Positions 1 through 64,000 of a stretch of DNA of 64,000 nt are shown in pieces. Every line of letters begins with the position of its first letter. Within the stretch, counting starts at the first letter, position 1. A program made the translations under genes and the position numbers. The notes under the pieces were generated by a model. It was not told the DNA's origin. It saw only the letters and a list, made by a program, of their open reading frames with translations, and searched no databases. Origin of the DNA: Alphaproteobacteria bacterium (lineage in GTDB: Bacteria; Pseudomonadota; Alphaproteobacteria; UBA2966); assembly GCA_964291395.2 (NCBI GenBank), contig OZ219858.1:64001-128000 (forward strand), given 5' to 3'.

Positions 1-1466
1 ACGGCACCGGCCGCAAGGCGGTCGAACACGTCCAGCGCCTGTGCCGGCGATTCGGGAAGAAAGACCTGCTGGAAGCGATCGACGAGATCCTCGCCCGCTC
101 CGAGAGGGTCATGCGAAGCCGCATCCGGGCCCTCGAAGACGGCGACTACTACGCCGAGGGATTCATGGAGAGCACGGGCACGAGTCCCGAGCCCCTGGTC
201 CTGCGCCTCAAGCTGAGCGTGAAAGGCGATCGCCTGATCGCGGACTACACGGGGACCTCGCCGCAGACCGCGGGACCCACCAACGTCGGTCCGGCGATGA
301 CGATGACGTCCCTCTGCACGATCGTGAAGTCCTTCCTCGACCCGGGAACCCCCGTCAATCACGGCTCGTTCGAGCCCATCGAGATCGTCTCGCCGCCCGG
401 CACCTTCATCAACGCGACGTACCCCGCCGCCTGCGGCGGCATGACGGAGGTCAAGACCCTGCTGGACTCGGTAGGCTCGACCGCCATGGGCCAGGCGGTC
501 CCGGAGATGAAGGTCGGGGACCTCAAGGGGGGCGCCAATCACACGTACATTTCCGGACCGGATCCGCACCGCGACGACGACATCTACTTGCTTTATGAAT
601 GGATCGCCGGCGGGACCGGGGCGTCGGAAGGCCACGACGGCAACAACGGCGTGCGCAATTACACCGAAGGCGACTTCAACTCGGTCCACGCGGTCGAAAT
701 CGTCGAGAGCCAGTACCCGATCGCCGTCGACCGCTTCGAGATCCGCGCAGGATCCTGCGGCGACGGCAAGTGGCGGGGCGGCTTCGGCGTACGCCGCGAT
801 GTCCGGGTCAAGAGCGACACCGGCGCGCTGTCGGTCCTCACCGACAAGTGCGTCATCCCGCCCTTCGGCGTGCACGGCGCCAAGAACGGCGCGGGCAACC
901 ATTTCGTCGTCATCCGCGACGGCGAATTCCTCGAACCATCCGCCGTTCCGGGCAAGGTCTCCGGCTTCCCGCTTCGGCAAGAAGACGTGGTGCGCGAGGA
1001 GTCCGCGGGCGGCGGCGGCTACGGGGACCCCCTCGAGCGGGACCCGGACCTGGTGGCAATGGACGTCCGCCTGGGCTACTTCACGGCCGATCAGGCGGAC
1101 AGGCGATACGGCGTGGTCCTGAATGCGGATGGCAGCGTCGACGGGCCCGCGACCGGGCGCCGCCGGCAGGAGCTAGGGGACGAGCGTATCCACGTGGCCG
1201 TCCAAGCGGCCAACGAGGAGATGAACGCCGGCGCGAAGCGCGAATTCGTCGTGCCGTCCGACGTGGCCGCGCGGTTGGGGATCGGCGAAGGCGACCTCGT
1301 CGAGCTGATCGCCGGTACCGGACCGCTCGTGCGGGGGTGGGCGCGCATCGGCGATGCCGACGGCGACGCACCGGTCATGGTCGGCGCATCGGCGTTCAAC
1401 CTCCTGAAGGCGGCGCCGGGAGGACCGACGGAGATTCGGCGAGTCGTCTCCACACCGCCGGAGTAG
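1..1466 (+). CDS. Hydantoinase B/oxoprolinase family protein, 5' end outside the window, with a C-terminal extension
   Basis: Frame is open from base 3 into ORF 111..1466. Motifs AGGTGA, GDGKWRGGFG and GGGGYGDPLERDP are typical of the family. Confidence 0.9.
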   Translation, partial: GTGRKAVEHVQRLCRRFGKKDLLEAIDEILARSERVMRSRIRALEDGDYYAEGFMESTGTSPEPLVLRLKLSVKGDRLIADYTGTSPQTAGPTNVGPAMTMTSLCTIVKSFLDPGTPVNHGSFEPIEIVSPPGTFINATYPAACGGMTEVKTLLDSVGSTAMGQAVPEMKVGDLKGGANHTYISGPDPHRDDDIYLLYEWIAGGTGASEGHDGNNGVRNYTEGDFNSVHAVEIVESQYPIAVDRFEIRAGSCGDGKWRGGFGVRRDVRVKSDTGALSVLTDKCVIPPFGVHGAKNGAGNHFVVIRDGEFLEPSAVPGKVSGFPLRQEDVVREESAGGGGYGDPLERDPDLVAMDVRLGYFTADQADRRYGVVLNADGSVDGPATGRRRQELGDERIHVAVQAANEEMNAGAKREFVVPSDVAARLGIGEGDLVELIAGTGPLVRGWARIGDADGDAPVMVGASAFNLLKAAPGGPTEIRRVVSTPPE

Positions 1467-1547
1467 CTGTCGTTGCCCTAGCCCTGCCTCTCTCGTCTCT
1501 CGCCTCGGCAAATCCTCCGGCGGGGGTGGGAGGGGGGAGTCGAACGG

Positions 1548-2693
1548 CTAGTCCAACTCCCGCAACAAACGCAGCAGGAACCGGGACCGCTCGCAAAGGC
1601 GGTCGACGACGATATGCTCGTGTTCGGCATGGGCGCCGGCACCCACCACGCCGAGGCCGTCGAGGGTCGGTACGCCGAGAGCCGCGGCGAAGTTTCCGTC
1701 CGAGACGCCGCCCGCCCATGTCTCCTTCAGGTCGAGGCCCACATCGGCCGCGACCGACTTCGCCCGCTCGAAAAGAGCCATACCGGCCTCGCTGCGCTCG
1801 AACGGCGGGCGGTTGATGCCACCCAGAACCTCCACCTCGATATCCTCCCCTTCGGCCCGCAGCCCGAGAAGGACCTGCTCCAGTTCGTCCGCCTCCGCCG
1901 GGTCGGCGAAGCGGAGATCGACTTCGGCCTCCGCCTCTTCCGGCACCACGTTCGGCCGCGTCCCGCCGCGTACCGTTCCCACGTTGAGCGTGACACCGCG
2001 CCCGTAGTCCGTCATGGCCTCGATCTTCACGATCATGCGCGCCAGTTCCGCAATCGCGCTCCGCCCCAACCGATGGTCGGATCCTGCATGCGCCGCCCGG
2101 CCCCGCACGCGAATGCGGAACCGCCCCCATCCGCTCCGCGTCGTTACGGCAGCACCATGCGGCGGCCGCGCAGGCTCGTTCACGAGCACGTATTTCGCCC
2201 GCCGGGCCTCGGCTTCGATAACCTCCCGCGAAGTCGGGCTGCCGACCTCCTCGTCCGAGACGAGAACGACCGTTATGGGCAGCGGAGGCCTGTCATCGGA
2301 CGCCATGATCGTTCGGATGGCGTCGCAGACCAGGTAGGCGCCTCCCTTCATGTCGTAGATGCCGGGCCCGTACGCCTTGCCGTCCTCCACCCGGAACGGG
2401 CGTGCTTCCAGGGTGCCCATCGACCACACCGTATCGAGGTGGCCGAGCACCATGATCCCGGCCTCATTGGTCGCCCAGGGCGTTCGGCCGATCAGGTGAT
2501 CGCCAAAGCCGTCCCGTCCCGGAATTCGTTCGGTTTCCAGACCAGCGTCGCCGAGGCTTCCCTCGACCAAGTCGACCATGCGATTGACCGCATCCGCGTC
2601 GGTGGACGGCGACTCGATCTCCACCCAGGATCGAATGCCCGCGAGCAGCCGTTGGTTTTCCTCTTGGGTTTCGGCCATTGCCTGAGCGTTCAA
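1548..2693 (-). CDS. M20 family metallopeptidase (glutamate carboxypeptidase-like)
   Basis: Motifs GHLDTV, GPGIYDMKGG, SDEEVGS, AHAG, DGLG and HAEHE. Alternative start is ATG 2678. Confidence 0.9.
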   Translation of the reverse strand: MNAQAMAETQEENQRLLAGIRSWVEIESPSTDADAVNRMVDLVEGSLGDAGLETERIPGRDGFGDHLIGRTPWATNEAGIMVLGHLDTVWSMGTLEARPFRVEDGKAYGPGIYDMKGGAYLVCDAIRTIMASDDRPPLPITVVLVSDEEVGSPTSREVIEAEARRAKYVLVNEPARPPHGAAVTTRSGWGRFRIRVRGRAAHAGSDHRLGRSAIAELARMIVKIEAMTDYGRGVTLNVGTVRGGTRPNVVPEEAEAEVDLRFADPAEADELEQVLLGLRAEGEDIEVEVLGGINRPPFERSEAGMALFERAKSVAADVGLDLKETWAGGVSDGNFAAALGVPTLDGLGVVGAGAHAEHEHIVVDRLCERSRFLLRLLRELD

Positions 2694-3553
2694 ACCTTGA
2701 TGAAGGGGTTGATCGCCTCCGGCTCCGCCTCACCCTCTCGCTGATCGAGATAGGCTTGGGCGACCTGCTCGCAGGTGGCGAACCAGACGTCATCGAATTC
2801 CCGCATGAAGGCGATGAATTCCCGCAGCAGGGCGATTCGCGACGGGCGCCCGATGCCCTGCGGGTGCATGACGAGGTCGAGATAAGCGCCCCAGCTATGG
2901 ATCTCGCGGAACTCCTCCCTCCAGATCGACAGGATATGCTCGTTGGTCGCCATCGGTCGCGGCACGCTGATGGTGAAGAAAAGGTAAGGCGCGTCGTCGG
3001 TCGACCAGTGCCAGGGCAGTTCCACAGGGCCGGGACGTCCGTCCTCAAGCACATGCTGGTAGGGGACGATGTCGTCCAGCAGAGAGCTGTCGTAGAGGAA
3101 GCCGCGGTCAGTCAGGAGACGAAGCTGATCCATCGTGGTCTCGCCGGCCGGGGACCTGTAGCCGACGGGTCGCACGCCAACGGTCTTCTCCAGGGCTTCC
3201 AGGCCCCGATCCAGCTCTTCCAGGACCTCGTCCGGCTTGTCGGGATCGGGCCATTTGTGGAGATAGCCGTGGTGGGCGACTTCGTGGCCGTGTTCGAGGA
3301 TCATTTCGACCCGCTGCGTGCGGTTCTCGGCGACCCAACCAGGGACGAAGAAGGTTGCCGGCAACCCTTCGTCCTTGAGAAGCTCAAGGATCCGGGGAAC
3401 ACCGACCTTGGCGCCGTAGGTGCCATAGGAGAGGGTGCCGGGACGCTTGAGATTTTCGGGATCGCGGCTGATCCAGTTGGTCTCGGAGTCGAAATCGAAC
3501 GACAGCGACACCGCGCATCTGGCGCCGTCCGGCCACGTGACGTTGTGTATCAT
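2690..3553 (-). CDS. Polysaccharide deacetylase family protein (PuuE/PgdA-like)
   Basis: Motifs SFDFD, ATFFVPG, HEVAHHGYLH, GYRSP, YDSS and MHPQGIGRPSR. Confidence 0.88.
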   Translation of the reverse strand: MIHNVTWPDGARCAVSLSFDFDSETNWISRDPENLKRPGTLSYGTYGAKVGVPRILELLKDEGLPATFFVPGWVAENRTQRVEMILEHGHEVAHHGYLHKWPDPDKPDEVLEELDRGLEALEKTVGVRPVGYRSPAGETTMDQLRLLTDRGFLYDSSLLDDIVPYQHVLEDGRPGPVELPWHWSTDDAPYLFFTISVPRPMATNEHILSIWREEFREIHSWGAYLDLVMHPQGIGRPSRIALLREFIAFMREFDDVWFATCEQVAQAYLDQREGEAEPEAINPFIKV

Positions 3554-3656
3554 GTGAGTTCCTCCCCGTCCCGACCCCGGTGCACCGAAGCCCCCGATCG
3601 CGCGAGACTCTAGTGGGCGGAACCACGCCGAACAACAAGCCCGCCCCCGCTCGTCG

Positions 3657-4604
3657 CTAGCCGTGCAGGGCGGACTTGGCGAGCATCATGTGCACGCCCT
3701 TGTGCTGGTTGACGATTTGGCTGACATGAAGGTCGGCCGCGATGCTGCAAAGCGTGTACGCGTCTTCCTTCGACAGATTGGCCCGCTCCTGGATCAGGGT
3801 CAGCATATCCCCCAACGCCTTCTTGGCCGCGTCGTCGAGATCGGGATCGAAAGCCATGGTGATGTAGTGGGTCGGCGTCTCCGCCCGCGGCGAGTCCAGT
3901 TCCATGTCCTTGCGCAGGTGAAGCTCGAACGTACCCGACAGGCAGGTCTCGATGGCGGTGACGCAGACTTCGCCGTCCCCCTGGGCAGCATGCCCGTCGC
4001 CCGCGGAGAACAAGGCACCCGGGTTGAACACGGGAAGATAGAGAGTGGTGCCCGGCAGCAAGTCCTTGACGTCCATATTGCCGCCGTGCTGACGCGGAAT
4101 GATCGAGGTGATGCGTCCCCAGGCGGGCGGTGGCGCCACCCCCATTACACCGAAGAAGGGGGTGAGCGGCAGGTCGACGCCCCAGGGCAGCTCGGCGACC
4201 ATGCGCTCGCGGTCCAACGGGATATGAAGGAGCCGCTTGTCGGGGAACTCCTCGGGCAAGGCACCCGCCAAGGGGCGGATGAGGTTCCAACCCCAGTCCT
4301 GGCGCAGCCGGACGTCCAGGATGCGCACCTCGAGAACGTCCCCGGGCACGGCGCCGCGGACGGCCACCGGGCCCGTCATGATGTGACCGACGGGTTCCGG
4401 GGGCACGTTCTCGTGCACCTCGAGGTGTTCGGGGAGTATCTCGAACCTGCCGTGGGGCAGGACCTCGGGCGTTCCGGAAAGGCAGTGAAGCGTGACGGCA
4501 TCACCCGGCTCGACCTCGAGGACCGGCGGCAGCGACGCGTCGAAGATTCCCCAGTGAACCGTCCGGGGACCGGCATGGAGCTCGTGATGTCGTCCCATCC
4601 GCAA
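3657..4604 (-). CDS. Acetamidase/formamidase family protein
   Basis: Motifs HIMTGPVAV, GGNMD and GDGHAAQGDGEVC. Confidence 0.9.
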   Translation of the reverse strand: MRMGRHHELHAGPRTVHWGIFDASLPPVLEVEPGDAVTLHCLSGTPEVLPHGRFEILPEHLEVHENVPPEPVGHIMTGPVAVRGAVPGDVLEVRILDVRLRQDWGWNLIRPLAGALPEEFPDKRLLHIPLDRERMVAELPWGVDLPLTPFFGVMGVAPPPAWGRITSIIPRQHGGNMDVKDLLPGTTLYLPVFNPGALFSAGDGHAAQGDGEVCVTAIETCLSGTFELHLRKDMELDSPRAETPTHYITMAFDPDLDDAAKKALGDMLTLIQERANLSKEDAYTLCSIAADLHVSQIVNQHKGVHMMLAKSALHG

Positions 4605-4641
4605 TCCTTTCCCGCCGAGCCGGGATCGGTCGACCTCCGGT

Positions 4642-5826
4642 TCAGGCGGACTGACCGACCGCGGCCTCCCGTCTCCGTTTCAGGAGCAGCCACAACGTCG
4701 CGGCCAACGCCGCCAACAGGAACGGTATGGCGCCGAGGTTCACCGTATTCCAACCGAAGACGTGCAACAATCCGCCCGACGAGAGCGACGCTAAGGCCAC
4801 GGAGCCGAACACGAGGAAGTCGTTGAGCCCCTGCACCTTGGCCTTTTCCGCCGGATCGTGGGCTTCCGTGAGCAGGGTCGTCCCGCCGATGAAGAGGAAG
4901 TTCCAGCCCACACCCAGCAGGACCAGCGCGATCCAGAAATGATAGAGGGTGATTCCCGCCACGGCAGCCGCAACGCTCCCGAACAGGAGCAGCGCCCCCG
5001 TCACCATGATCCTGAGAACGCCGAAGCGGCCGATGAGATGGCCGGTGAAGAAGGACGGCGCAAACATGCCGATGACGTGCCACTCGATGACGAAGATGGT
5101 TCTGCTGTAGGACAGGTCGCAGGCGATCATCGCCAGAGGACTCGCGGTCATCACGAGGCTCATGACGCTGAAACCCACCATGGCCCCGACGACGGCAACG
5201 GCAAACACCGGCTGGCGGACGATTTCGGAAAGCGGACGCCCGGTTTCCCGCCGCTCTTCCGGAGTCAGGCTCGGGAGTCTCAGTTGCGTCAGCAGCAGGA
5301 TGACGAGCAGACACAGCAGGATGACGGAGAGATAGGTGCCGAGAAACGTGTACGGCGCAAAGAAATCCTTCGTGAACTTGCTGCTCTCCGGCCCCAGCAC
5401 GCCGCCGACGATCCCTGCCGCCAGGACCCATGAGATGGCCCTGGCCTTGAAATCGGAAGACGCGGACTCGGCGGCGGCGAACCGGTACTGATGGGCGAAG
5501 GCATTCTGGGTTCCCAGAAAGAACGTTCCCAGGCCGAACAACCAGAAGTTTCCGATATAGATCGCGTAGCTGCACAACAGTCCGCCGACCATGCCGACGG
5601 CGGCGCCCGACATGAACCCATAGCGCCGGCCGACGATCCGCATCCACTGGGCGGCGGGAATCGTCGACAACGCGACGCCGATGACGAAGGTGCTCGCCGG
5701 CAGCGTCGCAAACGCCTTGTTCTCCGCCAGACTCTGGCCGATCAGCCCCGCCAAAGCGACGACCGTTACGCTGACGACGAGCGCGACGGCCTGGCAGCCC
5801 GCCAGGATGGCGATGTTCCGGTTCAT
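4642..5826 (-). CDS. MFS transporter
   Basis: 394 aa with about 12 hydrophobic segments. Motifs YRFAAAE, HVIGMFAPSFFTG and GWNFLF. Confidence 0.9.
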   Translation of the reverse strand: MNRNIAILAGCQAVALVVSVTVVALAGLIGQSLAENKAFATLPASTFVIGVALSTIPAAQWMRIVGRRYGFMSGAAVGMVGGLLCSYAIYIGNFWLFGLGTFFLGTQNAFAHQYRFAAAESASSDFKARAISWVLAAGIVGGVLGPESSKFTKDFFAPYTFLGTYLSVILLCLLVILLLTQLRLPSLTPEERRETGRPLSEIVRQPVFAVAVVGAMVGFSVMSLVMTASPLAMIACDLSYSRTIFVIEWHVIGMFAPSFFTGHLIGRFGVLRIMVTGALLLFGSVAAAVAGITLYHFWIALVLLGVGWNFLFIGGTTLLTEAHDPAEKAKVQGLNDFLVFGSVALASLSSGGLLHVFGWNTVNLGAIPFLLAALAATLWLLLKRRREAAVGQSA

Positions 5827-5950
5827 GCGGATTTCTCTGCTTGATCGCGAACGGGGACAGATCGTCCCTCAATGTCGCGCCTCAGGCAATACGGGAGCAA
5901 GATCGACGGCCACATGCCTCCCATGCGCCTGCCGCACCCCGCCCAACCCG

Positions 5951-6000
5951 GCGGAACGAAGCGGGACAAGCCGGGACTAGGCGAGACTAAGCGAGACACG
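5951..6000. repeat. Five degenerate 10-bp tandem units (consensus GCGRGACWAR) in a divergent intergenic region
   Basis: Units read directly: gcggaacgaa, gcgggacaag, ccgggactag, gcgagactaa, gcgagacacg. Confidence 0.5.
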
Positions 6001-6085
6001 TTGTGCCGGGGACGGCGAATCGACAAAGGCAGGCAACTCCCCCACGATAGGCACCGACCCTTTCCGGCAACCGTGGACGGAGCGA

Positions 6086-6955
6086 ATGAAAGGTCGGACA
6101 CTTGGCGTATGGCACACCCTCAACGGGCTACCGGCGGCGCAACTCGGCGACTTGGCGCGGCGGGTGGAGAATCTCGGGTACACGGCGCTCTGGTATCCCG
6201 AGGCCATCGGTTACGAGGCCTTTTCGCTCGGAGGCCATCTGCTCTCCCGGACCACCACGCTCAAGATCGGAAGCGGCATCGCCAACATCTACGCCCGCGA
6301 TCCCCTGTCTGCCGCCCAGGCCCACGACACGCTCAACGCGATCTACGGCGGCCGTTTTGTCATGGGGTTGGGCGTCTCCCATGCACCCGCGGTGGAGGGT
6401 GTCCGCGGACACACCTACGGCAAACCCGTGGCCACGATGCGGGCTTATCTGGAAACCATGGCCCGCGCCGAGCTCATTACTCCTGACGTCGAGCCGCAGA
6501 TCGTGATCGCCGCGCTCGGACCGCGCATGCTGGCCTTGTCGACAGAACTCGCCCAGGGTGCCCTGCCCTACAGCGTGACGCCCGAACATACCGCTTCGGC
6601 GCGTGGAATCCTCGGCCCGGACCCCTGGCTTTGCGTACAGCAAAAGGTCTGTCTCGAGACCGATCCGGACACCGCGCGCAAGGCCGCCTCGCGTGCGCTG
6701 GGACGTCACCTTCAACTGCCCAACTACCGCAACAGCTGGCTCCGTCAGGGCTTCTCGGAGGACGACTTCGTTGATGGCGGCAGCGAGCGGTTCCTGGACG
6801 CGATCGTCTCCTGGGGAACGGCGGACCGGATCCGCGGCCATATACAGGCGCACTTCGATTCGGGCGCCGATCACGTGTGTATCGAACCCGTCAATCCGCG
6901 CGACGCCGTAGAACCCGACTGGGACGCGATGGAGGCCCTGGCCCCCGCGGGCTGA
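6086..6955 (+). CDS. LLM-class (luciferase-like) oxidoreductase, probably of the F420-dependent TIGR03620 type
   Basis: Motifs GIANIYARD, GLGVSH, AALGPRML, LPNYRN and GADHVC. Confidence 0.85.
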   Translation: MKGRTLGVWHTLNGLPAAQLGDLARRVENLGYTALWYPEAIGYEAFSLGGHLLSRTTTLKIGSGIANIYARDPLSAAQAHDTLNAIYGGRFVMGLGVSHAPAVEGVRGHTYGKPVATMRAYLETMARAELITPDVEPQIVIAALGPRMLALSTELAQGALPYSVTPEHTASARGILGPDPWLCVQQKVCLETDPDTARKAASRALGRHLQLPNYRNSWLRQGFSEDDFVDGGSERFLDAIVSWGTADRIRGHIQAHFDSGADHVCIEPVNPRDAVEPDWDAMEALAPAG

Positions 6956-7073
6956 AATCCTCCATGACCACCCGCGAAATCACCCCTCCGGGGCCGCATG
7001 ACGCCGACCGGTTCTCGTCCCGGAGCGCGGAAACGGTTGACGTAACCTGTTGAAATATCGAAGGGAATCTTGA

Positions 7074-8054
7074 ATGAAGACGCGTAAACTCGGTAACAGC
7101 GATATCTCGGTATCCGCCCTGGGACTCGGCTGCATGAGCATGACCCCGTTCTACGGAGCTCCCGACGACGCGGAATCCGTAGCAACCCTGCGGCGGGCCA
7201 TCGAGCTCGGTATCACCTTCCTCGACACGGCCGTCAGTTACGGAAGCGGAGGCAACGAAGAACTTATCGGACCGGTCCTGAGTGACTTCCGCGACGATGT
7301 CGCAATCGCGACCAAGTTCGGCGTCTACCTCGAACCCGGCGGTATCGGCTACAGCGGCGATCCGGAGTACGCCTATCAATGCTGCGATGCCAGCCTCTAT
7401 CGCCTCAAGACCGACGTCATCGACCTCTGGTACCTGCACCGGGTCGACCCGAACACGCCCGTGGAAGAGACCGTCGGCGCCATGTCGCGCATGGTCGAGA
7501 AGGGGAAGGTGCGGGCACTCGGGATCTGCGAGGTCAGCCCGGCAACCCTGCGGAAGGCGCATGCCGTCCATCCCATCTCGGCCCTTCAGAGCGAGTACTC
7601 CTTGTGGACCCGCGACCCCGAAGGCGACGTTCTGGAAACCTGCCGCGAACTCGGCGTCAGCCTGGTTCCTTACAGCCCGCTCGGACGGGGCTTCTTCACC
7701 GGTACCGTGACCAGCCGGTCCGACTTGCGCGAGAACGACCGCCGCGTTCTTTTTCCACGGTTCAGCGAGGAGAACCTGGAACGCAACGTGCTGCTGCTCG
7801 ACGTCGTCAAGGGCATCGCCGCGGCCAGAGGTTGCACGATGGGTCAGGTGGCGATCGCCTGGGTACTCGCCCAGGGAGACGACATCATCCCCATCCCGGG
7901 GACGCGGCACCGCAGGTACCTCGAGGAGAACACCGGGGCGGTCGACGTCGCTCTCGACGGAAACGACCTCGCCGAACTCGACCGGGCCTTCCCGCGGGAC
8001 GCCGCCTCCGGGCGGCGCCTTCCCGACATGCAGATGCCCTACGTCAACCAATAG
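7074..8054 (+). CDS. Aldo/keto reductase
   Basis: Motifs [34 protein letters not shown] and PIPGT. Confidence 0.93.
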
Positions 8055-8065
8055 AGGCCGACGCC

Positions 8066-8593
8066 ATGAGTCACGTCTTCGGAAAGATCATTCAGACCGC
8101 CTACGTCGTCCGGGATATCCAGGCCGCGATGCGTCACTGGACCGAGATGATGGGCGTCGGCCCCTGGTTCTACCGCGAGAGGGTGCCGTTGGAGACCTTC
8201 ACCTACAAGGGAGAACCGTCCGATCTCGAGATGTCCATCGCACTGGGGTACGACGGGGACATGCAGTTCGAGCTGATCCAGCAACGCAACGACGCGCCCT
8301 CGGTCTACAAGGACTTCCTGGAGACCTTCGGCGAAGGGCAGCAGCACCTGGGATTCCAGGTCGACGGTCTCGACGCCGCCATCGAGAAGGGCAAGAGCCT
8401 TGGCTACGAAATGATGCAGGAAGGCTACATCGCCAATTCGGGTCCCTTCGTTTACATGGGACTCGGCGATCATCCCGGTACCATGGTCGAGTTCCTGACC
8501 ATGCCGGAAGTCCGACGGCGGAACTGGGAGCTCATCAAGGGTTGGGCCCGGGGATGGGACGGATCGGACCCCATCCGGACGGAAATCGTTTGA
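8066..8593 (+). CDS. VOC/glyoxalase family protein
   Basis: ATG 8066 follows GAGG. Sequence MSHVFGKIIQTAYVVRDI...GVGPW...FELIQ...QHLG. Confidence 0.85.
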   Translation: MSHVFGKIIQTAYVVRDIQAAMRHWTEMMGVGPWFYRERVPLETFTYKGEPSDLEMSIALGYDGDMQFELIQQRNDAPSVYKDFLETFGEGQQHLGFQVDGLDAAIEKGKSLGYEMMQEGYIANSGPFVYMGLGDHPGTMVEFLTMPEVRRRNWELIKGWARGWDGSDPIRTEIV

Positions 8594-8800
8594 CTCGGTA
8601 CACCCGAATTCCATATCTCGCCGCATCGGCGTCGCGGCACCGGCCGGCTCGTGGCGAGCGGCAAAACCATACGGCGCGCGGCCACTGCATGAAAGTAAGT
8701 GCCCAGCGCCAAACCATGAACGGCCGGATTTGGACAACCGATTCGACATTCGAGGATCGCTCGAACGTCCCCGTTCATTGGTCCTTGAAGATTGAAACTT

Positions 8801-8818
8801 CCGTAACGAATTTGTAAC
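8801..8818 (+). promoter_or_regulatory. Pho-box-like 11-bp direct repeat upstream of the CYTH-CHAD gene
   Basis: CCGTAAC-GAAT-TTGTAAC resembles the PhoB consensus CTGTCAT-N4-CTGTCAY. A second box-like repeat, TTGTCAG-TGAA-TTGTCGA, lies at 8881-8898. Confidence 0.5.
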
Positions 8819-8908
8819 TATCGCCTTTCTCTTCGAACGGGACGACGTTGAGCGTCGCCCTGTTCATGGTCGGCTACGGGTTGTCAGTGAATTGTCGAAC
8901 GACTCTGG

Positions 8909-10495
8909 ATGCCGAGAATGGCGATGGCGGAACTCCCTGGCCCGAACGTTGAAATCGAACTGAAGCTCAGCGCGTCTGCCGAAACCATCGAAACCCTGTC
9001 GCGGTCCGCGCCCGTCGTACAGGCCTCCGAAGGTCTCGGCATCGTCAAGACTCTGGAAAATACCTACTACGACACCCCCGATTTGAGGCTTTTGGCTCGT
9101 GGAATCGCGCTGCGGGTGCGCAAGGACGGAGAGCGTTTCGTCCAGACCATGAAGACTGAGTTCGAGTCGGGTGGGGCTCTCGCACGCCGCGGTGAGTGGG
9201 AAACCCCGGTCGGGGGTCCTCAGCCTGATCTCACGGCGATCGACGACGCGGACGCGCGTGAACTGCTCGGCTTGATCCTGCCGGGAGAGCTCCAGCCCGT
9301 CTTCAGCAACCGTGTCCGGCGGGAAGTTCGTGTGATCAACGGCCCGGACGAATCAGGTCATGCCCGGACGATCGAGATCGCGGTCGATATCGGCGAAACC
9401 CGGGCCGGCGATGCGACGGAACCGATCGCCGAGATCGAGTTGGAGCTGCTCAAGGGTTCGGCCGAGAACGTTTTCGACCTGGCGCTGGCGTTGCACCGGA
9501 TCGGTCACGTTCGCATCGAGCCGCGCAGCAAGTCGGAACGCGGCTACGCTCTGTCGACGGATATCGTGCCCCGGTGGCAGAAGGCCGAGCCGATCGTCTT
9601 CAATCCGCAAACGACGATCGACGAAGCGCTCGCCGACGTGTTCAACGCCTGCTTCAAACATTGGACCGCCAACGAATCCGCCGCGCTTGATGGGCGCGAC
9701 CCGGAGGGCATCCACCAGATGCGGGTCGGATTGCGGCGATTGCGATCTGCCCTTTCCATCTTTGGACCGCTTCTTCCCGAGGACGCGCTGGCATGGCTCA
9801 AGGAAGAGGCCAGCGACGCACTCGGAGCGCTGGGCCGTGCGCGGGACCTCGATGTATTCCTGGGAGAGCTGCTGAGTCCCGTGGCCCGGGAGTTTCGGGG
9901 TGACGAATGCCTTGTGACCTTGCGTCGCGCCGCGGCGCGCGAGCAGGCCAAGGGGTACGAACAAGCCAGATCGGCCATTGTTTCACCCCGATACACTGAA
10001 TTCGTCCTCCGCTTTGGCGGCTGGGTAGAGGGCCGCCGCTGGCGAACCGAAGGCACATCCGACGTGTTGGACCGCCCCCTCGTCGCCTATGCGGACAAGT
10101 TGTTGGAGAAACGGCATCGCAAGGCACTCAAGCTCGGCCGGCAATTCGAGATTCTGTCGGTGGATGGGCGCCATCAGGTCAGGATTGCGCTCAAGAAGCT
10201 TCGGTATACATCGGAATTCTTCGAATCGCTCCATCCGAGCCGGAAAACCAAACGCTATGTGAAATCCCTTTCACGACTGCAGGATAGTCTTGGTCATCTC
10301 AACGACGTGGCGGTTGCCGAGCGCCTCATGGAAGATCTCGCGAATCGAAGCGCGCTGCCCAGCGAGCAAGCCGCGCTCCAACGGGCCGCCGGCCTGCTGA
10401 TCGGTTGGTACGCACGAGGGGTTGCCGATACGGAACCCGAGACGGTCGCCAACTGGGAGGCATTCTCCGTGGCCGCGCCGTTCTGGCGGCAATAG
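8909..10495 (+). CDS. CYTH + CHAD domain protein (YgiF-like inorganic triphosphatase / polyphosphate-binding protein)
   Basis: CYTH motifs EIELK, YYDTPD, ALRVR, EIELEL and SKSERGY. CHAD motifs HQMRVGLRRLRS, RDLDV, HQVRIALKKLRY and LQDSLGHLND. Confidence 0.92.
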   Translation: MPRMAMAELPGPNVEIELKLSASAETIETLSRSAPVVQASEGLGIVKTLENTYYDTPDLRLLARGIALRVRKDGERFVQTMKTEFESGGALARRGEWETPVGGPQPDLTAIDDADARELLGLILPGELQPVFSNRVRREVRVINGPDESGHARTIEIAVDIGETRAGDATEPIAEIELELLKGSAENVFDLALALHRIGHVRIEPRSKSERGYALSTDIVPRWQKAEPIVFNPQTTIDEALADVFNACFKHWTANESAALDGRDPEGIHQMRVGLRRLRSALSIFGPLLPEDALAWLKEEASDALGALGRARDLDVFLGELLSPVAREFRGDECLVTLRRAAAREQAKGYEQARSAIVSPRYTEFVLRFGGWVEGRRWRTEGTSDVLDRPLVAYADKLLEKRHRKALKLGRQFEILSVDGRHQVRIALKKLRYTSEFFESLHPSRKTKRYVKSLSRLQDSLGHLNDVAVAERLMEDLANRSALPSEQAALQRAAGLLIGWYARGVADTEPETVANWEAFSVAAPFWRQ

Positions 10496-10530
10496 ACCAT
10501 TCCGGTCGCAATTCGGTCTCCCGAGGAACG

Positions 10531-11178
10531 ATGATCACGGTACTGGTCGCCAACCCGAAGGGCGGCTGCGGCAAAACCACGATCGCCACCAATCTGGCGG
10601 CAGCCTTCGCCAACGGGGGTCTGCGCACGGCGCTCGCCGATGCCGACCGCCAGCGCAGCAGCCTGTATTGGCTAAAGCTGCGCCCGAGTACGGTCCCGCG
10701 CATTCTCGGCCTCGAGTGGATCAAGGGCGATCCCAAGCCTCCGAAGGGCATCGACCGGCTCGTCATCGATTGCCCGGCCGGCCTTCGGCCGTGGCGGTTC
10801 CGCCAATTCGTCGCGCGCGTCGATGTCGTCGTCATCCCGGTGCTGCCGTCGCCCTTCGACGAGCGAACGGCCGAGCGCTTCGTGAAGCGGATACTGAGGA
10901 ACAAGGCGATCCGCAAACGACGCGCGGCGGTAGGGCTCGTGCGCAACCGAGTCCGCGCCCGATCGCGCGCCGCGGACCACCTGGAGATCGCGACGACCGG
11001 GATGGACGTGCCCGACGTCGGCGAAATCCGGGACCGGGCACTCTATATAGAGGTGGCGTCGAACGGCCTGGGCATCTTCGACCTGCCGACGCCCCGTATC
11101 GAGACGGTCCAGGCCGATTGGTATCCGCTGCTTCGCTACATCGAGACCGCCGGATGGCGCGGTTCGGCAAACGAGTGA
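10531..11178 (+). CDS. Short ParA/MinD-family ATPase
   Basis: Deviant Walker A NPKGGCGKTT, plus DADRQ and VIDCPAG. 215 aa, no adjacent parB. Confidence 0.9.
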   Translation: MITVLVANPKGGCGKTTIATNLAAAFANGGLRTALADADRQRSSLYWLKLRPSTVPRILGLEWIKGDPKPPKGIDRLVIDCPAGLRPWRFRQFVARVDVVVIPVLPSPFDERTAERFVKRILRNKAIRKRRAAVGLVRNRVRARSRAADHLEIATTGMDVPDVGEIRDRALYIEVASNGLGIFDLPTPRIETVQADWYPLLRYIETAGWRGSANE

Positions 11179-11262
11179 GCCGCGAGACGCGGAACCGCAA
11201 AAGCGCACAATATTGCGGCTGAGTCCTCTGCACGGCACCATGGACAAAACCCGGGAGACGCC

Positions 11263-12951
11263 ATGAACCGCGCCAACGCTCCGTTCGACCCCGTAAGCCT
11301 CAAGATCATGTGGGACCGATTGGTCTCCCTGACCGACGAATGCCTCGAGGCGATGGTCCGCGCGTCGTTCTCGACCACGGTGCGGGAGTGCTACGACCTT
11401 TCGGTCACGGTCATGGACCGGCGAGGGCATTTCATGGCTCAGGGCTCTCAGAGCATCCCTTCGTTCACCGGCTCCACGCCGGCTTCGCTCAAACACATGC
11501 TGGACCGCTTTCCGCCGGAGACGCTGGTGCCAGGGGACGTGCTCTGCACCAACGATCCCTGGATGGGCACGGGACACGTCTTCGACCTCACGGTGATGCG
11601 TCCCGTGTTTCGTGGCGATGAGATCGTCGCCTACACCATGAGTATCTCGCATTTGCCCGATATCGGCGGTGTCGGTTACGGCACGGCTGGCTCGGAGATC
11701 TACCAGGAAGGATTGCGCCTGCCGGTTTGCAAGCTCGTCGAAGCCGGCACGGTCAACGAAACCGTGCTGGAGCTGCTGCGTTACAACACGCGGGTGCCGG
11801 AGCAGGTCATCGGCGACTTCATGGCCAACGTGAACTGCAATCAGATCGCCGGGCGCGAGCTGCTGGCGTACATGGGGGAGTACGACCTCGACCAACTGGA
11901 CGATCTGTCGTGGGCGATCCGAAATCAGTCGGAGCAGGCGATGCGCACGAAAATCCGCGCGCTGCGTGACGGTGTCTACGAACACAGCATCAAGATCGAG
12001 GGCTTCCCCGATCCCATCACATTGGCCTGCCGGATCGAGATCGCCGGGGACAGCATGCACATCGATTACGCCGGTACGGATGCCAGCGTGCCGCGCGGCA
12101 TCAATGCTCCCTACTGCTTCACCAACTCCTACTCGCTCTATGCGGTGAAATGTCTCGTCGGCCTGACGACCCCCAACAACCAGGGCGTGATGGCGCCGAT
12201 AAGCGTCGCAGCGCCGGAGGGTTCATGCCTGAACACCCTGCCGCCGTCACCGACCGGGGCGCGGCACCTGACGGGATATTTCTGCATGCCGCTGATCTTC
12301 GGCACTCTCGCCGACGCGGGACCTGAGCAGCTGCAGGCGGATTCCGGAATGCTCAACGTCTTCAACATGCAGGGCCGACACAAGGACGGACGGCCCGTGA
12401 CGGCGCTCTACTTCTCGTCCGGCGGCTTCGGCGCCCTCGATGGCCACGACGGTTGGCCCAACACCGCGCTGCCGGCCAATGTCGCCATCGTGCCCGCCGA
12501 GGTGTGGGAGAACATTACCGGAATGGAGGTCGTGCGTAAGGGGTTGCGGCCCGATACGGGCGGGCCCGGCACGGCGCGCGGCGGACTCGGCGGCGAGACC
12601 GTGCTGCGCAATGCCACGGGCTATCCCATGACGGTTTTCGGGATGGAATGCCGCACCGTGTTTCCGCCGGTTGGCATGCTGGGGGGGTACCCGGGCGAAT
12701 TCCGCGAGACGCGTATCAACGGCGAGCCGGTCGTCTACCGCAGCAGCTACCGGCTCGAGCCCGGTGATGTCATCGAGCTCTTGGAGTGCGGCGGCGGCGG
12801 CTACGGTGATCCGTACGACCGGGACCCTGCGAAGGTCCTCGAGGACGTGCGGCATGGTTTCGTTACCCGGGACGGCGCCTTGCGAGACTATGGCGTCACC
12901 GTCGATCTGACCTCCATGGCGGCCGAACGGGTCCGACCGGCGGCGGAATGA
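11263..12951 (+). CDS. Hydantoinase B/oxoprolinase family protein
   Basis: Motifs SFSTTVRE, NDPWMGTGH, HLPDIGG, EIYQEG and GGGGYGDP. Confidence 0.92.
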   Translation: MNRANAPFDPVSLKIMWDRLVSLTDECLEAMVRASFSTTVRECYDLSVTVMDRRGHFMAQGSQSIPSFTGSTPASLKHMLDRFPPETLVPGDVLCTNDPWMGTGHVFDLTVMRPVFRGDEIVAYTMSISHLPDIGGVGYGTAGSEIYQEGLRLPVCKLVEAGTVNETVLELLRYNTRVPEQVIGDFMANVNCNQIAGRELLAYMGEYDLDQLDDLSWAIRNQSEQAMRTKIRALRDGVYEHSIKIEGFPDPITLACRIEIAGDSMHIDYAGTDASVPRGINAPYCFTNSYSLYAVKCLVGLTTPNNQGVMAPISVAAPEGSCLNTLPPSPTGARHLTGYFCMPLIFGTLADAGPEQLQADSGMLNVFNMQGRHKDGRPVTALYFSSGGFGALDGHDGWPNTALPANVAIVPAEVWENITGMEVVRKGLRPDTGGPGTARGGLGGETVLRNATGYPMTVFGMECRTVFPPVGMLGGYPGEFRETRINGEPVVYRSSYRLEPGDVIELLECGGGGYGDPYDRDPAKVLEDVRHGFVTRDGALRDYGVTVDLTSMAAERVRPAAE

Positions 12952-12952
12952 A

Positions 12953-14299
12953 CTATTCGGCGGCCTCGAGCAGTTCGGCGCTGCAGGCCTTGACGAGCTC
13001 GGCGAGCTTTTTCGGCTTGTCGAATTCGATGCGTTTGCCGTCGAGGCAGGCCTCCGCCATTTTCAGACGCATGGCGCGCAGGAGATCGCCGTTCTCGAAG
13101 ACCTCGGGCGTATAGCCCAACTCTTCCAGGCGCTTGCCGATAACCCAGGGCGGTGCCCAGCCCGGCGTGACACGATAGCCCGCTGTCCGCCCGATCCATT
13201 CCGGCGGCAGGTCGCATGGGCGCCCCGGCATCTGCACGAAATCCGGATCGAGATAGCGGTAGGCCCGCTCGCCAATAATTGGATAGTCCGGCGTGATGCT
13301 TTCGCCCATGTGGATCTTCACCATCCGGCCGGCGATCTCCGACAAGCGCTCAAACTTGTAAGTCTCGCGCACATGCTCGTTGCCGGCCCGAAGCAGGTTG
13401 GTGAGCAGCATCATCGACGAGCCGTGATAGCCCTGGGCCGCATGGGGCGTGAACCCCGACCAGACGCCGTCGGCGCCGGCCAGAATGCCCTCGATCACCG
13501 CGGCGTCCTCGGTGCCGTTGCCGGAATGCGGGTGGAGGAGGATGACGCGCGGCGATGGGTTGTACCGGCGCATGAGCCTGACCAGTTCCGCCGTCTGGAA
13601 CGGGAAATGGGTGCCGCGGACATCCTCGAACATGAGGCCGCTGACGGGTAGCGCGGCGAACAGCTTCAGCATACGTACGACAAACTCGGGATCCTCATCC
13701 CAGGCGTCGAAGACATCGGCGAGCCGCAGGTAGATGCGCCCCCGGCGGTTCGTCGCGTTCTCTTCCGGCAGGTGTTCACGCAGGAACATCACCGCGTCCT
13801 CGATGATGCGGAGCAGTCCCTCGCGGGTGCGCCCCTCTTCCTTCAGCAGGCTCGGGCGGGTATCGAGGTACACCACCACGTTCGGGACCTTGCCCCACAG
13901 AGTCCGCTCGATACCGTAGTTCGTTCGAAACGATGCACCGGGCGCGGCGCCGCCGTCCGTCATGCCCATGGTGGAGACGGTCGAGAACACCCCGTCCATG
14001 TTCTCCCGCTTTTCGATGAACCATTCGAGGAACTGCACGTCGACGTTCCGGAAGTCGAAAAAGCTGAACAGCGCCAATTCCTTGAAACCGAATTCCTCCG
14101 CAAGCCGATAGAGCTTGATACGATCCTTGAGCGTGTGCCCGCGGGGCGCAGGCAAGCGGCCCTCCAGGACCGACAAATCGAGGATGTGAGGCATGACGTT
14201 CCGCAAACGTGACATGCTTGCGTCAAGCCGCCGGTTCATGCCGGCGATGGCGTCTTTGTCTCGCTTGTTGAGTCGGGTCTTGTTGGCCGCACGGGACAT
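12953..14299 (-). CDS. Divergent DRE-TIM (HMGL-like/LeuA-like) barrel protein of unknown function
   Basis: N-terminal ILDLSVLEG sits in place of D-x-T-L-R-D/E-G. Also FEDVRG, the metal motif LHPH, GADGVW and PIIGERA. Confidence 0.6.
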   Translation of the reverse strand: MSRAANKTRLNKRDKDAIAGMNRRLDASMSRLRNVMPHILDLSVLEGRLPAPRGHTLKDRIKLYRLAEEFGFKELALFSFFDFRNVDVQFLEWFIEKRENMDGVFSTVSTMGMTDGGAAPGASFRTNYGIERTLWGKVPNVVVYLDTRPSLLKEEGRTREGLLRIIEDAVMFLREHLPEENATNRRGRIYLRLADVFDAWDEDPEFVVRMLKLFAALPVSGLMFEDVRGTHFPFQTAELVRLMRRYNPSPRVILLHPHSGNGTEDAAVIEGILAGADGVWSGFTPHAAQGYHGSSMMLLTNLLRAGNEHVRETYKFERLSEIAGRMVKIHMGESITPDYPIIGERAYRYLDPDFVQMPGRPCDLPPEWIGRTAGYRVTPGWAPPWVIGKRLEELGYTPEVFENGDLLRAMRLKMAEACLDGKRIEFDKPKKLAELVKACSAELLEAAE

Positions 14300-14399
14300 C
14301 GCCCACTCCCCAGCAATGGATCCGCAAAGATGTCCCCATGTTAGCCGAAAGGTGCACAGGAAGGGCTACGGCGTCACGACGGTTCTTCCCCTCTCGTCC

Positions 14400-14475
14400 G
14401 CCCTCTCCGGCCTCCTCCCTGCCAGGGGGGAGGAGAGCAAGGTCGATCCACAAGGGTCCCGGACGGGGAGAGGGC
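14400..14475. repeat. REP-like nested palindrome
   Basis: Outer arms gccctctcc...ggagagggc enclose the inner hairpin ctcctccctgccaggggggaggag. Confidence 0.45.
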
Positions 14476-15405
14476 TCAATACTGCGCGTCCCGATCCACC
14501 AGGCATTGGAGCGTCTCGCCCCGTTGGGCGCGACGCACCTGGGCGGCCAGCATGGGCACGGCCGTCTCGGGCGCCGTCAGGCTGGAAACGTGGGGCGTGA
14601 TCCGCACTTTGGGATGTGTCCACAGGGGATTGTCCGGCGGCAAGGGCTCCTCGTCGAAGACGTCGAGCGCGGCCCCGGACAACTGCCCCGAATCCAGGGC
14701 CGCCAGCAGGTCGGCCTCGACGACCAAGGCCCCCCGCGCGCAGTTGATCAGGTAGGCTCCCCTCGGCAACTGGCCGAGCGTCTTCTCGTTCAGCACGCCC
14801 CGCGTCTCGGAAGTAAGGGGCAGCAGACAAATGAGGATTTCACTTCCTCTCAGAAAGTCGGGCAGCGCGTCCTTCCCGTGATGGGACGTCACGCCCGGCT
14901 CGTCTTTCGGCGTCCGGCTCCAACTGCCGAGCACGAAGCCGAACGGCCGCAGCCGGCGTGCCGTCGTTCTCCCCAGGGCGCCCAATCCCAGGATGCCGAC
15001 ACCCCGGTCCCCGGCATCCTTCTGCGGCACCTGCCGCCACGACTTGCGGCCCTGAAGGTCCGCGTAGGCGTCGAATTCCCGATGCGACCACAGGGTCAGC
15101 GCCGCCGTGTACTCGGCCATCCGCTCCGCCATGAGCGGATCGATCAGACGCGCGATGGGCACGCCGTCCGGCAGCTTCGGATCCTCGAACAGATGGTCCA
15201 CCCCGGCACCCGGCGAGAGGATGGCCTTGAGGTTGGGAAATCCGGCGAGCCGGCCGCGGGGCAGGTTCCAGACGACCGCAAACTCGATGTCGGCCGGATC
15301 GCCCACGTCGGGCCAAACCCGGAACTCCACGTCCGGAATGAGCCTCGACAGGCCCTCGCGAATCTGTTCGCCTTCTTCCCATTCGCAGTGGAACAGCAAC
15401 GCCAT
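14476..15405 (-). CDS. ghrA: Glyoxylate/hydroxypyruvate reductase A family D-2-hydroxyacid dehydrogenase
   Basis: Motifs GAGVDH, GILGLGALG, LPLTSET, INCARG, LDVF and ITPHVS. Confidence 0.85.
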   Translation of the reverse strand: MALLFHCEWEEGEQIREGLSRLIPDVEFRVWPDVGDPADIEFAVVWNLPRGRLAGFPNLKAILSPGAGVDHLFEDPKLPDGVPIARLIDPLMAERMAEYTAALTLWSHREFDAYADLQGRKSWRQVPQKDAGDRGVGILGLGALGRTTARRLRPFGFVLGSWSRTPKDEPGVTSHHGKDALPDFLRGSEILICLLPLTSETRGVLNEKTLGQLPRGAYLINCARGALVVEADLLAALDSGQLSGAALDVFDEEPLPPDNPLWTHPKVRITPHVSSLTAPETAVPMLAAQVRRAQRGETLQCLVDRDAQY

Positions 15406-15514
15406 GGCCGGATGCCTCTCGATGACGGAGTGGAAGTGCTACCATCCCCGGGAGCCGAGGCCAAGCAGCGCCGGGACTCGACGAGACCTTCCGCGAGGAA
15501 CGGAGGCAGGATCG

Positions 15515-16528
15515 ATGCGCGACGTCCACGTTCCCGTCATTGACGTGGCGCCGTTTCTGGCGGGCGACGCGGCCGCGAGCCGCGCGCTGGCGCGTGAGGT
15601 CGACGTCGCGTGCCGCGAGATCGGGTTTTTCACCGTCGTGGGCCATGCCGTTCCCGAGACGCTGATCGAGGAAGCGCGGGACGCGGCGCTTGGCTTTTTC
15701 CGCCTGCCTGTCGAGGAGAAGCGGCGAACGCCGCGTCCGTCCCACGAGTCGGGACGCGGCTATACGGTATTCGGCGATCAGGCGCTCGCATACTCCCTGG
15801 GCGTCGAAACGCCCCCCGACCTGCAGGAAAGCTTCGGCATCGGACCGCTCGACGCGCTGCCGGACGACCCCTACTACTCCGCGCCCGAGGCCTGGACGTT
15901 CTTCGCCCCCAACATCTGGCCCTCGACCCCGGTCGAATTTCGGCCCGCGTTCAGCCGGTACTTCGCGAAGATCGATATTCTGTCGCGCCGGCTGATGGGG
16001 CTTTTCGCCCTTGCCCTCGGACTGGACGGACGGTATTTCGACGACAAGGTCGACCGCCCGGTCAGCAGCATGAGAGCCGTTCACTATCCGCCGCTGCGGG
16101 CGACGCCGCAGTCGGGCCAACTGCGTGCGGGCGCACACTCCGACTACGGATCGCTCACCATTCTGCAGACCGACGACGATTCGGGCTGCCTGCAGGTGAA
16201 AACTCGACGCGGCGACTGGATCGACGTGATCCCGCCGCCGGGAGCTTTCGTCGTCAATCTCGGCGACCTCATGAGCCGCTGGACCAATGACCGCTGGATT
16301 TCGACCCTGCACCGCGTGGCCATCCCACCCGACGGCCATGGCGGCGCGCGGCTCTCGCTCGTGTTTTTCGGCCAACCGAACTACGACACCGTGATCGAAT
16401 GCCTGCCGACGTGCCGGGGACCCGACAATCCGCCCCGCTATCCTCCGATCAGCACCGTCGAGCTCTCACGGTCCAAGCACATGAAGGTGCGCCACATGGA
16501 CGTCGGTTACGAGGCCGCCCGCCCCTAG
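15515..16528 (+). CDS. Isopenicillin N synthase-family 2OG-Fe(II) oxygenase
   Basis: Motifs VPVID, IGFF, HSDYGSLT, NLGDLM, TLHRV and RLS. ATG 15515 follows GGAGG. Confidence 0.9.
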   Translation: MRDVHVPVIDVAPFLAGDAAASRALAREVDVACREIGFFTVVGHAVPETLIEEARDAALGFFRLPVEEKRRTPRPSHESGRGYTVFGDQALAYSLGVETPPDLQESFGIGPLDALPDDPYYSAPEAWTFFAPNIWPSTPVEFRPAFSRYFAKIDILSRRLMGLFALALGLDGRYFDDKVDRPVSSMRAVHYPPLRATPQSGQLRAGAHSDYGSLTILQTDDDSGCLQVKTRRGDWIDVIPPPGAFVVNLGDLMSRWTNDRWISTLHRVAIPPDGHGGARLSLVFFGQPNYDTVIECLPTCRGPDNPPRYPPISTVELSRSKHMKVRHMDVGYEAARP

Positions 16529-16932
16529 CCGGCAAGATACGCGATCACCTGGACTTCGAGCAGATAGTCCGGATCCGCGAGGCGGGAAACCTCCACGACG
16601 GTCGAAACGGGCCGTGTGTCGCCGAAGAATTCCGCGGCGACCGGACTGCCGAACTCACGGTAGCCGGCGAGGTCGGTGGCGAACACCGTACAGGAAACGA
16701 CGTCGGACGACCCCGCGCCGACTGCCGCCAGCGCCCGCCCGACGTTCGCGTATGCCGCCGCTGCCTGTGCCGCCATGTCGCCTCTCCCGATCAATGTGCC
16801 GTCCGTGTCCAGGGCCACCATCCCGGAGAGATGAATCTGCGTACCCGCCCTCGTTCGGATCACCTGCGGATAGGTTCTCCCGCCGGCATCTCGAAGCTCG
16901 TACAAGTCCGTCGGATTTATCCGCTCGATCAT
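16525..16932 (-). CDS. Rid (YjgF/YER057c/UK114) family protein
   Basis: Motifs LSGMVA, AQAAAAYANV and PVSTVVEVSRL...LLEV. Confidence 0.85.
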   Translation of the reverse strand: MIERINPTDLYELRDAGGRTYPQVIRTRAGTQIHLSGMVALDTDGTLIGRGDMAAQAAAAYANVGRALAAVGAGSSDVVSCTVFATDLAGYREFGSPVAAEFFGDTRPVSTVVEVSRLADPDYLLEVQVIAYLAG

Positions 16933-16963
16933 GATGGCTGGCGGCAACGTCGTTGGACTTGAA

Positions 16964-17968
16964 TCACCGGTTTGCCTCCCCGTCGATGCGCGTCGTGAGC
17001 TTTTTGTACATCTCCGGCCCTGCCATCACGGGCTGATATCGGGGCGGATTGCCGGGTGACGTACAGGTCTCGAGACACCGCACCTCCGTGTCATAGTTGG
17101 GGTGCAGGAAGTAGCCGATCGACTGGCGCCGGACACCCGCTTCGTCCGGTGACGGCACTTCGACCCGATGCCGGGTGGAAGCCCAGCGGTCGTTGGTCCA
17201 GCGCGCCATCATATCGCCGATATTGAGAACCAATTGTCCGGGACCCGCCGTGACATCCTCCCAAGCGCCGCCAGGCCTCTGTATCTGCAGGCCGCCGTTC
17301 CCGTCCCTGTGATCCATGGCCAAGAGCGTCACGCTACCGAAATCGGTGTGGGCGCCGCAGCGGAGCTGTCCCGGCTGGGGCGGCCCGGACAACGGTGGAT
17401 AATGGAAGGAGCCGAGCGGGCTGAAATGCCGGTCGATTTTATCCGCGAAGTACGTTTCGGGTAGATCCAGCGCCACGGCGAAGATCCGCATCACACGTTC
17501 GGCCAGGGAGTCCATCTTCTCGTAAAGGCGAAGATGGATGGCCTTGAAGCCTTCCGGACGATCCGGCCAGAGGTTCGGCGCGTAGAGATCTTCAACACCG
17601 GGGAGGCCCGCAAAATCGGGCGCGAACCGATCACCGGGCCCGACCGTGAAGATTTCCCGCAGATCGGGCGGCCGTTCCTCGCCCAAGGTCGCCGCGAGGT
17701 TCCGGGTGCGTGGTGCCGTGTAGCCCAAGAACTGCAGTGCGCCCGGCGATAGGCACCGCCGCTTCTCCGCCTCCGGCAGGTCGAAGAAGGCCCGCCCCGC
17801 CGCGAGGGCGGCATCGATATCCGTTCGAGGGACGCCATGCCCGGAGACGACGAGAAATCCTATGGTGCGGCACGCCGTGTCCACCGCCTCCGCGATCGAC
17901 TGCTTCTCGGTAGCGGACCCTTGATCGAACGGGCTGATATCGATGACGGGGATGGAATGCTCCGGCAT
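16964..17968 (-). CDS. Isopenicillin N synthase-family 2OG-Fe(II) oxygenase (second paralog)
   Basis: Motifs IPVID, IGFL, HTDFGSVT, NIGDMM, TRHRV and RQS. Confidence 0.9.
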   Translation of the reverse strand: MPEHSIPVIDISPFDQGSATEKQSIAEAVDTACRTIGFLVVSGHGVPRTDIDAALAAGRAFFDLPEAEKRRCLSPGALQFLGYTAPRTRNLAATLGEERPPDLREIFTVGPGDRFAPDFAGLPGVEDLYAPNLWPDRPEGFKAIHLRLYEKMDSLAERVMRIFAVALDLPETYFADKIDRHFSPLGSFHYPPLSGPPQPGQLRCGAHTDFGSVTLLAMDHRDGNGGLQIQRPGGAWEDVTAGPGQLVLNIGDMMARWTNDRWASTRHRVEVPSPDEAGVRRQSIGYFLHPNYDTEVRCLETCTSPGNPPRYQPVMAGPEMYKKLTTRIDGEANR

Positions 17969-18113
17969 GACTCGTGCTGATCTCACTCAAACGTTCGCGC
18001 CGACCGACATCTTCTCATGCCTTGACCGGAGCGACCAGAAACCGGTTGTTTCAAGTGCCGTCCCCCACGGATAATGAACGAAGTTCACCATGGAAAAGGG
18101 GGGAACGAGCATC

Positions 18114-18326
18114 ATGGGTGAGATCGACGGCGACGCCATCTCTGTCTGGATAAAGGAGCACCAGGACCTCGATGTCACGCCAGAGCGAGCCAAGGAAATC
18201 GCGGCGATCGCCTTCCGCCTCAACCGCGTGACGCTTGACGCCGCCATGGCGCAGGAACATCTCGACGATCCCGCCCGGTATTTCCGGACACTCGTGGAGC
18301 TCGCCGACTTCAAGCGCGGCACATGA
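18114..18326 (+). CDS. Small protein translationally coupled to the amidase (possible AtzG/GatC-like partner subunit)
   Basis: 70 aa with a purine-rich RBS. Its stop overlaps the amidase start (ATGA at 18323-18326). Confidence 0.6.
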   Translation: MGEIDGDAISVWIKEHQDLDVTPERAKEIAAIAFRLNRVTLDAAMAQEHLDDPARYFRTLVELADFKRGT

Positions 18327-19735
18327 ACCTCCCGCTCACCGATCTTACCTTGGCGCAGGCGGCCGATTCGATTCGCCGCCGCGACGTCACCGCCGTCGCC
18401 TTCACCGAAGCGGTCCTGGCGCGCGCAAATGCGGTTCAGCCCAAGACCAACTGTTTCCTCCGAGTCCATCGGGAGGAGGCCCTCGCGGCCGCCGAACGGG
18501 CCGACGCCGAAATTGCGGACGGCAACTGGCGTGGTCCGCTGCACGGCGTGCCGCTGGCCCACAAGGACGTATTCGACCGCGAGGGACACGTCGCAACGGC
18601 AGGCGCCATCCTGTTCGACACACCGGCGACCAGCCCGGCCACCGTGATGTCAAGGCTCGACGACGCCGGAGCCACGTACCTGGGAGCTTTGAATCTGGAC
18701 GAGTTTGCCGCCGGAGGCACCGGCGCCAACGATCACTACGGACGCACGTGCAACCCCTGGAACACGAACCACATCAGCGGAGGCTCGTCCGGCGGCTCGG
18801 GAGCGTGTGTCTCCGCGCGCGCGGCCTTTGGCGCGCTCGGCGGCGACGCCGGAGGATCGGTGCGAATCCCCGCGGCCATGTGCGGTGTCGTCGGCCTCAA
18901 GCCCACGTTCGGCCGCGTCAGCCGCGCCGGCACCGCACCGCGAACGTTTTCGGTGGACTGTACCGGCCCGATGACAAGGACGGCCGAGGACTGCGCCCTG
19001 ATGCTTCAGGCCATCGCGGGTCACGATCCCCGGGACCCGACCACGCCTGACGTTCCGGTGCCCGACTATCGCGCGGCGCTGCGCACGGACCTCGGGGGTG
19101 TTCGCATCGGGGTTGCCGTGGGAAACCCCTTCGATCAGGTGGAACCGGAAATAGCCGCCCTGTTGGCGTCCGCGGCCGACACGCTCCGCGATCTCGGCGC
19201 GGTCCTCGTGGATGTCACCGTGCCCGACGTGATGCGCCTCAACGACTTGCAGCAGATTCTCGGCAAGAGCGAGGCCGCCGTCATCTGTAGCAAGTGGATG
19301 CGCGAACGGCCGGGAGACATGACGTTTGACGCGATCAGCGTCGTCCAGGAGGGCCTGCTGATGCCGGCCACCCGATATCTCGAGGCGAAATCCCTGCGGG
19401 CGCCGCTGTTGGAGGCGCACGTGCGCGCCATCTACACGGAGATCGACGTGTTGTTTGCACCCGTTTTGGCCGGACCGACGCCCACCATCGCGGAGACCGA
19501 TTTCGAGGACCACGACCGGGTCGAGGAACTCTTCACCCGCTCGGCCAGATTCACGCGCTTCGCCAACTACCTCGGCACGCCAGCCCTTTCGGTCCCGTGC
19601 GGGTTTTCCGATGGCGGCTTGCCCGTGGCTTTTCAGCTTCACGGCCCGCCCTTCGGTGAAGCGCGACTCCTGGCCGTCGCCCACGCCTACCAGGGCGCCA
19701 CCGACCACCACGCCAAGGCCCCCCGGCTTCCCTAG
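18323..19735 (+). CDS. Amidase-signature family enzyme
   Basis: Motifs PLHGVPLAHKD, GGSSGGS and GGSVRIPAAMCGVVGLKPT (Lys-cisSer-Ser triad). Confidence 0.93.
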   Translation: MNLPLTDLTLAQAADSIRRRDVTAVAFTEAVLARANAVQPKTNCFLRVHREEALAAAERADAEIADGNWRGPLHGVPLAHKDVFDREGHVATAGAILFDTPATSPATVMSRLDDAGATYLGALNLDEFAAGGTGANDHYGRTCNPWNTNHISGGSSGGSGACVSARAAFGALGGDAGGSVRIPAAMCGVVGLKPTFGRVSRAGTAPRTFSVDCTGPMTRTAEDCALMLQAIAGHDPRDPTTPDVPVPDYRAALRTDLGGVRIGVAVGNPFDQVEPEIAALLASAADTLRDLGAVLVDVTVPDVMRLNDLQQILGKSEAAVICSKWMRERPGDMTFDAISVVQEGLLMPATRYLEAKSLRAPLLEAHVRAIYTEIDVLFAPVLAGPTPTIAETDFEDHDRVEELFTRSARFTRFANYLGTPALSVPCGFSDGGLPVAFQLHGPPFGEARLLAVAHAYQGATDHHAKAPRLP

Positions 19736-19884
19736 GCGCGACCGACAGGGCGGGCGAAGGAGCCCACGACGAGAACGCCGGCAGCAGCGCGGAACCCTTG
19801 CGGCGCGCCGTTCTGGCGGTTCCCGGGGTCCGGTGTTCTAATCAAGGGGCTGCTTTCCACATCCCCGTTTCAGGAGTCTCAACC

Positions 19885-20292
19885 ATGGCAACCAACGCGG
19901 AGGTCATCAGGCTCGACCCCGATCCCTTCAAGGACTTCCACATCGCCCAGGGTTACCGCGTCGGCGACATCATCATCATCTCAGGGCAGGTGGCCATCAC
20001 CGAGGACGGCCGGATCATCGACGGAGACTTCGACACCCAGGCGGAGGCGACATTCCGCAACATTCAACGTGTGCTCGAAGCGGCCGGCTCGTCGCTGGAC
20101 AAGGTTATCAAGGTCACGATCTACCTGACCGACATGCAGGCACATCGAGGCCGCATCATGGAACTGCGGCGAAAGTGGTTCTCGCCCCCCTATCCGGCAG
20201 ACACGCTGGTCGGCGTGAAGGAACTCGGGCATCCCAGCCGCCTGCTGGAGATCGAGGCGATCGCGCTCGCCAACGGCGACATCATCGGGTGA
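19885..20292 (+). CDS. Rid (YjgF/YER057c/UK114) family protein
   Basis: ATG 19885 follows AGGAG. Motifs ISGQVA, VIKVTIYLTDM and PADTLVGV...LEIEAIA. Confidence 0.88.
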   Translation: MATNAEVIRLDPDPFKDFHIAQGYRVGDIIIISGQVAITEDGRIIDGDFDTQAEATFRNIQRVLEAAGSSLDKVIKVTIYLTDMQAHRGRIMELRRKWFSPPYPADTLVGVKELGHPSRLLEIEAIALANGDIIG

Positions 20293-20335
20293 CGGCCCGG
20301 CCAAGGAAACCCGCAGGCGTACCCGGGTGGGGACC

Positions 20336-20674
20336 TCAGCGCCGGTCCCCCCACTCGCGGGTCGGGCCGGCACCCGCGGGCACCTCGTCGATGATGAAGA
20401 CATCGCCGTCGGAGCATGCCTTGCGGATCTCGGCCGCCGCCTGATATTCGTCCGAGTCGTACCAGGCGTGGGCGGCCTCTCTCGACTCGAAAGCGAGTAT
20501 CACGAAACGTCCGGGCTGGAAGCTTCCCTCCACGATCTCGGCGTCTCCGGCAGCCCCGGCGCGTCCGACATACCATCCGCCATGGGCGGCGACCGTTTTG
20601 GAAACCGAGGCGCTGTAGGCCTTGTAGCCCTCGGGATCGTGGACATTGATGTTGGCGACAACGTAGACGGTCAT
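20336..20674 (-). CDS. DUF1330 family protein
   Basis: Sequence MTVYVVANINVHDPEGYKAY...HGG...EG...FES...AWYDSDEYQ. Confidence 0.85.
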   Translation of the reverse strand: MTVYVVANINVHDPEGYKAYSASVSKTVAAHGGWYVGRAGAAGDAEIVEGSFQPGRFVILAFESREAAHAWYDSDEYQAAAEIRKACSDGDVFIIDEVPAGAGPTREWGDRR

Positions 20675-20875
20675 CGGGGTCCTCCCGGTTCGCTTGCGGC
20701 ATCGGCCGAATGGTGACGCGTCGGCGCGGCACGGTCCAGAGCCGACGGCCGGAACCACGGCCGATCACGAAAGTGTGGCGGTCCCACCCGACACGAGATG
20801 GAATGCTTGGCGGACGTGTCGCGTTTTTGGGCGCGGCCGGTTCGCGCCATGTGGCCGGAGGACGGGGAGAAACCT

Positions 20876-21344
20876 ATGAAACCCGTCACATCGCGCGCTT
20901 TCGCCGTCGCTTGCCTCGCCGTGGCGCTGCTGGTGCCGGATGCGAATCACGCCCAGGCCAAACGCGCCATCACCTACATTACTGATCCCATCCACGCGGA
21001 GGCGGCCACGCGGCTCGAAGCCGAGATCAGCAAGCGATTCAATCGGCCGATCGGTATCTGATCCTCGGCCACGATCACCGCGACCGCAGCGCCGACGGCG
21101 AGGTCTTTTCCGACACCGCGACGGTGATCGCTCGAGAGAAGGCCAAGGACGCGATCATCGGCGGCACCACGAGGACCTGTACGACGCCGTTGTCGCGGCC
21201 GCGCGCGGCGGCCAGAGCCTGGAACAGATGAAGGCATCGATCACGCTCGACGAGTACAAGAACCGGGGTTCCTACGCCGATTGGCGCGAGCTCGACATCG
21301 AAGAGGTCTACGCCCGTGTTGCACTGCAACGACGCGGAGACTGA
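20876..21344 (+). pseudogene. Degraded secreted MBL-fold metallo-hydrolase
   Basis: Fragments in three frames: signal peptide plus TDPIHAEAA; then RYLILGHDHRDRSADGEVFSDTATVIA (a degenerate HxHxDH motif); then the C-terminus EDLYDAVVAAAR...RRGD. The central part is missing. Confidence 0.75.
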
Positions 21345-21421
21345 ACGAATGTGAACCAGGGCGTCCACATGCACAGGACCGGCATGGCAGACTGTGCCGC
21401 AAACGACAAAGGACGAACCCG

Positions 21422-22603
21422 ATGTATGACGCCACCAAGGACATCATCCTGCCGACGACCATCACCGGATCCCTGCCCCGCCCGAAGTGGTTCACGGGAA
21501 ACCTGGGCGCCCGCTCGTTCCTCGAAGCGATGATGGAGTCCGCATACCGGGAACAGTACACGGACACCGTCTCGGCCTATCTCCGGGAACAGGAAACCGC
21601 CGGTCTCGACATCTGCACTGATGGCGACGCCCACTACGACGAACAGATCGGTGGCCAGAGCTGGACGTCCTACCCTCTGTTCCACATGGACGGCTTCGAC
21701 CGGCATCGCCCGGAGCTCTCGCGTATGCAGACGGGCGGCGTCGACTGGCCCAGGGGTCATATCCTGCACGACTACCTGGAAGCCCGGGTGATGCCGCGCA
21801 TCATCGGCCCCGTAGGGCGCGGCGATCTCCAGTACACGGAAATGTGGAAGACGGCCCAGGGTCTGACGCCCAAGCCCGTGAAGTTCGGCACCATCGTGCC
21901 CGACCTACTCGCCATGGCAGTGCAGGACGACTACTACGAGGATCCCGTCGACCGCCTTATGGCGCTGAGCGCGGCGATCCACGAAGAACTCACGGCGCTC
22001 GCCGACGCCGGCTGCCGCGTCATCCAAATCGAGGAGCCGCCGTTGCACCTGATCCCGGGTCGGGGCTCCGTGTTCGACAAGCTCGGCATGCCCGAGCTCG
22101 TGGAGGTGTTCAACGCCACCGCCAAGGGCCTACGGGACAAGACCGAGGTCTGGTGCCACACCTGCTGGGGCAACCCATGCCAGCAGGGCGTCTTCTCGGA
22201 CGTGCACAGCTACGAGCCGGCTCTCGAATACATGAACCAGCTCGACGCCGACGTGATCACGTTCGAGTCGTGCAGCACGGGACATATGGATATCGAGGCC
22301 ATCGGCAGGACCATCACTGACAAGAAGATCGCCATCGGCGTCATCAACCACCGCACCCTCCAGGTCGAAAGCCCCCGAGAGGTCGCCGAGAGCATCCGCA
22401 CGGCGCTGAAGCACGTCCCGGCCGAGCGACTGGTCATCAGCACCGACTGTGGCATGGGGCGCGAGGGCATGAGCCGACGCCATGCGCGGTACAAGGTGGT
22501 CGCCCTGGTTCAAGGCACGAACATCGTGCGCCGCGAGCTCGGCCTGCCCGAAGCGGAATGCCTGGCGGCGGACGAGCGATATTCGCTGGTGACGGGGGAG
22601 TAG
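21422..22603 (+). CDS. Cobalamin-independent methionine synthase II family protein (single-barrel MetE-like)
   Basis: Motifs TTITGSLPRP, GLDICTDGD and IQIEEP. Zn ligands in HTCWGN, FES and TDCG. Confidence 0.85.
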   Translation: MYDATKDIILPTTITGSLPRPKWFTGNLGARSFLEAMMESAYREQYTDTVSAYLREQETAGLDICTDGDAHYDEQIGGQSWTSYPLFHMDGFDRHRPELSRMQTGGVDWPRGHILHDYLEARVMPRIIGPVGRGDLQYTEMWKTAQGLTPKPVKFGTIVPDLLAMAVQDDYYEDPVDRLMALSAAIHEELTALADAGCRVIQIEEPPLHLIPGRGSVFDKLGMPELVEVFNATAKGLRDKTEVWCHTCWGNPCQQGVFSDVHSYEPALEYMNQLDADVITFESCSTGHMDIEAIGRTITDKKIAIGVINHRTLQVESPREVAESIRTALKHVPAERLVISTDCGMGREGMSRRHARYKVVALVQGTNIVRRELGLPEAECLAADERYSLVTGE

Positions 22604-22606
22604 GGT

Positions 22607-24205
22607 TCAGGCTGCGTCTTCGAGGATCATCGCGGCGGCCTTCTCGCCGATCATGATGGCCGCGGCGTTGGTGTTGCCGGAGACGATCGTCGGCATGATG
22701 GAGGCATCGGCGACGCGCAACCCCTCGATGCCGCGGACCCTGAGACGCGGATCGACCACCGCGCCATCATCGACGCCCATGCGGCAGGTCCCCGTGGGGT
22801 GATAGATGGTGCCGCCGATCTCACGCGCGCACGCCAGCAGTTCCTCGTCGGTCCGATAGTCGGGGCCGGGGTCGACCTCGCGCTTGACGTACCTCGCAAA
22901 GGCCGGCTTGGCGGCGATCTCTCGCGCAAGCTTCATGCCGGCGACGGTTGTCGTGCGATCGATCTCCTCGGCCAGATAGTTAGGACGGATCCTCGGATGA
23001 ATCTTGGGATCGCTCGACGTGACCATGATGTCGCCCCGGCTCTCGGGTCGGCATTGCGAGGACACCAGCGTCACCCCTGGAAAATCGTGCAGGCCCAGGC
23101 GGGGATTGGGCGTGCTGAGGGGCATGAGGAACAATTGGAGGTCGGGTGTCGTCAATTCGGGGCGCGAGCGCGTAAAGAGAAAAGCTTGCCCGGCGGAGAT
23201 GGTGAGCGGCCCCTTGCGCGTCAGCAAGTACTGGATACCCATCATCAGCTTCTTGAACGGGTCGCGGACATCGCCGTTCAGGGAATGAAGCCCGTCCAGT
23301 TCGAAGACGCCGCGCACCTGGAAATGATCCTGGAGATTGCGGCCAACCTCCGGCAGGTCGTGCACCACCGGGATTCCCAAGTCGCGCAGATGTTCCGGAT
23401 CGCCGATACCGGAAAGCTGCAGCAACTGCGGTGAGTTGACCGAGCCGCCCGACAACACGATCTCGCGGTTCGCCCGAACCTGCCCTTCCTCGCCTCCGCG
23501 CGTATAGTCGATCGCCGTTGCGCGTCCCTCCTCGACGAGGATGCCGGTCACGAGCGCTCGCGTCATGACTCGGAAATTAGGGCGTTTCCTGGCCGGCCGC
23601 AGGAATGCTACCGAGGCGCTGGAGCGGAGTCCGTTGCGCGTCGTCGTCTGATAATACCCAATGCCGTCCTGGTAGACCCCGTTGTAGTCTGGATTGTCCT
23701 GGAATCCTGCCTCCCGACAAGCCTCGAGAAAGGCCTCGCAGGCAGGGCGCCGGTCGGAGATCTCCTGGACACCCAGGTAGCCGCCCACGGCACGGTAGTC
23801 GTCCGCGCCTTTCTCGTAGTCCTCCGAGCGCTTGAAATGGGGTAGGACGTCCTCATAGCTCCATCCCGTGTTGCCGAGCTGGCGCCAATGGTCGTAGTCC
23901 GCGTCCTGGCCCCGGACATAAAGAATACCGTTGATCGAACTGCTGCCGCCCAGCACCCGCCCGCGTGGCCAAGCGATCTTGCGTCCGTTGAGGTTGGGAT
24001 CCGGCTCCGTCTCGTAGTGCCAGGAGAGGTCGGGATGGTACATGTTCCTGTAGTAGCCGACGGGGATGTGAATCCACGGGTTCCAGTCCCGCCCGCCCGC
24101 TTCCAGCAGCAGTACCTTGTTCCTCGGGTCTTCGGATAGCCGGCTGGCCACAACGCAGCCAGCGGATCCCGCACCGATGATGATGTAATCGTAGGTCTCG
24201 CTCAC
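22607..24205 (-). CDS. GMC oxidoreductase (choline dehydrogenase-like)
   Basis: Motifs [30 protein letters not shown] and GNTNA. GTG start follows GGGAGG. Confidence 0.92.
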
Positions 24206-24258
24206 GCGCGCCCTCCCAGGCTTCACGGATATACGGGCCGGCGGGAGCAATCAAGGAC

Positions 24259-24334
<76 letters not shown>

Positions 24335-24396
24335 TCTGCGCGATTGAGTAGTCGAGCGTCCGGGCAAAGGCAAGAGCCCGAGGCACGCCTTGCCCA

Positions 24397-25554
24397 TTAT
24401 AACTCCTCCATCTGGGCGCGCCGGGGCAGGCGTACGTCGCGGTGGATGTAGACGCTCATGACCAGCCCGAAGCCCACCAGGATGGTCACCATGGCGGTGC
24501 CCCCGTAGGAAACGAGCGGCAGCGGCACGCCGACGACGGGCACCAGGCCCGTCACCATGGCGATGTTGATGAAAAAATAGACGAAGAAGGTCGCCGCGAT
24601 CCCCATCGCCAGCAGGCGTCCGAATTGATTGCGCGAGCGCAGCGCGATGGCGATGGCATAAATGAGCATGACGACATAGAGCGCCAGCAGACCGAGCGCC
24701 CCCACCAAACCCAACTCCTCCGCAAGCATCGTGAAGATAAAGTCGGTCTGCATCTCGGGCAGGAAGTTGAGATGGCTCTGGGTTCCCTGCAAGAAGCCCT
24801 TGCCGAACAGGCCGCCCGAACCCAACGCGATCTTCGACTGCAGAATGTGATAGCCGGCACCCAGGGGATCGCGCTCGGGGCTGAGGAAAATGAGGATGCG
24901 CTCACGCTGGTAATCGTGCAGGTAGTGCCAAGCGAAGGGGACGGCCGCTACGGCGGCCATGATCGCGGCGCCGAACATCCACAGCCGCACGCCGGCGAGA
25001 AAGAACATTGACACGGCGCCGATCAACAGCAAAAGCGCCGTTCCGAGGTCCGGCTGGCGCAATACCAGCGCCACTGGAATGATCACCATCAACGTCGGCA
25101 CGACGAGTCTCCGCGACTGGGCGACATCTTCGTGGGCGACGCCGTGGAAATAGCGGGCGAGCGCCAGAACGAGAGCGATTTTCATAACCTCCGATGGCTG
25201 CAGTTGGAAGGGGCCGAGATCGACCCACCGCTGCGCCCCCATGCCGACTGTCCCGACGACCTCCACGGCGACCAGCAGCGCCAGGGCGACGCCGTAGATG
25301 AGGAACGCCGCCCGCAGCCAGAACCGGACGTCCACGACGGCGACGATCAGCATCAGAGTGAAACCCACACCAAAACGGATCAGTTGTCGTGATACCCACG
25401 TTTCGGTCGAGCCGCCCGAGATCGAATACAACGTTGCGAACCCGATCAAGGCCGTGATGACGATGAGTAGCATGAGACCCCAGTTCAGCTGCCAGATACG
25501 CTGAACAAAAGTGAGGCGGCTCTCGCTCAGGTTGTTTGAGGTTCGGACCGCCAT
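24397..25554 (-). CDS. rodA: Rod shape-determining protein RodA
   Basis: Motifs GAQRW, QPSEVMK, QPDLGT and LPEMQTDFIF. Lies downstream of mrdA. Confidence 0.96.
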   Translation of the reverse strand: MAVRTSNNLSESRLTFVQRIWQLNWGLMLLIVITALIGFATLYSISGGSTETWVSRQLIRFGVGFTLMLIVAVVDVRFWLRAAFLIYGVALALLVAVEVVGTVGMGAQRWVDLGPFQLQPSEVMKIALVLALARYFHGVAHEDVAQSRRLVVPTLMVIIPVALVLRQPDLGTALLLLIGAVSMFFLAGVRLWMFGAAIMAAVAAVPFAWHYLHDYQRERILIFLSPERDPLGAGYHILQSKIALGSGGLFGKGFLQGTQSHLNFLPEMQTDFIFTMLAEELGLVGALGLLALYVVMLIYAIAIALRSRNQFGRLLAMGIAATFFVYFFINIAMVTGLVPVVGVPLPLVSYGGTAMVTILVGFGLVMSVYIHRDVRLPRRAQMEEL

Positions 25555-25555
25555 G

Positions 25556-27436
25556 TCAAATCTCGGTGGGCGTTTCGTCCGCGACGAGCTCGCCGACTGC
25601 CAGCACCCGGCCCGGATCTCGCCGTTGCACTTCTGCCAGCACATCGCGTGCCACGGGAGCCGCCGCGGAAGCACCGCCGCCACCGTGTTCGATCACTACC
25701 GCCACCGCATAGCGGGGGCTGTCGAAAGGCGCGAAACCCACGAACAGCCCGTGGTCCCGGTCCCTCCACGGGCGCTCTTCGTTCTTCAGCAGGCGCGTCT
25801 GTCGCTCGGCCTTGGTGATGCGTCGGACCTGAACGGTTCCTGTCTTCCCCGCGATCTCCATGCCGGGCTTGCGGATTCGGGAGCGGTAGGCCGTGCCGCG
25901 AGGACTGTTACTGACCAGATCCATCGCCCGGTGAATGAGTGACAGGGATCCCGCCGATAGTCCGAGCGCCTCCCGTGGCGGGGGCGCCGTCGCCTGCTGA
26001 ACCGATGCCTGCGGCTCATGCGCGATCAGCGTCGGCTTCACCCGGAACCCGCCGTTCGCGATCTGGGCGGTCATGACGGCCAGTTGCAACGGCGTGACCA
26101 GCAGATAGCCTTGACCGATTCCTGTCACCAGCGTCTCGCCCTGGTGCCAGGGTTGACCGAGGCGCTCTCGCTTCCATTCGCGGCTCGGGACGAGGCCGTC
26201 CTTCTCGCCCTCGATGCCGATGTCGGTGGGAACCCCGAGGCCCAACCGCTTGGCCATCTGGCTGATCCGGTCGACGCCGACGCGGCGCGCGACGTCGTAG
26301 AAATGAATATCGCAGGACTGCTCGATGGCGTTGACCAGCGACAGCTTTCCGTGGCCACCCTTTTTCCAGCAATGAAAGAAGCGGTCGCCGAATTCGATCC
26401 TGCCGGAGCAGAATACCCGATGGTCGGTCGAGATCACCCCGGCTTCCAGGCCAGCCAGCGCGACGATCATCTTGAAGGTCGACCCCGGCGCGTACTGGCC
26501 GCTGACCGCGCGATGCACCAGCGGCGTTCGGGGATGGCGACTCAACGCACGCCATTGTTCCACGCTGAGGCCTAGATTGAAGGCATTCGGGTCGAAGCTC
26601 GGCGCCGAAACGAGAGCCAGCACGTCTCCCGTATGCACGTCCATGACCACCACCGATCCGGCTTCGTTGCCCAGGCGTTCGTGTGCGAAGCGCTGCAACT
26701 CCATATCGATGGACAGACGGACGTCCCGTCCGGGCTCGCCGTCTTCCCTTTCGAGCTCGCGAATGGCCCGGCCGTAGGCGTTGACCTCGACCTGGCTGTT
26801 TCCGGCCGTGCCACGAAGCACTTTCTCACGAGCCTTCTCGATACCACTCTTGCCAATACGGAACCCGGGAAGCTCAAGCAGCGGATCGCCGGTCTGCTCT
26901 TCCGGCGATACGGGGCCAACGTAGCCGACGGGATGGGCCAACGACTGGCCGTAAGGATAGAATCGCGTTTCTCCGACGTCGGGCTGTACGCCAGGCAAAT
27001 CGGGCATGTGCACATTAATCCGCGCAAACTCTTCCCAAGACAGGTTTTCGAGGACCGTAACCGGCATGAAGCTGGCGTTGCGTTCGGCATCGCGCAGCAC
27101 CCGCCGCTGGTCACGGTCGTCGAGCGACACCAGACTCCGCAGCACGAAAAGGGTTCGTTCCACGCTGGGCGTCTGCTCGGGAATCAGAAGAATCCGATAG
27201 TTCCGCCGATTCCTGGCCACCTCGACTCCGAAGCGGTCGAGGATTCGACCCCGGGTCCGCGGCAACAAACGCCAGGAAATCCGGTTCTCGTCGGCGAGCA
27301 CGCGGTAGCGGTCGGCGCTGACCACCTGGAGGTAATAGAGACGTCCCACGAGTACGGTAGTGAGCGCCGCCGCGCCGCCCGAAAATATCAACGCCCGACG
27401 GGTGAATGCCTTCTGCCGTACGATATCTTGCTGCAT
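25556..27436 (-). CDS. mrdA: Penicillin-binding protein 2
   Basis: Motifs RGRILDR, PGSTFK (SxxK), SCD and GKTGT. Confidence 0.96.
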   Translation of the reverse strand: MQQDIVRQKAFTRRALIFSGGAAALTTVLVGRLYYLQVVSADRYRVLADENRISWRLLPRTRGRILDRFGVEVARNRRNYRILLIPEQTPSVERTLFVLRSLVSLDDRDQRRVLRDAERNASFMPVTVLENLSWEEFARINVHMPDLPGVQPDVGETRFYPYGQSLAHPVGYVGPVSPEEQTGDPLLELPGFRIGKSGIEKAREKVLRGTAGNSQVEVNAYGRAIRELEREDGEPGRDVRLSIDMELQRFAHERLGNEAGSVVVMDVHTGDVLALVSAPSFDPNAFNLGLSVEQWRALSRHPRTPLVHRAVSGQYAPGSTFKMIVALAGLEAGVISTDHRVFCSGRIEFGDRFFHCWKKGGHGKLSLVNAIEQSCDIHFYDVARRVGVDRISQMAKRLGLGVPTDIGIEGEKDGLVPSREWKRERLGQPWHQGETLVTGIGQGYLLVTPLQLAVMTAQIANGGFRVKPTLIAHEPQASVQQATAPPPREALGLSAGSLSLIHRAMDLVSNSPRGTAYRSRIRKPGMEIAGKTGTVQVRRITKAERQTRLLKNEERPWRDRDHGLFVGFAPFDSPRYAVAVVIEHGGGGASAAAPVARDVLAEVQRRDPGRVLAVGELVADETPTEI

Positions 27437-27437
27437 G

Positions 27438-27953
27438 TCAGGCCCTTCGCAGCGCCGTCCGAGCGATGCGGGCAAAAATCCAGACGACGCAGGGATAAGT
27501 GGCCAATGTCAGGGCCCCCTGCAGCGCCACCGGGCGCGGATCCACCAGGGCCACGAAATAGATGCAGGAAATCAACCAGCCGGTCATGGTTGTGCCGAGC
27601 ACGACGAGGGAGAAGCCGAACCATTCGACGGGAAAGGTCCGTCCCAGGAACGCCCGGCGCTGCGTGGAGACGAGGCCGTAAACGACGACCAGGATCAGCG
27701 CGAACAGGCCGAGCGGCCCACCCGTAAGACCATCCTGCGCCAGGCCGAGGACGAACACCACCGGCGCCGGCAACAGTTCCGGCCGGTAGATGCTCCAGTG
27801 ATAGACCGCCATCAACGCGAAGAAGGGCGTCACCTCGGGCAGTCCGGAGAGACCCATGGGTACCACCGAAACGAATACGGCGGCGAGTGTCAGCGCGCCC
27901 GGTGTCAGCAGACGCAGGCGGATACCGAAGCGGCGCCAGGTCAGGCTGTTCAT
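27438..27953 (-). CDS. mreD: Rod shape-determining protein MreD
   Basis: Hydrophobic protein with YHWSIYRP and GLAQDGLTGGPLG. Lies between mreC and mrdA. Confidence 0.9.
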   Translation of the reverse strand: MNSLTWRRFGIRLRLLTPGALTLAAVFVSVVPMGLSGLPEVTPFFALMAVYHWSIYRPELLPAPVVFVLGLAQDGLTGGPLGLFALILVVVYGLVSTQRRAFLGRTFPVEWFGFSLVVLGTTMTGWLISCIYFVALVDPRPVALQGALTLATYPCVVWIFARIARTALRRA

Positions 27954-28831
27954 CGCGGCGTCCGACCCCTTCTGGCGGCCACGCTGCGAGAGGGCGGACG
28001 GTCGAAGTCGTGCTTGACGATGCGCACGTAGTCGAGCCGCTGAAACTGGACGAAGGGCTGGACATAGGGCACGCCGTCCGCCACCGACGTGACCACGCCG
28101 ATGGGCAGTTCCGCGGGGAACACGCCACCATGACCCGACGTGACGACGCGGTCACCGGGGCCCAACTGCGCGCCTGCGGGGAGGTAGTTGAGCCGAAGGG
28201 CGTTCGAGTTGTCGCCTTCCAGCACGCCCCGATCGCGCGAAGGTTCGAGAACGGCGGGAACCCGCGAGTTGAGGTCGGTGATCAGGAGGATTCGGGAGGA
28301 CCTCAAGCCGACTTCAGCCACCCGTCCCACGAGGCCATCCCCGTTGATCGCCGCTTGTCCCTTGACGACACCGTCCCGACTGCCTGCGTTGAGCAGAATG
28401 GTGCGGACAAAGGGTCCTCCGGAATCACCGATCACCCGAGCCGAGACGAACGTCGAAGACGGGTCCACCCGCGCGTTGAGCAAAGCCGTCAGCCCCACGT
28501 GCTGCTGCTGCAGTCGAAGGGCAGTGGCCCGCCAGTGCTTGAGTCGCGCGTTCTCCTCCCGAAGCCGCGCGTTCTCGTCGTGCAGATGCACAAGGAACCT
28601 AGCCTCCTCCATGACGCGGCTGAACGTGATCGCGGGCCGTGACAGGACTTCGAGGACGGGCGATGCGGTGTCGAGCAAGACCGTTCGAAAACGTTCAACC
28701 GCTCCGGTGTTGGATTTGTTGAGCAGCATCAGGACCACCGCCGCGGCGGCGAGCAGAACAAACGCAAAGCGCTGGACCATGACCTTGCCGGACATGGCGT
28801 CCCGCTGAGTGTTGCCGCCCCGTTGTCTCAC
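27950..28831 (-). CDS. mreC: Rod shape-determining protein MreC
   Basis: Coiled coil (ENARLREENARL), GLVGRV and TSGHGGVFP. Confidence 0.93.
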   Translation of the reverse strand: MRQRGGNTQRDAMSGKVMVQRFAFVLLAAAAVVLMLLNKSNTGAVERFRTVLLDTASPVLEVLSRPAITFSRVMEEARFLVHLHDENARLREENARLKHWRATALRLQQQHVGLTALLNARVDPSSTFVSARVIGDSGGPFVRTILLNAGSRDGVVKGQAAINGDGLVGRVAEVGLRSSRILLITDLNSRVPAVLEPSRDRGVLEGDNSNALRLNYLPAGAQLGPGDRVVTSGHGGVFPAELPIGVVTSVADGVPYVQPFVQFQRLDYVRIVKHDFDRPPSRSVAARRGRTPR

Positions 28832-29288
28832 CCGATCATCCCCCGCTATCCGCCTCCGGCCGATATTCCTAACCTACCGGCCGGGCGGGCGATTCGCATC
28901 CATGGCGGTTCGAGTCGGGCTTGAACCGCCACGGAGGCCGCGACGCGGCCCGCCGGGGGAGAGGATCGGTGCCACACACGGACAAACGACAGATATGGAA
29001 ACCTGACGCGGTCGCCCTGAACCATGTTTCGCCAAATCGGCCACACGCTTCCCGCTCTACTTCAATATTCTACACGAACCTTGCAATACGTGCGAGTATA
29101 AAATCACCAATTAAGAAAATTTGTGGTGACTCCGGCACCGGTATCCACAGGCGGACAAACGACAGACACGGTGTCCACGAACACCCCCTCCCCCGCCCTG
29201 ACTCCCCGGGCGCGGAGCGGAAATCCGCCGTCACAGGCGAAAACGAATGTCGAATGTCGGAGCGATTCCAGTCGAACGGAAACCGCCC

Positions 29289-30332
<1,044 letters not shown>

Positions 30333-30403
30333 TCAGACTCCAGATCAGGGGGACGAACCACACCTCCGTCCCCCAATATTGACCACGGGCAGACGACCTC
30401 TCG

Positions 30404-31951
30404 TCAAGCGCTCAGCGCTATCGGTGCCGTCCTCTCCCTTTTGACCATCAGTTTGTTGAGCGCGTTTACATACGCCCGAGCCGAAGCCACGAGCGTATCG
30501 GTATCCGCCCCCTGTCCGTTCACGGTCTTACCCGCTTCTTCAAGCCGAACCGTTACTTCGGCCTGGGCGTCGGTGCCCTCGGTTACCGCATGCACTTGAT
30601 ACAACTGCAAATTCGCGTCGTGCGGCACCAATTCCTTGATCGCGTTGAAGGTTGCATCGACGGGCCCGTCCCCGGTCGACTTGGTCGACCTTATCTCGCC
30701 CTCGACGTCGAGCTCGAGCTCCGCCGTTTGCGGACCCCTTGAACCCGCGACGACGTAAAGAGAGACGAATCTGATCCGATCGTCTGCTCTCAGTTCGTCA
30801 TCGACGAGAGCGATGATATCTTCGTCGAAGACATCCTTCTTCTTATCTGCGAGGTCCTTGAAACGGCGAAAGGCGTCGTTGAGCGCATTGTCGCCCAGCT
30901 CAAACCCCAGCTCACGGAGCTTCTCGCGGAAGGCATGACGCCCCGAGTGCTTGCCCATCACGAGATTGGACTTGTTCAGTCCCACCGACTCCGGAGTCAT
31001 GATCTCGTAGGTACCGGCGTGCTTGAGCACCCCGTCCTGATGAATGCCGGCTTCGTGGGCGAAGGCGTTGGCACCAACGATCGCCTTGTTTGGCTGCACG
31101 GTGAAGCCGGTGATCGCTGCCACGAGGCGAGACGCCTTGGTGATGTTCTCGCTCTGGACCCCGGTGACGAAGGGCATGAGATCGTTGCGCGTTCGAAGCG
31201 CCATCACGATCTCCTCAAGAGCCGCGTTCCCGGCCCTCTCACCCAAGCCGTTGATCGTACATTCGACCTGACGCGCGCCGTTGGCGACGCCCGCCAAGGA
31301 GTTGGCGACCGCCAGTCCCAGATCGTTGTGGCAGTGAGTCGAAACCCGCGCCTTGTCGATGTTGGGCACCCGATCGAACAGCATGCGGATCAAGGCGCCG
31401 AACTCCTCCGGAATGGCGTAGCCAACGGTGTCCGGGATGTTGATCGTCGTCGCACCGGCCTTGATGGCAGACTCGACACAGCGGCACAGGAAATCGTGCT
31501 CCGTGCGCGTTCCGTCCTCGGGACTCCATTCAACGTCATCGGTGAAGGAGCGCGCGTAGGTCACGGAATCGACGACCGCCTCGTGCACGGCCTCGGACTC
31601 CATCTGGAGCTTGTATTTCATGTGCAGCGGGCTGGTGGACAGAAAGGTGTGGATCCGCATCCGTTCCGCCGGCTTCAACGCCTCGGCTGCCCGGTCGATG
31701 TCCTTCCGCCCAGCCCGCGCAAGACCGCAGATCACGGACTTCTTGACGACTTGGGCGATTTCGTGAACCGCCTCGAAATCGCCGTTGGAGGCGATGGGGA
31801 AGCCGGCCTCGATCACGTCGACACCCATCTCCTCCAGAACCTCCGCGAGACGCAGTTTCTCCTCAAGGTTCATGGAGGCGCCCGGTGATTGCTCACCGTC
31901 ACGCATGGTCGTGTCGAAAATCAGTACTTGGTTTGAATCCGTACCGGTCAT
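30404..31951 (-). CDS. leuA: 2-isopropylmalate synthase
   Basis: Motifs DTTMRDGEQ, HCHNDLG, GERAGN and HEAGIHQDG, plus the regulatory domain GDGPVDA. Confidence 0.97.
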   Translation of the reverse strand: MTGTDSNQVLIFDTTMRDGEQSPGASMNLEEKLRLAEVLEEMGVDVIEAGFPIASNGDFEAVHEIAQVVKKSVICGLARAGRKDIDRAAEALKPAERMRIHTFLSTSPLHMKYKLQMESEAVHEAVVDSVTYARSFTDDVEWSPEDGTRTEHDFLCRCVESAIKAGATTINIPDTVGYAIPEEFGALIRMLFDRVPNIDKARVSTHCHNDLGLAVANSLAGVANGARQVECTINGLGERAGNAALEEIVMALRTRNDLMPFVTGVQSENITKASRLVAAITGFTVQPNKAIVGANAFAHEAGIHQDGVLKHAGTYEIMTPESVGLNKSNLVMGKHSGRHAFREKLRELGFELGDNALNDAFRRFKDLADKKKDVFDEDIIALVDDELRADDRIRFVSLYVVAGSRGPQTAELELDVEGEIRSTKSTGDGPVDATFNAIKELVPHDANLQLYQVHAVTEGTDAQAEVTVRLEEAGKTVNGQGADTDTLVASARAYVNALNKLMVKRERTAPIALSA

Positions 31952-32005
31952 GGTTTTCAGTCCTTCGAACTCTATTCGGGCTTGATTTGCAAGAAACCAC
32001 CTTTT

Positions 32006-32124
32006 CCCCTGATCACCCGCGACCTCGGCGGTGCGGCAGTTCAGGGGCAAATAAGTCGAAGGACCTCCGTCAGAAGACGGTGTCCGCCCAGCGACAGGAG
32101 CCCATCCTGGCAGCACGATGCCAT
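32006..32124 (-). promoter_or_regulatory. leuA leader: Leu-rich leader peptide (32041..32124) plus a helix overlapping its stop codon
   Basis: Peptide MASCCQDGLLSLGGHRLLTEVLRLICP* has 7 Leu in 27 aa. CCCCTGA (which contains the stop) can pair with TCAGGGG downstream. Confidence 0.7.
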
Positions 32125-32360
32125 ACGGTTAACAAGGACTCGTTGCGTCGAACTGGTCATCTTCACGGACACATGCCGTCGGATATTACAGAAGCGGGAA
32201 ACCGTCTCCGACCGAAGTTGACAATCGGTAAAAGAAACGGCTGCCCGAGCATTTTATACCGTGGAGTCCGAGATTTACTTCCTCCACGGAGGATTTCCTT
32301 TTACGCTGAATTGGAGCCAAGGTGCAACCGGTTTGTCGGTTCCGGACCGGCGTCAATCGC

Positions 32361-33344
32361 TTATCGTTTGATTCTTCGCATCTCCTCGACGAGATGAGGC
32401 AGAATTTCTCGGCAATCCCCGACGACACCGAAGCGCGCAGAGGCGAAAATGTCGGCGTCCTCGTCCGTGTTTATGGCGACGATGGTTTTGGCGTTGCCGC
32501 AGCCCGCCATGTGCTGGCCCGCCCCCGAAATTCCCAGGGCGATATAGAGATCGGGTGCCACGGTCTTTCCGGAAAGGCCGATCTGGTAGCCCGGCGGGCA
32601 CCAGCCAAGATCACAGGCCACGCGGCTGGCGCCGACCGCGCCATCCAGCACGTCGGCGAGTTCCTTCGCGTCGGCGAAGCCGTCGGGACCGCCGATGCCA
32701 CGTCCGCCGGCGACGATGACATTGGCATTCTCCAGGCGCACTCCCACCGCACGTTCCGTGTCGCGTTCCACTACCCGCGTTCGAATTCTATCGGGCGTTA
32801 CGACGGCGTCACGGGCGATCAGGGCGCCGCTCCGGGTATCGTCACGTGGCAACGCATCGAAGGATTTGGCCTTGATCGTGGCGATTGCGGGGGTACTCCT
32901 GAAGGAGACCTGCTCCAGCGCGATGCCGCCGTAGCAAGGACGGGTGAAGCAGAGATCTTCGGCGTCGACGTCCACGCAGCCGGTCGCCACGGAGCTTCCC
33001 AGGCGGAATGCCAGGCGCGGGGCGAGATCGGCACCGACGTTCGTATGCGGCACGAGAATGGCCACCGGAGCGACTTCGCTGCTCAGAGCCTCCAGGTCGG
33101 GCAGCCAAGCGTCCGCCTGGTAGGGCTCGAACAGCTCGTCGTCGATGGTGTGAACCTCGTCGGCACCTCCCGCAATGAGGTTCCTGCCGACAGCCTCGCC
33201 GACACCGGCACCGAGACACGCGGCGATGACTTTGCCGCCCTTGGCTCCTGCGATAACGCTGGCCAGGGCGATCAGCTCCAGCGTCAATTGGGTCGGCGTG
33301 CCTTCTTCGAGCTCCACGACCGCCAGAACATTACCCGTCCCCAT
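32361..33344 (-). CDS. etfA: Electron transfer flavoprotein alpha subunit
   Basis: Motifs VAGGRG, GASRVA, QIGLSG, GISGAGQH and AINTD. Confidence 0.93.
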   Translation of the reverse strand: MGTGNVLAVVELEEGTPTQLTLELIALASVIAGAKGGKVIAACLGAGVGEAVGRNLIAGGADEVHTIDDELFEPYQADAWLPDLEALSSEVAPVAILVPHTNVGADLAPRLAFRLGSSVATGCVDVDAEDLCFTRPCYGGIALEQVSFRSTPAIATIKAKSFDALPRDDTRSGALIARDAVVTPDRIRTRVVERDTERAVGVRLENANVIVAGGRGIGGPDGFADAKELADVLDGAVGASRVACDLGWCPPGYQIGLSGKTVAPDLYIALGISGAGQHMAGCGNAKTIVAINTDEDADIFASARFGVVGDCREILPHLVEEMRRIKR

Positions 33345-33356
33345 GACTCCTCGCCC

Positions 33357-34169
33357 TCACACTATTTTCTCTTCGACGAGCCGCCGGGCGAGCGCGCTGG
33401 CGACCGCCTGCGCTCCGTCGCCTTCGATGAACTCGCACCGAGCGTCGGAGACAGGCACGTAAAGCCGCTCCAGGGTCCGGCGCGCGGCCGCCGCGCCTAC
33501 GTCCTGGGCGTCCACGCCGATATCGGCTGGTGCCCAGGCCTCGACCGGCTTTTTTGCCGCACGCATGGTTTCACGCAGACTCGCGTTACGGACGTTGCCC
33601 ATCTCGTGCGAAACGGTAACCAGGGCGGGGAGCGGCGCTTCGACGGTCTCGGAGCCGTCCCCCAGAACCCGAACCACCCGGACCGCGCCGTCAACGACGT
33701 CGATCTTCCGGGCGAATGTGATCGCGGGGACACCGAGCAACTCGGCCAAGCCGGGCCCCACCATGCCGGCATCGAAATCGGCGGCCTGCCGTCCGGCGAG
33801 CACGAGATCGACGGCCCCGAGCTTCGCAATCGCCTTGGACAGGGCATAGGCGGTCGCATACCCGTCCGAGTCGGCGAAGGCGGGATCACTCATCATCACG
33901 GCGTCGTCCACGCCGAGCGCCAGCACGTGCTTGAGGATCTTCCGCGCGCTCTCGTCGCCGATCGTCAGCGCCGTGACTCGGACTTCAGCCTCTTCTCCCA
34001 TCGCATCTCGGACGCGCAACGCCGCTTCGACCGCCTGTTCGTCGAACGGACTGATGACCGGCGACATGCCCGGAACCACGATGACCTGCTTGGCGTCCTC
34101 GTCGACGCGAAACAGGCTCGGCGCGATTTCCGGGTCGGGAATTTGCTTGATGCAGACCGCGATATGCAC
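33357..34169 (-). CDS. etfB: Electron transfer flavoprotein beta subunit
   Basis: Motifs VCIKQIPD, SPFDEQAVEAA and AGRQAADFDAGMVG. Confidence 0.93.
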   Translation of the reverse strand: MHIAVCIKQIPDPEIAPSLFRVDEDAKQVIVVPGMSPVISPFDEQAVEAALRVRDAMGEEAEVRVTALTIGDESARKILKHVLALGVDDAVMMSDPAFADSDGYATAYALSKAIAKLGAVDLVLAGRQAADFDAGMVGPGLAELLGVPAITFARKIDVVDGAVRVVRVLGDGSETVEAPLPALVTVSHEMGNVRNASLRETMRAAKKPVEAWAPADIGVDAQDVGAAAARRTLERLYVPVSDARCEFIEGDGAQAVASALARRLVEEKIV

Positions 34170-34187
34170 GGACCCGTCCCTTTCGTC

Positions 34188-35447
34188 TTACTCGATCTCG
34201 ATATCCACGGGGACGATCCCGTCGAAGTGCTTACGCTGGAAATTCCATTCGGTCACCGGCTGCCTGCGGCCCTTCTCATCGGTACCACGGGACATCAACG
34301 TATGATACCCCGGCTGGGCGTCCCACAGATAAGACCAGCGGCGCCACAAGTAGCGGTCGGCGTGCTCTTCGATGTGGGCGTCGTTCCACGTCTCGCCGTT
34401 GTCGGTAGAAACCTCGACCCGGATCATGGCGCCCTCCCCGCTCCAAGCGAGGCCCCGAATCGCGTACGTGTCGGCCGGCAACGGCGACTCCTCCTCGAGT
34501 GGCTCGGTGATCACCGTTTTCACGCCGAGGGCGGTCATCATCTCCTTGTCGGGATCGTCGGGCCCCTTGCCCGATACGAAGTAGTGGGTCTGGTGGTAAC
34601 AGTCCGGCATACGGTCCATCACCTCGATCTTGTGGATCCACTTGACCCACCAATTTCCCGCCCAGCCCGGGACCACCATGCGGACGGGCGCACCATGCAC
34701 GTGGGTCAGGTATTCGCCGTTATGGGCCCAGGCGAGAATGGTCTCGGAATCCATCGCCTTTTCGATGGGCAGTCCCTTGTCGTAGTTGATGACGCCGGGA
34801 TCATGGACCTCAAAGTCCGTGCGCCCCACCGAGCGGTACTGGATGGTGGAATCCGGGCGGCCACGATCGAACCCTTCGACGCGAATGGCGACGGCGGAAT
34901 CCTTGATCCCCACACGCTCCAGCACCTCCCTGAGACGGGTACCGGTCCACTCACCTCCCGACACGATGCAGGTGGCAGGGATCAACGAACTCAGCTCCTC
35001 CAGGTCCAACGCTCCGCTCTCCGCCATGCCGTGCCAGTCAATGCCCTCCACCTCCTCGCGCACGGTACGCGAAGGCTTGGGCATGTTGCCGCCCTTGGCA
35101 CGAGACTCCAGATAATCCCAGAATTCCGTGTCATCGCCCGCACACTCCGTCACCGCGCGAACGGTATGGCCGGGCAGCTTTCGCAGGTCCCCAAGCGTGT
35201 AGGTCATGGGGTTCTCGACCTCGCCGAAGATCTCGAAGGAATAGTCGTCCGGATGAACCGGCTCCGGCATTTGTAGCTGAGCAACGATGTAGTAGGCATC
35301 CGTCGGCGTGATGAGACCTTCCAGCTCGAGAAACGGGGTGCGCGCGTGGATCGTGCGGCCTTCTTGGTCCTTGCTTGGCGACAGCCGGTAGCGCTTGCGG
35401 TCCGGCCAGCCCATCACCCAATCACCCTCGATCTCCTTCCGCGGCAT
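34188..35447 (-). CDS. Sulfite-oxidase-family molybdopterin oxidoreductase (atypical, no signal peptide)
   Basis: Motifs LITP, TECAG, EWTG, HGAPVRMVVPGWAG..VKW and GLAWSG...VEVSTD, plus the Mo-co dimer domain W..W...RGTD. Confidence 0.85.
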   Translation of the reverse strand: MPRKEIEGDWVMGWPDRKRYRLSPSKDQEGRTIHARTPFLELEGLITPTDAYYIVAQLQMPEPVHPDDYSFEIFGEVENPMTYTLGDLRKLPGHTVRAVTECAGDDTEFWDYLESRAKGGNMPKPSRTVREEVEGIDWHGMAESGALDLEELSSLIPATCIVSGGEWTGTRLREVLERVGIKDSAVAIRVEGFDRGRPDSTIQYRSVGRTDFEVHDPGVINYDKGLPIEKAMDSETILAWAHNGEYLTHVHGAPVRMVVPGWAGNWWVKWIHKIEVMDRMPDCYHQTHYFVSGKGPDDPDKEMMTALGVKTVITEPLEEESPLPADTYAIRGLAWSGEGAMIRVEVSTDNGETWNDAHIEEHADRYLWRRWSYLWDAQPGYHTLMSRGTDEKGRRQPVTEWNFQRKHFDGIVPVDIEIE

Positions 35448-35571
35448 GCTTACCTCTTCTCATTTGTGGGAGCCGGTGCCCCGAAGGGCGCCAGCGCATT
35501 CGCCGCAGAATAGCAGGCGGCATGTGCGATGGGGAGGCGGGGAGAAGGCCGAAGACACCAAGCAGAGGAAA

Positions 35572-36156
35572 TCAGAACGACGAGCGGGGTTCCTTCAGAA
35601 ATGCCAATTCGTTTGCGGTCGACTGGCGGCCCAACGTCTCGTTGCGATGGGGGAAACGCCCGAACCGCTCGATGATCTCGCAGTGCCGATGCACCGAGAA
35701 ATGCGCCCTCTCCCGGAAATCTTCGTCGAAATCCGGCAGTATCTGCGAGTAGAGCGCGACGCAGTGCCGCTGATCGGCCAGATTCTCACTGTGCTCGAAA
35801 GGTAGATAGACGAACAGGCGCTGTACGGTCATCAACTGGCGATCGACTCCGCGATCCACTGCCCGCCGCGCGATCGAGCGTGCCTTGGCGTCCGCAGAGT
35901 AAGCCTTGGGGAGCCCTCGAAAGATGTTTCGGGGAAACTGATCGAGCGTGACGATCAGAGCCAGGGTGCCTTCCACCGTTTCCTGCCACGAATCGTAGCT
36001 ACCCGCCGACGCCTTCGCGACGACCCGTCCGAAGCGGTCGCGGATCTCCGCATCGAAGGCGGCATCCTTTTCGAACCAGGCCGCCCGGTGTGAGCCAAAC
36101 TCCGTGCCGGCGGGGTCACCGAACCAAAACTTCAACACGTCCGGGTACTCGGTCAT
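35572..36156 (-). CDS. DUF924 family protein (copy 2)
   Basis: Motifs VLKFWF, LDQFPRN, YLPFEHSE and FGRFPHRN. Confidence 0.9.
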   Translation of the reverse strand: MTEYPDVLKFWFGDPAGTEFGSHRAAWFEKDAAFDAEIRDRFGRVVAKASAGSYDSWQETVEGTLALIVTLDQFPRNIFRGLPKAYSADAKARSIARRAVDRGVDRQLMTVQRLFVYLPFEHSENLADQRHCVALYSQILPDFDEDFRERAHFSVHRHCEIIERFGRFPHRNETLGRQSTANELAFLKEPRSSF

Positions 36157-36160
36157 AGCC

Positions 36161-36748
36161 TCAACCAAAACTGGATCGTGGTTCCTCAAGAAATGCCGCC
36201 TCCGCAGCGCTGGTCGCCCGCCCCAGCGTCTCGTTGCGGTGGGGAAATCGCCCGAATCGCTCGATGATCTCGCAATGGCGATGAATCGCGAAATGGAAGC
36301 GTTCGTAAAGAGCGCCGTCGAAGTCCCCAAGAATGGTCATCAGGTGCGCAACTCCCCGACGCTGATCGGCGAGGTTCTCGCTGTGCTGGAACGGCAGATA
36401 GAGAAACAGCTTCCGCATGGTCGAGAATCGCCGGTCGAAACCGCGATCCAAGGCCTGGCGCGCGACGGAGCGCGCCCTGGCGTCCGTCGCGAAGGCCGTC
36501 GGATGCCTGCGAAAAATGTTCCGAGGAAACTGGTCGAGGACGATGGTCAGCGCGAGCGCGCCGTCCGGTGTCTCCTGCCAAGCATCGCAATCGCCCGCCG
36601 ACGCCTTCGCGACGACACCTGCGAAGCGCGAACGCACCTCTGAATCGAACGCGTCGTCCTTCCCGAACCAAGCGTCCCGGAATTCGTTGAAATCCTCGTC
36701 GCCGGGATCGCCGAACCAGAACGCCAAAACCTCCGAATACCCCGTCAT
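36161..36748 (-). CDS. DUF924 family protein (copy 1)
   Basis: Motifs VLAFWF, LDQFPRN, YLPFQHSE and FGRFPHRN. Confidence 0.9.
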   Translation of the reverse strand: MTGYSEVLAFWFGDPGDEDFNEFRDAWFGKDDAFDSEVRSRFAGVVAKASAGDCDAWQETPDGALALTIVLDQFPRNIFRRHPTAFATDARARSVARQALDRGFDRRFSTMRKLFLYLPFQHSENLADQRRGVAHLMTILGDFDGALYERFHFAIHRHCEIIERFGRFPHRNETLGRATSAAEAAFLEEPRSSFG

Positions 36749-36809
36749 GGGCGGCACCCCACGGACGCGCGGCCTATTGACGCACGGCCGCGCCGAATCC
36801 GACACACGA

Positions 36810-37907
<1,098 letters not shown>

Positions 37908-38414
37908 CTACATTGGATTGGTACCCCTCGAGATAGCGACAACACCCGTTCGGGAAATGTCGACGAGCCCCAAGGGCTTCATGAGTTCGATGAACGCATC
38001 CAATTTGTCGGTCGACCCCGTCATCTCGAAAACGAACGACTCGGCGGTGCTGTCGACGACGCGCGCCCGGAATATGTCGGCGATACGCAAGCTCTCGACC
38101 CGCTTCTCGCCGGAGCCTCGGACCTTGACCAGTGCCAGCTCTCGCTCCACGGACGGCCCGTCGACGGTCAAGTCCATCACCTTGTGGATGGGCACCAGCC
38201 TTTCAAGCTGTGCCTTGATCTGCTCGATCACCATCGGTGTCCCAGAGGTGACCAACGTGATGCGCGAGAGCTTCTCCTCGGTGTCCACCTCCGCCACGGT
38301 CAGGCTTTCGATGTTGTAGCCGCGACCCGAGAAGAGACCGATGACCCGAGCGAGGACACCCGCTTCGTTGTCTACGAGGACGGTGATGGTGTGATAATTC
38401 TGTTCGGTATCCAC
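37908..38414 (-). CDS. ilvN: Acetolactate synthase small subunit
   Basis: ACT domain VDNEAGVLARVIGLFSGRGYNIESL, plus ERELALVKV. Start codon uncertain. Confidence 0.95.
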   Translation of the reverse strand: MDTEQNYHTITVLVDNEAGVLARVIGLFSGRGYNIESLTVAEVDTEEKLSRITLVTSGTPMVIEQIKAQLERLVPIHKVMDLTVDGPSVERELALVKVRGSGEKRVESLRIADIFRARVVDSTAESFVFEMTGSTDKLDAFIELMKPLGLVDISRTGVVAISRGTNPM

Positions 38415-38486
38415 GACGATTGTCCCTAGCCAAGCCGGGCGACGAGACACGCCCGGGCGCGGGCCCGAACGCGAGAGCGCTCGTGC

Positions 38487-40241
38487 TCACACCATCGCGA
38501 GTCCGTCTTCGCTGACCTCGGTATCCCCGTCAGGCCCGAGCATCATGTCGTAGTGGGCCGAGCCCGCAGGAATCATGGGGAAGCAATTCTCGTCGGGATC
38601 GACCTGAATATCCGCGATCACGGGTCCCGGGTCCGCCATCATCTTCTCAAGGACCCCATCCAGTTCGCCCGGTTCGCTCGCCCGCAGACCCGTAACGCCA
38701 AACGCCTCGGCCAACCGCACGAAGTCGGGCAGCGAATCCATGTAGCTTTCGGCGTAACGCCCGCCGTGGAGAATCTCCTGCCATTGGCGCACCATTCCCA
38801 TGTAACGATTGTTGAGCAGATACACCTTGACCGGCGCGCGATGCTGCACCGCGGTGGACAGCTCCTGGATACACATCATCAACGATGCCTCGCCGGAAAC
38901 GCAGATGACAGGAGCCTCGGGGTGGGCGATCTGGACACCGATGGCTGCAGGGAGACCGTATCCCATCGTCCCCAAACCACCGGACGTCATCCAGCGGTTA
39001 GGTTTCTCGAACGGCAGGAACTGCGCGGCCCACATCTGATGCTGGCCGACGTCGGTGGTGACATAGACGTCGCGGTCCCCGCAAAACTCGCGCAGCCGCT
39101 CCAACGCGTATTGCGGCTTGATCAGGCCATCACCCTGCTCGTACCGGAGACAGTTCCGGCTGCGCCACGTGTCGATCTGGGCCCACCAATCCTGGATGGC
39201 CGACGCGTCGGGGCGCCTTCCGGATGCCTTCCAGACCTTGATCATGTCTTCCAGAACGTGGGCACAGTCGCCGACGATGGGAACCTCCACCGGAACATTC
39301 TTGTTGATCGACGATGGATCGATGTCGATGTGAATCTTCTTCGATCCCTTGCTGAACTCATCCAGCCGTCCGGTGATGCGGTCGTCGAAACGGGCACCGA
39401 CCGCGATCATGACGTCGCAGCCAGCCATCGCCAGGTTGGCCTCGTAGGTGCCGTGCATGCCGAGCATCCCCAACCACCGAGGATCTGAAGCCGGGAAACA
39501 ACCAAGGCCCATGACGGTGCTCGTGATGGGATAACCCGTCAGACGGACGAATTCGGTCAGCAACTGCGACGCCGCCTGGCCCGAGTTCACAACCCCACCG
39601 CCGGAATAGACGATCGGCCGCTTGGCGGAGAGCAGCATCTTCACCGCTTGTTCGATGGCTCCGAGATCACCTTTCAATTGGGGACGATAGGTCTTGTGCC
39701 GAATCGTCTCCCGCGGAACGTATTCGCCTTCGGCGATGGAAACGTCCTTGGGAATATCGACGACCACCGGTCCCGGGCGGCCGGAGCTCGCAACGTAAAA
39801 CGCTTCGTGGATGACGCGCGCCAAGTCATCGACATCCTTCACGAGATAGTTGTGCTTGGTGCATGGCCGGGTAATGCCGATGGTGTCCGCCTCCTGAAAG
39901 GCGTCATTGCCAATGAGATGCGTGGCCACCTGACCCGTCAGGCACACGACGGGAATGCTGTCCATCATCGCGTCGGTCAGCCCGGTCACCGCGTTGGTCG
40001 CCCCCGGACCCGAGGTCACGAGGACGACACCAGGCTTGCCCGTGGAGCGGGCGTATCCCTCGGCCATGTGCGTCGCGCCCTGTTCATGCCGCACGAGCAC
40101 ATGGCGAATCCGGTTTTGCTGGAACATCGCGTCGTAGAGCGGAAGTACGGCACCGCCAGGGTAACCGAAAATCACATCGACCCCTTGATCCTCAAGTGCC
40201 TTGAGGACGATCTGTGACCCCGACATGCGCGCGTTCGGCAT
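38487..40241 (-). CDS. ilvB: Acetolactate synthase large subunit
   Basis: Motifs [28 protein letters not shown] and SGGLGTMG. Confidence 0.96.
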
Positions 40242-40355
40242 TGGTTCAATCCCACTATTGCGACGAAACCGCCCAGTGCCGTTCGGCGCTGGACGGTCGA
40301 AAACCCGGGCCGTTGTGTCACGAAATCCCAGGCCCAAGCCCGAAAATTCTGCGAC

Positions 40356-40384
40356 AACCTATCCTCTGCCGTTCAGGGGGTCAA
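40356..40384 (-). promoter_or_regulatory. Putative sigma70 promoter for ilvB-ilvN-ilvC, overlapping the miaA 3' end
   Basis: Minus strand reads TTGACC-N17-TAGGTT. Confidence 0.5.
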
Positions 40385-41338
40385 TATAGACTGACGAATA
40401 AATGAAAAGATTTTTGGGAAAAAACTTTCCAAATCTTGCGTCGGAAATTGCCGCCAATCGGCCATCCGGTTGCGGAACCAAGTCATTTGACGCTTGGCAT
40501 AGCGGCGCGTCGAGCGCTGTCCCGCCGCAACTGCTCCATCCAGGGTGTCCTCGCCGCTCAGACAGCGCGCGAGCTCGCGAACTCCAACCGCCTTCATGAC
40601 GGGATGTGAAGCCGGAACGGCCCGCGCGAGGAGACCCCGCACCTCGTCCACGGCGCCGCTCGTCACCATCTCCTCGAAGCGACCGTCGCATCGGGCATAG
40701 AGGGTCTCCCGCGGCACCGACAATACGATCTTGGCAAAACGTCCGGGGCAATGCGTCCCCGTTTGGCGGCGTTGCCACTCCGCCAACGATATACCCGTCG
40801 CCTCGATGACTTCCCACGCCCGCACCATCCGCCACCGGTCGGAGGGCCGGATGCGTTCCGCCATGAGCGGATCCTTCCGGGACAACTCCTCATGGAATGG
40901 AATGTTGCCCAGCTGGTCGAGACGCTTTCTGCCTTGTTCCCTGACGGCAGGGGGAATGTCGGGAACGGGGGCAAGGCCTTCGACAAGTGCCTGAAAATAC
41001 AGGCCGGTTCCGCCGACGACGATAGGCATGCGGCCGTCCGAACGTGCTTTCGATATTGCCTCGCCGGCCAGCTCGCACCAGCGACCGGCCGAACACCGCT
41101 GATTACTCGGGAAAACCCCGTAAAGGCGGTGCGGTGCTCGATCCTCGTCGTCCCGGGACGGTCGGGCGGTCAATATCCTCAGGTCGCGATAGACCTGCAT
41201 ACTGTCCGAATTTATGATCGTTGCCCCGCCGAATGGCTCCAGTGCCTCCGCGAGCGCGAGCGCGAGCCGGGATTTGCCGCTGGCGGTGGGACCCGCGATC
41301 AGCACGCCAGTGTGCGTCGACTTATCCGGCATGGGCAT
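40373..41338 (-). CDS. miaA: tRNA dimethylallyltransferase
   Basis: Motifs GPTASGKS, DSMQVY, GGTGLY and YAKRQMTW. Confidence 0.97.
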   Translation of the reverse strand: MPMPDKSTHTGVLIAGPTASGKSRLALALAEALEPFGGATIINSDSMQVYRDLRILTARPSRDDEDRAPHRLYGVFPSNQRCSAGRWCELAGEAISKARSDGRMPIVVGGTGLYFQALVEGLAPVPDIPPAVREQGRKRLDQLGNIPFHEELSRKDPLMAERIRPSDRWRMVRAWEVIEATGISLAEWQRRQTGTHCPGRFAKIVLSVPRETLYARCDGRFEEMVTSGAVDEVRGLLARAVPASHPVMKAVGVRELARCLSGEDTLDGAVAAGQRSTRRYAKRQMTWFRNRMADWRQFPTQDLESFFPKIFSFIRQSILTP

Positions 41339-41402
41339 TCAAGGATACGGATCCTGCAATCGTATTCCGCAAGCCGCTTTTCCGCATCATGAGGCATGGT
41401 TC

Positions 41403-42302
41403 GTGACCCATGTAATCACGCTTGTCGGCAATCCGCAGCAGTCGCCCGTGTCTCTCGACCTGGCCGATGCGGCCCGTTCGGCCTTGTCCCGCCTCGACGG
41501 CCAAGTCGGGGGTATCGATTGGCTGTCTCCAGGAACGGCCTGCGATGTTCCCATCGACGGGGTCGATCCGACCGTCGCCGTTGAAGCTGTTCGCGCCGCC
41601 CTGGAAGGGCAGCCGGTCGACGTCGTGGCGCAACGCAGGAAACATCGCCGCAAGCGCCTTCTCGTCGCAGACATGGATTCGACGATCATCCGGCAGGAAT
41701 GCATCGATGAAATCGCCGAATTCGTCGGTCGCCGGGCGCAAGTCGCAGCCATAACCGAACGCGCGATGCGCGGCGACATGGACTTTCCCGAAGCTGTTCG
41801 CGAGCGTGCGAACATGTTCGCCGGACTCGGCGCGGACGTCCTCGAGCGTGCCTACGACGAGAGCATTTCGCTCACGCCGGGTGCCGAGACCCTCGTCCGG
41901 GTCATGCGGCGAAGCGGCGCGGTCACGGCCCTGGTGTCTGGCGGCTTCACGCAATTCACGAGCCGCGTCGCGGAACGCGTTGGCTTCGACTACCATCATG
42001 GCAACGAGCTCGAGATCGTGGCGGGCAAGCTCACCGGAAAGGCGCTCGAGCCCATCAAAGGGGGCGATGCCAAGGTAGAACTGCTCGATCGCTACCGTGA
42101 CCGGCTCGGCATTTCCGCCGAGCAAACACTCGCTGTCGGAGACGGCGCCAACGATATTCCGATGATCAAGGTCGCCGGCCTTGGCGTAGCCTTCCATGGC
42201 AAGCCCAGCGTCGTCGAAGCGGCGGACGCGGAGATCAGCAACGGCGACCTGACGGCCCTCCTGTATATCCAGGGGTTTCGCGAGGCCGAGATAAACGCCT
42301 GA
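41403..42302 (+). CDS. serB: Phosphoserine phosphatase
   Basis: HAD motifs DMDST, ECIDE, VSGGF and GDGAND. Confidence 0.95.
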   Translation: MTHVITLVGNPQQSPVSLDLADAARSALSRLDGQVGGIDWLSPGTACDVPIDGVDPTVAVEAVRAALEGQPVDVVAQRRKHRRKRLLVADMDSTIIRQECIDEIAEFVGRRAQVAAITERAMRGDMDFPEAVRERANMFAGLGADVLERAYDESISLTPGAETLVRVMRRSGAVTALVSGGFTQFTSRVAERVGFDYHHGNELEIVAGKLTGKALEPIKGGDAKVELLDRYRDRLGISAEQTLAVGDGANDIPMIKVAGLGVAFHGKPSVVEAADAEISNGDLTALLYIQGFREAEINA

Positions 42303-42379
42303 ACACCGACCGGGAAACGGGGCGGCAGCTTGCGCCGCCACCCTGCCTATTCAGACCCGGCTTCAGGTTCGTTTCGAGC

Positions 42380-43912
42380 CTAGGTCTCTTCCAAGCGCAG
42401 GGCCACGAACCGCAGGTCATCGGACCGCTGCACCAACAGCAATACCGATTTGCGATTCGAGTCCTTGGCCTCCTTGACCTTGTCGAGGACCTGGCTGGGT
42501 GAAGAGACCTCCTCCTGGGCGACCTCCACGATGATGTCCCCAGCCTGAATCCCCTTTTCGGCTGCGGCAGATTCGCCGTCGACCTCGGTGATGACGACCC
42601 CTTTGACCTCCCCGCCGATTTCAAACCTATCGCGAAGATCTCTGGTGATGGAGGACAGGGTCATGCCGAGCGCCTCAATGGAACCCGAGGCCCCGCCACC
42701 CGAGTCGCCGGACGTCAGAGCCGCGACCTCATCCTCCTTCAACTCGCCGATCTTGACGCTCAGGGTGATCTTCCCGCCCTTCCGCCAAACCTCGACGTCG
42801 ACAGCCTTGCCGATTTCGGTCTCCGCGACGATTCGCGGCAAGACACGAACACGGGGCACATCCTTGCCATCGAATTTGAGAATGACGTCACCCGCTTCGA
42901 ATCCCGCGACGGCGGCGGGCCCGGGATCGAAGACGCTGGCGACCAATGCACCACGGGGCTCATCGAGAGCAAGACTCTCGGCGATCTCGTCGGTCACCGG
43001 CTGGATGCGGACACCGAGCCAACCGCGGCGGGTCTTGCCGAACTCACGAAGCTGTTGGATGACCGGTTTCGCCAGGTTGGCCGCGATGGCGAATCCGATT
43101 CCCACGCTGCCGCCGGAGGGCGAGAAGATGGCTGTATTCACCCCGATCACCTCGCCATCCATATTGAACAGGGGACCACCCGAATTACCGCGGTTGATCG
43201 ACGCGTCCGTCTGGATGAAATCGTCATACGGTCCCGCATTGATGTTGCGCGAACGGGCCGAAATGATGCCGGCGGTCACCGAGCCGCCCAATCCGAACGG
43301 ATTGCCAATGGCCATCACCCAGTCGCCGACCCGGGACTTGTCCGAATCGCCAAGCTTGACGAAGGGAAGATCTCCATCCCCCTCTTCCTTCTCCACCTGA
43401 AGGACAGCGAGGTCGGTCTTGGCATCCCGCCCCAACAGTTTCGCGGTGCGACGCTTCTCGTCGCTAAAGATGACGGTGATTTCGTCGGCCTCCGCGATGA
43501 CATGATTGTTGGTGACGATGACACCACTCGGATCCACCAAGAATCCGGAGCCGAGGGACGACACCCGACGCGTCGGACGGCTGTCGCCCCGATCGTCGTC
43601 CCCGGGACGCTGGCGTTCGAAGAAGTCCTTGAAAAACTCCTCGAACGGAGAGCCGGGCGGGAACTGCGGGATCGGAACCTCGCCGCGGCGACCGCTCACT
43701 TTCTGTGTCGTCGAGATGTTGACCACCGCCTGGGTCAGTTCCTGCGCCAAATCGGCGAACGTCTCAGGCGCGGTACGGGCAAAGGCTGCAGTCGACCAAA
43801 CCACCGAGGTCGCAAGGACCGCGATCCCCAGGCGTCGCCTCAACATACCGGTCCGCGGCCGGTGTTGCAGAGAAGCGCGGATTTGCGAAGTTGAAATCGA
43901 GTCCCTGATCAA
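42380..43912 (-). CDS. Do/DegP/DegQ family serine endoprotease with two PDZ domains
   Basis: Motifs GSGF, TNNHV, TDLA and QTDASINRGNSGGPL. Start uncertain. Confidence 0.95.
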   Translation of the reverse strand: MIRDSISTSQIRASLQHRPRTGMLRRRLGIAVLATSVVWSTAAFARTAPETFADLAQELTQAVVNISTTQKVSGRRGEVPIPQFPPGSPFEEFFKDFFERQRPGDDDRGDSRPTRRVSSLGSGFLVDPSGVIVTNNHVIAEADEITVIFSDEKRRTAKLLGRDAKTDLAVLQVEKEEGDGDLPFVKLGDSDKSRVGDWVMAIGNPFGLGGSVTAGIISARSRNINAGPYDDFIQTDASINRGNSGGPLFNMDGEVIGVNTAIFSPSGGSVGIGFAIAANLAKPVIQQLREFGKTRRGWLGVRIQPVTDEIAESLALDEPRGALVASVFDPGPAAVAGFEAGDVILKFDGKDVPRVRVLPRIVAETEIGKAVDVEVWRKGGKITLSVKIGELKEDEVAALTSGDSGGGASGSIEALGMTLSSITRDLRDRFEIGGEVKGVVITEVDGESAAAEKGIQAGDIIVEVAQEEVSSPSQVLDKVKEAKDSNRKSVLLLVQRSDDLRFVALRLEET

Positions 43913-44128
43913 TGTTCGTGTCCTTCTCGCCGCGCCGCCGACATTCCGGCGGCACCAGATTGCTGACCAGCGCTCCAGACGTATGGGTTACGGAGCTCCG
44001 AATCAAGTGCCTCGGCAGCCCGGCACGAAGCGCTCACCGGCCTGATAGAAAGGACCAAATATGGATTCAACTTGGCCGAAATCGGACCCTCAGTCGGTCA
44101 ATTCAAGGCCATTTTGCGGCACATTTTG

Positions 44129-44314
44129 CTAGCTCTTGAGCAGCCAGACAACTCCAAACCCGGCGACGGCCAAGCATAGCCCCGCGCCTCGGAGAAGGCC
44201 GTTCGACTGCTCGAGGGCCGCGGCCATCATCCGCTTCATGCCGTCCGGAAACAACGCATAAAGCGCCCCTTCGATGACCATTACCAATCCCAGGGCCAGT
44301 CCGAGCTCGTACAC
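44129..44314 (-). CDS. DUF2065 family small membrane protein
   Basis: Motif ALGLVMVIEGALYALFP, in its usual position after hflC. Confidence 0.85.
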   Translation of the reverse strand: MYELGLALGLVMVIEGALYALFPDGMKRMMAAALEQSNGLLRGAGLCLAVAGFGVVWLLKS

Positions 44315-44382
44315 GATTTCGTGACCAACCGGCCGTTTCTTTCCGCCGGGCGTCGGTCCCTCAAATCCACGGATACGCCGGA

Positions 44383-45273
44383 CTACCGCGTGCCGAACTG
44401 ACCGCCTTCGCCCAGCATGCTGCCGAAGTACCGAAAAAAGTCGGAGTCGGGCGAGAGCACCATGGTCGTGTCCTCGCCACCCAACGACCCGCGATAGGCC
44501 TGCATGGACCGGTAGAAAGTGAAAAAGTCGATGTCGGTGCCGAAGGCCTCGGCGAATATCCGTACGGCGTTGCCGTCGCCTTCGCCCCGCAAGATCTGCG
44601 CCTGCTTTTGCGCTTCGGCCAACAGGACCGTCTTTTCACGATCCGCCCGTGAGCGGATACGCTGGGAAATCTCGGCGCCCTGTGCTCGGAATTCCCGCGC
44701 CTCCCTCTCCCGCTCCGTCTTCATCCGCGCATAGATCGCCTGGTTGTTCGCCTCGGGCAGATCGGCGCGCTTGATGCGCACGTCGGCGACGCTGATTCCC
44801 AGGTCCTTGGCTTCGGCATTCACCCGCTGAGCGATCTGCGCCATCAGTTGCGCGCGTTCTCCGGTCAAAACCGATTGCAACGGCACCGTACCGATAACCT
44901 GACGCAGGCTGGACGTCAGAAGGGCGTTCAGGCGTTGGCGGGCGACGAGCTCATTGCCCACCGTTTGATAGAACCGCAACGGATCGTCGATGCGGTAGCG
45001 GAGGAAGGAGTCGACCACCAGACGCTTGCGGTCCGAGGCAATGACTTCTTCACCCCCGCCGTCGTAGCTAAGCATCCGCTTGTCCAGGAACACGATGTTC
45101 TGGATGAACGGCAATTTGGCGTGCAGGCCGGCTTCCTTGACCACGCGCTTGGGCTCGCCGAACTGCAGGACGAGGGCCTGCTGCGTCTGATGGATCGTGA
45201 ACAGCGCGCTGAACGCGATGATCCCCGCGACCAGCACGACGATGCCCAGAATGGCGAGCGTCCGACGGTTCAT
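44383..45273 (-). CDS. hflC: FtsH modulator HflC
   Basis: SPFH domain with RIKRADLP, RMKTERERE and FYRSM. Confidence 0.95.
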   Translation of the reverse strand: MNRRTLAILGIVVLVAGIIAFSALFTIHQTQQALVLQFGEPKRVVKEAGLHAKLPFIQNIVFLDKRMLSYDGGGEEVIASDRKRLVVDSFLRYRIDDPLRFYQTVGNELVARQRLNALLTSSLRQVIGTVPLQSVLTGERAQLMAQIAQRVNAEAKDLGISVADVRIKRADLPEANNQAIYARMKTEREREAREFRAQGAEISQRIRSRADREKTVLLAEAQKQAQILRGEGDGNAVRIFAEAFGTDIDFFTFYRSMQAYRGSLGGEDTTMVLSPDSDFFRYFGSMLGEGGQFGTR

Positions 45274-46373
45274 TGGGTTTCTCCCGTGCGCTTCTGAAGT
45301 TCGGGCAGCGGCAGGTACGGAACCACCCCACTGCCCGAGTTCTTGTCGATGACGATCTTGTTGATGCCGCCCAGCACCTCTTCCATGGTCTCGAGATAGA
45401 TCCGCCGCGTCGTGACGTCCTTGGCGCGGGCGAATTCCTTGTAAACGGCCAGGAACCGGTTGGCGTCACCCTCCGCGCGCGCCACGACCTCCTGGCGGTA
45501 GCCCTCCGCCTCCTGAAGCAGTTGCTCCGCCTCGCCGCGGGCGCGGGGAAGAATGTCGTTGGCGTAGGCTTCGGCCTCGTTCCTCTGCCGCTCGAGATCG
45601 GCCCGTGCCCGCTGGACGTCGCGGAAGGCGTCGATCACGGCCGAAGGTGGATCGACCTTCTGCAGCCTCGCCTGCTGGATCAGGATGCCGGCTTCGTAGG
45701 AATCGAGAATCTCCTGGGTGAGCTCGCGGACGGAGTTCTCGATCGCTTCCTTGTCCTGTGCCAGGGCATCGCCGATCGGCTTGTTGCCGATGACCTCGCG
45801 CATGGCGCTTTCCGCCGCCGCCTTCGCCGTCTCCTCGGGATTCTGCACGTTGAACAGGAACTGCCCGGCGTCCTTGATGACCCAGAACATCGCGAAGTCG
45901 ATGTCGACGATGTTCTCGTCACCGGTCAGCATCAGGCTTTCTTCTGGGACGTCGCGCGTGGTCTGCGCCCGTTCGAATTCCCCGGCGCTACGGTACCCCA
46001 CTTGGATCTGGTTGACCCTTGTGACCTTCGGTGTATCCACCGATTCGATCGGTACCGGAAGATGGTAGTTGAGACCCGGCTGCGTGGTTGCAACCCACTC
46101 TCCGAACCGCAGAACGACACCCTGCTCATCCGGTTGTACGCGATAAAACCCACTGGCGGCCCACACCGCGACCACGATCAGCAAGATCAGGGCCAACCCG
46201 CGGCCGCCTCCGCGGCCGCCAGGCAGCATACCCCGAAATCGATCCTGACCCTTACGCAGAAGGTCTTCGAGATTGGGAGGCTGAGGTCCACGGGGACCTT
46301 GTCCCCACGGTCCACCGCCGCCGCCGCCGCCACCGCCGCCCTGCCAGCCGCCGCCTTGGTTCTTCCATGGCAT
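45270..46373 (-). CDS. hflK: FtsH modulator HflK
   Basis: Gly-rich N-terminus MPW...GPWG, plus MLTGDENIVD and RIYLETME. Confidence 0.95.
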   Translation of the reverse strand: MPWKNQGGGWQGGGGGGGGGGPWGQGPRGPQPPNLEDLLRKGQDRFRGMLPGGRGGGRGLALILLIVVAVWAASGFYRVQPDEQGVVLRFGEWVATTQPGLNYHLPVPIESVDTPKVTRVNQIQVGYRSAGEFERAQTTRDVPEESLMLTGDENIVDIDFAMFWVIKDAGQFLFNVQNPEETAKAAAESAMREVIGNKPIGDALAQDKEAIENSVRELTQEILDSYEAGILIQQARLQKVDPPSAVIDAFRDVQRARADLERQRNEAEAYANDILPRARGEAEQLLQEAEGYRQEVVARAEGDANRFLAVYKEFARAKDVTTRRIYLETMEEVLGGINKIVIDKNSGSGVVPYLPLPELQKRTGETQ

Positions 46374-46553
46374 GCCGTCAACTCCAGTTTCGGATTCGAA
46401 TGAAACCCAATTGCAGGAAATTTTGCATTCAGCGCCGCTCGCGGTTATATGACAGCTTGCCCGGACGCGCAATGAACCGTACGCCTCGCGGTCACCACAA
46501 GCGAGCGTGCTCCTTTATGCGCCGCGCCGAACACGAAAGGCAAGCTCTCCACC

Positions 46554-47675
46554 ATGGCAACGGTCACCGAACAGGACGTCCTGGAGGCGCTCGCGGAAGT
46601 CACCGATCCGGACCGGCGGCTGGATGTCGTCAGTCTCGGGATGATCGAAGGCGTTCAGGTCAAGGACGGGCACGTCGCCTTCGCCGTCCAGGTCCCGCCC
46701 GAGGAAGGCCCGGCCAAGGAGCCGGTTCGCAAGGCCTGCGAGAAGGCCGTCTATGGCGTGCCCGGCGTGCTTTCGGTAGCCGCCGTCCTGACCGCACACC
46801 GTCCTGCCGCACCGTCCGCCCCGGCTGCCGCCCCGTCCCGGGACACTTCGAACACCGTTGCCAAGCCGGGAATTCCCGGCGTCAAATCCATCGTCGCCGT
46901 GGCATCGGGAAAGGGCGGGGTGGGCAAATCTACCGTGGCGGTCAATCTGGCCCTCGGCCTGGCGACCGAGGGCATGCGCGTGGGCATCCTCGACTGCGAT
47001 ATCTACGGCCCTTCGATCCCCCGCATGATGGGAATCAGCGGGCGACCGGTATCTCCCGACGGCAAGCGACTGATGCCCATGGCAAATCATGGGCTCGTTT
47101 GCATGTCGATGGGGTTCCTGGTCGAAGAGGACACCCCCATGATCTGGCGGGGTCCCATGGTCATGAGCGCTCTTGAACAGCTCATGCGTGACGTGGAATG
47201 GGGTACGCTCGACGTCATGGTCTGTGACCTTCCGCCGGGAACGGGAGATGCGCAGTTGACGATGGCGCAACGCGTGCCGTTGACCGGTGCGGTGATCGTT
47301 TCGACGCCTCAGGACGTGGCGTTGGCTGACGTCCGAAAGGCCTACGCCATGTTCGAAAAAGTGGACGTCCCGGTCTTCGGGTTCATCGAGAATATGAGCT
47401 ACTTCCAGTGCCCCCACTGCGGCGACAGGACGGAGATATTCGGACACGGCGGCGCCAGACAGGAGGCCGAACGACTCGGCGTCGATTTCCTTGGCGAAAT
47501 TCCACTGGTACCCCAAATCAGGGAAACGTCCGACTCGGGGACGCCCGTAATCGCGATCGACCCTTCCGGAACGGAGGCAACCATCTTTGAAGACATCGCC
47601 GGACGCGTTGCCGTCAGAATCGAGCAAGCCCTCGCCGCAGCCGAGGCATCCGCTCCGAGGATCGTGATCCAGTGA
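46554..47675 (+). CDS. apbC: Mrp/ApbC iron-sulfur cluster carrier ATPase
   Basis: Motifs ASGKGGVGKST, WRGPM, DLPPGTGD and ENMS..CPHC. Confidence 0.95.
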   Translation: MATVTEQDVLEALAEVTDPDRRLDVVSLGMIEGVQVKDGHVAFAVQVPPEEGPAKEPVRKACEKAVYGVPGVLSVAAVLTAHRPAAPSAPAAAPSRDTSNTVAKPGIPGVKSIVAVASGKGGVGKSTVAVNLALGLATEGMRVGILDCDIYGPSIPRMMGISGRPVSPDGKRLMPMANHGLVCMSMGFLVEEDTPMIWRGPMVMSALEQLMRDVEWGTLDVMVCDLPPGTGDAQLTMAQRVPLTGAVIVSTPQDVALADVRKAYAMFEKVDVPVFGFIENMSYFQCPHCGDRTEIFGHGGARQEAERLGVDFLGEIPLVPQIRETSDSGTPVIAIDPSGTEATIFEDIAGRVAVRIEQALAAAEASAPRIVIQ

Positions 47676-47731
47676 GCCGAGAACGGTCGCGCCGACGGTT
47701 GCGCACTCTCCGTGAGAATGCCCCTCGCGTG

Positions 47732-48670
47732 TCAGGCTTCGCGGCCGAGCGTATCCATGAGCTCTCGCCACTCGCGGCCCGACAATCCGCTTTCCTCCTG
47801 CGTGACGGTCTCCCCGTCGATCATGCGCTTCACCACCTCCAGGCTCTGCGATGAGAGGTTGACGCCCTCCATCTCGTACTTGGAAAATGCCTCGAATGTC
47901 AGAGGCACCCAACGCTCCAGCGTGTCGAGCATCACGTTGGCGTAGGCACGTATCTCGTATTGGGCGTGCTCGTCCGCACGCAGGCTCAGGAAGTGCATGA
48001 AATTGTGAAGATCGATCTTCCAATACCACTGCGTGTAGAAGTTGAGTGAGAGGTTCATGCGCGCCAGTTCCCGCGCGAGACCGTCACGTCCCTCGTCGAT
48101 AACAGTCCCCTCTTCGTTCTCGTTCAGCATTTCGGTGTAGTCCGCGTAGGCCTGCGCTGCGTCGCGCATGAGCAGCTCGTATACCCGGTCCGCCTCCACG
48201 CCGCTGATGACGTTGCCCCGGCCCTGGCGATTGGAAGCCGACTGCGCCGCGAGGTGTTCCCGCGCCGGCAGATAAAATTCATTATCGAGAATCGAATAGC
48301 GGGCGGAGTACTCGTTGACGTTTGCGGTCCGGTGACGGATCCACTGCCGCGCCACGAAAATCGGAAGCTTCACGTGGTACTTGATCTCGCACATTTCGAA
48401 CGGCGTGGTATGCCGGTGGCGCAGGAGGTAATTGATGAGACCCGCGTCGGAACGAAGCGTTCTCGTGCCTTTGCCGTAGGAGACGCGCGCCGCCTGGACG
48501 ATGGCGGAATCATTGCCCATGTAGTCGATGACCCGCACGAACCCGTGATCGAGCACCGGGAGAGCCTCGTAGAGGATTTCCTCGAGACGGGGCGACACGA
48601 CGCGCCGCGTTTCATGCACCTCGGTCCGTTGGGCCTCGATCTCCTCCTGTTGCTCGGGACTGAGCGGCAT
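47732..48670 (-). CDS. thyX: FAD-dependent thymidylate synthase
   Basis: Motifs AARVSY, HTTPFE and RQWIRHR...NEYSARY, plus HAQYEIR. Confidence 0.97.
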
Positions 48671-48922
48671 GACGTCTCTTGTTCCTGGCTCACCAGCCGC
48701 CGCACTTTAATGTCCGCCTGTGTCCATGACCACACCCGGCGCACCCTGGGTGCCCTTCTCGCCTCGCTCGCCTTCGCATGAACTGGCAGATAATTCCGCA
48801 ACCACAGGACCTTACGTCCCAAACCGTCCCGCGCCGCCGCGCGGCTTCCCCGTAGAAACGCCGCCGCGGCTGCTTCCTGCATTACCGCCCGGTCGCGCGG
48901 CCCAAACGAGGAGCCGCAAGCC

Positions 48923-49171
48923 ATGAGCGACAATCCGAAGTCCACCTTCGCCCGGCGCAGGCGCGCCGCCCGCCCCCGCGGCAAGCGCCATGAAGTGCGT
49001 GACGACGCGGTGCCGGGGCTGATGCTCCGGGTCGGCAAGCTGCTCGGCCACCGGCGCCACCGCGCAACGGCGGGCTACGCCCACCTTGCCGATGCGCACC
49101 TGGTCGAAGCGGCGGAGAATCCGTCGCGTCGCCTTCCCGGCGGGTCGGAGCGATCATCGCCACCGCGATGA
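48923..49171 (+). pseudogene. Internally deleted tyrosine integrase remnant
   Basis: An N-terminal arm-binding-like segment (ARPRGKRHEVRDDAVPGLMLRV) is fused directly to the box II C-terminus GKLLGHRRHRATAGYAHL. RBS GAGGAG is retained. Confidence 0.75.
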
Positions 49172-49252
49172 CGAGTCAACGCCCGCAACCGGTAACGCAT
49201 CGACAATAGCACCGCAGCGCTCCGGGTCGCGGAGCACGTCGAAAGCGCGCAT
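49154..49252 (-). pseudogene. Truncated ArsR-family regulator remnant
   Basis: TGATG-coupled to the SRPBCC stop. Begins MRAFDVLRDPER, like the ArsR partners of this SRPBCC family (MHAFDVLGDPVR...), then ends after 32 aa without an HTH. Confidence 0.55.
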
Positions 49253-49896
49253 CAATCCGGCGCGATCGTGTCGCCCGTGTAAAAGGCTGCCGTACGCTGC
49301 GCCGCTGCGCGCGCAACGTCGGGGTTCGTTCCCGCTGCCTCGGCCGCCCGGCCCCACGCCGCGCTACTGCCGACGATGAGCGCCTTTCCGTCACGGGTCG
49401 TGTGGAACGTCGCCGCGTCCAACTTGGGTTCGTTCGGCCGCGCGCCAAGATGCAGTTCCATCCCCAGCAAGCCCATCTCCCAGCCGACGCCGACGGCACC
49501 GGGACCGAACGTGCGCCAGTGGTCCGACACCAGCGCGGTATGCGCAATCGCAAGGCGCGAGCGGCCGGTACCATCGCTGCACAGGCGCGCCTCCACCCAA
49601 CTCACGTCACCGCCGAACTCCCACGTCAGCCCGAGTTGCGAGGGACGCTCGCAGCGCTTGATCGTCCCGCCTGCGTTTCCCTCCAGTTGGTAGCGGCCGC
49701 CGGGTTCGAGGCGGCCGCTGACTGGCAGGAACCAGCGTGGGATTCGTTCCGTGCTCGTCACGGCGTCCCAGAGGTCCTCCACCGTCGTCGCGTAGCTGCG
49801 GGCGAGGGTGACCGCGCGCGCGGGCTGTCCGTCGCGCTCCAGGGACGACACCGTGCGCTCCACGGCGCCGAGGAGGCGTTCGACATCCAGGTCCAT
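49252..49896 (-). CDS. SRPBCC (Aha1/START-like) family protein
   Basis: Motifs DLWDAVT..ERIPRWFLPVSG, GGRYQLEGNAGG and GPGAVGVGW. Confidence 0.88.
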   Translation of the reverse strand: MDLDVERLLGAVERTVSSLERDGQPARAVTLARSYATTVEDLWDAVTSTERIPRWFLPVSGRLEPGGRYQLEGNAGGTIKRCERPSQLGLTWEFGGDVSWVEARLCSDGTGRSRLAIAHTALVSDHWRTFGPGAVGVGWEMGLLGMELHLGARPNEPKLDAATFHTTRDGKALIVGSSAAWGRAAEAAGTNPDVARAAAQRTAAFYTGDTIAPD

Positions 49897-50448
49897 GGCT
49901 TCTCCGTTTCGTCAAGCAGGCGATTATCCAAATGCTTGCCGCTGCGTACAGCAAATCGAGCCGCGTGGACGATGGCCCGGACCGCCCACAAGGTCGCAGA
50001 CCGTCCGACAACAGCAAGTCGGAAGCCCGCCCAATGGCGACGACACGCCTCGCCGGGCTCCGGCAGGCTTTCACGGCACGAGTCGGTGATGTAATTTCAT
50101 CCGCCGACACTTCGTCCGCGGCGTATGGAGTGCTCTCGTCGCCCCCTCTGGCATCGCGTTCGGCACGACCGCACTTCGCGCCCGAGACGACGACTCCGGC
50201 GGCTGTCATGCCGTCCCGCATGTCGCTGGCAGATGATCTGTCCGGTCGGTTTTCGTAGCACACCGATTGGCCGCTTCTGTTGAGGTTGCCGGGCCTGTGG
50301 GGAAGTGGTCAGGCATGAAACGAAAATCACCGATATCCGATTTATTCGCACATTTTGGTCGGCGAAATCGAAGCACAACTTGAGCGAGGCTTCGTTCAGC
50401 GGGTTTGACCGCAGGATGACCAGCGGAATCTTGGAACCCGAGTCATCT

Positions 50449-51378
50449 TCAACTTTTCCGGAGCGATGCCTGAGCCTCCATGAACTCGTGGCCGAACTCG
50501 TGAGCGATGTCGATGAACCCTGCCGTCAAGGCTGAGTCGTCGTCCGACCGGCAGGAAACGCCGCATTCAATATTCAGCTCTGACGCCGGATCCTTGAGCG
50601 GGACATAGACCGCACCGGGAGGCGAGAACCGTCCCACGGAAGCGGGACATAGAGTTACGCCCAGGCCCGCCGAGACCTGACTCACGGCGTTGTGGATGCG
50701 ATCAACCTGCCGTACGTCCTTGGGAAGGAACCCGGCCTGCTGACAGGCGTAAAGGATACGTGCCCGATTGCCGGTCTCCTGGCGTGAGGGAAGCAGCAGG
50801 AACGTCTCGTCTCTCAAGTCCTGAAGGTCGATTTCCGTCTGCCCGGCCAGTGGGTGGTCGTCGGGCAGAACGGCGATCAAGTGCTCCCGCAGGATCACTT
50901 CCCGGCGGATACCCGGCCTCGCAATCGTCGGCACGTGAAACAGAGCCACGTCAATACGCCTCTGCAACAGTGCGCCTTCGCGCTCCGACGTGCTCAACTC
51001 CTCGAGCCCGACGCTCACGCCCGGAAAGCGATCCCGAAACCGGCGCATGATCCGAGGAAGGATCTCGTAGCTCGCCGCTGGATTGAAACCGACGGAGATG
51101 TGGCCATGCATGCCGCGGGCGATCCCTTGCGTGACATCCATCGCTTCGGAAAGTTGAGACAGGACCAGACGCGCACGGTCGAGAAAGACCACACCCGCTT
51201 TGGTCAATTCGACGGATCGCCGTGACCGTCTTAGCAGTTGCGTACCAAGCTCATCCTCCAGCTGCCGAACCGAATCGCTCAGCGGCGGCTGCGACATGTT
51301 GAGCCGGGCGGCGGCCTTCCGGAAATTGAGCTCTTCCGCGACGGCAATGAACCGTTCGAGGTGTGGGATATTCGGCAT
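50449..51378 (-). CDS. LysR-family transcriptional regulator
   Basis: HTH FIAVAEELNFRKAAARLNMSQPPLS..LEDELG followed by a substrate-binding domain. Confidence 0.95.
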   Translation of the reverse strand: MPNIPHLERFIAVAEELNFRKAAARLNMSQPPLSDSVRQLEDELGTQLLRRSRRSVELTKAGVVFLDRARLVLSQLSEAMDVTQGIARGMHGHISVGFNPAASYEILPRIMRRFRDRFPGVSVGLEELSTSEREGALLQRRIDVALFHVPTIARPGIRREVILREHLIAVLPDDHPLAGQTEIDLQDLRDETFLLLPSRQETGNRARILYACQQAGFLPKDVRQVDRIHNAVSQVSAGLGVTLCPASVGRFSPPGAVYVPLKDPASELNIECGVSCRSDDDSALTAGFIDIAHEFGHEFMEAQASLRKS

Positions 51379-51420
51379 GATCCTCTCCCCATCACCGGCA
51401 CCGCGGTGAAGACCAAGAGC

Positions 51421-51480
51421 ATACCATCCTATGATAGGTAATTCCGATCAGTGATTTCTGATAATTGGAATATCCTATCA
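51421..51480. promoter_or_regulatory. AT-rich palindromic operator region between lysR and the SBP gene
   Basis: tgataggtaattcc (51432-45) and ggaatatcctatca (51467-80) are inverted repeats matching at 12 of 14 positions. Inner ATCAG..CTGAT. A T-N11-A motif lies at 51421-35. Confidence 0.6.
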
Positions 51481-51631
51481 CTCTTCATCTACGATAGGGT
51501 CCGCAGCAAAGGGTTAATGACTGCGCAACTTCCCCATCGTGCAGGTGGAGCCGATTGTGTCGCGGCGGGAGGGCCGGATCAATTCCAGTGTCCAAGACGA
51601 CATTTCCTGAAAATCTTCAAGGGAGGCGAAT

Positions 51632-52651
51632 ATGAAATTCTTAGCGAGGAGAAACTTGCTCGCGGCCGGTGCGGCAAGCGTCATGCTGGCAGCCGTCTCG
51701 GCAGCACCCGCCAAGGCGGAGGTCGACGTGGTCAATCTCAGCCAGCAGTTCGGACTGCTCTACGTGCCACTGCATGTCGTGCTCGAGCACAAACTCATCG
51801 AAAAGAACGCCAAGGCACTCGGCCTGACGCCGCCCGAAATCAAGCTGTTCAAGATCAGCGGTGCGGCCAACAACACCAAAGCGCTCCTTTCCAAAACGGT
51901 CGATTTCGCCTCGATCGGCATCGGCGGGGTGATCAAGCTCTGGGCCAAATCGGACGGTGCGTTCAAAGTGGCGCGCGGCATCGCCGATATGCCTTTGAAG
52001 CTCATCACCAACGACCCCAAGATCCAGAAGATCGAAGATTATCTGACGATCGAGGATCACAAGATCGCGACGCCGGCCGCCAAGGTGTCGGTCCAGGCCG
52101 TGGTTTTGCAGATCTACACCGAGAAGCTGTGGGGCGATCCCGTCAAGCTCGACCATCTCGTCGTGTCGATGAAGCATCCCACCGCGTATGCCGCGATCGT
52201 CTCGGGCGGGCAGTCGGTGAAGAGCCACTTCGCCACGCTGCCTTATTCCTACCAGGAACTGCAGAGCGGCAAGGCGCGCACGATCGTCACGTCCTACGAC
52301 ATCATGGGTGGCCAGCACTCGGTGCTGCTGATGATGGCGGGCCAGGAGTTCAAGGACAAGAATCCGAAGACCTACAGGGCGGTCACCGCGGCGTTTGACG
52401 AAGCATTGGCCTGGGTGAACGCCAATCCGCTGGAGGCGGCCGAGCTCTACATCAAGTACACCAAGACCAAGCTCGACCCGGAATTGGTGAAGGCGATGCT
52501 GACGGACAAGAATGAGGTCGCGTTTGACGCCACACCCAAGCACACGATGGTTTTCGCAAACTTCCTGCACAAGATCGGTGATCTTCCCAAAAAGCCGAAC
52601 AGCTGGAAGGACTTCTACTTCGAGGACAACCACCACCTGAACGGCAGCTGA
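51632..52651 (+). CDS. ABC transporter substrate-binding protein (NitT/TauT/NMT1-like)
   Basis: Tat-like signal (ARRNLL...AKA), QQFGLLYVP, MKHP and the C-terminus HKIG...SWKDFYF. Confidence 0.85.
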   Translation: MKFLARRNLLAAGAASVMLAAVSAAPAKAEVDVVNLSQQFGLLYVPLHVVLEHKLIEKNAKALGLTPPEIKLFKISGAANNTKALLSKTVDFASIGIGGVIKLWAKSDGAFKVARGIADMPLKLITNDPKIQKIEDYLTIEDHKIATPAAKVSVQAVVLQIYTEKLWGDPVKLDHLVVSMKHPTAYAAIVSGGQSVKSHFATLPYSYQELQSGKARTIVTSYDIMGGQHSVLLMMAGQEFKDKNPKTYRAVTAAFDEALAWVNANPLEAAELYIKYTKTKLDPELVKAMLTDKNEVAFDATPKHTMVFANFLHKIGDLPKKPNSWKDFYFEDNHHLNGS

Positions 52652-52680
52652 CGGTGTCGGCTGACAACGATTTGACGTCG

Positions 52681-52716
52681 GGAACGGCGGGACATTTCCC
52701 GCCGTTCCTTTCCTTT
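52681..52716 (+). terminator. Intrinsic terminator after the SBP gene
   Basis: 12-bp stem GGAACGGCGGGA-catt-TCCCGCCGTTCC followed by TTTCCTTT. Confidence 0.75.
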
Positions 52717-52843
52717 CGGCTTTTACGTCGGTGGAAGCGAAAGCGTAACCGCCCACGAACGCCAACAGAGCGCCATATAGAGGAGTTCGTTGACGTTCCA
52801 CGGAAGAACGGTTCGGTCGAAGAAGTGGAATGAGGAGCCGCCG

Positions 52844-54043
52844 ATGAACGAGATGACAGGCTACGGCCGGATCGCGCGCCGTCCCCAAGAGAACGCCGAA
52901 TTGACGCACGTTGAATTCGGCACCCCCATGGGCGAGCTGTTGCGACGCTACTGGCAGCCGTTCTGCCTGTCCGAGGAACTGCAAGACCTGCCCAAGAACA
53001 TCCGTATCCTCGGCGAGGACCTCGTGGGCTTCCGCGACGGCAACGGCCGCACGGGCCTGATCGACAGGCATTGCGCCCATCGCGGCACGTCGATGGAGTA
53101 TGCCAAGATCGAACCCGAAGGAATTCGCTGCTGCTATCACGGCTGGCTCTTCGACGTCGAAGGCCGCTGTCTCGAACAACCCGCCGAACCGCCGGAAAGC
53201 AAGAGCAAGGAAAACGTGCGGCAGGCCTGGTACCCGACACACGAATACGGTGGCCTGGTCTTCGCCTACATGGGGCCGCCCGAACTGCAGCCCCAGTTTC
53301 CCGAGTACGACAACCTCGTCGGCGACGATGTGGTGCTGACCGCGTACCGGAACATAAGCCGCGGCACCGTCGCCGAATGCAACTGGCTGCAGATCCAGGA
53401 GAACGCCATGGATCCGATCCATACCGCGTTCCTCCACCAGACCATCAGCGGGACGCAGTTCACCGACCTGTTCGGAGACCACGGCTCGCGGAAACTGGAC
53501 TTCGAGGAGACGCCGACGGGCATGATCTACATCCGGAAGTCGACGCTTTCCAACGGCGCCGAATACATCCGCATCGCGGAAAACTTCGTGCCCAACGCGC
53601 GTTCGATTCCGGACCCCTACTATTCCGAAGAAAGCCCCGACAGCGAACAATCCCGTCTCATCGGCTGGTGGGTGCCCGTGGATAACACCCACACCATGGG
53701 ATTCCACATCGAGCGTCTATGCATGATCGACGGCAAGCCCGTACCGTCCGTGCTGGCCCAGGCTCAGGAGGGGCGCGCCAGCGGCACCCAGGCCGCGCGC
53801 CGAGGCTATGAAGAGACCCAGCGCCAACCGGACGATCGTGAGGCACAGGTCAGCCAGGGGCCCATCGCCATACATGCCATGGAAAACCTGGTGTCGTCGG
53901 ACAAGGGCGTCGCCATGTTCCGGCGGCGGCTGAAGGAGGGCCTCGAGTCCCTTCAAAAGGGCGAGGACCCCATGGGTATCAGCCGGGACCCGTCGAACCG
54001 CACGATCCATGTGACCGCCAGCAACTCGATGGAGAGGAATTAG
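52844..54043 (+). CDS. Rieske non-heme iron oxygenase (phthalate 4,5-dioxygenase-like alpha subunit)
   Basis: Motifs GTPMGELLRRYW, Rieske CAH...CCYHGW and mononuclear Fe site ENAMDPIHTAFLH. Confidence 0.92.
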   Translation: MNEMTGYGRIARRPQENAELTHVEFGTPMGELLRRYWQPFCLSEELQDLPKNIRILGEDLVGFRDGNGRTGLIDRHCAHRGTSMEYAKIEPEGIRCCYHGWLFDVEGRCLEQPAEPPESKSKENVRQAWYPTHEYGGLVFAYMGPPELQPQFPEYDNLVGDDVVLTAYRNISRGTVAECNWLQIQENAMDPIHTAFLHQTISGTQFTDLFGDHGSRKLDFEETPTGMIYIRKSTLSNGAEYIRIAENFVPNARSIPDPYYSEESPDSEQSRLIGWWVPVDNTHTMGFHIERLCMIDGKPVPSVLAQAQEGRASGTQAARRGYEETQRQPDDREAQVSQGPIAIHAMENLVSSDKGVAMFRRRLKEGLESLQKGEDPMGISRDPSNRTIHVTASNSMERN

Positions 54044-54079
54044 CGGTCGCCGGCATTCCGCGGAAGCCCGCGAATTTCC

Positions 54080-54108
54080 CTTCACATGGAGCCTCGAAAC
54101 GCCTATAT
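54080..54108 (+). promoter_or_regulatory. Putative ssrA promoter
   Basis: CTTCAC-N17-CTATAT matches the alphaproteobacterial CTTGAC-N17-CTATAT pattern. Confidence 0.6.
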
Positions 54109-54113
54109 ACCCT

Positions 54114-54433
54114 CCGTCGGGCAACCGACTATGGCGATAAACGCCGTTCGGAATAGGCGTTGCGGACCCGGGGGCAGTACCCGGCGCCTCCACCACGAAC
54201 ACATCCGGCCCAGCGTTTACTGCGGCGAGGGCATCGAAATGGCGGGTGTGGTCTTGATGGGGGCGAACCAGGATCGACGTGCGTGACAAAGGTGCGGTTT
54301 TCGCCCGGCATGATACCGCCGTTATCGGGTCACACTCACAAATGCCAACGATAACGAGGCATTTGCCGCTGCTGCGTAGACACCGTTAGCAACGGCGGGG
54401 TTTCGGGGGGCACCTGGCAACAGAAGCCCCCCA
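54114..54433 (+). ncRNA. ssrA: Two-piece (circularly permuted) tmRNA
   Basis: The acceptor piece ends ...CCCGGGGGCAGTACCCGGCGCCTCCACCA at 54195. The coding piece starts GGGGGCG at 54259, giving a G3-U pair. The tag at 54344-54379 reads ANDNEAFAAAA*. sspB follows. Outer ends are approximate. Confidence 0.93.
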
Positions 54434-54622
54434 CTTCACGATCTATCGCACCGAATCCCCGGCGGCCGAACCCGTCGGAGAACTGTCCAACGTCGCGAAC
54501 GCCATCCCGGTCAATTTGTGTTTCAACTCGCGACAGGGCCTCGCTAGTATGGCGTTCGACGAAAGTTCAGTTGTGGTAGTGGCCTGAACGGCGGGCCTCC
54601 GACGCGCCACAGGGTAGTTTCG

Positions 54623-55126
54623 ATGTCAGAAGACCTGATGGGCTACAACCGGATCGTCGAGAATGCTCTCAAGGGCGTCGTTCGCGAAGCGCTGACGCGG
54701 GCTGCGGCCGTCGGACTGCCCGGTGATCACCACTTCTACATCACCTACCGGACGGACGCGCCCGGCGTGGTCGTCCCCCAGTCGCTTCAGGAGCGATATC
54801 CGGAAGAGATCACGATCGTCATTCAGCATCAATTTTGGGACCTCGCCGTCGATCATGAGTCCTTCTCCGTGACACTCTCTTTCGGCGGAAAGAAGGAGCA
54901 TCTCGAGGTGCCCTTCGGTGCGATCACGGGATTCGCCGATCCCAGCGTTCAGTTCGGGCTGCAATTCAAGGCCGATCAAGCGTCCATCAACGAGAATTTG
55001 CATGATCGCGACGAAGAACTGTCGGCCGCCGTTGCCGACGGGAGCTTGGAAGACACCCCAGTCCCCGTGGAAACGAACGCGGCCTCCGCGGACGTCGTCG
55101 TATTGGACCGGTTCCGCAAGAAGTAG
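54623..55126 (+). CDS. sspB: ClpXP adaptor SspB (alphaproteobacterial type)
   Basis: Motifs GLPGDHHFYI, YPEEITIVIQHQF and FADPSV, with C-terminus VVVLDRFRKK. Confidence 0.93.
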   Translation: MSEDLMGYNRIVENALKGVVREALTRAAAVGLPGDHHFYITYRTDAPGVVVPQSLQERYPEEITIVIQHQFWDLAVDHESFSVTLSFGGKKEHLEVPFGAITGFADPSVQFGLQFKADQASINENLHDRDEELSAAVADGSLEDTPVPVETNAASADVVVLDRFRKK

Positions 55127-55251
55127 GCCGGTCCGCCCGTCCCCGGGGGAAACCGGCGGACTCCCTGTACCCGTCGGGTAGCAATTTATCTGCGCGGACG
55201 ATCGCCCTCCGGTTTGTCCGAAGTGCGTAGCGCGGAGGGCGGAGCGCGAAC

Positions 55252-56665
55252 ATGAATAACGAAGCACCGAGCAAGGGCATGCGCACCGAACGGGATACGC
55301 TGGGCGCCGTCGTCGTGCCCGCGGACCGCTATTGGGGCGCCCAGACGCAGCGCTCCCTCCTGAACTTTCGCATCGGCGACCGCAAGATGCCCTATGCCGT
55401 CATCCAGGGCCTCGCGGTCGTCAAAAAGGCCTGTGCCCGGGTCAACGCGGAGAACGGAGATTTGGACGGGAGACGTCGCGGAGGCCATTGGGCAGGCGGC
55501 AGACGAAATCATCGGCGAAACCCTGGCGGACCATTTCCCGCTGGTCGTGTTCCAAACGGGGTCCGGTACCCAGTCCAATATGAACGTCAACGAGGTGATT
55601 GCCAATCGTGCCAACGAGGTCCTGGGTCATGCGCTCGGCTCGAACAGGCCCGTCCACCCCAACGATCACGTCAATCGGGGACAATCGTCCAACGACTCCT
55701 TCCCCACGGCCATGCACATCGCCGCCGTCACCGCGCTACGAGGCCAGCTTCTGCCGGCTTTGCGTCACCTTCACGAAGCGTTGGGCACGAAGGCCAATGC
55801 ATGGCAGGACATCGTGAAGGTCGGTCGTACACACCTCCAGGACGCAACGCCCCTGACGCTGGGCCAGGAATTTTCCGGCTACGCGACGCAGGTCGCGCTC
55901 GGCATGGAACGCATCGAAACGGTCATGCCCCGGCTCCATGCGATCGCCCAGGGCGGGACGGCCGTGGGAACCGGCCTTAACGCACCTTCGGCTTTTGCGG
56001 ATGCCGTTGCCCGGGAAATAGCCCGGATAACCGGTTATCCCTTCGTCTCCGCGGCAAACAAATTCGAGGCTTTGGCGGCGCACGACGCCATCGTCGAAGC
56101 GTCGGGAGCGCTGAATACCATCGCCGTGAGCCTCATGAAAATCGCCAATGACGTGCGCCTGCTGGGATCGGGACCTCGGTCGGGCCTCGGAGAATTGCGG
56201 TTGCCCGAAAACGAGCCCGGATCCTCGATCATGCCGGGGAAGGCAAATCCGACTCAGTGCGAAGCATTGACCCAGGTTGCCGCCCAGGTGATGGGCAATC
56301 ACGTGACGATTACGGTGGCCGGATCAAGCGGACACCTCGAGCTCAATGCGTTCAAACCGGTCATGATCGACAATCTGCTCGAGTCCATCCGGCTGCTTAC
56401 GGAAGGCTGCCAAAGCTTTACCGACAACTGCATCACCGGCATCGAGCCGAATCGGGCACGAATCGCCGAGCATCTCGACCAATCGCTAATGCTGATCACG
56501 GCGATTGCACCCCACATCGGGTACGAAAACGCCGCGCGCATCGCAAAGAAGGCACATGCGGAGGGTACGAACCTCCGCCAGGCTGCGCTTCAACTCGGTC
56601 TGATCGAAGCGGAGGAATTCGACCGCTGGGTGAAGCCTGAAGACATGACGGCGCCCAGGCCATGA
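55252..56665 (+). pseudogene. fumC: Class II fumarate hydratase with a single frameshift (real pseudogene or sequencing error)
   Basis: N-terminus RTERDTLG...YWGAQTQRS is in one frame. The rest ([32 protein letters not shown]) is in another. The junction is gacgggagac near 55465-55474. Confidence 0.85.
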
Positions 56666-56690
56666 ACGCGAGACGTTGGGCGCCCTCGCC

Positions 56691-56936
56691 ATGAAACGGT
56701 CGATCACCATTGCCGGTCATCGGACGAGCATCTCCCTCGAAGAGGAGTTCTGGAAGGCGCTGCGTGCGATCGCCAGGGAGGACGGGCAGTCGATCAATGC
56801 CCTGGTGAGCACGATCGACAAGCAGCGGACCACGAACCTGTCGAGCGCGATCCGTGTCTTCGTTCTGAACCGGTACCAGACGCCCGCAGACCACGGGGGA
56901 TCCGGTTGTCGGACACATGACAAGAACGGGGTCTGA
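56691..56936 (+). CDS. Ribbon-helix-helix (RHH_4-type) protein
   Basis: Sequence KRSITIAGHRTSISLEEEFW...NLSSAIRVFVL. Confidence 0.9.
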   Translation: MKRSITIAGHRTSISLEEEFWKALRAIAREDGQSINALVSTIDKQRTTNLSSAIRVFVLNRYQTPADHGGSGCRTHDKNGV

Positions 56937-57000
56937 CACCGATCCCCGCCGGCCTCGGCCAGCCGGAAGCAGACGATCCAGCCGCCGGGTACCCTGAACG

Positions 57001-58386
57001 CTAGATCTGAACGACCTTGCCCGGGTTCATGATATTGGCGGGGTCCAGCGCCTTCTTGATACCTCGCATGAGGCTGACGGCCTCACCATGCTCCGCGGTC
57101 AAGAAATTCAGCTTGCCATAGCCTACGCCGTGCTCGCCGGTGCAGGTTCCATCAAGTGCGAGAGCCCGTAAGACCAGGCGCTCGTTGAGACGCTCGACTT
57201 CTGCCAACTCGCGTTCGTCATTCGGATCGAAGAGGAAAACGAGATGGAAGTTGCCGTCTCCGACGTGCCCGACGAGGGGTGCCATCAAAAATGACTCCGC
57301 CAAGTCCTTTTTGGTTTCCAAGATGCATTCGGCAAGCTTCGAGATGGGCACACACACATCCGTCGCCCACATCTTGGCGCCGGGCCGGAGGGATAACGCC
57401 GCATATGCCGCGTCGTGCCGAGCTTGCCAGAGGTGGTTCCGGTCTTCCGTCCGCGTCGCCCATTGGAAGTCGCCGGCACCGTTCTCCGTCGCCAGTATCT
57501 GGACGGTTTCAGCCTGCTCGGCCACGCTCGCCTCCGAGCCGTGGAATTCGAGAAACAATGTCGGGGCGACGGGATACTGAAGGTCCGAGTAACTGTTGCA
57601 CGCTTCCATCTGCAGTTCGTCCAGCAGTTCGATACGTGCGACGGGAACACCCATCTGGATGGTCTCAATGACCGTATTGACGGCTCCTTCGATCCCGGGA
57701 AACGAACAGACGGCGGCAGACATCGCTTCCGGGATGCCGTAAAGGCGCAACGTGATCTCCGTGATGACTCCGAGGGTACCTTCCGAGCCCACGAACACGC
57801 GCGTGAGGTCGTAGCCGGCCGCCGACTTACGGGCCCGCCGCGCCGTATTGACGATGCGGCCGTCGGCCGTCACCACGGTAAGCGCAAGAACGTTCTCACG
57901 CATCGTTCCGTAGCGCACGGCGTTGGTACCTGACGCGCGGGTCGCGGTCATCCCCCCGATCGTTGCATCGGCGCCCGGATCGATCGGAAAGAACAACCCG
58001 GTATCCCGCAGATGCTCATTCAGTTGCTTGCGCCGCACACCGGCCTGCACGGTCACGTCCATATCTTCGGCGCTCGCACGCACGATTTCATTCATTTCGC
58101 TGAGATCGATACACACGCCGCCGTGAAGGGCTGCCACGTGGCCTTCCAGGGACGTGCCGATCCCGAAGGGAATAACCGGTGTTCCGTGCTCGGCGCAGAC
58201 CCGCACGATCTCAGCGACTTCCTCGGTGCTTTTCGGGAACACGACCGCGTCCGGCGCGTGCGCGGCATGATAGGACTCATCCCGCCCGTGTTGCTCGCAA
58301 GTGGCTGAGGACGTGGAGAGACGTCCTCCCAGCCGCTGCTTGAGCACCGCAACCGCCGTATTGACCTGCGCCCGTACCGCATCCAT
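57001..58386 (-). CDS. FAD-linked oxidase (D-lactate dehydrogenase/GlcD-like)
   Basis: Motifs GTSLEGH, PIDPGADA, GSEGTLG, GHVGDGNFH and GEHGVG. Confidence 0.92.
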   Translation of the reverse strand: MDAVRAQVNTAVAVLKQRLGGRLSTSSATCEQHGRDESYHAAHAPDAVVFPKSTEEVAEIVRVCAEHGTPVIPFGIGTSLEGHVAALHGGVCIDLSEMNEIVRASAEDMDVTVQAGVRRKQLNEHLRDTGLFFPIDPGADATIGGMTATRASGTNAVRYGTMRENVLALTVVTADGRIVNTARRARKSAAGYDLTRVFVGSEGTLGVITEITLRLYGIPEAMSAAVCSFPGIEGAVNTVIETIQMGVPVARIELLDELQMEACNSYSDLQYPVAPTLFLEFHGSEASVAEQAETVQILATENGAGDFQWATRTEDRNHLWQARHDAAYAALSLRPGAKMWATDVCVPISKLAECILETKKDLAESFLMAPLVGHVGDGNFHLVFLFDPNDERELAEVERLNERLVLRALALDGTCTGEHGVGYGKLNFLTAEHGEAVSLMRGIKKALDPANIMNPGKVVQI

Positions 58387-58570
58387 GGTTCACTCCTTCG
58401 ACGAACTGAACCGGCCGCCGTCGACTTTTGTTCTTGCCCGCAATCGAAGGCGGGTACTCGCTCGTTTACCACAGAACACGACCGGGCCACCAATCGCACG
58501 CTTTAACAATTCGACACCCCGACGAACCTTCAAGCCACACAATCATGGCGCATTTGCAAGGTGGCCCCTA

Positions 58571-58584
58571 TTGACTGCGGTCAA
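58571..58584. promoter_or_regulatory. FNR/FixK-like palindrome
   Basis: TTGAC-TGCG-GTCAA (TTGA-N6-TCAA) in the divergent intergenic region. Confidence 0.45.
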
Positions 58585-58609
58585 AGACACCCACGAGAGT
58601 GACCGGGAT

Positions 58610-59089
58610 ATGACCTCTGCAAGCGCTTTGGCCATCCACGAGGAGACCGTTCGTCCCGAATGGATCGACCACAACGGTCACATGAACGTCGCCTACTACG
58701 TGCTGGCCTTCGACCATGCGACGGACCGCCTCTTCGACTTGCTGGGCCTCGGCGCAGTCTACGTGGAACGCGAGCACAAGTCGGTATTCCAGGTCCAATG
58801 CCACGTCAACTACCTCCAAGAGGTGAAGGAGGGCGATCCACTGAGGTTCACGATTCAACTACTGGACTACGATGTGAAGCGAATCCATTTTTTTGCCAGC
58901 ATGTATCATCTCGGCGACGGATTTCTCTCGGCGACGGCGGAATGGCTTGGCATCCACGTGGACCTGACGGCGCGGCGTTCCGCTGAATTGCCCGAGAGGG
59001 CCCTGGAACGACTCGCACGGTTGAAAGCGGACCACGAGGCGCTGCCGCAGCCTCCCCAGGTCGGTCGCACGATCGGCATCCGCAAATGA
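58610..59089 (+). CDS. Hotdog-fold thioesterase family protein
   Basis: Motif VRPEWIDHNGHMNVAYY. Confidence 0.88.
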   Translation: MTSASALAIHEETVRPEWIDHNGHMNVAYYVLAFDHATDRLFDLLGLGAVYVEREHKSVFQVQCHVNYLQEVKEGDPLRFTIQLLDYDVKRIHFFASMYHLGDGFLSATAEWLGIHVDLTARRSAELPERALERLARLKADHEALPQPPQVGRTIGIRK

Positions 59090-59143
59090 TTCCCATCGGC
59101 CGGATTTTGACCATGGGTTTTTTGGCCTTAGCCTTGTTCCGGA

Positions 59144-59677
59144 ATGACTGATACGCCGTCGTCAGCGCCGCCGCGGGAGTCCCGTCGTCTCGTACTGGGG
59201 ATCGCCTGCTCGTTCGCCATGCTCGCCGGGTGGCCGGCGCTCGCCGCCTGTACAGATCCGCCCAGAAAGAACGTGAACTGGGAACGTTGCTACTTGGAGG
59301 AGCGGAATCTGGCAGGATCCGATCTACGCGGGGCACGATTGCGCGACGCGCGATTCAACCGGTCGAATTTGGAGAGCAGCAATCTCTCCAATGTCGATGC
59401 CCATCGCGCCAAATTCATCTCTGCAACGCTCTCGAAGAGCGTTTTCGACGGTGCCCGCCTGACCGAATCGGACTTCACAAAGGCCGTTCTCCGAGACACA
59501 TCCTTCGCCCGCGCCGATCTGCGACGCGCGCGACTGTTCCGCTCGGACCTCAGAGGGGCAAACTTCACGGGTGCCCGCATGACGGGCGCCGACTTCCTCA
59601 ACGCAGACCTGTCCGGCGCGACCTGGATCGACGGGGAAACGGTTTGCTCCGACGGCTCCATCGGCCAGTGCAAGTGA
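59144..59677 (+). CDS. Exported pentapeptide-repeat protein
   Basis: Signal peptide, A(D/N)LXX repeats and terminal Cys residues. Confidence 0.88.
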   Translation: MTDTPSSAPPRESRRLVLGIACSFAMLAGWPALAACTDPPRKNVNWERCYLEERNLAGSDLRGARLRDARFNRSNLESSNLSNVDAHRAKFISATLSKSVFDGARLTESDFTKAVLRDTSFARADLRRARLFRSDLRGANFTGARMTGADFLNADLSGATWIDGETVCSDGSIGQCK

Positions 59678-59932
59678 CGTTGTCCCTACCTTCTTAGGTC
59701 AAGGGGACAAACGCGAAAAAATTTCTACGGTTCCATTCCAACTGGAATCGTTCCGGCCAGGCCCCGGACCGGTCGTGGCGCCTACTGTCGGCTGCCTCGG
59801 CATATGCCTCATGATTCTCTACTTGAATACAATGACTTGGCCGACACTGTGCAATCGGGATATACAGTCAATTCAATAATGACTTGAAAGTCGGCGCATT
59901 ACGGTCGCGCTGGCGAAAGCGAAAGTGGGTCG

Positions 59933-61708
59933 ATGACGTCTCAACTGCCACGTCTCGACGCCGTGGCGGCTCGGTGGCGAAGCTTCGCCGCCAACGATCA
60001 GGTCGTGCTCTCGGCACTCGCACTGGTCATCGGCGTGGCGGTTGGGTACGGCACGATTGGGTTTCGCCTGCTGCTGGGCTTGGTACAGGAAGTCTTCTAC
60101 GGCTTCTCGGCTCAGCAGGTCGCCACCCTGGCCGACAACCTGGCGTGGTGGCACGTCCTTCTCGCCCCCGCTGCGGGCGGCCTGGTTGTCGGCTTGCTCC
60201 TTCAATTCATGGTCCCCGGCCGCAAGGCGGAAGGCGTCGCGCAAGTCATGGAAGCAGGATCGCTGCGCGGCGGTCGCCTGACCCTGAGAAAGGGTCTGGC
60301 CGTGGCCGCCGTATCCGCCGCCAGCCTCGGCGCGGGCGCGAGCGCCGGGCGGGAAGGTCCCGTCGTCCATATCGGCGCCACCGCTGCATCGTTCGTCGCA
60401 CAACGGTTCAAGTTCGGCCCTTCCCTGGCCTTGACCCTGTTGGGGTGTGGCGTCGCCAGTGCCGTCGCGTCATCGTTCAACGCCCCGATCGCCGGTGTGT
60501 TTTTTGCCTTGGAGGTGGTGATCGGTCACTACGCCCTTCACGCTTTTTCCCCGATCGTGATCGCGTCGGTCGCGGGCACCATCGTCTCCCGCATCCATCT
60601 GGGCGACTTTCCAGCCTTTGTTCTTCCCGATTACTCGATCGTCTCGTTCTTCGAACTTCCCGCGTTCCTGATGCTCGGTATCGTCTGCGCCGTGGTCGCT
60701 ATGACCTTCATGTGGAGTATCATGTTCGCCACGGACACCGTCGAGCGTACCCGGGCGCCTATATGGCTCCGCCCTGCCATCGGCGGTCTCGGAGTTGGCG
60801 CCATCGCGGTCTTCTTTCCCCAGGTGCTGGGCGTCGGCTACGAAGCCACCGATGACGCGCTCAAGGGTCTCATCCCCCTGGGATTCCTGATACTCCTCGT
60901 CATCGCCAAGGTGACGGCGACCGCGATCACGCTGGGGAGCGGCTTCGGCGGCGGGGTCTTCAGTCCCTCGCTATACATCGGCGCGATGACAGGTGGTGCC
61001 TTCGGATTCGTCGCGGCCACCGCCTTCCCCGATCTGGCTTCGAGTCCCGGCCTCTACGCAATCGTCGGCATGGGCGCCGTCGCGGCGCCCGTTCTCGGCG
61101 CTCCGATTTCCACCGTCCTCATGATGTTCGAGTTGATCGGCGATCTTTCGGTTACCGTCGCCGCGATGATCGCCATCGCCGTGGCGAGCATCGTGACCCA
61201 CCAGGTCCTGAGGCGTTCGTTCTTTGACTGGCAACTCATGCGCCAGGGTATCAGCCTCAGGGGTGGCCGGGCGCGGCAGCTGCTCCTGGCCGTTCGGGCA
61301 CGCCACATCATGGGCGATGACTTCCGGACCGTCACGGAAGGCACGAGTATCTCCGAGATCCGGCATCTGCTGCGAACCGCGCCGCACGATCATTTTTTCG
61401 TGACGGATGGCGAGGGCCGATACGTGGGCAAGGTCTCGTTCGCGGACATCCGCGATGTCGCCTTCGAGACCGGTGTCGATACCCTGATCAATGCGCGCGA
61501 CGCCGCACGCAAAGTGACGGTGATCGAAGGCGACGACAATCTCGAGCGTGCACTCTCTCTGATGGATGCGGCCGGAGAAAACCATCTGCCCGTCGTGGAT
61601 AACGCACGGGATCTCGTCGTCATCGGCATCCTGCACCACAACCGGGTGCTTCGCGAGTACAACAAGGCACTGCTGTCGGCGCGTGCAGAAGAGCACGGCG
61701 AGCGCTGA
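59933..61708 (+). CDS. ClC chloride channel/H+ antiporter family protein with CBS domains
   Basis: Motifs GREGP, FNAPIAG, FALE and GGVFSP, plus a C-terminal CBS pair. Confidence 0.93.
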   Translation: MTSQLPRLDAVAARWRSFAANDQVVLSALALVIGVAVGYGTIGFRLLLGLVQEVFYGFSAQQVATLADNLAWWHVLLAPAAGGLVVGLLLQFMVPGRKAEGVAQVMEAGSLRGGRLTLRKGLAVAAVSAASLGAGASAGREGPVVHIGATAASFVAQRFKFGPSLALTLLGCGVASAVASSFNAPIAGVFFALEVVIGHYALHAFSPIVIASVAGTIVSRIHLGDFPAFVLPDYSIVSFFELPAFLMLGIVCAVVAMTFMWSIMFATDTVERTRAPIWLRPAIGGLGVGAIAVFFPQVLGVGYEATDDALKGLIPLGFLILLVIAKVTATAITLGSGFGGGVFSPSLYIGAMTGGAFGFVAATAFPDLASSPGLYAIVGMGAVAAPVLGAPISTVLMMFELIGDLSVTVAAMIAIAVASIVTHQVLRRSFFDWQLMRQGISLRGGRARQLLLAVRARHIMGDDFRTVTEGTSISEIRHLLRTAPHDHFFVTDGEGRYVGKVSFADIRDVAFETGVDTLINARDAARKVTVIEGDDNLERALSLMDAAGENHLPVVDNARDLVVIGILHHNRVLREYNKALLSARAEEHGER

Positions 61709-61782
61709 GATTCGTGCCGGCACCCTCCGGTCGGGAGCTGCTGGCCGCTCCGCCCGGAGGGCTGTGCTATAAGTCGCGAAAG

Positions 61783-64000
61783 ATGTCAGATACGTTCGAT
61801 CTTTCCGCCTTCGACGAGCCTCCCGCCCGGCAGCCGGACGCAGCGCGACACGTCGAGGCCAACGGAGCGGAGCCGCCCTACCTGGCGGCCCTCAATGACG
61901 CCCAGCGCGAAGCCGTCGAGGCGACGGAGGGTCCGGTTCTGGTCCTTGCCGGAGCCGGTACCGGAAAGACGCGTGCCCTGACAACCCGGCTCGCCCACAT
62001 TCTCTGTCTCGGACTCGCACGCCCCGGGGAAATCCTCGCCGTCACGTTCACCAACAAGGCCTCGCGCGAGATGAAGGGCCGGGTAGAGGCTCTGCTTCAG
62101 CGACCGGTCGAGAGCCTGTGGCTCGGCACATTCCACGCGATGGGTGCCAGGATCCTGCGCAGCCATGCGGAACTCGCGGGCCTTAAAGCGAACTTCACCA
62201 TTCTCGACACCGATGACCAGATCCGCCTCGTGAAGCAGGTCATCGAGGCCGCCAATATCGACGAAAAGAGGTGGCCGGCCCGGACTCTCGCGGCAATCAT
62301 CGGCCGTTGGAAGGATCGGGGGATCGGGCCGCAGAAGGCCGGGGCCGACGATACCGGCGACTTCGCCTTCGGCAAGGGCGCGAGCCTGTACGCCGCCTAC
62401 CAGGAGCGGCTGAAATCACTGAACGCCGTCGACTTCGGTGACCTGCTGTTGCACTGCCTGACGATCTTCGGAAACCACGCCGACATTCTGGCGGAATATC
62501 AGCGGCGGTTCCGGTACATCCTGGTGGACGAATATCAGGACGCCAACGTGGCCCAGTACCTGTGGCTTCGGCTCCTGGCGCGCACGCACCGCAACATCTG
62601 CTGCGTCGGCGATGACGACCAGTCGATCTACGGCTGGCGGGGTGCCGAAGTCGGCAACATATTGCGTTTCGAAAAGGATTTCGAAGGGGCCCGTGTCGTG
62701 CGTCTGGAGCAGAACTACCGTTCCACATCGCACATTCTCGCGGCGGCTGCGGGTCTGATCGCGAACAACGCTGGACGACTCGGAAAGACGCTGTGGACGG
62801 AATCGTCCGAGGGCGAGCGCATCAAGATTCGCGGCGTGTGGGACGGCGGGGACGAGGCGCGTTTCGTCGGCGAGGAAGTCGAGGCGTTGCATTCTCGGGG
62901 ACACAGCCTGAACGAGATGGCCATCCTGGTACGGGCTGTCTTTCAAATGCGCGAGTTCGAAGAACGATTCCTCACCCTCGGCCTGCCTTACCGCGTCATC
63001 GGCGGCCTGCGCTTCTATGAACGGCGCGAGATCCGCGATGCCGTGGCGTACTTCCGGACCATCGCCCAGCCGGATGACGACTTGGCCTTCGAGAGGATTG
63101 CCAACGTTCCCCGGCGCGGCATCGGATCGACAACGATGCAGGCCATGCACCAGCTCGCCCGCGCCCGCAATCTCAGCCTAACGCGGGCGGCCGCGGAACT
63201 CGTTGCGACGGACGAGCTTCGGCCGCAGGCCCGGCGCGCGTTATCGGACCTTCTGACGCGCCTCGATCACTGGCGGGTGGAGAAGACCCGGCTGCCCCAC
63301 GCCGAGCTTGCTGAACTCATTCTGGACGATTCTGGCTACACCGCGATGTGGCAGAGCGACAAGTCGCCCGACGCTCCCGGGAAGCTGGAGAACTTGAAGG
63401 AACTGGTCGCGGCGATGGACGAGTTCGAGAATCTCGAAGGATTCCTCGAACACGTCAGCTTGGTCATGGATAACGAGGACTCCGGCGCGGGAGACAAGGT
63501 CAACCTCATGACCCTGCACGGTGCCAAGGGTCTCGAATTCGACACCGTGTTCCTGCCGGGATGGGAAGAAGGCGTCTTTCCCAACCAACGCTCCCTGGAC
63601 GAAGGCGGCTCAACCGCCCTGGAGGAAGAACGCCGCCTCGGACATGTCGGTCTGACGCGCGCCCGTCAACGGGTCCACGTCAGCTTTGCCGCCAATAGGC
63701 GCATTTACAATCAATGGCAGAGCAGCATTCCCTCCCGCTTCATCGACGAATTGCCCAAGGACTCCATCGAATACGTCAGCGAACCAGGCCTTTATGAAGG
63801 CCAACGGACGACGGCTCTCAAGGAAGAGCACGTCAGCCCTTTCGGCGTTTCGGAGAGACCCTCGATGGGACGCCGCCGAAGCCGGTACGATCGCACGGTC
63901 GCGTCGGGCGGACTGATCCTCGAGGGGCGATCCGAAGTCGTCACCGCCAGAGAGTCGGCGGGAGATTTTCACGTGGGTGACCGGGTCTTTCATCAGAAAT
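61783..64000 (+). CDS. uvrD: UvrD/PcrA DNA helicase, 3' end beyond the window (absent from the ORF track)
   Basis: Open frame from ATG 61783: LNDAQREAV, AGAGTGKT, TFTNKA, VDEYQD, GDDDQSIY, LEQNYRS, MTLHGAKGLEF and EERRL. It ends in the Tudor-like GDRVFHQK. Confidence 0.95.
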   Translation, partial: MSDTFDLSAFDEPPARQPDAARHVEANGAEPPYLAALNDAQREAVEATEGPVLVLAGAGTGKTRALTTRLAHILCLGLARPGEILAVTFTNKASREMKGRVEALLQRPVESLWLGTFHAMGARILRSHAELAGLKANFTILDTDDQIRLVKQVIEAANIDEKRWPARTLAAIIGRWKDRGIGPQKAGADDTGDFAFGKGASLYAAYQERLKSLNAVDFGDLLLHCLTIFGNHADILAEYQRRFRYILVDEYQDANVAQYLWLRLLARTHRNICCVGDDDQSIYGWRGAEVGNILRFEKDFEGARVVRLEQNYRSTSHILAAAAGLIANNAGRLGKTLWTESSEGERIKIRGVWDGGDEARFVGEEVEALHSRGHSLNEMAILVRAVFQMREFEERFLTLGLPYRVIGGLRFYERREIRDAVAYFRTIAQPDDDLAFERIANVPRRGIGSTTMQAMHQLARARNLSLTRAAAELVATDELRPQARRALSDLLTRLDHWRVEKTRLPHAELAELILDDSGYTAMWQSDKSPDAPGKLENLKELVAAMDEFENLEGFLEHVSLVMDNEDSGAGDKVNLMTLHGAKGLEFDTVFLPGWEEGVFPNQRSLDEGGSTALEEERRLGHVGLTRARQRVHVSFAANRRIYNQWQSSIPSRFIDELPKDSIEYVSEPGLYEGQRTTALKEEHVSPFGVSERPSMGRRRSRYDRTVASGGLILEGRSEVVTARESAGDFHVGDRVFHQK

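Follow-up and report, generated by a model that had tools for sequence, protein, structure and literature searches.

To our knowledge, every characterised enzyme of the sulfite oxidase (SUOX) family has a heme, a cytochrome, a copper protein or O2 as its electron acceptor, and all known donors of ETFs are flavoenzymes. The cytoplasm contains no c-type cytochromes. The plant sulfite oxidase, which consists of the Moco and dimerisation domains alone, has no heme domain and is not secreted; its substrate Arg residues are retained and its acceptor is O2. SoeABC is a cytoplasmic sulfite dehydrogenase that oxidises sulfite made in the cytoplasm and passes the electrons to quinone, and MsrP is a periplasmic enzyme without a dimerisation domain. 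The window analysed here, a 64,000-nt stretch of an alphaproteobacterial contig, encodes a SUOX-fold molybdoenzyme without the usual sulfite-binding residues beside its own ETF, which points to an undescribed electron exit for the SUOX family. The original prediction for this DNA had named no described system with such an arrangement, and our literature search of open-access papers and preprints likewise retrieved no description of a molybdoenzyme paired with an ETF. The features of the locus are as follows.

34188..35447, minus strand: SUOX-fold molybdoenzyme gene, 419 aa
33357..34169, minus strand: etfB, 270 aa
32361..33344, minus strand: etfA, 327 aa; EtfA is the FAD-carrying subunit
35448..35571, minus strand: upstream region of the molybdoenzyme gene, 124 nt; contains the ribosome-binding site of the enzyme gene

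The coordinates agree with the three co-oriented genes and the spacing originally described, with 18 nt between the molybdoenzyme gene and etfB (34170-34187) and 12 nt between etfB and etfA (33345-33356). The position between leuA and the DUF924 and ilvC genes was also recovered, as leuA (30404-32116) and ilvC (36810-37868) both scored above the NCBIfam cut-offs and Pfam identified two DUF924 genes between the operon and these flanking genes. The start codon of the molybdoenzyme is the ATG at 35447, preceded by an AGAGG ribosome-binding site. A promoter and terminator consensus scan of the locus gave no more matches than shuffled sequences, and the promoter was not located. Assembled contigs from four RNA libraries match etfA, etfB and the enzyme gene over part of their lengths; a single contig spans 34948-35563, and another, whose source is a relative with 97% identity, bridges the junction between the enzyme gene and etfB. 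These contigs show presence in RNA libraries only and are no proof of transcription.

The molybdoenzyme belongs to the SUOX fold family, as shown by both domains, the Mo-ligand Cys and the two-domain fold. Oxidored_molyb (PF00174) scored 138.6 bits against a gathering cut-off of 24, with an insertion dividing the match in two, and the dimerisation domain Mo-co_dimer (PF03404) scored 51.8 bits against 22.7. All NCBIfam equivalog models remained below their cut-offs (SoxC 203/420, SorA 179/600, SorT 140/570), and the MsrP model matched weakly (44 against a cut-off of 207). The sequence match to SorA (PDB 2blf) had an E-value of 2e-36. SorA 2blf was also the top Foldseek match (TM 0.71/0.79) of the AF2 model (pLDDT 92.3, pTM 0.90), and matches with E-values of 1e-25 to 1e-34 comprised SorA, SoxC, SorT, chicken and plant sulfite oxidase and nitrate reductase. 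An ESM Atlas search returned generic SUOX clusters only. No fusion proteins with the molybdoenzyme were found among longer proteins (735-2095 aa). One 714-aa fusion, P0123, joins an F420-type LLM-like domain to a SUOX domain of a sister subfamily; the LLM-like partner domain could be a redox partner or a substrate-supplying enzyme.

The N-terminus of the molybdoenzyme has no RRxFL motif, no hydrophobic stretch (maximum KD15 0.76) and no Tat or Sec features, as had been claimed; for comparison, a SorA-like paralog in the same genome has RRxFL at residue 34 and a KD15 of 1.65. The claimed absence of a heme domain was corroborated by Pfam, which detected neither a heme nor a cytochrome domain in the enzyme, and the neighbouring genes are etfB and a DUF924 gene. 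The predicted location of the molybdoenzyme is clearly the cytoplasm.

Three further claims concerned the active site, namely a retained Mo-ligating Cys in TECAG, the replacement of FFVR(N/Y)H by YYIVAQ and a long insertion after the Cys, and all were borne out by alignment. C102 pairs with C104 of SorA, and FFVRYH of SorA is aligned to YYIVAQ in a register fixed by the SorA R55M and H57A mutant chains, so that R55 becomes V55 and H57 becomes Q57; R109 of SorA corresponds to T107. Column counts were taken from a MAFFT alignment (A3) of 37 family members and 50 canonical sequences. The Mo-ligand Cys is present in 37/37 family and 49/50 canonical sequences. Arg in column 55 occurs in 40/50 canonical sequences and 0/37 family members, and in the column of SorA R109 in 41/50 and 0/37, respectively; column 57 carries His in 37/50 canonical sequences and Gln in all 37 family members. 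Conversely, D106 is found in 37/37 family members and 0/50 canonical sequences, and K124 and R405/K406 are invariant gains of the family. The insertion of about 45 aa after the Cys lies at about residues 107-160, and its K124 column is a gap in 50/50 canonical sequences. An N-terminal extension, EIEGDWVxGWPDRKR, is also conserved. The column of the active-site Tyr (SorA Y236) differs by one register between methods, since HMMER pairs it with the invariant Y289 and MAFFT (A3) with F290. In this alignment the canonical substrate residues are lost throughout the family. For the claim of a non-sulfite enzyme the evidence points both ways: the loss of two canonical Arg and the gain of an invariant Asp speak for it, while the gained K124 and R405/K406, the sulfite-releasing organosulfur contexts of some loci and the presence of Xsc in the genome speak against it.

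Pfam assigned the ETF domain to EtfB and EtfA and ETF_alpha to EtfA (121.9, 114.7 and 107.7 bits, all above cut-off). The closest PDB matches of EtfB were small subunits of bifurcating ETFs (6fah_B with 5e-40, 4kpu_B and 7koe_A); by name, these best matches are CarD, EtfB of A. fermentans and FixA of T. maritima. For EtfA, the closest match was 5ow0_A (6.3e-53), followed by 5ol2_A, 6fah_A and 7koe_B. The nucleotide-site motif of EtfB is GRQAADFDAGMVG, with the clade consensus GRQAADxDAG[VI]VG. According to PMC8958531, the EtfB motif of bifurcating ETFs is D-G-D-T-A-Q, with Thr in 216/216 and Gln in 93%. EtfB reads D-F-D-A-G-M and the clade DxDAG[VI]V, so that Ala replaces the Thr and Val/Ile/Met replaces the Gln, while VG(P) is retained. 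The canonical group 1 motif D-D-D-S-N-Q is absent from this EtfB, and the other ETF of the genome has DDDSNQ. Judged by sequence, the ETF is similar to the bifurcating type, although the invariant Thr of that type is missing.

The linkage of molybdoenzyme and ETF was surveyed from both sides. On the enzyme side, 149 relatives were found in genome contigs, and among the best 80 of these 149 loci etfB lies immediately downstream on the same strand in 60, etfBA is divergent and adjacent in two and 3.1 kb downstream in one. The downstream sequence is shorter than 1 kb in 7 of the 17 remaining loci, which leaves 73 evaluable loci in this best-80 set, 63 of them with etfBA nearby. SUOX and etfB genes are separated by a median of about 14 nt (95 loci). 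Starting from the ETF side, on metagenome contigs, the enzyme lies directly upstream in 35/36 evaluable loci of the EtfB motif clade, a motif picked after the table had been seen, and in 0/33 evaluable loci with more distant EtfBs. The EtfB trees serve as an independent check, and their linked and unlinked rows (97 versus 34 and 69 versus 31) require only 2 label changes. The pairwise identities of the enzyme correlate with those of EtfB and EtfA (r 0.81 and 0.85 over 55 loci; 0/999 permutations as high). etfBA is the sole neighbour common across clades, the remaining neighbours being clade-specific, and the linkage persists through transfer between classes and turnover of every other neighbour. 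The Chloroflexota members of the family showed no link to this ETF clade. Two-way gene linkage of the molybdoenzyme with one ETF clade is thus tight. The genome also has a second, housekeeping etfBA beside an acyl-CoA dehydrogenase gene (C3:456-458 kb). The original prediction of a dedicated ETF survives, because homologs mostly lie beside etf genes, the Arg and His are not retained and this is not the only ETF of the genome; the molybdoenzyme very probably pairs with its dedicated ETF.

The family is rare (1/400 and 0/400 other sampled genomes) and tightly conserved across classes and phyla, with at least 56% identity among the best 80 of 149 genome loci. Its carriers include SAR116, sponge-associated Alphaproteobacteria, groundwater Betaproteobacteria and SAR202, as well as two Candidatus Njordibacter genomes available as complete chromosomes (L049 and L050). 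Some family loci are sulfite-releasing organosulfur clusters, and L051, L081 and L091 carry NtaA/DmoA-family monooxygenases (above cut-off) with SfnB-like and TauD genes. The two largest clades are surrounded by acyl-CoA genes, without a visible connection to sulfur; carboxyltransferase genes are present in 30 loci, biotin carboxylase in 19 and MaoC in 13. In the genome itself, three unlinked paralogs adjoin TauE, an OpuAC-type ABC transporter, an NMT1/SsuA-type ABC transporter and a sulfatase, Xsc is present with a score above cut-off, and there is one ETF-QO. A periplasmic SorA-like enzyme is also encoded in this genome, as is a SoeAB-like candidate, the latter of which led us to reject the molybdoenzyme as the only cytoplasmic sulfite route.

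On balance, we slightly favour the three genes as a cytoplasmic two-component dehydrogenase in which electrons pass from the Mo enzyme to the dedicated ETF and on to quinone. The SUOX-fold enzyme would bind the molybdenum cofactor via C102 and oxidise its substrate by oxygen-atom transfer, with reduction of Mo(VI) to Mo(IV). Both electrons would be released singly to FAD in a dedicated EtfAB of the non-bifurcating type, which would take the role played by cytochrome c or heme b in periplasmic and mitochondrial relatives, and would then reach the respiratory chain through ETF:quinone oxidoreductase. Physical contact, the direction of electron flow and the substrate are points that we infer. The oxidative direction is probable. 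The non-bifurcating nature of the ETF is supported by the Ala in place of the Thr that is invariant in bifurcating ETFs (PMC8958531), and the quinone route by the likeness of EtfA to 5ow0, an ETF described in PMC10818641 as the electron acceptor of a dehydrogenase, feeding quinone reductase. An S(IV) substrate is hinted at by the organosulfur genes in L051, L081 and L091, by the paralog neighbours (TauE, transporters and sulfatase) and by Xsc; sulfite and organic sulfinates (for example, hypotaurine and methanesulfinate) are the leading candidates, although we rate them somewhat short of probable. Against this main reading stand the absence of R55, H57 and R109, the gained Asp and the SorA, SorT and SoxC scores far below cut-off, as well as the acyl-CoA contexts of the largest clades, the SorA-like enzyme and SoeAB-like candidate already present and the Chloroflexota members unlinked to the ETF clade. 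It is possible, if rather doubtful in its entirety, that this would be the first molybdenum enzyme with an ETF as its physiological redox partner and not a sulfite dehydrogenase, but a cytoplasmic oxotransferase for a different substrate (e.g., hypotaurine, methanesulfinate or another organic sulfinate) with a pocket remodelled by the loss of two Arg and the gain of Asp106, K124 and R405/K406, and that the enzyme and its private non-bifurcating ETF clade moved jointly between bacterial classes as a three-gene cassette.

The pair might also work in reverse, with reduced ETF supplying a Mo enzyme that reduces a cytoplasmic S-oxide, N-oxide or N-hydroxylated compound, comparable to MsrP, mARC or nitrate reductase with another donor. 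The SUOX fold does include reductases, as reflected in the weak MsrP match and in nitrate reductase among the fold matches, the sulfite-type Arg residues are lost, an FMO-like gene adjoins the module in L081, and established redox chemistry would allow reduced ETF to act on sulfoxides and N-oxides. However, an ETF without the invariant Thr of NADH-oxidising bifurcating ETFs leaves no evident electron source, a classical ETF-QO lies directly 3' of etfA in L085, and the dimerisation domain and overall similarity favour the sulfite dehydrogenase branch and not MsrP. We therefore regard the reverse direction as unlikely.

Two further explanations appear still less probable. An ETF that is confurcating or bifurcating despite its altered motif, coupling very low-potential S(IV) oxidation to the reduction of NAD+ or ferredoxin, would fit the bifurcating ETFs that EtfB matches best and the retained VG(P), but is made highly improbable by the replacement of the Thr (216/216) by Ala and of the Gln (93%) by Val/Ile/Met in the clade, by the aerobic marine and soil lineages among the carriers and by the lack of recurring ferredoxin or FixCX genes across the family loci. 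Operon hitch-hiking, with the ETF working for other flavoenzymes and the Mo enzyme turning to O2, like plant sulfite oxidase, or to another acceptor, would explain why the largest clades lie among acyl-CoA genes, where an ETF is expected, and is in line with L091, in which a gene of the acyl-CoA dehydrogenase fold separates etfBA from the enzyme gene, and with the EtfB clade occurring without the molybdoenzyme in L136. Nevertheless, no acyl-CoA dehydrogenase gene was found near the window's own locus or the SAR116 loci, the linkage outlasts class transfer and the change of all other neighbours, and its specificity is 35/36 versus 0/33; we consider hitch-hiking very unlikely.

If the favoured two-component dehydrogenase is real, an ETF-coupled molybdoenzyme would be a new link between two well-studied redox families, and the coupling would account for a sulfite-oxidase-type enzyme functioning in the cytoplasm without c-type cytochromes. 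As the family is found in ecologically important uncultured groups, a defined substrate would supply a piece that models of organosulfur metabolism in the sea and in symbionts lack.

Among known systems, the SorAB sulfite:cytochrome c oxidoreductase of Starkeya novella (2blf) is the best sequence and fold match, sharing the Moco and dimerisation domains and the Mo-ligand Cys. SorA is, however, periplasmic with a heme c subunit, whereas in the present case both a signal peptide and a heme partner are absent, and the enzyme misses R55, H57 and R109 and has the insertion of about 45 aa, the N-terminal extension and the ETF linkage. The plant sulfite oxidase (1ogp) is a fold match, in comparison with which the molybdoenzyme has lost the Arg residues and has an ETF genetically attached. 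SoeABC is a possible functional analogue from another family (DMSO reductase type, with FeS and membrane subunits). MsrPQ (YedYZ) and eukaryotic assimilatory nitrate reductase represent SUOX-fold enzymes acting as reductases; in nitrate reductase the electrons come ultimately from flavin, through fused heme and FAD domains that are absent here. A parallel for a pathway-specific ETF is benzylsuccinyl-CoA dehydrogenase of Geobacter metallireducens, whose own ETF (5ow0), encoded beside the donor enzyme, is the best PDB match of EtfA and passes electrons to quinone reductase according to PMC10818641. In contrast to that system, the candidate donor here is a molybdenum enzyme.

The molybdoenzyme gene is the first of a three-gene minus-strand operon with intergenic gaps of 18 nt and then 12 nt, and the ORFs, gaps and Pfam domains agree with the tight, co-oriented molybdoenzyme-etfB-etfA arrangement of the original prediction:

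35447..34188, minus strand: SUOX-fold molybdoenzyme, 419 aa (Pfam Oxidored_molyb and Mo-co_dimer)
34169..33357, minus strand: EtfB, 270 aa (Pfam ETF)
33344..32361, minus strand: EtfA, 327 aa (Pfam ETF and ETF_alpha)

An AGAGG ribosome-binding site precedes the molybdoenzyme ATG at 35447. Around the operon, leuA, ilvC, ilvH, ilvI and mreB scored above their NCBIfam cut-offs, and two DUF924 genes (Pfam) lie between the operon and ilvC. The latter stand in tandem directly upstream of the operon (window 35572-36330 and 36161-36805); their longest ORFs overlap, and the first probably has a later true start. Among the best 80 of 149 genome loci, DUF924 adjoins the operon in the window's own lineage only (5/80). 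A 984-aa open frame on the plus strand (window 32322-35276), antisense to all three genes, gave no family match and is best read as a high-G+C antisense artefact.

The recurrence of the SUOX-etfB-etfA synteny, the check suggested by the original prediction, was assessed from both sides. On the enzyme side, a pattern search of genome contigs gave 451 matches and from these 149 relatives, the best 80 of which were kept, and their etf neighbours were called by tblastn with the window's proteins. At 60 of the 80 loci etfB was immediately downstream on the same strand, while two had a divergent adjacent etfBA and one had etfBA 3.1 kb downstream. Seventeen were without etfBA, seven of them with less than 1 kb of downstream sequence. 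The synteny thus recurs, etfBA being nearby in 63 of the 73 evaluable loci (from the best 80 of 149). Most evaluable loci without linkage are additional paralogs whose genome has a linked copy as well; they also include those of Chloroflexota, whose genomes encode elsewhere an EtfB of 45-47% identity with a different motif. Two Burkholderiales loci have the enzyme gene duplicated in tandem, both copies about 59-61% identical to the query and with a single etfBA after them (L062, 7001-9510; L083, 7001-9475). A quick IQ-TREE of the enzyme with 84 rows requires at least six changes for linkage, and SAR116 (Alphaproteobacteria) and Njordibacter/Pseudomonadales (Gammaproteobacteria) form one tight clade, showing that the three-gene cassette moves between classes. 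Pairwise identities of the enzyme correlate with those of the ETF subunits (r of 0.81 and 0.85, 55 loci; 0 of 999 permutations as high), a correlation that includes a contribution of shared descent.

On the ETF side, at least 597 pattern matches in metagenome contigs yielded at least 513 relatives, and the best 80 EtfB loci were kept. The motif GRQAADxDxG[VIMA][VA]G was present in 43 of them, 36 with at least 400 nt upstream, and the enzyme was encoded directly upstream in 35 of these 36 evaluable loci (best 80 of at least 513). Other motifs were found in the remaining 37, and among the 33 of these that were evaluable, again within the best 80 of at least 513, the enzyme was beside none; their neighbours were EtfD-like CCG/Fer4 membrane proteins and acyl-CoA ligases, prfA-prmC, and FAD-linked oxidases. 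The clade motif was picked after the motif table had been seen, so the trees serve as the independent check: the linked EtfBs required only two label changes on a 142-row FastTree and likewise on a 101-row IQ-TREE. The only evaluable listed motif-clade locus without a SUOX enzyme was L136 (1264-3114, 4001-4801). There, a gene of the aldehyde-ferredoxin-oxidoreductase family (W/Mo pterin) lies 886 nt upstream of etfB; its product may be a second pterin enzyme that works with this type of ETF.

The enzyme scored far below the cut-offs of the NCBIfam models for SoxC (203 bits, cut-off 420), SorA (179, cut-off 600) and SorT (140, cut-off 570), and reached 44 against a cut-off of 207 with the MsrP model. 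Its top matches among solved structures were chains of Starkeya SorA (2e-36), including the R55M and H57A mutant chains by which the alignment register was set. In this register SorA R55 pairs with V55, H57 with Q57, C104 with C102 and R109 with T107; the Mo-ligating Cys is therefore kept and the SorA-type Arg/His motif replaced, both as anticipated. Column counts were taken from an 88-row alignment in which 50 canonical sequences stand beside 37 members of the family and a single sister-subfamily protein.

Residues at substrate-site and neighbouring columns (canonical; family)
Column 55: R in 40/50; R in 0/37
Column 57: H in 37/50; Q in 37/37
Column 106: D in 0/50; D in 37/37
Column 107: R in 41/50; R in 0/37
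Column 124, inside the insertion: gap in 50/50; K in 37/37
Column 405: G in 40/50; R in 31/37
Column 406: Y in 42/50; K in 37/37

The column of the catalytic Tyr shifts by one position between aligners (Y289 with HMMER, F290 with MAFFT). The insertion noted in the original prediction is present and comprises about 45 aa. An RRxFL motif and a hydrophobic stretch are both missing from the N-terminus, in line with the noted lack of a Tat or Sec signal, whereas the SorA-like paralog of the same genome has both. The AlphaFold2 model is confident (pLDDT 92.3, pTM 0.90), with weak spots only at residues 1-20 and over some of the insertion, and its fold matches were SorA, SoxC, SorT, chicken and plant sulfite oxidase, and nitrate reductase. 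Given this fold, the lack of export features and the replaced site residues, we conclude that the protein is a genuine, cytoplasmic SUOX-fold molybdoenzyme with a remodelled substrate pocket.

The best EtfB matches were bifurcating ETFs (CarD at 5e-40, then A. fermentans EtfB and T. maritima FixA), and the best EtfA match was the Geobacter ETF 5ow0. As given in PMC8958531, the nucleotide site reads D-G-D-T-A-Q in bifurcating ETFs, with Thr in 216/216 sequences, and D-D-D-S-N-Q in group 1. The enzyme-linked EtfB clade has D-x-D-A-G-[VI]-V, which sets the operon's ETF apart from both the canonical group 1 and the canonical bifurcating types. From this altered motif and the bifurcating-type matches, it is expected to be a single-FAD, non-bifurcating ETF derived from a bifurcating-like branch. 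Without an NADH site it would need to be reduced by a dehydrogenase, and the molybdoenzyme is the sole candidate in this operon. The Geobacter ETF is described as taking electrons from a dehydrogenase and giving them to a quinone reductase (PMC10818641). The genome has one ETF:quinone oxidoreductase, and at one locus (L085) a classical one directly follows etfA. The possibility raised with the original prediction, that the operon's ETF is the only one in the genome, is refuted: a second, of the DDDSNQ type, adjoins an acyl-CoA dehydrogenase gene. The FAD oxidase also named there (window 57001-58386, minus strand) has FAD_binding_4 and FAD-oxidase_C domains and is of the GlcD/D-lactate dehydrogenase type; it is 22 kb away from the operon and linked to neither ETF.

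Of 4703 candidates from a word-indexed search, 629 proteins reached E <= 1e-10. The top 120 of the 629 are 57-90% identical, mostly 413-420 aa long (386-490) and carry generic names only. Clustering at 50% left one representative of the family (578 bits); the full-length relatives ranking after it were a sister protein (P0121, 43% identical) and a 714-aa fusion (P0123), and canonical full-length enzymes scored about 200 bits or less. P0123 naturally joins an LLM domain to a sister-subfamily SUOX domain (40% identical); the former is nearest to F420-dependent LLM oxidoreductases, yet under all their cut-offs, and may be another flavin- or deazaflavin-type partner of a cytoplasmic SUOX enzyme. 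The family is rare, occurring in 1/400 other sampled genomes of the class and 0/400 of the phylum (E <= 1e-60). Carriers among the best 80 of 149 relatives were unnamed Alphaproteobacteria, SAR116/Puniceispirillum, Rhodospirillales, Xanthobacteraceae, Aestuariivita, many Burkholderiales and other Betaproteobacteria, Nitrosomonadales, Njordibacter, Pseudomonadales, Binatia and one 'delta proteobacterium' record. At least half of the sampled words of the operon stretch (window 32300-35600) were found in 15 of the runs X1-X20; 12 of these 15 are labelled sponge metagenome, which suggests a sponge-associated lineage. RNA-library contigs overlap parts of all three genes, meaning presence in the libraries, not transcription. 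The genome has four paralogs, three of them not beside an ETF and 59-82% identical:

C1:1608263-1609516 (L011, 9265-10518): beside an OpuAC-type ABC transporter and TauE
C1:976921-978222 (L012, 9423-10724): beside an NMT1/SsuA-type ABC transporter, a VapC-like PIN gene and a sulfatase
C1:1572878-1574143 (L013, 9380-10645): beside an Amidohydro_2 gene and a GntR regulator

Over the best 80 of 149 genome loci, etfBA was the only neighbour common to all clades. Betaproteobacterial loci had a carboxyltransferase (30 loci; GntR/FCD, enoyl-CoA hydratase, CoA-transferase and TctC nearby) and a biotin carboxylase (19 loci), the SAR116/Njordibacter clade had MaoC with TetR and MFS (13 loci), and six loci had a CoxL-like gene. 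Three loci (L051, L081, L091) contained NtaA/DmoA-family monooxygenases above cut-off amid SfnB-like, TauD and FMO-like genes, a set typical of organosulfur desulfonation, a sulfite-releasing process. The window's genome encodes Xsc, sulfoacetaldehyde acetyltransferase (C1:708995-710725, L102; 926 bits, equivalog cut-off 676), by which the organism can, as predicted from this gene, free sulfite from C2 sulfonates in the cytoplasm. Besides the SorA-like periplasmic enzyme it encodes, one after the other, a PhsA/Psr-like molybdopterin subunit of 958 aa and a DmsB-like FeS subunit (C3:928786-932000; L112, 1288-4164, 4002-4634). NCBIfam matches to the former leave out the first ~45 positions of the models, which correspond to the signal region in exported relatives, and the pair is a candidate SoeAB-like cytoplasmic sulfite dehydrogenase; an MsrP gene lies about 3 kb beyond. 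The neighbour and genome evidence hints at S(IV) chemistry (sulfite or organic sulfinates). That two Arg are lost and Asp106 is gained speaks for a substrate different from plain sulfite, and with the gained K124 and R405/K406 an anionic substrate is possible.

Its fold and cofactor site place the enzyme in the SUOX family, but it fails the defining tests of SorA, SorT, SoxC and MsrP. In line with the original prediction, no description of a SUOX-family enzyme with an ETF was found in open-access articles and preprints: in PMC5373536 the sole mentions are of separate sulfite dehydrogenases and of an ETF subunit in a proteome table, and PMC5395668 refers to a generic 'sulfite oxidase' in SAR202. 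The family would constitute a distinct cytoplasmic SUOX subfamily whose redox partner is of a new class, its genomic support solid and its biochemical role putative.
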